This document shows positions 1-64,000 of a stretch of DNA of 64,000 nt, piece by piece. Made by a program: the position numbers and the translations under genes. Source of the stretch: the human T2T-CHM13v2.0 reference genome, Homo sapiens; NCBI RefSeq assembly GCF_009914755.1, contig NC_060925.1; one strand, 5' to 3'. Positions within the stretch are counted from its first letter, which is position 1. Each line of letters starts with the position of its first letter. The notes beneath the pieces were generated by a model, which was not told the DNA's origin, did not search any database, and saw only the letters and a list, made by a program, of their open reading frames with translations.

Positions 1-159
1 CTACACCTAGAATCAAATTTGTGTTGATGTAAACACAATAAATGCATGTATGCTCATCAATAGCAAAGAGAAGGAATTAAACTTTTCACATCATCTTGTC
101 ACATTTTTAAAAATCATTTGACACGAATTTTCTGTGTATTCTAATACCCTCATACTCAC

Positions 160-272
160 CCTGTCACAAGTCAGACACTGCACTGAACTAATGATTGTTC
201 CATCAAATATGTCTGAAATAACACTTCTGTATTTCTTGTGCTGTTTTTTTCTCTTTGGAGATGCAGACTGAG
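160..272 (-). CDS. USP33: USP33 coding exon ((A)[37 protein letters not shown]); gene continues beyond window start
   Basis: tag| acceptor at 274-273, AGG|gtgagt donor; 113 nt, phase consistent with the upstream exon; USP-domain SVISDIFDG...QCLTC motif. Confidence 0.95.
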
Positions 273-484
273 CTAGGATTGAAAAACATTAAAAAAAAAT
301 CAAAGCAGCTCCTTTAACATTTTTCTCTGGAATCTTTTTTTGTCTTGTCAATCTTACTTGTATATGATCTCTAGAATCCTTAAACTGTAAAAATTACTGT
401 GTTGAAAATTTTCAAAATACTCTTCAAAAGAGCATAAGTATTAAAAAAATAAAAGAAACTAAGCAGACAAGGCTTAAGATATTT

Positions 485-792
485 GTTGTTTTTTTTTGTT
501 TTTTTGTTTTGAGGTGGAGTCTCGCACTGTTGCCCACACTGGAGTGCAGTGGTGCGATCTCGGCTCACTGCCAAGTTCTGCCTCCCGGGTTCATGCCATT
601 CTCCTACCTTAGCCTCCCAAGTAGCTGGGACTACAGGCGCCCACCACCACGCCCAGCTATTTTTTTGTATTTTTAGTAGAGACAGGGTTTCACCATGTTA
701 GCCAGGATGGTCTCGATCTCCTGACCTCATGATCCACCCACTTCAGCCTCCCAAAGTACTGAGATTACAGGCGTGAGCCACCGCACCCAGCC
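485..792 (-). repeat. Alu (Y-like)
   Basis: Dimeric Alu, T-tail. Confidence 0.9.
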
Positions 793-1604
793 TGTTTTTT
801 TTTTTAAAGTATAAATGATCCTTGGCCACCATAAATGTACATATGAGAAAATGAACAAAATTCTAAATTAGCACAAAACCACAAATGCTTCATCACTGGG
901 ATGTTTACTTAAATGTTTTACAAGTCAAAAGAAGAGGGGAAGAGGTTAGAAAGTGAGGGAAAGATGATGAAAGTCATCATCAAGCTAAAGATGAAATAGA
1001 AGGGGTTCGGTCTCCCTATCCTGACTTGAGAGCAATTCTGTTTTCACTTATTTGTTTTTGTCTCCAGGTAAGGCTTTATTTGAAGAAAAGATTCTATTAT
1101 TTAAAGTTTTTAAGAGTTCTTTATATATTTCTGGATACATGTCCTTTGCTAGCTATATGATTTATAAATACATCCAACCTTATCTTTCCATTCTCTGAAT
1201 GTCCTTTGTCAACAAAAATCTTTAATTTTTTTCTTTAATGGATCATGCTTTTAATGTCTTTAAGAACTCTTTGTCTAACCCAAGGCCATGAAGACTTTCT
1301 CCTATGTTTTCTTCTAAGAAAACATAATACTGGAACTCCCATATATACCTGGAAGGAATACTAAATGGTAGACACTCTGGTAAAAAGTCTGGCAGTTTAA
1401 TACAACTATAAGCATTAAACAAACATAAAACCCAGTAACCCCACTTCTAGGTATTTGTCCTAGACAAATGAAAAAATGTTCTTACAAAAACCTATACATA
1501 AATTTTAGAGCAACATTATTCATAATTGCCAAAAATTGGAAACAATTCAAAAGTCCACCAGTAGGTAAATAAACAGTGGTATACCCATAAAAAATGAGAT
1601 ATTA

Positions 1605-1921
<317 letters not shown>

Positions 1922-2450
1922 TCAGACACGCAGTAACATATCTGAATTTCAAATGCATTATCCTGAGAGGCAAACCTGTTTCAAAAGACTACATATGAAA
2001 AGATTTAAAAAAATCAAAAGACTACATACTATATGATTTCATTTATATGACATTCTAGGAAAAGGCAAAACAATAAGAAAAGAGGATCAAGGGTGCCAGA
2101 ACATAGGAATAGAGAAATGATCTGATTACAAAGTAGTACTATGCAGGAATTCTTTGGGGTGTTAGAGCTGTTCTGTATTCTGTTTGTGGTGGTGGTAACA
2201 AGAATCTATGCTGCAAGTGTTAAAATTCATAAAGCTCTATACAAGAAAAAGTGAATTCAACTGTATGTAAAATTTTAAAAGCAGAGTACCAACACACAAA
2301 ATTTTTAATCATGTCTATGTAAAATTATGCTATCAATTTTAAAAGATCAAATCATATTTCATAATTAACACTTTAAATTATCAAGTACCAAAACCATCAT
2401 TTTAAACTAAGACCCAAAGCAAAAGAGACTGAATAAGAGAAACGTTTTAC

Positions 2451-2591
2451 CTTTTTTGTGTGGTGGTGCCAATCCTGGCCACAAATTGCCTGATTTAGGA
2501 GGGCTTGCCGATAAACGTGGATTAACACCTTCATTTGATGGAAGGATCTGTGGTGTAGACAGGTCATTCGAATGGACATCAGTGATATATT
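2451..2591 (-). CDS. USP33: USP33 coding exon ((E)[10 protein letters not shown]...LAPPHKK)
   Basis: cag| acceptor, AAG|gtaaaa donor; 141 nt; matches part of ORF 2407..2613. Confidence 0.95.
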
Positions 2592-2789
2592 CTGTAAGAT
2601 TTAAAATTTGCATTATTACCTTAAATAGTAAAATTATTCTAACTGTCCAATAATGTTAAAGGTTTCTTAATTTGATATTTTGAACACAATCATATTAACA
2701 AATGTCAAGTTAAATACTTAACAAAGTGCTTACTAAGCAAAATAACAGTAATCTTCTACCCAGAAATCCAACTAATTTTTGTTTACTTG

Positions 2790-3078
2790 TTTTTTTGAGA
2801 CAGAGTCTCCCTCTGTCCCCCAGGCTGCAGTGCAGAGGTGCGATCTCAGCTCACTGCAACCTCCGCATCCTGGATTCAAGCGATTCTTCTGCCTCAGCCT
2901 CCCAAGTAGCTGAGATTACAGGCATGTGCCACCAGGCCCACCTCATTTTTGTATTTTTAGTAGAGATGGGGTTTCACCATTTTGGCCAGGCTGGTCTCAA
3001 AGTCCTGGCCTCAAGTGATCCACCCACTTTGGCCTCCCAAAGTGTTGGGATTATAGGCATGAACCACCGTGCCCAATC
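2790..3078 (-). repeat. AluS
   Basis: Alu consensus match. Confidence 0.88.
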
Positions 3079-3193
3079 CCAACTAATGTTTATAACACAC
3101 GACTATTACAGGCAGTTTAGGAAGTGAGCAGTGGAAATACAAAGCCAAAGAGGATCTTGTTTGTCCAAATATAGCATTAAAAAAAAAAAAAGA

Positions 3194-3510
<317 letters not shown>

Positions 3511-5123
3511 TTAGAAGTTCTAAAACCATGTGAAAGAAAAATCGATTATTCTCCCAAACTAACATAATAATCAAAATCAAGAAATGTAGGTATAAAGTAA
3601 TCATAAGTTATTTTATCTTACTATAATAAAAAATACACCACTTCATCAGGAAAGAATCTTTTTTTAGAATTAAATTATAAGATGAATCAAGAAAATATAA
3701 GAGCTACCTTGATTGTTTGCTTTGGATTCCTAGTGCCTAACATATTCCAGGGCAAGGGAATGTGCTCAGTAACTATTTGAGTGAAGAAAAGAGAATTGTT
3801 CGTAAGAGATCTGGAAAGGGGATGTACTCAGAAATTTTTCCAGATAATGCAAAATCATTTTTCACACAGGCATTTCTCAATATTTCAATCATGACTAAAT
3901 CAGACTGCATAATATTGGGAGTGAAAAAACAACTCACTCTAGGACTTTCTGAAGGGAATAAAGTTAATGAGATTTAGATGGGGAGTTGGCAATTTTTTCC
4001 TCTAACGGACCAGAGATGAAGTGTTTTAGGTTTGTGTGCCTTACAGACTTCGCCAGATTTTTTTCATCAAGCCCTTAAAACACCTAAAAGCTCAGACTCC
4101 TGATTTAGGTCATCCCCTTGTTACTATGTGTAAGAACAAACCTGTTACAGAGCAATCAAAGATGAGTATGTCCCTAATCAGGCTTAACTGGGCTTTTGAC
4201 AAGAAAAGCCTGGACAGCAGTCAAAGCTAAGTCTTTCAATACTGATACCTGACATATTTATTCACTAACAACTTCTACACAAGATCAGTATAATTAAGGA
4301 GCCTAACACTCCTAGTCTTCCCGATTAGAAAGCATCTGTGCACTTTACCCAAGTGAACCACAAGTCTTCCTATAGTTAATAATATTTTCAAGAAGAAATT
4401 TTGGATTCATTCAAATACCTAAATAAATTGCTTAGTTACTCTCACTCTTCAGTAATTACAGAAAATAAACTTTTTTACATTACATGTCTGCCACTTATTT
4501 TAAGATCACATAATTTGAACCTCTAATGGCCCAATTTTGTGTGCTTTGGAAAACTACATACCACATTTTAAGCCAAGATAAGTTAACTCTTGAAGAGATA
4601 AATTACAAAGCAATTCAACTTTCATTTGGCCACATGCTCTTTCTCAAAGGAACACTGACTAGTATCATGGCATAATCTATCACAGCAGGGCTCACTATAG
4701 TTAATTCAACTTCTACACTAAAACACATCTGATGTGACTCCAATGACAACAATCTAAATCTACTAGTGTATATAATTAGAAAATTGCAATTTGGGTTATT
4801 TGCTTTTTTCCAGGATCGCAACATAATTTGCTTAAAATAAAAGAGAAAATTCTGGGGAGCCCAATTTTTTAGATTACTGCATGACTACACAAAAGACATC
4901 TGATGAAATGTTTACTTCAAAAGGAGGATTAATTTCTTATATAATTAAATGACCCAAAAAATTCCTTTTATCCTCGGGTTCTATAATTTTATGACTAATA
5001 CTCACATGCAAATACTGCTAAACTATAATTCTAATTAGAAATACCCAAAGTAACAATTATTTAAACACCCATGTCTACAAATGAAATACTATCATTTTCA
5101 TGAACAAACTACTAAATTGTCAC

Positions 5124-5541
5124 CTGAAGCTCTGCTGTGTATTTGCACTTTGACAGTTTCCTGGTTGTTTAAGTCGACTGTTTCAGATATAGAGTCTCTA
5201 TCTTTATCAAATTCGCCTTCAGAATTTACTTTATTAATCTTATTGCACATCTTCTCTTTTTGCCAATCCTTTGACATTTCTGAATTGTTTTCATCATCCT
5301 GAATTAACATTGTTGTTTCATTATTATCTTCAGAAAAGCATCTAGAGCCATTTTCATTTTCTGCTCTATCACTGTTGCTACAAGATTCACAAGACTGAAA
5401 ATCTACATCCGACTGGCTCTTGTCTTCTTCCATTGTCTCCTCAGTGGTTATGGTTTGCGGATCTTCTTCTACTTCCATGACTTGCTCTTTCAATTCTTCA
5501 TGAAGCAAATCCATTAAACATCGAAGGAATTCTTGAGCATC
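5124..5541 (-). CDS. USP33: USP33 coding exon ([17 protein letters not shown]...HSRAS), includes acidic insertion
   Basis: tag| acceptor, CAG|gtgaca donor; 418 nt; completes the USP QQDAQEF motif with the previous exon. Confidence 0.96.
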
Positions 5542-5737
5542 CTAATATATCAGCAACATAATGTTAACCACTTCATTACATGTGTATATAGAAACGTAAG
5601 GGAAAATATACAAAATGTCATTACAAACTTATATATGAAGGTACAGCACTATATTGAGCAAATACCAGTTTGGAGAGCATAAGGCACTAGATAAATGAGA
5701 TGCATTAACTTCCAAAAAGTTATGTAAATAAAAGTTT

Positions 5738-6034
5738 TCTTTTTTTGAGATGGGGTCTCATTCTGTTGTCCAAGCTGGAGTGTTGTGGCATGACCACAGC
5801 TCACTGTAGCCTCGATCCCCCAGGCTCAAGCAATTCTCCCACCTCAGTCTCCTAAGTAGCTGGGACCAGATGCACGTGCCACCACACCTGGTTGATACAT
5901 ATTTCTAAATTATTTTTAGAAATGAGGTCTCCCTATGTTACCCAGGCTGGTCTCAAGCTCCTGGGCTTAAGCAATCCGCCTACCTCGGCCTTCTGAAGTG
6001 CTGGGATTACAGGCATGAGCCATCACGCCCAGCC
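5738..6034 (-). repeat. AluJ
   Basis: Alu consensus match. Confidence 0.88.
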
Positions 6035-6080
6035 AGATAAAAATTTTAAAAAACTAAAGATGATCTGAAGATCAACTTCC

Positions 6081-6651
<571 letters not shown>

Positions 6652-6688
6652 TTAGATTAAAATTACAAATGAAAAGCAATAAACTAAC

Positions 6689-6767
6689 CTGCTGAGAATA
6701 CCCCCGAAATGTTGGATTTACAGTTTTAATTCCTTGAAACAGAGTAGTAGGCACAACAGATCCTGGC
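6689..6767 (-). CDS. USP33: USP33 coding exon ((R)[26 protein letters not shown])
   Basis: cag| acceptor, CAG|gttagt donor; 79 nt; FRGYSQQ motif. Confidence 0.96.
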
Positions 6768-7446
6768 CTGAGCAAGAAAACATTTTTAAAGAGCAATTTT
6801 TGTTATTTTTAATTTTCATTTTAAAAATTAACTACCAATAATTCAAAGTGTTAAATAAATTGAAAAGTATGTTTCAAAAAAATCATTCAAAACTGCCTAA
6901 TATTATGTTTCACAGGCACATCAGAACACCTTATCCTTGATATTTTAAGTGATATTTTACTGCTATCCTCCCTCAATTAAATGATTATGCTTCACCCCAT
7001 GACTTTTCAAAAATGCAAGTTTCCTGAATAGTTCTAAAACAAAATTATTAACATATTACAGCAAACTATGATCCTAATGCTAAACTTTAGAACAAATAAA
7101 CATAAGCAGGAAAATATTCATATAGTATTTAGGGTCTGATTTTATCATTGTGAGAATGGCTGCTCCTGAATGCAAAACTCTAAAGTTCCAGTAATAGCAG
7201 CTTTAACATTCCAACACTATATACTATATCCAAATACTTGTAGACTTCTATGACACCTTCATCTGCTTCTAAACTTCTATGACACCTTACATTCAGCTTC
7301 AAATGTAACATGCCTGAAACAAAGCTGTCTCTAATCTATCTCTCTTCTACTTTTTTCCGGCTCCATAAATGGACCTGCAACCTTTAAATATTTATAATAT
7401 TCATTTAAAAGTTTAATAAAGAAGAAGAGTATATTAAGTTACATAC

Positions 7447-7560
7447 CTGCTTTTATGCCACAGCTCTGTCATTAGTTTGAGATAACTTTTACAAATGGCA
7501 GGTTTCTTATCTGTTCGAGCTAGTCCTCCACAATCAAGAAAAAACTGTGTCAAAGGTGGG
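7447..7560 (-). CDS. USP33: USP33 coding exon ((C)[12 protein letters not shown]...ELWHKS)
   Basis: ttag| acceptor, CAG|gtatgt donor; 114 nt; in phase with neighbours. Confidence 0.95.
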
Positions 7561-8650
7561 CTAATTTTAAAAAGAGAAAAATGTTAGAGTGGAGTCAAAG
7601 CTAATACTGATTATTTCTAGTCATTCAATTAACTGACAACACATACATTCCTTTAGCCGTTATTTCTTTCTTTGATCCCTCTTACAGCTTCACTTTCATT
7701 CCTTCATAAAGAGCTCAATCCATTCAAATCAGATTTGGCCCCAGCATATCAAGAGTCCTCCATGCTGCCAGATACACTTTTCAGTCCCCACTCAGTAACA
7801 TTTGCCACAGACAACTATGCCCTCACTCTTGAACAAACATTCTCAGGACTATTGTAATGCATTTTCCTACTTTTCCTCTTTAGCTCTTGAAACTCCTTTT
7901 CCCTCTCTATTGCTCTTTTTGGCCTCAGACATGTAAACGTAAGGATTCCTCGGGACTTGATCCTATGACATTTCCCTATATACTTTTTTCCCCTGGGCGA
8001 TCTAAAATTTTCAACCATATTCCAATGATGGTCAAATTTATATAAAGTCAACCATGTCATCTAAATTTCAGATTTATATGAAATGCCCAAACTAAACAGG
8101 ATAAAAATTTAACTTTCAAGTGAACCTGCACTTCCTCCAGCCTTCTACATTCCATCATTTGGTATTAATATTTGTTGGTGGCTCAAGTTAGCAATTTATA
8201 AGGAAGTATAGTCTGTCTGTCGTGAGTTTGATTAGCTTGAGGGAATCTCCATAAATCTATTTATAGGAAACTGATTAGGCAAAGGACCAAATCCTGACCT
8301 ACATAAACCAAACCTCCTATGAAGGCAGTTAGATAACTACTAAGTCATCTCTTTGCCAAGTGTAATCTTTTTTTTTTTTTTGGTAGAGACAGGGTCTTGT
8401 TATGTTGCCCATGCTGGTTCCAGAACTCCTAGGCTCCTCAAGCAATCCTCCCACCTTAGCCTCCCAAAGTGCTACAGGCATGAGCCACCACACCCAGCCA
8501 CCAATAGTGTAATCGTATCAGCCACATCTTTTTCAATGAAATCAGAGGAATTACAAAGTAAATCGGTGGAAGCAGTATTGTGCAGTAATAAACAAAACAT
8601 CTACAAAAACAAACATACACGTAAAAATCTCAGACTCAGAATTTTGTCCC

Positions 8651-8955
8651 TGCCAGGCATGGTTGGTCATGCCTGTAATTCCAATACTTTGGGAGGCCAA
8701 GGCAGGACATGACTCAAGGACAGGAGTTCAAGACCAGCCTGGGCAACATAGCGAAAACCCATCTCTACAAAAATTTTAAAACATTATCTGGGAGCACTGG
8801 CATGCACCTGTGGTCGTAGCTACTTGGCAGGCTGAGGCAGGAAGAACCCTTGAACCCAGGAGTTCAAGGCTTCAGTGAGCCATGATCGCTCCACTACACT
8901 CCAGCCTGGGTGACAGAGTAAGACCCTGTCTCTAACTTAAAAAAAAAAAAAAAAA
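8651..8955 (+). repeat. AluJ (partial minus-strand monomer also at ~8366-8499)
   Basis: Alu consensus match. Confidence 0.85.
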
Positions 8956-9547
8956 CCAGAATTCTGCTAGTACTTACTAGCTGGTTATATCGGCAAAGTT
9001 ATTTAAACTTCTGTGTCTGGTTTTCTTATCTGTATAAAAATAACAATAGTATCAACCTACAGTTCTCTTATCACAGGTTTGTACTGTTAAACTTTGAATC
9101 TCCTCTCCCTTTCTCTAGTTACTCTACCCACATCCTATCAATCAATCATCCTCCTAAAAGTGTTTATCTCCAATTCCTTCACTCTTTTCCTACCACCCTA
9201 GATGATGTAAACTACCACTACTTCTTGCCTAAATCATTATCATAGTCTCCTAGCTGGTCTTTCAAATTCCACTCTCTTCCCCCTCCAATTCACTGTCCAC
9301 ATAGCAACCACAGTAATATTTTAAAAATATAAGAGAGATTATTAGCTACCCTACTACACAAACACTTCAATGGTATCGTACTACTATGAGAATAAAGACC
9401 TACATCTTTAATGTGGTCTACATAACCTAGACCCATGTCATTCAGCCCTATGATTACTGTACCCCGTCACACAGATTTTCTTCCAGTTCCTCAAATGTGT
9501 CAAGCTCTTTCCCATCCCAAGGCTGCTTACAAGGAGCATTCTGCTAG

Positions 9548-9921
<374 letters not shown>

Positions 9922-9939
9922 TAAATGTCTCTTCTTTAA

Positions 9940-10243
9940 CGTCCGAGCACAGTGGCCCATGCCTATAATCCCAGCACTTTGGGAGGCTGAGGCATGCGAA
10001 TCACTTGAACCCAGGAGTTGAAAACCAGCCTAGGCAACAAGGTGAAACCCCATCTCTACAAAAAATTTAAAAATTAGTCAGGTTTGGTGGCATGTGCCTG
10101 TAGTCTCAGCTACTCAGGAGGCTGAAGCAGGAGGATCACACAAACCCGGGAGGCAGAGCTGCAGTGAGCCAAAATCGTGCCACTGCACTCTAACCTGGGC
10201 AACAGAGTGAGACCCAGCCTAAAAAAAAAAAAAGAAAAAAAAA
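9940..10243 (+). repeat. AluJ
   Basis: Alu consensus match, A-tail. Confidence 0.88.
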
Positions 10244-10392
10244 GTCTCTTCTTCAAAGATGTGTTCTCTGATCACTTAATAAAAATTAGGTTATCTTTAT
10301 TTCACAAGGTTATGAAACATAAGAAAACTGAAGGCAAAATATTTATGGAGGGTTATGTCTAAATAAAAATTAGATTATTTGGGGAAGAAGTA

Positions 10393-10624
10393 CAGCTTTA
10401 ATATCCCTAATACAAAATACAAAATTCAAAATGCTCCAAAATCCAAAACTTTTTGAATGCCAACACGATATCCAAAGGAAATGCTCATTGGAGCATTTCA
10501 AATATTGGATTTTTGGATAAGGAAAGCTCAACCAGTAAGCATAATGCAAATAAATACTCCAAAATCCAAAAAAATCTGAAACACTTCTGATTCCCAGCAT
10601 TTCATATGAGGGATACTCAACCTG
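10393..10624 (+). mobile_element. Tigger4a/MER46-type TcMar MITE
   Basis: aaaatgctccaaaatcc..gggatactcaacctg terminus, TA flanks. Confidence 0.75.
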
Positions 10625-11174
10625 TAGACATACGTTCAATCTCCAATCACTGCTCTATAATTTAATCCAAGGGAAAGGGTAATGTCAAAGTCATTGATTT
10701 CTGAATTTTGGTCCAGACTCAATGCATCTAATTTCAAGGGTAATATCACCTGACTCAATGCATCCAAACTTGAGTAAAACCACCTGACATATCTATTTTG
10801 TAAGACTACGATTAAAAAAAAAATCTAACTCCTTTATTAAAGGCTTTCCATCTACAGAAAAATATAAAATATTTTCATAAGATCTCTGAATTAAAAGTGA
10901 TCTGAATAATTAGCTGACACTCATTTTCTAGATGTAAGAAACAATAACTTGCTCAAAGACACACAACTACCCAGGGTTTACACAAGGACCAGCAGCCTCA
11001 AGAAACTACGGGTATACATAGAGTAACATCGTTGGGACAAGAATGGGTTATGTCCCAAACCAGATTCTTGCCTGTTCTACCTTGAGTTAGTCAACTACTA
11101 TAGTTGCAAGGTTTTCTGCTCAAAAAATAACTTAAAAAATTATACAAATAAAACAAAATTAATTTCTCTATTTA

Positions 11175-11270
<96 letters not shown>

Positions 11271-11670
11271 TCATCATTCAATAATGCAAAATGACTCAAT
11301 TTTAGGGGTCATTAATATGGTTCCCAAATTACATTAAGGACCACGGAAATACAATATAGCAACTTGAACAATTCAGAGAGGTCACACTTTGGGAAGCCTT
11401 ACAATCACCAAAATTTTGAGTTTTACATAAATTCAAGGATTAAACAGTTCAAACTTTGAAATTTGCACAGGAAGAACAGTCTTTCCTATTAACATTTAAG
11501 ACTACGTGTTTTTAAAAAGCATTAATTGAGACTTTTACATTTCTTATTATAACTAAAGTTTAATTATTTTGAGAAAATTAATGACAATGCAAAAAAACTC
11601 GTCATGATAAATGATAAGCAAACACCCTTTTCCTTTCCATTTCAACGTATTGCACTGAAAGTAGTATTTA

Positions 11671-11980
<310 letters not shown>

Positions 11981-11981
11981 T

Positions 11982-12051
11982 TATTAGGTTGAACCATAGG
12001 AAACTGCTGACAATCTACAAAAATGGCAATTTCATATGGTTCAAGCTAATA
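11982..12051. mobile_element. MADE2 mariner MITE (palindromic)
   Basis: tattaggttgaaccatag..catatggttcaagctaata terminal inverted repeats. Confidence 0.75.
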
Positions 12052-12884
12052 TTAAAACGAGCCATTGAATGACTGTTATCTCTTCCATATATAGTCAAGT
12101 TCACTTTCATCAGTTTACTTTCATTATTAAAAGATGAAATAAATACTACAAAAAATTATAAATGCTATTTGGATTTGGAGCAAAATGAAGAAAATTTAAA
12201 ATTCTAAAAATCTCTAAAACAAGACTGAATTACCACTTATTGATAAGTATCCAGTAAAATTAATAGTGTGAGCTAAATTAATGGGTTAAAACTGGGAAAT
12301 ACATAAAATATTTATAACTTATCTCTAGTCATGTTAAGCTTAAACCAAAGTGTTAATTTCCAGATAATTATCTAAATATACATTCAATGTACCACTAGTA
12401 TCAATTATAAAACAGAAAATTTTAAGCTTATACTAAGAACAGTGGGCCTAAAAGAATATGAAAAATCCAAATAGACCGGTTCTCAATTTAGGGGAAGAAG
12501 GGAGAAGTGTATCACCTGATTCTTTTTCCAAATGTTTTCCCCGGAACTTCTGCTAAGGGAATACCTTTATACCTAATACCTCCCCATCACTGACAATAGA
12601 AAAATGAGAAACACTGTTCAAACAGACCTCAAAAGGCAAGTTAAACAAAAAGATCATAAGGCTCAACTGCAAAAGAGTAAGTAGGATCCTACCTTTGGTA
12701 AACTGACACCAGAGAAACCAAAAGTTTGTTTTGCAAATAAAATTTTACTAGGCCAAATTTCAGAGTCCTTTTGTTTTAATTATCAAGCCCATTTTACCTC
12801 CACATTTTGAAACTTTTACATTATATGGTTTTCTAAAGAAATGGGCAGTGCCATACAAAGAAGCGTTACACAGGATTAATTTAC

Positions 12885-12987
12885 CTCTGGCCCTAAGTTC
12901 ATCTTCTTCATCCGCTTCTATATCCAGATCATCAAATACGGCAACCAGAGGAGTTTTTAATGTTGTATTACTGGGTATTTTAAAATC
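12885..12987 (-). CDS. USP33: USP33 coding exon ([34 protein letters not shown])
   Basis: aag| acceptor after T-tract, AG|gtaaat donor; 103 nt; part of ORF 12760..13065. Confidence 0.95.
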
Positions 12988-13397
12988 CTTGATAACAAAA
13001 AAAGATAGCACACTTGAACAAATCCTTAAATTTAAAAAAAGTTTTAATTGTAACTTATATAACATCTATACCATAAAAATTATTGAGATGTTATTTTAAT
13101 AGTGGAACCATAAGAATTTGTGGTATTAGCAATTAAACTTACATTTATATTTTGAAGGAAATAAAACCCTAGGGTAATAGCATGTCAGTCCCGCTTTATT
13201 AACATATATATTTGAGTTAAAAAGGCACTTTTTACAACCGAATTTTCTGAATTAAAACTCCACAATAACTGCAATTATGTGACAGTAAACCATAGCTAAA
13301 AAGATCTCCGAAGGATACTATCCTACACTGTCTTCTCAGATCTCATTTTCAACAGGGAAAAAGGCAAAAGTTTTTCATCATAACACATTATCTATAG

Positions 13398-13737
<340 letters not shown>

Positions 13738-15244
13738 GCACACTTTTACGTATATTAAATAGTTCAAGCACTTACTTTAAATAATAATATTCTAATATTA
13801 ATTTCCAACAATTGGCTTGACTCAGAGGTTGCAACTGATAACCTGTTAGCCAAATGCTAGTAAACACTTTAAAAAAAAAAACGAAAAAAACTTTGAGCTA
13901 AAGTTTAAAAAATTCGGAGACGACAAATAAAAATCAAAATTTGAAAGTTCTCTTGTAATATCAGAAGATTGAACTACAATGAACCAACATTCAGCAACAC
14001 CCAAACAGAGAAGGAAACTGAATAGCAGAAAGAATTTAGCATGTACTCTGGTTCTCCAAGTTATTATAGCCTTACTTTACCTCTAAAATGCAGGCATATG
14101 CACTAATTCCCAACGATTTTACTTTCCTGACATCTGTAGAGACTGGACATTTGAGTGGACTTCATACTTTCATTTTGTTTTCATAAAGTAATTGCTTTTA
14201 AAAAGATACATGCTCACTACAAAATATCTAAATACACAGAAGTACAGAGGCTTAAATCACCTGAAATTTTACTATCTAGAAAAAATGTCTATTTGAAAAA
14301 TCTTATTAATATTTGCATGGCCTCCAATATTTTACTATTTTGCAAATATCCTGTGGTAAACTGGATTTCAACAGCATATAAGTTTTGGACCACTAAAGAA
14401 ATCTATCTGAACCACTGTTTTCTTCTGAATAATTTCTTCAACAATGGGATCATAAGGAAGTTGAATGAAATTAAGTTTATGCCTTTTATGTGTTAACATA
14501 TTTACAAGTCATCAGAAAATTATTAACAAGCCATCAGGAAAGTATCAGTATACTTATTCTATCAGATTCAACATTTATTAAAGTTTGTAATCTTGATCTT
14601 TTCTGGCAGAAATGGCAACAGATAGCTTATTTAACTTACTTCTCTAGTAAGTGATGCTGATAGTTTTGCCTTTATATATTATTAGTTCCTTGTGTGATTA
14701 AACTTTAGTCATAACATTACACTTTTTTCTTTTTTAAAACTTTTTCTACTTATTACCATTCAGCTATCTTCAGTGGGACAAACTTTTGTTAATAATGTAA
14801 GAGGATTCAACGAAACGGCCATTTTCATACTATCTGGACTTTTGAAAAAGACTAAACATGTTTGTGAATGATAAATAGGTATAAGTGGGAGAAACAGTAA
14901 TGGTTATAATTAACTAGAGCCATTCAACTGAGAAACTGAAAATGCAAGAAATTATTCTTTGACTAAAATCTAGCCATCTTTCATGTGTAAGGCAAGCAAA
15001 TTTATTATCACAAATATCTACCATAAGAATGTGATACAAACATACAACAGAAAAACCTGACAGTTGGTATCAATGAACAAGTACAGAAATATGTGATTTC
15101 TATAACACACATGAGGAAAAAAACTTGCTGTTAATCAAATCTGATCAAATTCTGATCAACTGATGATCTGATTAAGAAGCCAACTATTCTAAGTTAATTT
15201 CCTTTTTCCTATTTTTCTATGACTTTAAGAATTCTGAAAATTAA

Positions 15245-15608
<364 letters not shown>

Positions 15609-16093
15609 CAAAGGGAGAAAAATCTTTAACCCAAAGACTGATGCTAAGCTTTATTATATTCTACTTTGTTGTCAATAATAAGTAAAATGTTCACAGTAAT
15701 ACAAAGGGGATGGAGGGGAGGAGAGAACGGGGAAGAGAGCTGAATTAGTAACTGCCATATGCTATCAAAGAAGGCCCACCACCTTTCTTGAAATCAGACT
15801 TACCAGAAAAAGATAAAGACTACTTGAGTCATTTAAAAAAAAAAACTTCAAAAATTCATTAGGGCCTTTTCCATCTTCAAACAGGTGGGCTTCAATCTCA
15901 CCCTAATCTAGCACTCTAAGCAACACAAGAAAGGGGAGTCTGAGTGCTTTATTTGAGAGAAAAAAGGCACATTACAGAAATTTTCAAAGTACAGGTTAGG
16001 CAGTATTCCTTTTGAAAATTTCAGCTACATGACAAATTCTGAAATTATTACCGGAATGTTTTACAGCTTAACTAAGTGGATCTAGATTATTAC

Positions 16094-16246
16094 CTGGACA
16101 CTGTTTTCTTGTATTTGGTGAGGTTGTCTTACATGAGGCAATGAAGGCTGAGTTCCTAATTTCCTATCCAAAAATACTTCTTTGCTGCAAGCATAACACC
16201 ATACTCGAAGAGTGGTAAGGTTCACAGTTAGATAATGCTTTGTCTC
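16094..16246 (-). CDS. USP33: USP33 coding exon ([20 protein letters not shown]...ENSVQ), ZnF-UBP C-terminal part
   Basis: tag| acceptor, CAG|gtaata donor; 153 nt; H..VWCYAC zinc-finger motif. Confidence 0.96.
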
Positions 16247-17091
16247 CTATATAATTTCACAGTAGAGGGAAAAGAGGAACCAAAATTACATATACTTGAA
16301 AAGACTTCTTCAAAAGATAACAGAAGATAAACTGCTTGCCTTTGATGAGTAACAATATACTCAAAAGCTAATTTAGAACATGAAAAAAATTCTTTAGATA
16401 AACTTCTAAGGTATAATAAACAGTAACAACATCTAAGCCTACTCTAGAAATTACTCTGCCATTCTCCCCTCACTATTCATTATACAAAAAGATAAACGCA
16501 AGAGTGTAAGACCTTGCTTTGCAGTCTACAAATAAATATAACACAAGAAAATAATTAACAATAGCAAGTAACTATTCTAAGAAATCAGAATGGCAAAAGA
16601 ACACAAATGACATGAGTCAAGGCATAAAACAGCTCTAGCAATACAGAATATATAATCTTGGAAAGATAAAAGTCTAGCCTTTCACAACCAGAGTTCTGCT
16701 ACAGAATTAAGCCCTACAAAAAATGATCTGAGTGACTAATTTATCAATTCTCCCAATGGTGGTACACAGCAAATACCATCTTAGATGCACAGAAAGAGGC
16801 AAATGATATACAATGATGACTCAGAGCTTGGGTATTCAGGCTTAATTAATTCTATAGAGGAATCCTGGTTGAGAACAGTTGATGCTGTAGAGGTATCAAT
16901 GTGCATCTTAAAACAAAGTCATTCGAGAAACTTTCCATTTAGAATGGGAGCTCTACATAACACTATAGAAGAGGCATGCCAGAGTTACATGGGAAGTACC
17001 AAACAACCAGAGCAAAGCAGAAAGGTGAGTCCAGTTAGGACTATGTGCAGGAAAAGGCAATATGACATGAGCTGAGACTTAAAGAAGTTAG

Positions 17092-17483
<392 letters not shown>

Positions 17484-17705
17484 GGATGTACACTTTTGAA
17501 ATCAGTGCTTTCTTAATCACAACCTCATTCTAATGTTCATCCTCCTAGCAATTCCCTTCCCCATCCTTCACAGAGAATGTAAGTGAAGTTTTAACTTAGA
17601 GTGCAAATTTGAATTACAACTTGAATTAATAATGTTATACTGGCTTTCCCTTTCCTTCAGGCACTTTTTTTAACAAGTCTTCCATTAAATTTTTTATATA
17701 CATAC

Positions 17706-17768
17706 CTGAGAATGTATGGTGCTGTGATCTACTTGTGATTCACCACAGCCAACATATGAACATCTATT
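17706..17768 (-). CDS. USP33: USP33 coding exon (NRCSYVGCGESQVDHSTIHSQ), ZnF-UBP
   Basis: tag| acceptor, CAG|gtatgt donor; 63 nt. Confidence 0.95.
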
Positions 17769-18204
17769 CTATAAATAATTATATAGGAAGAAAAATAAGG
17801 TACTTTATAATATACATGTAAATTTATAACAGCATTACAATTACATTTACAATTAAGTTTGGATTACCTGTTTTACATTCAATGAGTAAATGACTTTCCA
17901 GTCATTAAATTTAACCAAATGTTTCCAGGCACAAAATAAAACCAGGATATATTTCTAAGCTAAAAGCTATGTCATTTCTAATAAAAGGCAAGCATAAAAT
18001 AGCTGAGTGATTTACTAAAAACTACAAAAGCACTACAGATTAAGATCTTTCCAAAGTTTAATTTTTGTTATTAATAATGACCTTTTAAAAGCAAGTTTAA
18101 TTTACAAAAATCACTTTAAGTATCAAAAATTTTCTGGTTATGATTATTCAGATCCAAATTTATTATTATTATAGCAATCTTTTCAGGAAAAAACATATAC
18201 ACAC

Positions 18205-18258
18205 CTCCAGACATGCCCAAAGATTTGGTCCTTGGACTTTACAATCCTGACAAGTACC
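18205..18258 (-). CDS. USP33: USP33 coding exon (GTCQDCKVQGPNLWACLE), ZnF-UBP
   Basis: tag| acceptor, GAG|gtgtgt donor; 54 nt; CxxC..LWACL motif. Confidence 0.95.
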
Positions 18259-18445
18259 CTATAAAAAGAAATTAAAAAGACAACATTGGTTATATTGACA
18301 CAAACACATACAATTCACTAATGCACTAATGACATCATACATATTTTTAAAATACTGCTCATAGAGTATTACAGTAATTTATGAAAATTACACATTCAAG
18401 AGAAAAGTGAATAGTTTTTCAAGGAAGAAAAAACCTGTTTCTTAC

Positions 18446-18577
18446 AAGGGATTTTTGTATCAAATCTTCTTTTGTTATTTCACCAACTGAATCCAAATGT
18501 GGACAATGATTTCGAAAAGCTGACATTTTGTTAGGAATTTTTTCCTGTTTCCCAAGACTTTCAAAATGAGGTAACAC
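18446..18577 (-). CDS. USP33: USP33 exon [28 protein letters not shown]...IQKSL; internal ATG at 18526 is the start for transcripts skipping the L1 exon
   Basis: tag| acceptor, CTT|gtaaga donor; 132 nt open throughout; ATG in aaaATGt context followed by CPHL ZnF-UBP start. Confidence 0.95.
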
Positions 18578-19097
18578 CTATAAGAAAAGTAACACACACA
18601 AAAAAATTAATAAATGCTTACAATGCCTGCAAAGATTCCAAAAAATAAAAAAATTAAAATGTTAACATATTAAAAATGATTAAAAGATAACATAAGAATG
18701 ATATAAGTTTGCCCTGTAAAAAGAGTGTATTCTCAAACATAGATGAGTTTTCAGAATTGAAGTTAATCTGAACACTGGAAATTTCTCTACTACATAAACA
18801 TTTTATTAAAATTGACATCTATAAACAAATGTAAGTTTGTTTCTCCATGACTTTTGCTGCTTTTCCCCTCTCATTTCACTTTTTATAGATAAATAAAAGG
18901 GGGGAATATTCAAGTTATTCAACTGTGAAGCACTTTTATCCTTTTAAAAAAAAAATTAATCCTTAGGCTGGACTAGGAGTTGAAAAAAAAAAACTTCAAG
19001 TAGAAAGCTTCATTTTTCTACTAATAGGACCCCCTACTGATGGCATAAATTAAATCATCTGGTATCCTGGCCTTATACCAGGATAAGCACTTTATAT

Positions 19098-19321
19098 CAG
19101 GGTTTCTCGATCCCGGCACTATTGACACTTAGGGCCAGATAATTCTTCGCTGTGAGGGATTGTCCTGTGCACTGCAGGTTATTTGGCAACATTCCCACTT
19201 CTATCCACAAGAGACAGACAGACCATCCCTGCCACCACTCTGAACTCTGATGACCAGTGTCTCTAGACTGTTTTAAATTATACCCTCTGGGGGACAAAAT
19301 CTCTCCAGGTTTGAGAACCCC
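19098..19321 (+). mobile_element. MER20 (hAT-Charlie)
   Basis: cagggtttctc..ggcactattgac..ggggacaaaatc..ttgagaacc. Confidence 0.75.
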
Positions 19322-19741
19322 ATTTTCATGATCTTTACAACCCCTGAAATAGGCACCATTATTAGCTTCATTTGCACATAAGGCTAAGAGATGCAAACTT
19401 TACTGATCCACAGTGTTTGGTTCAAGTAAAGCGAGTGATTTCCAAAGGTCTCAAGTCTAATTTGGTATTCCTAGATCTTTTGGTTGTACCTTTTTAATAA
19501 CAGGGCTTTTCATGCTCTTAATTCAACTTTGAGGTTTGAGAACACTTTCCCAAAAAAAGTTTAGAACTTGCTAGGATAGAATGAAACAGTTTAAAAGTTT
19601 GAACTTCAGAAACACTGTAAATTTAATTTCCTTTGTGGTTTATAAGTTATTCAATAAACCATGCAGGTCTATGTAATAGTTTATAACTATATAGAACCCC
19701 TTTGTTACCCTGTAGCTTATATAAGAGTGTCTGTCTGCCTT

Positions 19742-20057
<316 letters not shown>

Positions 20058-20127
20058 TCTGTCTGCCTTTTAAACCCATTGCAATAAATTTGCTGAAATA
20101 TTAACACATTAGTAAATACATTTTTTT

Positions 20128-20175
20128 TATTATACTTTAAGTTCTAGGGTACATGTGCACAATGTGCAGGTTTGT
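20128..20175 (-). mobile_element. Ultra-short 5'-truncated L1PA 3' end
   Basis: ttattatactttaagttctagggtacatgtgcac L1PA terminus; TSD gtaaatacattttttt at 20112 and 20176. Confidence 0.85.
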
Positions 20176-20203
20176 GTAAATACATTTTTTTAAGAAAAGT
20201 TGA

Positions 20204-20446
<243 letters not shown>

Positions 20447-20661
20447 TAGACTACCCCAAGCCAGAGAAAAAAACCACGGGAAAGGATTAGGTAAAACAAT
20501 TCTCAAAGCCTTTAAGGGTTGTTGGTATTCTCATCAGCCACAGTTGAAAGACACCATAATAGAGGAAATAATGCACTCAGAATGGCATTGCCTCAATAAT
20601 CGGAAGAAATTATCCTTAATCTAAAGGTTACTTTGGTTCTGTCTTTAAAAAGTTCAAAAAG

Positions 20662-20953
<292 letters not shown>

Positions 20954-21375
20954 TCAAAAAGAAGTCTTAGAAGGATCAAACTGTTCCAAAGGAATTGTGT
21001 TCGGAACAAAGCTTAAGGACATTTAAAGGAATGAAAAAATTCAGTACCCATCAAGGTAAAAATCACAATAACTGGCATCTAATAAAAAATGACAGGCATT
21101 CTAAGAAGGAAATTCTGACCCACAGTGAAGAGAAAAAGAAGAAACCAAGAAATAGCACAGATGACAGAACAAAGATAGACTAAATCTTAATCTTAAAAAT
21201 TAAATCAGAACATCAGTGATATAGGGGAAAATGTTCAAATTTGATGAAAACTAGAGCCCTACAGATCCACAAGCAATTTAAACTCAGCACAAAACACACA
21301 AACTACACCATGTACATCAAAAACAAATTACTTAAAACTAGTAATAAAAAGAAAATCTTAAAAAATAGCCAACAG

Positions 21376-21670
21376 GCTGGGTACAGTAGCTAATGCCTAT
21401 AATCCCAGCACTTCGGGAGGCCAAGGCAGGAGGATTCCTTGAGCTCAGGAGTTAGAGACCAGCCTGAGCAACATAGCGAGACCTCGTCTCTACTAAAAAT
21501 TTAAAAAATCATCCAGGCATGGTGGCACGTGCCTATAGTCCCACCTACTCACGAGGCTGAGGTGAGAGGATCACCTGAGCCCAGTAGATGGCAGCTACAG
21601 TGTGCTGTGATCACACCACTGCATTCCAGTCTGAGTGACACAGCAAGATCCTGTGCCAAAAACAAAAACA
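21376..21670 (+). repeat. AluJ whose tail abuts the L1PA
   Basis: Alu consensus match. Confidence 0.88.
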
Positions 21671-21671
21671 A

Positions 21672-22418
21672 ATTTGGAATAAGTGCGACACGGTGCTAAG
21701 AATGTATATTCTGTTGATATGGTGTGGAAAGTTCTGTAGATGTCTATTAGGTCCACTTGGTGCAGAGCTGAGTTCAATTCCTGGACATCCCTGTTAACTT
21801 TCTGTCTCGTTGATCTGTCTAATGTTGACAGTGGGTGTTAAAGTCTCCCATTATTATTGTGTGGGAGTCTAAGTCTCTTTGTAGGTCTCTAAGGACTTGC
21901 TTTATGAATGTGGGTGCTCCTGTATTGGGTGCATATATATTTAGGATAGTTAGCTCTTCTTGTTGAATTGATCCCTTTACCATTATGTAATTGCCTTCTT
22001 CGTCTCTTTTGATCTTTGATGGTTTAAAGCCTGTTTTATCAGAGACTAGGATTGCAAACCCTGCTTTTTTGTTTTCCATTTGCTTGGTAGATCTTCCTCC
22101 ATCCCTTTATTTTGAGCCTATGTGTGTGTCTGCACATGAGATGGGACTCCTGAATACAGCACACTGATGGGTCTTGACTTTTTATCCAATTTGCCAGTCT
22201 GGGTCTTTTAATTGGGGCATTTAGCCCACTTACCTTTAAGGTTAATATCGTTATGTGTGAATTTGATCCTGTCATTACGATGTTAGCTGGTTATTTTGCT
22301 CATTAGTTGAGGCAGTTTCTTCCTAACATCGATGGTCTTTACAATTTGGCATGTTTTTGCAGTGGCTGGTACCGGTTGTTCCTTTCCATGTTTAGTGCTT
22401 CCTTCAGGAGCTCTTGTA
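21672..22418 (-). mobile_element. L1PA inverted 5' segment: ORF1 C-terminus, 63-nt spacer, ORF2 endonuclease N-terminal region
   Basis: Translates to ...[37 protein letters not shown].., CCIQESHL, LNIYAPN, IIMGDFNT. Confidence 0.95.
22234..22275 (-). CDS. USP33: USP33 long-isoform N-terminus MTGSNSHITILTLK, from L1 ORF2 start (coding part of an L1-derived exon ~22234-22412)
   Basis: ATG at 22275, perfect donor AAG|GTAAGT at 22234/22233, phase 0 into exon 18577. Joined peptide [24 protein letters not shown] matches the USP33 N-terminus as I recall it. Confidence 0.85.
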
Positions 22419-23714
<1,296 letters not shown>

Positions 23715-24052
23715 TAATATTTCACTAGTACTTTAATTTACGTTATCCTGACAACCAGTAAGTTTGAATGTCTTTTCATAAATGTTACAGCTTTCTGGAT
23801 TTGTTCTTTTATTAATTGCTTCTTTAAATCTTTTGCCCTTTTTACTATTGGGTCCATAACCTCTTCTTTTAAAATTAATCCTCTATCCTCTATATTGCAA
23901 AATATTTTTTCAAACTTACCTACCTACCTTTTTAATTGTGGTAAACACCATGCTGAAAAGATTGCCCTCTCCCCACTGAATGGTCTTGGCATCACTGTCA
24001 AAAATCATTTGATCATATATAGTACATAAGGATTTATTTCTGGGCTTCTGGG

Positions 24053-24370
24053 CTTTTTTTTTTTTTTTTTTTTTTAAAGAGATGGTGTCTTGTTCCATTA
24101 CTTTCATTACTCAGGGGAGTGCAGTGGCATGATCATAGCTCACTGCAACCTCCAACTCATAGACCCAAACAATTCCACTGCCGCAGCCTTCCAAGCAGCT
24201 AGGACTACAGGTGTGAGCCACCCCACCTGGCTAATTTTTAACTTTCTTTTGTGGAGACAAAGTCTTGCTATGTTGACCAGGCTGGTCTCAAACTCCTAGC
24301 CTCAAGCAATCCTCCTAACCTTGGACTCCCAAAGCGCTGGGATTATAAGCATGAGCCACTGCACCAAGCC
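24053..24370 (-). repeat. AluJ
   Basis: Diverged Alu match. Confidence 0.85.
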
Positions 24371-25201
24371 TATTCCTAATCTATTCCATTGGTCAATATG
24401 TCTGTCTTAATGCCAATACTGTTATTAACTTTCTTATGGTATCCTTTACCATTAAAAGGTCTTAATTTTTGTAAAATTAAATATGCCTCTTGTAATAGCT
24501 TCTGAGTTTCTTATCTTCACATTTCCTTTACCCTAGCTTGTATAACTAAACCTGGAGAATAACCTTAAGTATTTCTATAAGGCTTTGATCCATCTGGAAT
24601 TTATCTTAAGATAGGAACCCAATTTTATTTTCTTCCAGATGGGCAGACAGTTGTACCAGCACCACTTATTAAATAATCTCCCCATTTCCCATTGAACTGT
24701 AATACTACCTTTATCTTTTATTAAATCTGCACATATACTGGATTTCTGGATTCTCTATTTTATTCCACCAATCTATGACAATACCATATTAATCTGATTA
24801 CAGAGGCTAGATACAATATTTTGGTAACAAAAGACACACCTCCTCACTAATCCTTTTCATGGTTTCCCTGGCTACACTGTGGCTGTAATGGAAAACATAA
24901 GTTTTCCATTTTTATTTTGTTTCAACCTTTCAAAAAGTTTTACTTCTTTTCAAGGGGAGGAGTTTTAGTTCTTATTTCAAGGGGAGGAGTTTTAGTTCTT
25001 ATTTTCTGATATTAACACCATTATTCACTTTTACTGTTTTAATGCATTTACCAGAACCTCTTAAGACAATACTGAATACAAATGTGATCATGGGCATCCC
25101 CAAGTCCCCATCAAGTTTCTAATTTTAATGCTCTTGACATTTAGGATATTTGCTGTAACTTCCCTCTATTCTTACTTTACTTATTAGAAATGGTCTTGAT
25201 G

Positions 25202-25495
25202 GGCTGGGCATGGTAGCTCACATCTGTAATCCCAGCAATTTGGGAGGCTGAGGCGGGTGGATCACAAGATCAGGAGTTTAAGACTAGCCTGGTCAATATG
25301 GTGAAACCCCATCTCTACTAAAAATACAAAAATTAGCCAGGCATGGTGGCAGGCGCCTGTAGTCCCAGCTACTCAGGAGACTGAGGCAGGAGAATCACTT
25401 TAACCCGGGAGGCAGAGGCTGCAGTGAGCCAAGATTGCGTCACTGCACTCCATCCTGGCGACACAGCGAGACTCCGTCTCAAAAAAAAAAAAAAA
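25202..25495 (+). repeat. AluS
   Basis: TSD agaaatggtcttgatg. Confidence 0.9.
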
Positions 25496-26061
25496 GAAAT
25501 GGTCTTGATGAACTATGGCTAATATTGTATTTAGAAATTTTGCATTTCTGGGCATAAGTGAGACTGTTCTTTTTTGGCAGCATTCCTTCCCTCCCCCCCC
25601 CCCCCCGTGCTTGAATCAGGATTGGCAGCATTTATCAGAGATAAAATATGTGTGCTTCACAGAATGCATTGACTAGCTTTGCATTCTTCATCATGGAAAA
25701 GAGAGTTCCTTTTTATTATAATGATGTGTTGTTCTTCATAAATGAAACTCAGCTGTGAAATTATATGCTATGCTGCCTCTGTCAAGAACCAATCTTCCAT
25801 CATTTTTTCAAACCTTTCATGGGGATTGGGCAATTAACATTTTTACTTCTTGGGTCAATTTTACTCATTGACATTTTGCTATAACAACATCCATTTTCTC
25901 TTGAAATAACTTTGACAGTATAGCATTACATGTATATTCTCAAGAAAATCTGCAAAAGATTCCATTAATGTCTCCTGTATTTGGGGTCTATGGTGTTTAC
26001 TCATTCCCAATCTTGTACATTTTTATTCCATATCTTTTTCTTCTACAAGATGTTTATCTAG

Positions 26062-26529
<468 letters not shown>

Positions 26530-26824
26530 TGAGCGCTTTGTTTACTGAAAGTATTTAAGCTATGTATTTTCCTCTAAAGTAAAAATTCTGCATTTGCCAA
26601 TGAAATGTAGATGTTCTTCTCACTGCTTTTTAGGCAATACTATTTTGCCTCAGAGGAAAGAAATGGGATCAGAGGATTGAAAAGAAACTTCCAAGATAAA
26701 TATTTTTTTCTAAAATCTCAAGCAAAAAATAAGATTAAAATAAATTCTCTCTGCTGATAGCTGAGATGAAAAAAAGAATAAAACATAAATACATTCTCTC
26801 TGCTCTGCTATTAATTTTGCATTA

Positions 26825-27500
<676 letters not shown>

Positions 27501-28180
27501 GAAAAGAATTAGTGCATGTAAACAAAGGCTAACAATTTGTCCCAAGGATATTTAGTATCCCGTATAATACAATGCTATCAAAATAGAAAACCCTTAGTAT
27601 TTTCTTTGCCTAGTTTTACTCAGTTTATTTACTAAGGTAATAAAATCATTCTTTTATTCCTTTATTTGACAAATGTTTATTGAGGGTAGGGCATTCAGAT
27701 ATAGTAGGGTAAGACAATGGGAGTTCTTAGCTACTTCAATTTCTTCTCAAATTGTACACCAAAAGAAAGAAGGCATGTATGCTTCCATTCTTGTCTGATA
27801 ATTTAATCACAGGAGATGAGTATTAGACATTAGAAAAAAACAGAAAATGGTTGTATATGGAAATGCTATTGTCCAATCCACAGAAGTAGATTTTGCAAAA
27901 CTAAGACTCCTGTAGAAGCTTGTGACTTACAAGTTGGAAATCACAAAGAGTGCACAAGATTTTATCTGTTTGTCCTTATCTTTGTAATCTTGTATCTGGC
28001 AGCTTTTTCCTCTATCTGCCACACTAACTGGACTACTGGAAGTTTTCTCACCAATAATGATGGCAGCAACACCAACTGAAAATTTTTCCAGATGAAAACG
28101 ACTGCACTCACGCTCTATGATGTACAGCTCCGGTGGCTAAATTGCTCATCTGCATTAAAGTAAATGCAAAACTGCTTCTG

Positions 28181-28798
<618 letters not shown>

Positions 28799-28948
28799 GA
28801 AGATATTACTTTTAAGGGGAGAATATTTTCGTAGTACAATCTCCAAATTCCAGGTTGAAATTCTGACCCCTTATCCTAATAGAAGATAATCAATCAGCTA
28901 TTCAAATTTTAATATTAGGAAAAGTATAGGGAACCATGTTATTAGTAC

Positions 28949-29249
<301 letters not shown>

Positions 29250-29605
29250 TAATATAATAATTACACATCAGGACATAGTTGGTAACCTAAGGAGCTTTTA
29301 ATATTGAGAAACTGCCTGAATTCCATTGCCTAGTCTATTCCAAAAAGTAAAGCTCTTCATAAAAAGTCAGATTCACATTACAGAGAAAAAAAATTATGTC
29401 AGAAGGATTGGTAGCTATTTAATAGTTACATATAAGATTAATATGAATGCAGGAGGTCTTCACTAGCAGGTGTCAGAACTGCTCAATATTTTTAACAATA
29501 ACCTGGATAAAGCTACAGAAGGCAGGCTAGTAAAATATAAACTTAAAATTATAAAAATAAGTTTTTAAAGAAAAATTAAACTATTTTTTAAAATAAGCTA
29601 AAATT

Positions 29606-29910
<305 letters not shown>

Positions 29911-32138
29911 ATTAGCTAAAATTAACAGGACGAAATTTAATAATGATGGATGTGATATTCGACATTGGGATTCAAAGAATCAACCATATAAACTGAGACC
30001 AAAAAAGGGGGTCAGGTATTTGGATTCTAGACCCTTGAAGAAGTAGCAATTCCTACTCAATTAATCAACAGAACACTAGGTTTCAAGGTTTCAGAATAAA
30101 AAGAGTAACCAGTCTTGCTGGGTATGGTGGCTCACACCTGTAATCCCAGCACTCTGGGAGGCAGGGGCATGAGGATCGCTTGAGGCCAAGAGTTCAAGAC
30201 CAGCCTAGGCAACAGAGTGATACCCACCCCCCATCTTTACAAAAAAAAAATAATAATTTTTTAATTGAATAGAGTGGTGAAAAGGGGAAAAAATAATAGC
30301 CAATCTTAATGTTCGCATAAAATAAGTAGATTATATCTGGAATACAGTATTTTATTTAAGAAGAATACTAAAAGCTACAGAATAAGAGTGCCTCTCATAG
30401 AAAACCTTAAAAGAAATAATTTGAAAACTGTATCTTATAAGATAGCACTGTACTAAGAGTAAAGTTTCTGGAGCAAGGCTCCACTATCTCCTAGATTTGG
30501 GACCAGTGGTAAGTTTCTTCTCTTTGCCTTAGCTCCCTCATCTAAAACACTGATCTAATTACAAATATCTACTTTCTAGAGTTTTGGAGAAGATTAATAT
30601 ATAATATTTTAAACTAATTATATAATTACACATAATACGTTAATATATAATTACATATTATATATTAGTATATATAAAATACTTAGAAGAGGGTGATATA
30701 GTAAGTACTCAGTAAATGTCAACCATTACGAACTGAAAGCATGGATGTTTAAACAGCAGAAGGCAAAAGATGCCAGGACTTGATACACATGTTCCAATTG
30801 AACATGATGACCAAAGGGATCCTTTCTTTTCTGTGCAACTTGAGAAAGTCAGAACAGCATATTCAATCAACGGTGAAGACTTCGGTTCAAATACAGATGA
30901 ACTTTCATGGAAGGAGCATGTTCCCCATAATTGTTACACAGAGGTTGGGTAACTGTCAGAGGTGCTTCAAAGGACAGCAAGCACTTTGCACTAAAAACTC
31001 AGAATTGAATTAAGATTCTATGATTATAAAAAAATTGATTTGTCTTTCAACAGTTTCAATCTAGACTATGGTTCCACGAGTACTAGTCCAGCAGTACCAT
31101 ATGAAATATTACACTTTAGCAAAAATACAATGAAGGAATAAGCTTATGGCTTATCTTTCCATATTTATCATGGAAGAAAATTGCTACCCAATAAAAGCAA
31201 GCCAAAAAAACTGATGAATGGAAGGAAGTTATCAATGAAGAGTGCAACAACAAGCAGAAAAGTTTATTTTATTCTCAATCCATAGTAAGTGCTCAGGGAG
31301 ACTTTTCACAAAAGAAATCAGCTGACAAGCATTTTAAATAACTGTTTCTTTCCCTTTAAACAAATATTCTGAGAATAAAATCATTCAAACCTCTGTGAGG
31401 ATTTGAAGATCCCACAAAGTCCTATAATACTTACCTAATCATTCTTAATTTTCATTCAAAACCACAACACAGAAAAAGAAATGTAGTGCTAATCTTTTTA
31501 TTTCTCTTTTACTAGAAAATCTGTCTCATTGATCCTTAAGAGTCTAATTAATGAGAGCCTTAAGGCTATTAAAAGAAATACGCAGTCTTCTAACTGAGTT
31601 CTCTGGCTACAACCTATGTGTTCTACAATCTATTCTTAACATTACCACTATTAATAATACCAAAGTATAGCTCCAATCTGGCAATCTTCATTCCAAATAA
31701 CATCCTCTAAATGAGATTTGTAAATATTAATTAGCATTTCCTATAAAGATTTTTAAAAATCTGTCCAATAATGAATGGCAAAATATGGTCAATTCTAGCC
31801 TTATCTCGTTGAAATAATTTTGAGAAATATTGGAAGAGAGAGGAAATAGAAATGAATTAATGAATATGACAGAGTTCTAACAGAGTCTCAAATAAGCTGA
31901 TGATAATTTTCACTCTAAGTCTCACTTTTGAGCAAGATGAAGAGTTAATATACTGGCATTACGGAACAGTCATTAAAAATATTCATGTAAACCACATAGA
32001 AACATGGAAAAACCTAAATCTTCAGTTCAGCTTGTGAGCAAAAAGAAAAAAGAAAGAAAGAATATGAGAAAACAAATGCTATCACCATATTCAAATGAGA
32101 ACCACCATAAGAAAAATTATCAATTCTTTTATTGTTTA

Positions 32139-32510
<372 letters not shown>

Positions 32511-34906
32511 AGTAAAATATATAAGAAATTCCTCTTCTAGGATTTTATAAAAGTTAAAACCTGTGGGAAATGGTCTTATTTTAGGTCACATTCAGCCCTA
32601 TAGTTTCACCACATTACTGTATTTCAGGACTGTGATAAGCCCTGGGGGATAGAAATTAATTTAACAAATGCTTATAATCCAGCATGGGCCAGACATTATA
32701 AGTTTGTGGGGATGGCAGCATTGTTCAAGTCTCCACCCTGCTTTCCTTTTGAATGACTGGTCATCAACACTCTTATCATCACTCTCCTGAATACTATGCA
32801 ATTTTTTCACTTTCCTTAAAAAACTAATTTGAAAGTCAGTGTCCTTCTGTCAACCCTTCTTTTTCACAAGTTAACTAACTTTTAAACCTCAGTACCATCT
32901 TAGATCCCTCCTTACTTTTTTCATTTACTTTTTTTGAAATGGGAGGCTCTCTATATTGCCCAGGTTGGACTTGAACTTCTGGGCTCAAGCAAATCTCCTG
33001 TTTCAGCCTCCCAAGTGACTGAGACTACAGGCTCAAGCCACAGCACCTGGCTCCCCTCCTCACTTTCTATCAGTTTCTAAATTCGGCATTTTTTTTTTTA
33101 ACCACATTTCATCTCACATTTCTTCTAGGTCTCTATCTAAATTGAGGCTTTTATTTCACATCTGGATTATTCAATGAGAATGCCTGTTAAGACACAGAGT
33201 TGATACCTGGACCATCTCCTTTCAGCTCACTTCAATGTTTACTTGTAGCTGGTATGCACAGTTAACACACTGACAACTTCCCATCTCAACTACTTCTCTC
33301 CTCAGCTCTCCAGCACCTCAGGAGCTTGCCAAGCCCTACCTAACCAGTGTACCTGGGAAGTTCTGGGAGCCTTTTAGATAAAGGCAATCTTTATCAGTGA
33401 GGATTGACTGTAGATGGAAAACCACCCAGCTCCCCTTCATTTGGGGCAGTTATACAAAACTCTGAGGCAGTTATACAAAAATCTCCAAAGGCTTAAGCAG
33501 CCTCCAGTTGGCCTTCCACTATTAACCTTTTTTCCTCCTTCTCTGATTCTACCTGCTTCCTCACTTGTGCTTTATAGCATCTCACCTGCACCCATGTCAT
33601 CTCAGGTCCAAGTTCAAGATGCACTTCAGAGAAACCATAAGGGCTACAAAAATAATGGTCACAATCTAGCTTAACATAAAGCCACCCCAGCAGTCTTCCA
33701 GTCTCAATCTTCTAACAGTTACAGCTCATTTTCCTTTCATGTGGATCACATACCTCTTCTGATCAAACACCTTCAGTGAAGTCTTTCATAATTTGTCTTC
33801 TTTATCTATTATTAACTTACATAAACTATGAATATCAGCCACATTGTTCTACCGATGTTTTCTCAAATGTAAGTTGTACCCTTCAAGGAGCTCATTAATC
33901 TGTTCACATTACAAATATCCTCCAATATTTACCTTTCAAAGCTCACTCATCTCAAATACTACCTTCACCAAGCCCCAATCACAAGTAATGTCTACCTCAC
34001 CTAAATTCCTAAGGAACTTTTATAAAAACTCATAAGGCATTTACTGTTGTGTAAAAAATTGCCTCACTTGACTACAAGTTCTTTGAAGGCAGAAACCACG
34101 TTTCATTCTTTTTGTTTTCCAAAGGGCCTTGTCCTGGTAGACTCAAAATATTGACCTAACTTAACCTTCTGAACATTTGACAGCATGATTTATTTTGATA
34201 TACATATTGTTTCTTAAAGACTAGTTCTCAGTATACAATATAGCACATAATTCATGTGCCTTTTTATAGATAGTTAAAAGCAACTGTACTCATCTCACAC
34301 TCTTTGGAGTTTTCCCACTTATCAAAATGTTCCTGCAGACACATGTACACTTTTAAAGTTTAAAAACTACACTAAATAGAGCTGTTACTTATTCCCTTCC
34401 TTTTTAGAAATGGTTACATTTCACATTTCTCACCAAAAATCTTTCAGCATTTTATGTACTTCATTTTCTTGTGAAGAGTCCACAGTCTTGTCATATGTTA
34501 TAGTTCACAGTGCTCCAATCTTAATCTATCTGAATTCCCAATCTGTATCAAAAGCTGCTTTGGCAACATTATTTCAGGCTTTACGAAATTCTGATCCTTA
34601 CACAATCTTGAAATGTTTCTGTCATGGGGAAAGACTTTATTTCTTGGCATTCGGAGCTCAGAGGACTGGCATGAGGATCAAGTAAGACTGTGTAAGTGAA
34701 AGGTCACAGAAAATTCTAATACTACTACATAAATGTAAGAATTATCATCTCAATTCTGAATTTCAAATATTTAAAATCACCTATTTACTACAATCTAATG
34801 TCATTAAACTGCAGTTATATAAAAAGACTTGCTTACTGTTAAGTTATAAAAAGTTCAGAAAAGACAGAAAAAAAGTGAAACTGGCCATAAACCAGATCAT
34901 AAATAG

Positions 34907-35284
<378 letters not shown>

Positions 35285-35964
35285 TGACCTTTCTTTCAAT
35301 CCTGCCAAAGTAATGAAATAATACAAAGCTCCTAGCATTGTGTAACTATTTCTATTATTTTTTCATAAAACTAGCATTGTCTTTAAGATTCCTATTTTCT
35401 CTCTTATTTATAATAGTATGAATTCACTAACAATATTTGTATTATGCTCAAATCAAATAGCCTATGACGATAATGTGACTTGGTCAGACCTTTCCAAATA
35501 AGACAGTAGGAAAAACGGAACTAGGACGGCCTTGTTACTTTTTGTAACACGTTTTTCTTAAAGGAAAAATAATCTGATTAAACTTAAAAATTCTCTACAT
35601 CCACATAGTTATTAAGCAAAAGGCCTAGAGATCGTTACGGTAAAATTCACCTTCAATTTAAGTCTATGCTCCTGCCAGAATTTCACCCTCTGGCTCAATT
35701 TTCCAGGCCTAATACTGATTCTATGAGAATGTAAACTCCAACGGTACTTGAGTGCAAAACACCCAGGAAAATCTCATCGTCCAAGAGCTCAACGTAAAAC
35801 CCTGTAAATATTCAAATGAAGAGCGTTTTGTATACGAGAAATATAAGTAAAGGTCTGGGAAACCACACACTATGGATCTTTCATCCAAACAAAGGCTGCA
35901 GATGGACAGAAGGTAAGGGGTAACCTCTCAGTCAAGATCAAACATTGGTCGAAGAAAAATTCCA

Positions 35965-36790
35965 GGGACGATGACACCTCGGTTTTTCCGTTCACAACAA
36001 CAAACAACGGGGCCGGCCCCCTCAACAGCGCCGAAAAGCGAAACCAGAACCCAGGAGCCGGCGCGCTGCAGGGCTTTCAGTCACCCACTGAGAGGGACTG
36101 GCAAGCCTGAGTGGGGAGACCGAGGAAGGGAGCAGAGCCCCCGCTTCTCGGGCTCACCTGCACCTCCCGCTTCCAGGGAAGAACCCCTGAGGACCCTTCC
36201 TCAAATCAACGACCGGTTCCCATCCTCCACCGACCGTTGACAGGGCGACCACTAGATTATCTCTGCAACGCAGAGCACCGAGGGGCCAAGGCCTTCTTCC
36301 CGCCCGCGAACCCGCCGCCACCCAGGACCAAGAAAAAGAGGCTGCTGCAGCGGCCGCAACCCCAGCGCGCGGAAGCGAGAACAGAGACCGGACCCCGGAC
36401 GCGAGCGAAACGCCCTTGGGCCCCGCGCCCCTCCCAGCAGCGCCGCGCTCACCTCCACGGCCTGGCCCGCGGGACCCGCCAGCTCGACCAACAACGGCCT
36501 GCAGCCGCACCTCCGCAAGCTCCTCTTTTCCTTCTCAGCTCTCGGAGAGGGGCAGTGTCGCGTCAGGAGGGCCGGAAAACGGCCCCGCAGCGCTGCCCTC
36601 GGGGGGTCCGCCTCCTGAACTGGCCACTTCCCGCAGCAGCCGCGGCTCCTTCCGGTGTCTCCGGGGCCGCCGCAGGCGTCTCCGGCGATAGGGGAGGTGG
36701 GGGCGGAGCCTCGATGGGAGCCCGCCCCAGGGGCGGGGCCACGGGAGCCAGGCCCAGGTGCGGGGACCCAGGCCGGCTCCCTACTCTGAC
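35965..36790. promoter_or_regulatory. USP33 CpG-island promoter with Sp1 GC boxes (~36700, ~36730) and ETS-type CTTCCGG (~36649)
   Basis: Abrupt GC/CpG enrichment; ggggcggagc, ggggcggggc, ccttccggt motifs. Confidence 0.9.
36453..36690 (-). other. USP33: USP33 non-coding first exon (TSS approximate)
   Basis: GAG|gtgagc donor at 36453/36452 inside the CpG island; GC boxes just upstream. Confidence 0.75.
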
Positions 36791-37576
36791 TGCAAACTAA
36801 CTGTACAGGGTATGTGCAGCAGTTTGAGGCTGTGAGCTTTTTTTTTTTCGTTTTTCACATGTTTTCTCCTTCTCTTTCACAGTCACACACTACGACCATT
36901 ATAAGGTCTTGTCTCGATGCATTACAAAAACTGCATTAAGGCTGGCCACTGAAGGGCCTCAGGTTTCCAAACTTGAGCAAAGAAATATTAGACTTAACTT
37001 ATCCCAATTCAACATTGTATTTCCTCCTTTCATCTTTCTTCCCCCAACTTCTTAGGACCTAGATTCTCTGAAAGCAATTATGTTTCCCTTTTCCACCTAT
37101 GCAAAGAAGAAATTTATCTCACCATTTTCTCCTTAGGCTAAAATCAAGAGGATCAAATCAAATATTTATTGAAACCTTAGTATCTGCTTAATGCCTGGAG
37201 CATGGAAGGAGTCCTGCCTTCTAATTATGTAACTGTTAAAATGCACTCGATTGAGGTTCAAATCTATGAATAAAAAAGGTTATATTAATAAAAAATTGTT
37301 AAAATTGCCAGTTTCAATCTGTCTCATGACATCTGACTTTTTGGTCTCCAAAATGGGAGCATGTACCAAAGTATCATGCAAGATGCTCAGTCTCCATTGG
37401 AATAGGTAGAAAATATAAAAGCTTCTACTTATTTTTATGGTAAAAATGAAATAAATTAACCATGATACAAAATTCTAGGTAGGGATTGACACTCAGGCCT
37501 CAATTTGCACCACAAATGATTGCCTATCCTCGGTTCACTGAGGAGAATAGAAATTTCACAGAATAGAAGTTTCACA

Positions 37577-38202
37577 GGCAGGCGCCATGGTTCATGCCTG
37601 TAATCCCAGCACTTTGGGAGGCCGAGGCGGGTGAATCACTTGAGTTCGAGACTAGCCTGGGCAACATGGCGAAACCCCATTTCTACTAAAAATACAAAAA
37701 TTCGCCAGGCATGGTGACAGGCACCTGTAGTCCCAGCTACTCAAGAGGCTAAGAGTGGAGGATCACTTGAGACCAGGAGTTTGAGGTTGCAGTGAGCCAT
37801 GATTGTGCCACTGCACTTCAGCCTGGGTGACAAAGTGAGATATTCTCTGGGAAAAAAAAAAAAAGATGCCGTTAGGAGATGAAAAGTTGTCTCCAGCCGG
37901 GCACAGAGCCTCACACCTGTAATCCCAGCATTTTGGGAGGCCAAGGCGGGTGGATTACCTGAGGTCAGGAGTTCAAGACCAGCCTGACCAACATGGTGAA
38001 ACCCCCATCTCTACGAAAAATACAAAAATTAGCCAGGTGTGGTGGCGCGTGCCTGTAATCCCAGCCACTCAGGAGGCTGAGGCAGGAGAATTACTTGAAC
38101 CCAGGAGGCAGAGGTTGCAGTGAGCCAAGATAGAGCCACTGAACTCCAGCCTGGGCAACAGAGGAGGACCCTGTCTCAAAAAAAAAAAAAAAAAAAAAAA
38201 AA
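37577..38202 (+). repeat. Two tandem Alus (37577-37865, 37895-38202)
   Basis: Alu consensus matches. Confidence 0.88.
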
Positions 38203-38982
38203 GCTGTCCACAGAGGAGATCTACAGAAGAAAAAAAAAGAAGAGAGACAGAGAGAGAAGAAAAGTTAGGCCAGCAAATAGAATTTATTTGAAATACATAT
38301 AATTGAAAAGGGGCTCAACTCCATATGTATTTCCAGAAATCAATTTTTAAAAAAACAGGCGACCAAATAGAAAAATAGACAAAAGTCACTTCCCCAGAAA
38401 TTCTTCTATTGAAAATGTATCAGGGGTATTCTGTTCTTACAGTGTCCTAGCAAATTCAATTCAGCCTCCAAGTCCCACCACCATCCTGCTTAGTAACCAA
38501 GGTTCTCTCTGGGCTTACCTGTCCTGGAGGAGTTCTAGGGCAGTGTCAATGCAAGGAAGACAACTGACAAGGCTGTTCAAGATCACCAGGTGCGGTGGCT
38601 CATGCCTGTAATCCCAGCACTTTGGGAGGCCCAGCAGGGCAGATCACCTGAGATCGGGAGTTTGAGACTAGTGCGTAGATAATAGTAGGCAAGTACTTCT
38701 CAGGTGGACACCAAGTGAAGTCCTTGCAGTGGACAAGTTCTCACAAAACAAACTCACTCTGATAGAATATAATGTAATACCTCTCCCACTTTTAACTTCC
38801 GTGAATTCCTGCCTCCCACCCTTGGGTGTTTATCCTTTCATCCCACAGTCCAGATTGCTTATCTTTTACTTTTCTTCAAACAATATCTCCTGATGGCTTA
38901 TAATGGCTTATAAGGAAGAACACTATCATTAGGAAATAAATCAATCAACTTCCCCTTGAGAGAATAGATTATACATTCCAAA

Positions 38983-39082
38983 GTGTGGACACCCAGCTGA
39001 GTCACTGATTCTGGAGTAGAATTCTAGAGGGTGTGTGGACACCCAGCTGAGTCATACTGATTCTGGAACAGAATTCTAGAGG
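38983..39082. repeat. ~50-bp imperfect tandem duplication
   Basis: gtgtggacacccagctgagtca..ctgattctgga..gaattctagagg twice. Confidence 0.9.
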
Positions 39083-39145
39083 TGCCGTTCATGGAGAATA
39101 TAATGTAAATAGTATGACTTAGAGTTGTGCATCAGGCCAGGTACT

Positions 39146-39277
39146 GAAGTCTCTTCTAATGAAAGGGAGAAAAAAGAAGAAATGAAGAGTAGGAAGAAAA
39201 AGAAGAAAAGAAGTCTCTTCTAATGAAAGGGAGAAAAAAGAAGAAATGAAGAGTAGGAAGAAAAAGAAGAAAAGAAG
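39146..39277. repeat. Perfect 64-bp purine-rich tandem duplication
   Basis: Identical copies at 39146-39209 and 39210-39273. Confidence 0.95.
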
Positions 39278-39900
39278 GAGAGATACAAACAGGGAGGGAG
39301 GAAGACAATTGAATGGTCCTATCAAAAACAAATACCTTCTCATTTTTGTAACTGAGTAATGGCAAGTAAAAAATAGCAACGTAGAAAATATACATTTTGG
39401 TGCTTATGTACCTGAGACTAAATAAAGCTTTGTAAATGCTGTTTCCTTAGAGACAATTTTACAGATACTCCCAACCTCTATCCTTCCTTCACCTGGCTAA
39501 CTCCTACCTAGATATTCTCTGTTTAATACAGAACTCTTTACCCCATTATTTCCGGTTTCAGCATCCTGCTTGCTTCCTTTAGAGAATGTATTATAATTTG
39601 TAATTATCTTAAATTTTTTGGTATACTTAATTTTTTGCCTGTCTCTCCTGAACTCCTCAATGGGAGCAGTGAGTATTTATCTTATTCACAATATTCCCAG
39701 AGCCTAGCATTGAAGGACTCAAAAACTTGTTGGCACTCAACTGGGGGTGGTTTTGTCCCCTGAGTGGATAGTTGGCAATATTTCTGAAGAGGATTGGTGG
39801 GAGAAAGAATTAGTAACATTCCTTTGCATTGATATTACAAGAGAGTCCCAGACATCATTAATGCCACTATTGAGAAACTCTGATTTAAGCTGGGGCTTTA

Positions 39901-40926
<1,026 letters not shown>

Positions 40927-41364
40927 GTCCTCCAGTAATTTTCTAGTAATAAAAAAAAGTGGCCTTTTGCCCCTAGTATTAGAAAAAAATCCTGTCCAGT
41001 GCAATATCAAAAATTCTCTGCCATTTCCTCTACCTTGTTCTCCCTTCTCCCTGGCTTATTGGCTTTTTGTTTTGTGCCCCTCCACAGTTGAAGAAGACAA
41101 GAACAGAAAGGATCTTTCTGGACTGACACAGTTTTAGCAGTCAGTGACTTTTGGGAGTGGCTGAGGTCTGAAGCTGACTCTTTCTCTCATGGAGTCCATC
41201 ACTGGAACCCTCACCTACAGTCTCTTGGCTCAGCAATGTATCTTCTGGATGGCCACCTATGACCTAGTCCTTAGTCCCCTGATTTCCAGGGATCCTCTCA
41301 CCCAAACTGACAGTCCTTTTGGACAGACATTTTCAAGGTGACCCAGTCCAAATCTCTTACATGA

Positions 41365-41768
<404 letters not shown>

Positions 41769-42022
41769 TGATTTAGAACTTTTCAAATGTACATCAGTTA
41801 CCAGATATCATCTCTGTAAGATTCAAGGGGCACATCTCATCTTTTCCAAATGGTTCTCTTGAAGCCCCTCAGACTTGGCTTGAGATGAGACAGAAGCACC
41901 TATTTCCCCACCCATCATGGAGGTATCTTAACTTAAGATGTGTAATTTGGCACTGACATTTGAAGTCTCTGCCAAGAATCTGTTATCATCTATTCACTCT
42001 TAGAGTAACGATTCAGGTTACC

Positions 42023-42248
42023 CTAGCTCAAAGTTTCTAAAAAATGACGCGACACGGACATTTTGGATTAAATAATTCTTTGTTGTGGAGGGTGGTTCCT
42101 GTGCACTGAAGGATATTTAGCAGCATCTTTAGTCTTTACCTACTAGATCCCAGCAGCACCTCCTCCAGTGATAACAAACAAAAATGTCTCCAAACATTGC
42201 CAAAAGTCACCCAAGGGGCAAAATCACACCCAGTTGAGAATTGGTGCT
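42023..42248 (+). mobile_element. MER20 (hAT-Charlie)
   Basis: ataattctttgttgtgg..aaaaatgtctcc..ggggcaaaatcac..gttgagaa. Confidence 0.75.
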
Positions 42249-42544
42249 CTAGTTTAGGCTAGTGCTTCTCAGAGTTTTCTTAGATTATCAGATCAGGTCA
42301 TTTAGAAAATTATAATACACTGGGATCAATAGACAAGGATGCTTGCTGTTAGAGGTTTCCAGCAGGGATCACTGCCTTGGCATACCTGTAAGCCACTTGA
42401 AGCCCATAGGTGAACTGGGATACAGAATTTGGATGCCCTAACTTTGGCAAAAAGGAGGTTTACTGGCTTATAGAATCCAAGGAATGATAGCTAGAACCAG
42501 GGACTCAAACATTGCAAGGGCTTTCTAATCTCTTTACCACTCCC

Positions 42545-42847
42545 TTTTTTTTTTTTTTTTTTTTTGAGGTAGGGTATCGCTGTGTCACCCAAACTGAAGT
42601 GCAGTGGCACAATCATGGCTTACTGCAGCCTTGACCTCCTGGGTTCAAGCAATCTTCTCGTCTCAGCCCCCCAAGAAGCTTGGACTACAAGTGCACTCCA
42701 CCACGCCTGGCTAATTTTTGTATTTTTTATAGAGATGGGTTTTCGCCATGTTGCGCAGGTTGGTTTCATACTCCTGGGCTCAGGTGGTCTGCCTGCCGTG
42801 GCGTCCCAAAGTGCTGGGATTACAGGTGTGAGCCACAGTACCTGGCC
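42545..42847 (-). repeat. AluJ
   Basis: Alu consensus match. Confidence 0.88.
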
Positions 42848-44398
42848 CGTCACTCACTTTCTAATTTGCCATCTTATAGTTTTCTCCAAAAGCAGAGTTC
42901 CCGGTTTAAAAAAAATCCCAAAGAAGGGATTTACTATCTTCACCTGGGTCCAGTGCCTGTCCAAGAGCATTCAGCCAGAGGGTCAGTGTCATGGAAGAAC
43001 AGGGCACCTTCCATGACAATCAAGTAGATGAATGGAAGACACAATATCATAGATAGCCAATACTGGCTTACAGGCCAAGAAAAATTTCTTACTTGGCCCA
43101 CCTCGCACTCCCGAAGTGCTAGGATTATAGATGTAAGTCACTGTGCCTCGCTGAACACAGGCCTTTTTTTGGAGTAGCACAGCATTCTCATAACTACTGA
43201 GGCAATGCAGTGAAAATATGCTCTAGGTCATTTTCCAGCTTCAGATCTCCAGATTTTACCATTTTCACAATCTTTTCAAGCCTCAATTTCTTGATCTTAA
43301 AAATGGCAATAATTTTTTTAATAACAGCTTTATTGAGATATATACACATACCATACAATTCATCCATTTAAAGTCTACACCTCAATGGTTTTCAAGTGTA
43401 CACTTCCAGAGGAGGAGAGACATTTTTGGCAGAGGGAGGAGAATAGGCAAAGGCACATCAGCAAGAAAGAATATACTGCAATTGGGAACTTACAAGGGGT
43501 CAGTATTGCTAAGTAAAGATTGAGAGCAGGGGATAGGGGAAAAGACTATACAAGAGAGGCAGATCATAAGTGGCCTTGTCTGCTAAGTAGTTTTTCTTCT
43601 AAGGATACAAATAACTTTGGGAAAGAAAGCAACACAATGAGATTTACATATTGGATTACTTGGATGGTAATGACTGAAATAGAGTAGAGACAGGCTACTT
43701 ATTGTAGAATCCAGACAAGGGAAGGTAAGGGCCTAGCAGTGGAGATGGTAATGAGAGTTACTTAGGAGTCTAAAATAACAGACTTTTAATTGACTGCATG
43801 GGAGATGGAGCCTAGGAGGGCTCCTCTGTACAGATCCTCTAAATTCTTACCTGGGTTATTTTAATAGCTTCCTCACATGTCTTTCCGACTCTATTCTCAG
43901 TCTCCTTTAGTCCAATGCCATACTTCTAAACATAACTTTCTAAAACCTGTATCTAGTCATGTAAGTCTTCAATGACTCTTCCCTGCTCCCAAAGAGTTTT
44001 TTTCTCACCAAGGTCCTAGGATGAGGCAAATAAGTTGCCTAGAATGCAATATCTAAGAACCCTATATTTGCAGGAACCAGCAAATACTTCTAACTGTATG
44101 CCCTAGGCACCTTGCTTGCTTCCTAGGTCCTCATGGCCTTAGTTTGACCCAAATTTACTCCACCTACCTAGTATTTTGCTATGCCCAATCAAACACCCTG
44201 TCCTCAAGCTACTCTAACTTATATTTCGTTTTTCTGAAAGGCAAAACATTTGCTTGTGCCTCTCCTACTTAGTGCAACTTTACTTATACAGGGAATGCCT
44301 TTTCTCTCAAAAGTGAACTCCATTCCATTCATCCTTTAAAGGGACACCTTCTGGGGCAGCCATGTTCAACCCTTTGAATGCAACAACTTTTTTGCTGA

Positions 44399-44740
<342 letters not shown>

Positions 44741-44749
44741 TTCACGGAA

Positions 44750-44870
44750 CATTTTTTTTTTTTTTTTTTAGCTCATCAGCTATCGTTAGTGTTAGTATAT
44801 TTTATGTATGGCCCAACGCCATTCTTCTTCCAGTGTGGCCCAGGGAAGCCAAAAGGATGGATACCCGTGT
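44750..44870 (-). mobile_element. MER30 fragment
   Basis: gctcatcagctatcgttagtgttag..ggcccagggaagccaaaag. Confidence 0.7.
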
Positions 44871-45537
44871 CCTAGGGGAAGCCTCTTCTGACTTTTCTGT
44901 GCTGTGTGGGCCTTTCCTTGCATTCTGTACCATGTTCCTTAGTGATTATTACTGCTGCTTGATTATACAATATAACCTGTAATGTCATTATTACACATAG
45001 CAGTGATTTGTTCACTTTTCCATTTCCTGAACCAAGCTGTGGGCAGGAATTTTTCTTACTCATTCTAGTATTTCCAGCTTTCAGCACACCACAAGGCACG
45101 ATGTAAGAAATGAACAAATCAATAAACCTATTACTGAAAAAGACGAATGAATGGGAAAATATGAAAGAATTACAAGATACATTTTTTAACTTAGAGAAGC
45201 AGTAATTTTCTTGTACTTCTCAAAATTTCCATCATTTAAATGTATACACAGCAGATGCAGCTCTTTTTAAAAAATAAGTTTAGAAATGACACACGGTTTT
45301 CTAGGGTTTTGAAGTCGTAAGATTTTTTAGAAATGCAAAATATGAACTCTTGTTTCTTGGTAGTTTAATTTAAATTTTATGTTCTTTATGTTAAAGTAAC
45401 TTTAGAATAAACTTACTTGCCTAAACTCTTACTTGAAAAATCTCTGTGGTGTCTATTAGTTATTTTACATTTTGATGTAAATACCTTCCAATAGAACACA
45501 GATGTCTCTCTCTCTCTCTCTCTTTGAAAAAGGATCA

Positions 45538-45825
45538 AACTGGGAGGATAACTTGAGGTCAGGAGTTCGAGACCAGCCTGGCCAACATGGAGAAACCCTG
45601 TCTGTACAAAAAATACAAAAATTAGCCGGGCATGGTGGCATGTACCTGTAGTCCCAGCTACTCAAGAGGCTCAGGCGGGAGGATTGCTTGAGCCCAGGAG
45701 GCAGAGGTTGCAGAGAGCTGAGATCACATCACTGCACTACAGCCTAGGTGACAGAAGGAAACTCCGTCTCAAAAATAAGTAAATAAATAAAAATAAACAA
45801 TAAAAATAAAAAATAAATAAATAAA
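45538..45825 (+). repeat. 5'-truncated Alu
   Basis: Alu match with (AAAT)n tail. Confidence 0.8.
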
Positions 45826-46004
45826 TTTAGAACATTTTCACCATTCCCGAAAGAAACCCTGTATCCTTCTGCAGTCACTTAAATTTCCCCTCAACTCTCC
45901 CAGCTCTAGGCAATCACTATGCTGCTTCCTCTTTGTATAGATTTGCCTATTCTGGACATTGCATATAATTAGAACCATATACAATATACAGTCTTTGTAA
46001 CAGG

Positions 46005-46310
46005 CTTTTTTTTTTTTTTTTTTTTTTTTTGAGACAGAGTCTCCCTCTGTCGTCCAGGCTGGAGTGCAGTGGTGCAGTCTTGGCCACTGCAACCTCCACC
46101 TCCTGAGTTCAAGCCATTCTCCTGCCTCAGCCTCCCAAGTAGCTGGGACTACAGGTGCACACCACCATGCCCGACTAATTGTTATATTTTTAGTAGAGAT
46201 GGGGTTTCACCATGTTGACCAGGCTGGTCTTGAACTTCTAACCTCAAATGATCTGCCCACCTCCACCTCCCAAAGTGCTGGGATTACAGGCGTGAGCCAC
46301 CGTGCCCCAC
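46005..46310 (-). repeat. AluS
   Basis: Alu consensus match. Confidence 0.88.
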
Positions 46311-46494
46311 CTGACAGGCTTCTTTACTTAACATAATGTTTTAAAGATTCGTCCATGTTATAACATTTATCAGTTCATTATTCCTTTTTATGACCAAATA
46401 ATATCACATGAATATATCACATTTTATTTATTCATTCATCAGTTGATGGACATTTGAGTTGTTTCTATGTTTTGGCCATTAAGAATACTGCTGA

Positions 46495-47128
<634 letters not shown>

Positions 47129-47687
47129 TCATGTACAAGTTTTGGTATGAACGTATGTTTCATTTCTCTTGGGTATTACCTAGGAGTAGAATTGCTGGAC
47201 CATATGCTAACTCTGTATTTAACGTTTTGAGGAACTGAATCTGTAGTATTTGGATATGTACATACCACTATACTCTGAATAGATGTTCTAAATTAGCATC
47301 TAAAACCATACTTTGAGTTCTAGATGCCTTGGTTAGCTTAGTTCTGACTCATAGAAGGGTCCTGTAAAATACTTTCAGAGGTTAGTGAGACTAAAGCTAT
47401 AATGGCCAATATGTGACCTATAGCATTGTATATATTTGAAAGGAGGCCCTGAGGTATTTCTGGGGACTGCCAAGTTTTTGCAGTTAGTAGAAAAAGTAAT
47501 TGGAGCTACAAATTACCTAAAAGTGTTCATCTACTTAGGTGATATAATTGCTTTTACAACCTCAATGTGCTAGACTTCTTTCTTCAGGCTTAATGTCGTC
47601 ACTTGATAAATGTTGTTTCCACTAATCAATCATTCATGAAGTACATTGGCCACATATTGTTTCAGATGGAATGAGCAGTGACCCTAA

Positions 47688-47992
<305 letters not shown>

Positions 47993-48056
47993 GACCCTAA
48001 CTATTCTAAATAAAGTATCAGATATACCCAACCAGTGCAATTAAATCTGACTTTGA

Positions 48057-48827
<771 letters not shown>

Positions 48828-49192
48828 TTAGATGGTCAATTTAAACCTGGTTTGAAGATACAACCTTCTAATATAATTCAAGCCTGGCTACATTCTGTGA
48901 CACTCACATGGTCCACAGGAAAATTTTTCTTGCAAAGTTGCAAGTACAGGCCCCTTCTGTTGTAGGCCTCTCTCTCTCTCTGTTCTGCCATCAAAGGCTT
49001 CTCTAGATAGCCTATTGCTTTTAGACTTTTCCAGGTAACATAAATCCAGGGCACAGAGTCAACCTGTCTGAATTTCTTAAAGTTCCTTTACTTGGCTTGA
49101 GGTGGAGATGGCGTGGGATAAGCACTCTCTTCTTCCCACTCCTGGGGAAGGGGAACAAAAATGCACAGCACTCCAGAAAACTGTCTCCCAGG

Positions 49193-49574
<382 letters not shown>

Positions 49575-49774
49575 TGAGAACTGAGGATTGCTAAACTGGC
49601 TTCACAGTCTTCCAGCATGTCCTATGGGGATGGTCTGGCATCCTCTTTTAGAATGCTCAGGGTACTTCACATTTATTTTTCTCAGCTTTGGAGCCTCTGT
49701 TAAAAGACGCACTGAAGGGTCTCATTTAATATGCCATATATCTTAGAAATATGTGCCAGGATTGTTCTATGTTC

Positions 49775-51731
<1,957 letters not shown>

Positions 51732-51928
51732 CTGTTCTACATTCTTAACCTTTTTTTTTTATGGACCTCTTGGCTTTCTGGTAGAGTCTGGGACCCCCTT
51801 TTCAAAGTAATGCTTCTATGTGCATAAAACAAATACATGGGATTACAAGGCAAACCAACTATATTGAAATACAGTTGCCTCCTTGGATCCTATGGAGGTC
51901 CAAGTACTCAAGTGAAAAATTTCCATAA

Positions 51929-52556
<628 letters not shown>

Positions 52557-52651
52557 TATATTTGTCTTTCTAACATGCCAGGAGGAAATTGAGACATGAA
52601 AAGGGTAAGTACCTTGCTGAAGACCACTGTGACATAAAAAATACATATTTG

Positions 52652-53050
52652 GGCCAGGCACTGTGTCTCACACCTATAATCCCAACATTTTGGGAGGCTG
52701 AGGTGGGAGGATCACTTGAGCCCAGGAGTTTGAGACCAGGCCCTGGCAACATAGGGAGACATTGTCTCTACTAAAATTTTAAAAATTAACTGGGCATGGT
52801 GGCAAGTGCCTGTAGTCCTGGCCACTCAGAAGACTGAAGCAGGAAGATCACTTGAGCCCAGGAGTTCTAGGCTGCAGTGAGCTATGATCACACTACTTCA
52901 GTGCAGCCTGGGCAATAAAGTGAGATCCTGTATCAAAGCAAGAAAGAAAGAAAGAGAGAAAGAGACAAAGAAAGAAAGAAGGAAGGAAGGAAGGAAGGAA
53001 GGAAGGAAGGAAGGAAGGAAGGAAGGCGGGCGGGCAGGCAGGCAGGCAAA
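52652..53050 (+). repeat. AluJ with (GAAA)/(GAAG)n/(GGCA)n microsatellite tail
   Basis: Alu match; gaag repeats ~52978-53025. Confidence 0.88.
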
Positions 53051-53089
53051 CGAGACAGACAGAAGGAAAAGAAACAAAGAAAGAAAAGA

Positions 53090-54375
53090 TATATATTTGC
53101 TCTCTGTCCCCAGTCCTGACACAGAGCTCCTAAATCTCTTGGAATTTCCCGGTTGATAGGAGTGTCTTTTTTTCTAATATTCTTGTTGGGCTCCTGGATA
53201 GCTTCAGGATAGGGGCTGGTCACCAGCAAATTCAAGCTATGATTAGAAGCTTAAAAATGTTGGCCCCATACCTACCCTATCCTCTGTGGAGGAGAGAGTA
53301 GTTGAAGATTGAGTTAATAATCAATTATGGTTACATTGTCAGAGGGTTCAAACCAGAGCGACTCCGTTTTGAGTGCGGGCTAGGAAAATGAGGCTGGGAC
53401 TTGCTGGGCTGCATTCCCAGAAAGTTAGGCATTTCTAGCTTCTAAACATTTACAGTTAAGGGAACAGATTGATAATGTTTACTAAACAGACCCAGACTTG
53501 GGAGTGTCCTGATGTCCCTGATACCTTGAGAGCAAAAGCATTCCTAATTTTGCTTTAAAGATAATAATATTAATTCTTGCAAAATATGGTAATTAAGAAA
53601 ATTAATCTTTTACCACAAACCCTCGTAGCAGAGCACATCTTCCCATGATCTTTTTTTTTTTAACTCCTCTATAAATGAATATTGTACCTAGAGTGGATGC
53701 ATTCCTCTTCTTCCTTTTGGGAACGCCCTACTCTGTCTATAGAGTAAGTGGACATTCACCACTTCACTGTCTTAAACTTGCTTTTGCTTTGGACTGTGGA
53801 CTTGCCCTGAATTCTTTCTTGTGCGAAATCCAAGCACCCTCTCTTGGGATCTGGATTGGTACCCCTTTCTGGTAACAACATTATGAAGCCTCCACAGAAA
53901 TCCCTGAAGTACGGGGTTCTAAGAGCTTCTGAGTTGGTGAACACATCCATATCCCAAAAAGGTCATACACCCTGATTCCATGGGGACAGAAGTTCCCGCA
54001 CTTAGGATCCTTCCAGATCTTGTTTTATGTACCTCTTCATCCGGCTGTTCATCTGTATCCTTTGTAATATCTTCTGTTATAAATCAATAGACTGGTTTGG
54101 GATGGGAGGAGAAGATTGTGGGAATTCCTGATTTATAGCTGGTTGGTCAGAAGTACAAGTGACAACCTGGGATTTGCAATTGGTATCTGAAGTGGGGGCA
54201 GTCTTGTAGGACTGAGCCCTTAAGGGTTTGGTGCATAGTATTGAATTAAATTTAACTGTACAACACCCAGTTGGTAGACACTAAATTAAAGAGTGGAGTT
54301 TATAATAAGAAATAATTGGAGACTTGTTTGGTGGGGAAAAACCTCCACACATTTGGAGTCAGAAGTGTTGAAACT
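53090..54375. mobile_element. MER21-like LTR interrupted by the MER41 LTR
   Basis: cagagctcctaaatctcttggaatttcc, ggggacagaagttcc, ggaaaaacctccacacatttgg motifs on both sides of MER41. Confidence 0.6.
53337..53877 (+). mobile_element. MER41-family (ERV1) solo LTR
   Basis: TG..CA ends (tgtcagagg...ggtaaca), 4-bp TSD acat at 53333 and 53878. Confidence 0.85.
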
Positions 54376-55475
54376 ACAGAAAAATAGCTTTGTGTTTCTT
54401 TTCCTTTAACAATGCATCTAGTAAGTGGCCAAGAAAGGATTCAAACCCAGGCAGTCTGACTTCACAGTTTTGTTTTGATATTATGCAGATAGGATCCCCT
54501 AAATTCATTAATGGTTGCTGTAGCATGTATTGCAGTACTTGTACAGAAGAAACAACTGGTAGTACTCCATGAACTCCATTCTCTGGTTTAGTGAGCATTA
54601 CACGATGGCTTGGTTATCTGGGGGAGGTACTGGCCTTCAGAATTAATCCAGGCTCCAATTTTTTTTTCCTTGTCTCCAATATCAGAAGACATTGAGTCCC
54701 CTGTCCTTCTGGTTTAAACCACTACTTGTTTGGTTTTCTTTTACTTGTAGCGAATATGTTAACTAATATATCCAATAATGGCTAAGATTGAGTGCAGTAC
54801 TCTGCCAAACCAGAAGAAGGGAGGCTTACAGCAAATTACATTTGGTTTATAAACATAAATTAAATGTGATATTTCTATTTTATATATTTTATTATTATTT
54901 TGTAGAAATGAGGGTCTTGCTATTGCCCAGGCTAATCTCGAACTTCTTACCTCAAGGGATCCTCCCTCATCGGCCCCACAAAGTGTTGGGATTACAGATG
55001 TGAGCCACCTCACTTGGCCTAAATGTGACATATCTTATTCTCATGCTAAAGAATAAACTCTGTACCCACCGTGTAATACTATTTTTCTCATAATGTTTAT
55101 TGTGGAATTAAGGAGATAATATGGTCTCAGGAAAGTTGTGTTGAGTGGTAGTCATCATCATTACTGCTATTCTCATTACGTTGAATGTTTGGAAGCTGTG
55201 GGAAATGGGAAAGAGGAGGAAATTGGGAAAATAAATGAAAATAGCCTTACAAATTTCAGGTTCTTCAAGTCTCAAGAGCTCCATTTACCCTATAAGTGCA
55301 AAATATTTTCACATAAAACCCAGTCTGTGGATCGTTAGTTATTATTAATCTAATAATATCATAAATTGGTACTACTATTCTATTTTCCATTTGGTTAAAT
55401 GGGAATTTTGAAAACAGAATTATTTTGGCTTTTCACCACAAATATGCTCAGCAACTGGAATTCTTAAATCTGCAG

Positions 55476-55477
55476 TT

Positions 55478-55509
<32 letters not shown>

Positions 55510-55788
55510 GTTTTGAGACAGAGTCTCACTCTAGTCACCCAGGTTGGGGTGCAGTAGCACTATCTGGGCTCACACAACCTCCGCCTCCCGGGTTCAAGCG
55601 ATTTTCCTGCCTCAGCCTCCCGAGTAGCTGGGATTACAGGCAGGTGCCTGGCTAATTTTTGTACTTTTAGTAGAGATGGGGTTTCGCCATGTTGGCCAGG
55701 CTGGTCTTGAACTCCTGACCTCAAGTGATCTGCCCGCCTTGGCCCGCCAAAGTGCTGGGATTACAGGCTTCAGCCACCGTGCCCCGCC
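55476..55788 (-). repeat. AluS
   Basis: TSD taaatctgcagtt. Confidence 0.88.
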
Positions 55789-56469
55789 TAAATCTGCAGT
55801 TCTGATGGAATGTTTTGACTGAAGACTGAACGTAGAAACAGTACCTTGGGTTTTGTTGTTGTTATTTTTTCCTAACCCGGCCCCCTATTAGTTTACTATG
55901 TATTAGAACCTGAGAGAGGTGACTACTCTGCCAATAAATTGCCACATTCAATATTCTTCGGTTGCCTAATTCAGTGGGAAACACAGAAAAAAAGGTAAAG
56001 AGGACATGAAATCAATAATAAATGCATCATCTATACCGGATTGGAATGCCTCTTAACACTCATTCATCTGAGGGCTGAGGGCCTGTGGTAGAAGTTCTTA
56101 ATCTTGTTTTCAGGGTTTTGAAATTGTGTAACTTTTTTTTCTTTAATGTAATGAGCATGTGTATACACATTTTTTTTTTTCCAGGGGAAACCCTCCATAA
56201 TTTTTACCAGATTGACAACCGTTCTAGATCCCCCGACAGGTTACGAACTACAATACTAGTTTTTTTTTTTTTTTTTTTACCGGTTTGTAAAAGGATGCAA
56301 TTCTTCGAATATAGTTTTTGCATCCACTTGACGAGGAAGGAGCCTCTACCCTAAACAAAAATGGCGGGAGCTGCTTCACACGTAGTCCCTCACGCAGAAA
56401 GCCTGGAAGGCCCCCTCCACTTTCTCTCCACCTTCGCACTCCTGACCCCGGAAGGACTCCGCCTTCTCC

Positions 56470-56550
56470 ATGTCAGACTGCTGCTCAGCGCCAGGCATCA
56501 GCTGGGAAGCTGGCGTGGGCAGGCCAGCTGTACCTGGCCTGGAGCTCCAG
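56470..56550 (+). CDS. MIGA1: MIGA1 (FAM73A, mitoguardin 1) coding exon 1 (MSDCCSAPGISWEAGVGRPAVPGLELQ)
   Basis: ATG 56470, CAG|gtacag donor; 81 nt, phase 0; matches recalled MIGA1 N-terminus. Confidence 0.85.
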
Positions 56551-56711
56551 GTACAGGGCCAGGGGCGGGGTGGGGTGGAGAGGCGGGCGGGAGGAAGCGG
56601 AGAGTTGAGCGGCCACGCAGTTGGGGCAGAGGCCTCGGGGCAGGGGTGGCGCGGACTCCATCGCTGGCGTTAGCTCTCGGAGTGCCAGGTGGAGCGGCGG
56701 AAAGCCAGAGG

Positions 56712-56801
56712 GTCTACGGCCGTGCCACCCTGAACACCCCCGACCTCGTCTCATCTCAGAAGCTAAGCAGGGTCGGGCCTGGTTAGTACTTGCATAGGAA
56801 A
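56712..56801 (+). pseudogene. RNA5SP21: 5S rRNA pseudogene, 3'-truncated (nt 1-~90), in MIGA1 intron 1
   Basis: gtctacggcc..gaagctaagcagggtcgggcctggttagtacttg matches human 5S; symbol from recalled locus annotation, not verified. Confidence 0.88.
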
Positions 56802-57708
56802 GCAGGAGGGTCCCCACGCCAGAGGGAGGCCTGCAAAGGAAGCGCGGAATTGGGATGGGCTCGCCACTGCTCTGAGCCAGAGGAAGGGTCTGGACGGCCG
56901 AGCTGGAGGGACCCCCTTTTCTGGTGTTCTTGGCAAAGAAAAAGGAAGACAGCAGAGGAGAGCTCCGCGAGGGGCTGCTGTGGGGTCGGGGGAGAGCGCG
57001 CTGGAGGTAGGGCAGCTGGTGAGGTCTCAGGTTCGGCTTGGATGCGGGTGGTTTTGAGCAGGGAGTGGCTTTTGGATGTGAAAGATTACTCTGCTTTGCA
57101 GGTGCTTTAAGAGAATAATTTAGCACGGGAGTATTGTGGTGTCAGGTCCTTCTGTAAAGTTGTTAAATTATCTATTTTCCAGAGGGAAGACTCAGCTTGT
57201 TTTTGCACAGGACTTTGAAACCTTTATTATTGTTGTTTTATTGTTGTTGTTATTGCAGCTAAACATGTTTGCTCTGTTCAAAGTGTCAGAGTTAGGTTAT
57301 ATAGATTTGTGCTTCACGTCAATTTTCTTTTTGATACTTCAGACTTTCCTTCCTGTTGGATTATAAAGTCAAAGTTGCAGGATAGAATTTTAAGATGTCT
57401 AAGAAACTGTTTATGACACTTATTTTTAATTCCCCAGTAGTTGGAATGTAGAGGAGCAAGTAATATCACACAGGACAATATTTTTGGTTATGTTTTATAG
57501 ATTCCGTCTATAAATTTGAATAATCATGAAACCCCCTTCATGTTTATTTTTATTATGCTTCTGAAAGCAAATGAAATGACTAGTTTTTTGTTTTTTTTTC
57601 TTTAGTTTTTCAATGAATAATGATTAGGTTTGGAATCAACTTCCTCAGTAATATTAAATGAAAAAGAATGAGGTAGTTAGAATGCAAAAATAGAGGTTTG
57701 TCATAATA

Positions 57709-58041
<333 letters not shown>

Positions 58042-60051
58042 TAAGAATATCTCTGCAGCCAATTAAAGTGTTTGCTTTATTTTCTTTCTATTCTGCTTAA
58101 AAATTTGGAATGCTCCATTATAGGGAAAATTACTTTGGGTGAATTACTCAATACGTTTTTTAAATGCAGTAGCATAGATTGCTTAATGATCCAGAATCTA
58201 ATTAGTAAAAATGTTTCTCAAAATAAAATGTGTTAATATTTAGGGAGGGGGAAGAATAAATGAGCTTCCCCCCACTTCCTTTTTACTGTAGTAATATTAA
58301 AAAAGTAATACATGTAGGCAGGTTTTTAAAAATCAAGTATTACAAACAGACTTATAAGGAAAAGCAGTCATTCTTTGCCCAGCTTTTCTATATCCCTTGT
58401 CTTATTCTCCAGAGGACCATTTTTCACTTTCTTAACTGTTCATGGTTTCCTCTGTACTTTTTAATCATATGTCTCTATCACAGGTTGTTGACTGAAATAA
58501 ATGTATGTCAAGTAGAACTAACTATACTGAATCTAAAAGTTGTACTTAGAACACTGGTAGGGGGGATTAAGTTTATACTGCTGTATCCCTAGTAAGGATT
58601 AAGGGAAGCATCAGTAGTAGTAACCCACCCTAAGAGGTATTGCTGTGTTTGATTTTAAAGGAAACCACTACTTAATCAGTGGTTTTGACACTTGTCTGAA
58701 AACAGGTGGGTATTAACAGAAGGGGATAGTCTATTGGAGTATAGAAAAAGAGAACATAGAAATGTATGCAGAAATGAAGGGCCTAAAAAAGTGTAGCAAA
58801 TAATTTTTTTTTTTTTTGGTGTAGGCAGGGTTTCACCATGTTTCCCAGGCTGGTCTCGAACTCCTGGGTTCATGGACTCAAGCAATCCACCCATCTCGGC
58901 CTCCCAAAGTCACTCCCAAAGTGCTCAGGCATGAGCCACTCACTGTGCCCAGCCGCAAATAAACTTTTATAGAGGGATTGCTGGTAATTTTTATATTCTG
59001 TTATGTAATATACAGCACTACCCAAATAAAAGAAATAATAAATTTGGTAGACATAAACATTGTGGTTATTAGAGAAGCCCATTCTCTTGTGCATTAGAGA
59101 TAATGCTTAGGCGTTTTCTTGGCCTGAATGAAATATTCCTCAGGACTCTTGATTTTTGCACTCATCAGGCAACATTTTTGACTTATTAGTTCAGCTTCCT
59201 ATGGTCTTTTATTTCAGGGATGGTATGTTTTGATAGAATATGTACACTAGATCGTTTATTTCTTTATTATAAATAGATAAACTTGTAAAGTGATTTATGC
59301 ATCAATACCATGTAAATTTGTTTAACATGTGTTCAACTGGGTACAGTGGTAAAATTACGTTTCTGGCTCTATAAAGCAGAGACCCAGACCCTGAACCACT
59401 GCCTTAATGACCTCTCTTTGTGTGTCAACTGCTTCTCTGTACTCATCTGACTTTTCTTTTTTTGTTTAAGAGAAATAATACGCATTAAAACTATACCAAA
59501 ATCATATAGCATATATGTGGCATTTCTTTGAAGATCTTTAAAATGAGACAATAGGAGAATAAATGCGTGAGTTCTGGAGTTCAGTCAGTGAACTCTGAGG
59601 TTCTAGCCCCAAGATTCTGTTCCAGATTCCATTCAGCAACCTGCCTGCCACCTACTCTCACCCCCGCAGTTATATGAAGGAAACCAAATGAATGAGAAGT
59701 AAATTTTAAATTACTCCCTAAAAAGTGTTAAATTTTTATGTAACCAGAAAAGAGAGAATCTAGAACTCGCAATTTCCTAAGGAAAATTTGCTACCCGGAC
59801 TCAAAGTTTAAATCTAGCTTTTTTTTTTTTTTAACTTCTTATTTTTTATGCTATCTCCTACAGGAAGGATAGCTTATTGTTTCTTTTACGCGTTTGGTGA
59901 TTAATAAATATAATTTTAGCTCAAGTGTAATGTCATCAATAATTGACTGCAAAAATAAGCTGATAGAATTAAATTTTCAGTTTGTACCTTTCATTGGTAA
60001 AGTAACCAGAAATCTTTGTGGCTAATTTTTTTTATGTTTCATTTAATGAAG

Positions 60052-60165
60052 ATTAGAAGAGGAGCCATGTCAGAAGAAACAGTAAGTGAATCACAGTTTT
60101 CCTTGAAGACAGCAGCGCTAAGAGTGTTTGATCTTCCTCTGACTTGGTACTATTCTCTCTCCCAG
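60052..60165 (+). CDS. MIGA1: MIGA1 exon 2 (IRRGAMSEETVSESQFSLKTAALRVFDLPLTWYYSLSQ); gene continues beyond window
   Basis: T-rich tract + aag| acceptor, CAG|gtaaat donor; 114 nt, in frame with exon 1. Confidence 0.92.
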
Positions 60166-60469
60166 GTAAATAAAAGAAGCAAACAGGAAGTTGAATATTA
60201 AGCTTATTGCTCAGAGCATATTTTGTTTACATTATTTCAGTTTTATTTGAGGTTTCTATATAGTACAGTCAAAATATTTATTACAGTAGTTAAAAAACCT
60301 ACTTGGTTATTTCACGGGTTTTTGTTTTTGGTTTTGGTTATTGTAACTCTTAAAAAAAGGTTATGTTACTTAAAAATTTTTTTCTGTCTTAAGCAAACTT
60401 ACATAGTCCATTATTATTACTTTCAGTGAATTATGTTATTCCAGTAGGCCTGTTCTCACTATTAACAAT

Positions 60470-64000
<3,531 letters not shown>

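What the first reader, a model, noticed from the sequence alone, without database searches (positions are those of the whole stretch)
22276..22389. Captured L1 bicistronic junction: ORF1-tail uORF plus exact 63-nt spacer ahead of the USP33 ATG
Seen: within the L1 exon, ATG 22389 (aacATGg, strong Kozak) opens [16 protein letters not shown]. It ends at the native ORF1 stop (22341-22339), exactly 63 nt before the ORF2/USP33 ATG; further short uATGs lie nearby. Known: L1 ORF2 is translated inefficiently by termination/re-initiation that needs an upstream translated ORF. Inference: including this exon imports that mechanism into a host mRNA, making it a translational attenuator or switch between long and short USP33. 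This is the best candidate for an undescribed regulatory system in the window.
Basis: partly seen in the sequence, partly recalled or inferred. Interest (0 to 1): 0.8.

Follow-up and report, generated by a model that had tools for sequence, protein, structure and literature searches.

The report
L1-derived uORF-rich alternative USP33 exon
An optional 5' exon of the human USP33 gene is a piece of an old L1 retrotransposon that brings the L1 ORF1 stop, the 63-base spacer and the ORF2 start codon into the mRNA, adding four small upstream reading frames and a new start codon; it is real, but it is an ordinary transposon-derived leader rather than a shown new regulatory system.

Summary
The USP33 cassette exon 22412-22234 (minus strand) holds ATG 22389 (aacATGg), a 16-codon ORF ending at the L1 ORF1 stop (22341-22339), a 63-nt spacer, and the L1 ORF2 ATG (22275). 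That ATG is in frame with the annotated USP33 start and adds 31 codons. None of this arose in place: in 29 related L1 copies the uATG is kept in 28, and the stop and 63-nt spacer in all 29. What is special to this copy is the donor AAG|GTAAGT (0 of 29). The exon is already in print as an HNRNPM-repressed cassette exon (Ho et al. 2021, supplementary table), though not as an L1 junction. The "imported L1 mechanism" reading is weak. The captured parts (ORF1 3' end, spacer) are reported dispensable for L1 ORF2 translation, and the upstream ORF here has 16 codons, so ordinary uORF rules (leaky scanning, reinitiation, possibly NMD) suffice. The exon shows no sequence constraint (5/179 vs 44/1543 private changes). 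One loose end remains: two of the five private changes perfect a spacer hairpin that holds the ORF2 ATG (0 of 29 copies fold as stably). No translation data could be examined. Verdict: new member of a known kind, modest interest.

The parts
36453..36662 (-). USP33 exon 1 (210 nt, 71% GC), 5' leader without any ATG
   Evidence: Given annotation; no ATG before mRNA position 234; GC content; primer of Ho et al. maps at 36527-36546
22234..22412 (-). L1-derived alternative cassette exon (179 nt). The acceptor AG is at 22414-22413. The donor is AAG|GTAAGT, with GT at 22233-22232
   Evidence: Given annotation. Equals hg19 chr1:78211106-78211284 in Ho et al. fig4-data3, with sizes 179/132/210 matching
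22339..22389 (-). uORF1: the last 16 codons of L1 ORF1 plus its native TAA stop. Its ATG is in strong context and is the first AUG of the exon-including mRNA
   Evidence: kept in 28/29 (ATG) and 29/29 (TAA) related copies
22323..22352 (-). uORF2 (9 codons, other frame, overlaps the end of uORF1), adequate context
   Evidence: ATG in 29/29 copies
22303..22329 (-). uORF3 (8 codons, weak context), inside the spacer. Its stop overlaps the next ATG (TAATG)
   Evidence: ATG in 25/29 copies
22283..22303 (-). uORF4 (6 codons, weak context), inside the spacer
   Evidence: ATG in 20/29 copies
22276..22338 (-). L1 inter-ORF spacer, exactly 63 nt
   Evidence: 63 nt in 29/29 copies
22273..22334 (-). Predicted spacer hairpin (22334-22323 pairs with 22286-22273, plus an inner stem). 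It encloses uATG3 and uATG4 and pairs the ORF2 ATG. Two private substitutions (22326, 22278) close two C.A mismatches
   Evidence: MFE -14.8 kcal/mol on 22345-22262, z -2.2; 0 of 29 copies as stable (range -12.7 to -7.4)
22234..22275 (-). First 14 codons of L1 ORF2 (MTGSNSHITILTLK), usable as the start of the long USP33 reading frame. Codon 14 is Lys rather than the Asn of human ORF2p, because of the donor-creating T>G at 22234
18446..18577 (-). USP33 exon 2. 18577-18527 is read as 17 more codons of the extension. The annotated ATG at 18526 starts the short (selected-transcript) protein
   Evidence: Given annotation. The conserved ZnF-UBP domain and the USP20 paralogue align only from just after this Met
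21669..22419 (-). L1 piece in sense on the USP33 strand: ORF1 tail to about ORF2p residue 202
   Evidence: 92-93.5% identity to 5 of 5 copies tested
22421..23715 (+). L1 piece in the opposite orientation (antisense in the USP33 pre-mRNA): ORF2p residues 203 to about 634. It overlaps the other piece by 8 nt in L1 coordinates (5'-inversion architecture). No L1 3' end follows
23212..23369 (-). Second HNRNPM-repressed exon (158 nt) in the antisense-L1 piece. It is not in the given RefSeq table and adds four more uATGs when included
   Evidence: Ho et al. fig4-data3, hg19 78212084-78212241; mapped and splice sites read (ataccag|GCTTTG ... TTTTTG|gttggt)
36176..36199 (-). Start of the HNRNPM-binding stretch of intron 1 that Ho et al. 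cloned (186 nt in their file). Only these first 24 nt were located here

Best explanation
A 5'-inverted fragment of an old primate L1 lies in USP33 intron 1. Its sense-oriented part became a cassette exon because an AG native to the end of ORF1 serves as acceptor, and two point substitutions turned AAT|GTAAAT in ORF2 codons 14-16 into the consensus donor AAG|GTAAGT. The exon therefore carries, as passive cargo, the last 16 codons and stop of ORF1, the 63-nt spacer and the ORF2 start codon.

Inclusion is held down by HNRNPM. When the exon is included, the otherwise AUG-free leader gains four uAUGs. The first is in strong context, so most scanning ribosomes should translate the 16-codon uORF1 (inferred). 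A fraction then reinitiates by the conventional short-uORF route (inferred). Some of that fraction would start at the spacer uAUGs, some at ATG 22275 (63 nt on, long protein with 31 extra residues) and some at ATG 18526 (156 nt on, short protein).

Termination 105 nt upstream of an exon junction may also expose the mRNA to NMD (inferred). The net effect is a generic transposon-derived attenuating leader that also offers an alternative start codon. No L1-specific translation mechanism is needed.
For: Anatomy and frames. L1 identity.

Inheritance. The 29 copies are the best non-self loci of 40 scored out of 1636 first-look candidates, and so are biased towards similarity:
- uATG1 28/29
- Kozak A-3/G+4 29/29
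- uATG2 29/29
- TAA 29/29
- spacer of 63 nt 29/29
- uATG3 25/29
- uATG4 20/29
- ORF2 ATG 27/29
- acceptor AG 29/29

Copy-specific donor: the 9-mer AAGGTAAGT is in 0/29, G at -1 in 4/29, G at +5 in 2/29.

Inversion junction at 22419-22421 with an 8-nt overlap.

No constraint: private substitutions are 5/179 in the exon against 44/1543 in the flanking L1 (Fisher p = 1.0).

HNRNPM repression:
- Ho et al. 2021 (PMC8346284) list this exon with IncLevelDifference -0.335 and -0.24 and bound = 1 (supplement file 5).
- Negative values mean increased inclusion on knock-down.
- Their RT-PCR primers sit in exon 1 and across exons 2/3 (predicted amplicons 243 and 422 nt).

L1 cis parts dispensable: Dai et al. 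2014 passage. Short-uORF reinitiation as a distinct mechanism: Gunisova et al. passage. TE-derived uORFs as a known class. The given annotation's selected transcript skips the exon.
Against: No ribosome profiling, proteomic or reporter data were examined, so every translational step is inferred.

Two of the five private exonic substitutions perfect a hairpin that encloses the spacer uAUGs and pairs the ORF2 ATG, and 0 of 29 copies fold as stably. This could hint at selection on the spacer, which a purely passive-cargo view does not predict.

The constraint test has little power (5 observed against about 5 expected).

The primary paper on L1 ORF2 translation (Alisch 2006) was not held. Its results are taken second-hand, and one review says sequences within ORF2 may matter. 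The exon keeps 42 nt of ORF2.

Baseline inclusion levels were not visible to me, since the figures are not held.
Confidence: 0.75

Rival explanations
1. One reading: the exon imports the L1-specific unconventional termination/reinitiation mechanism, so that ORF2-ATG (long USP33) translation is coupled to translation and termination of the ORF1 tail as it is in L1 RNA.
For: The native ORF1 stop, the exact 63-nt spacer and the ORF2 AUG are all in the mature mRNA, and the uAUG is the first AUG, in strong context. [quoted passage not shown] 42 nt of ORF2 are retained, and one review suggests ORF2 sequences help position the ribosome.
Against: The ORF1 3' end and the spacer are reported dispensable, and the upstream ORF need not be ORF1. 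The L1 peculiarity is reinitiation after a long ORF, and here the ORF has 16 codons. No TURBS-type UGGGA motif is in the exon. Every element is inherited, with no sign of constraint. Only 42 nt of ORF2 remain.
Confidence: 0.07
2. Adaptive isoform switch of the C/EBP or ATF4 kind: uORF1 plus the two in-frame starts (63 and 156 nt downstream) make the ratio of 942-aa-type to 911-aa-type USP33 depend on reinitiation competence (eIF2 activity), with HNRNPM-controlled splicing as the gate.
For: The geometry fits: a short strong uORF, then two in-frame AUGs at increasing distance. The exon is regulated by a splicing factor across several cell lines. The hairpin-perfecting substitutions hint at some selection.
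Against: There is no constraint on the exon as a whole. The extension has no counterpart in the paralogue USP20, and the conserved domain starts after the short start. No paper in the library links USP33 to uORFs (1 hit, irrelevant) or describes a function for the extension. The selected transcript skips the exon.
Confidence: 0.12
3. Splicing noise: the exon is a tolerated L1 pseudo-exon whose inclusion merely lowers productive USP33 mRNA (poison-type 5' exon), and the long protein is an artefact of the longest-ORF annotation rule.
For: HNRNPM normally suppresses the exon, and Ho et al. call it mis-splicing. They predict most such events lead to NMD or altered frames. A preprint shows hnRNPM generally masks L1 pseudo splice sites. 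The uORF1 stop is 105 nt before an exon junction. No constraint is seen.
Against: The donor is a perfect consensus, and the exon is in curated transcripts of the given annotation. Inclusion is detectable without knock-down, which is implied by the event being quantifiable but was not seen directly. This rival overlaps with the best explanation in mechanism and differs only on whether any long protein is made.
Confidence: 0.3
4. Shunt-like reinitiation: the spacer hairpin brings the uORF1 stop (4 nt 5' of the stem) next to the ORF2 AUG (in the stem base), so post-termination 40S subunits bypass the spacer uAUGs.
For: The hairpin is predicted with MFE -14.8 kcal/mol and z -2.2. It is more stable than in 29 of 29 relatives, owing to two private mismatch-closing changes. 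The review raises looping as one way to bridge the L1 spacer.
Against: A stem of about -15 kcal/mol is weak compared with known shunt structures (recalled) and should be melted by scanning complexes. The spacer is reported dispensable in L1. The statistic is post hoc. There is no structural probing.
Confidence: 0.05

Closest known systems
Human L1 ORF1-ORF2 bicistronic junction (unconventional termination/reinitiation; Alisch et al. 2006, seen only through Dai 2014 and Gunisova 2018 passages)
   Same: The sequence is homologous: ORF1 C-terminal codons, TAA stop, 63-nt spacer with the same internal ATGs, and the ORF2 AUG.
   Different: The upstream ORF has 16 codons instead of 338. Only 42 nt of ORF2 follow. 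The downstream ORF is a host protein. The parts retained are those reported dispensable in L1.
Transposon-derived uORFs in human 5' UTRs (Kitano et al. 2018, seen as cited in PMC10439571)
   Same: TE sequence in a 5' leader supplies uAUGs and stops upstream of the host start codon.
   Different: Here the uORF is the remnant of a real TE gene end, and the TE also supplies an in-frame alternative start codon for the host protein.
hnRNPM-repressed L1 pseudo-exons (Ho et al. 2021; Zheng et al. preprint 2023)
   Same: The exon lies in an intronic L1, has consensus-like splice sites, and its inclusion rises on HNRNPM knock-down. The exon is itself in Ho et al.'s table.
   Different: It is an annotated exon that extends the coding frame rather than an unannotated cryptic exon. 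The papers do not discuss its L1 junction content (USP33 passages; 0 mentions of USP33 in the preprint).
uORF-controlled choice between in-frame starts (C/EBP alpha/beta; recalled, no call)
   Same: A short uORF is followed by two in-frame AUGs that give long and short isoforms.
   Different: There is no evidence here that both proteins arise from one mRNA or that the ratio is regulated. The extension is 31 residues of no known function.
Short-uORF plus stem ribosome shunt (caulimovirus type; recalled, no call)
   Same: A short uORF ends a few nt before a stem, with the next start at the 3' base of the stem.
   Different: The stem is short and weak, and there is no evidence of shunting.

Membership tests
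L1 ORF1/spacer/ORF2 junction (sequence homology) | ORF1p C-terminal coding sequence ending at its stop | tested here: met
   match to LINE-1 ORF1p chain 2yko (E 3.3e-05). TAA at the same place in 29/29 copies.
L1 ORF1/spacer/ORF2 junction (sequence homology) | 63-nt inter-ORF spacer | tested here: met
   63 nt in 29/29 related copies. The 63 bp length is stated in PMC4091050 and PMC5972666.
L1 ORF1/spacer/ORF2 junction (sequence homology) | ORF2p N-terminus starting at the next ATG | tested here: met
   residues 1-71 of human ORF2p, E 6.5e-38.
L1-type unconventional termination/reinitiation (mechanism) | Reinitiation follows completion of a long upstream cistron | tested here: not met
   In the spliced mRNA the upstream ORF has 16 codons. 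The exon starts 23 nt before its ATG.
L1-type unconventional termination/reinitiation (mechanism) | Downstream initiation independent of the AUG codon | not testable with these tools
   Needs reporters with a mutated ATG 22275. The property is taken from the Dai 2014 passage.
L1-type unconventional termination/reinitiation (mechanism) | Possible positioning sequences within ORF2 | tested here: inconclusive
   Only the first 42 nt of ORF2 are in the exon. Which ORF2 sequences matter is not stated in what I could read.
Generic uORF-mediated translational control | uAUG with an in-frame stop upstream of the main AUG in the mature mRNA | tested here: met
   four uORFs, all ending before ATG 22275. 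The first is the first AUG of the mRNA, in strong context.
Generic uORF-mediated translational control | Evidence that the uORF is translated and alters downstream initiation | not testable with these tools
   No Ribo-seq or reporter data were available. No paper links USP33 and uORFs.
TURBS-type termination-reinitiation (calicivirus, influenza B) | UGGGA motif 1 upstream of the stop, and stop/start overlap or close proximity | tested here: not met
   No TGGGA in the exon. The uORF1 stop and ATG 22275 are 63 nt apart.
hnRNPM-repressed L1-derived exon | Exon and both splice sites lie inside an intronic L1 | tested here: met
hnRNPM-repressed L1-derived exon | Inclusion rises when HNRNPM is depleted, and HNRNPM binds the flanking intron | tested here: met
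   From print, not from my own data: Ho et al. supplement file 5, sign convention, primers mapped, binding site located in intron 1.
L1 5' inversion (twin priming; recalled definition) | Two adjacent L1 segments in opposite orientation, contiguous in L1 coordinates with a small overlap or gap | tested here: met
   8-nt overlap in 5 of 5 copies used as rulers.
L1 5' inversion (twin priming; recalled definition) | The sense segment runs to the L1 3' end with a poly(A) tail and target-site duplications | tested here: not met
   the segment stops at 23715 (ORF2p about residue 634). No further L1 3' sequence lies in 23716-36400. Target-site duplications were not searched for.

The most novel reading that the evidence does not exclude
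The L1 inter-ORF spacer is a stem that places the ORF1 stop next to the ORF2 AUG. In the USP33 copy, selection closed its two mismatches. On this reading the host mRNA uses a tethered or shunt-like reinitiation from the 16-codon ORF1 remnant straight to the ORF2 AUG, skipping the spacer uAUGs. Together with HNRNPM-gated splicing, that would set the ratio of long to short USP33. It would also say something about how L1 itself reaches ORF2.
Probability: 0.05. Interest if true: 0.65.

Novelty: new member of a known kind. Interest (0 to 1): 0.3.

Why it matters
If the leader works as inferred, HNRNPM level would control USP33 in two ways. It would set how much USP33 mRNA carries a uORF-laden, possibly NMD-prone leader, and it would decide whether a primate-specific N-terminal extension of 31 residues can be made at all. 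The locus is also a clean natural example of how an L1 gene boundary can be turned into host leader plus start codon by only two splice-site substitutions. It offers a handy natural construct for asking whether the L1 ORF1 tail and spacer have any cis activity outside L1. It does not by itself open a long-standing question.

Tried and rejected
1. Inversion improving the acceptor. I tested whether the L1 inversion supplied a better polypyrimidine tract. The pyrimidine count is 11/18 in the window against 10-12/18 at the same place in 29 native copies. Rejected as stated, although the tract is U-rich rather than C-rich.

2. Constraint on the exon. Private substitutions are 5/179 against 44/1543 (p = 1.0). 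No signal, and low power.

3. Known RNA families. The Rfam scan of 21600-23800 at E <= 1 gave 2 sub-threshold matches, both far below gathering scores and neither relevant.

4. TURBS motif: absent.

5. Fold of the whole exon and of exon 1: not more stable than shuffles (z -0.42 and -0.25).

6. Invalid columns. The 'energy in the window structure' columns are invalid, because non-canonical pairs were scored. They are not used.

7. Searching for the rest of the L1. No L1 3' part lies in 19000-36400 apart from a 55-nt fragment at 20121-20175.

8. Literature searches:
- USP33 + LINE-1: 10 papers, none on this exon. One concerns a somatic L1 insertion in a USP33 intron.
- USP33 + uORF: 1 paper, irrelevant.
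- USP33 + transposable element + exon: 8 papers, which led to Ho et al..
- The 14-residue N-terminal peptide as a text string: 0 papers.
- One search was wasted by loose term settings.

9. Not available:
- Alisch 2006 and Thorne 2011 are not held.
- Supplements of other TE-exonization catalogues were not searched and may list this exon.

Full report
**1. The observation**

Read on the minus strand, the alternative USP33 exon of the given annotation (22412-22234, 179 nt) is bounded by ttacaag|AG and AAAG|gtaagt.
- Its first ATG (22389-22387, aacATGg, A at -3 and G at +4) opens [16 protein letters not shown] and stops at TAA 22341-22339.
- Positions 22338-22276 are exactly 63 nt.
- ATG 22275-22273 (gtaATGa) then reads 14 codons to the donor and 17 more in exon 2. 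It joins the annotated start at 18526 in frame, giving 31 extra codons with no stop.
- Three more uATGs (22352, 22329, 22303) open ORFs of 9, 8 and 6 codons.
- Exon 1 has no ATG, so 22389 is the first AUG of the exon-including mRNA. The exon-skipping leader has no uAUG at all.

**2. What the sequence is**

The reading frame from 22275 matches human LINE-1 ORF2p residues 1-71 (E 6.5e-38). The frame ending at 22341 matches the C-terminus of LINE-1 ORF1p (E 3.3e-05).

Upstream of 22420 the USP33 strand carries L1 in antisense. On the plus strand, 22422-22778 is ORF2p 203-320 and 23418-23717 is ORF2p 536-633.

I used five related genomic copies as rulers. The sense piece runs 22419 to 21669 and the opposite piece 22421 to 23715. 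The two overlap by 8 nt in L1 coordinates in 5 of 5 copies. This is the architecture of a 5'-inverted L1 (twin priming, recalled). The element has no 3' end or poly(A) in 23716-36400, so its history is not fully resolved.

**3. Inherited or evolved in place?**

The host genome is held. The exon finds over a thousand L1 candidates (1299 and 1636 first-look candidates, 40 scored each time). I compared the window with the 29 best non-self loci, a sample biased towards similarity. Counts:

| Feature | Copies sharing it |
|---|---|
| uATG1 | 28/29 |
| Kozak bases of uATG1 (A-3, G+4) | 29/29 |
| uATG2 | 29/29 |
| ORF1 TAA stop | 29/29 |
| Spacer of 63 nt | 29/29 |
| uATG3 | 25/29 |
| uATG4 | 20/29 |
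| ORF2 ATG | 27/29 |
| Acceptor AG | 29/29 |
| Donor 9-mer AAGGTAAGT | 0/29 |

The usual donor-position 9-mer is AATGTAAAT (23/29). G at -1 occurs in 4/29 and G at +5 in 2/29. So the whole "bicistronic junction" is ordinary L1 cargo, and what made the exon is a pair of donor substitutions. One of them changes ORF2 codon 14 from Asn to Lys.

The inversion did not raise the pyrimidine count ahead of the acceptor: 11/18 against 10-12/18 in native copies.

Private substitutions are as frequent in the exon (5/179) as in the flanking L1 (44/1543; Fisher p = 1.0). There is no sign of constraint, though the test is weak.

**4. What is in print**

No paper in the library links USP33 with uORFs or describes this exon as L1-derived. 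The N-terminal peptide string occurs in none.

The exon itself is published, however. Ho et al., eLife 2021 (PMC8346284; I read passages and supplement files 5, 8 and 9) list a skipped-exon event at hg19 chr1:78211106-78211284.
- It is flanked by 78207302-78207433 and 78225328-78225537. The sizes are 179, 132 and 210 nt, exactly the L1 exon, exon 2 and exon 1.
- IncLevelDifference is -0.335 and -0.24 for the two shRNAs, and HNRNPM-bound = 1.
- Negative values are increased inclusion after knock-down.
- Their validation primers map to exon 1 (36527-36546) and across the exon 2/3 junction. The predicted products are 243 and 422 nt.
- The HNRNPM site they cloned starts at 36199 in intron 1.
- They call the event mis-splicing and see it in several cell lines.

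A preprint (10.1101/2023.02.23.529804, passages) generalises that hnRNPM masks L1 pseudo splice sites. It does not mention USP33.

The same table holds a second, stronger event at 78212084-78212241. This maps to 23369-23212 in the antisense-L1 piece, has good splice sites and adds four more uATGs.

**5.

I could not read Alisch et al. 2006.

Dai et al. 2014 (PMC4091050, passage) summarise it as follows:
- No IRES is known in human L1.
- ORF2p translation is independent of the ORF2 AUG and of ORF1p function.

Gunisova et al. 2018 (PMC5972666, passages) add two points. Sequences within ORF2 may position the ribosome. Reinitiation after short uORFs follows different rules from termination-reinitiation after long ORFs.

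The USP33 exon keeps exactly the parts reported dispensable, plus 42 nt of ORF2. Its upstream ORF has 16 codons. It has no TURBS-type UGGGA motif and no Rfam match. Nothing therefore requires, or specifically supports, an L1-type mechanism. A short strong-context uORF 63 nt ahead of an AUG is the textbook setting for conventional reinitiation (recalled general knowledge).

**6. Most likely working**

Shown:
- the exon and its splice sites
- its L1 origin
- the uORFs and frames
- HNRNPM repression (from print)

Inferred:
- Most 43S complexes start at 22389 and terminate at 22339.
- Some resume scanning and restart at uATG4 (35 nt on), at ATG 22275 (63 nt on, long protein) or at ATG 18526 (156 nt on, short protein).
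- uATG2 is reachable only by leaky scanning.
- Termination 105 nt before the next exon junction may trigger NMD.

Net effect: less USP33 per mRNA, and the possibility of a long isoform. The conserved ZnF-UBP domain and the paralogue USP20 align only from just after the short start. The extension is thus a late add-on. I recall that databases list 942- and 911-residue isoforms, which fits the 31 codons, but no call showed this.

**7. A loose end**

The spacer folds into a hairpin in which 22334-22323 pairs with 22286-22273. On 22345-22262 the MFE is -14.8 kcal/mol, with z -2.2 against shuffles. The uORF1 stop lies 4 nt before the stem. uATG3 and uATG4 lie within the hairpin. The ORF2 ATG pairs at the stem base.

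In the relatives the same stem has two C.A mismatches. The window closes both: C>T at 22326, shared by 1/29, and A>G at 22278, shared by 3/29. These are two of only five private changes in the exon. No relative folds as stably (0/29; range -12.7 to -7.4).

My rough estimate of chance is about 1e-3. It is post hoc, and the stem is weak. I record it as unexplained and as the basis of the most novel reading, at 5%.

**8. Verdict**

- Observation: confirmed.
- Interpretation: partly supported. A uORF-laden leader with an alternative start, yes. An imported L1 mechanism or a new regulatory system, not supported.
- Novelty: a new member of known kinds (TE-derived uORFs, hnRNPM-repressed L1 exons, TE-supplied start codons).
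- Interest: 0.3.

Noticed in passing
window 23212-23369 (minus strand): A second HNRNPM-repressed exon of 158 nt in the antisense-L1 piece (acceptor ataccag|G, donor TTTTTG|gttggt). It is absent from the given RefSeq table. In Ho et al. its inclusion change is larger (-0.75/-0.54, and -0.98/-0.94 when the L1 exon is the neighbour). It adds four more uATGs, one in strong context.
   Followed up: partly
window 22234 (ORF2 codon 14): The donor-creating T>G turns ORF2p Asn14 into Lys. I recall Asn14 as a catalytic residue of the L1 endonuclease. The change creates a tryptic site that would make the N-terminal peptide of long USP33 distinguishable from L1 ORF2p in proteomics.
   Followed up: no
window 22301-22305 and 22273-22277: Two TAATG stop/start-type overlaps occur in the spacer. 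The uORF3 stop overlaps uATG4. A TAA also overlaps the ORF2 ATG, although no uORF ends there.
   Followed up: no
window 21620-21668: An Alu-like 3' end with an A-rich tail abuts the distal end of the inverted L1 piece at 21669. The order of insertion was not worked out.
   Followed up: no
window 20121-20175: An isolated 55-nt fragment is 96% identical to a far-3' part of a related L1 copy (L039 1494-1548). It lies about 1.5 kb from the main L1 fragment and might be a remnant of the missing 3' part or of another element.
   Followed up: no
window 36176-36199 (intron 1, about 250 nt past the exon 1 donor): The start of the G-rich HNRNPM-binding stretch that Ho et al. tested in a splicing reporter lies some 14 kb from the exon it helps to silence.
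   Followed up: partly
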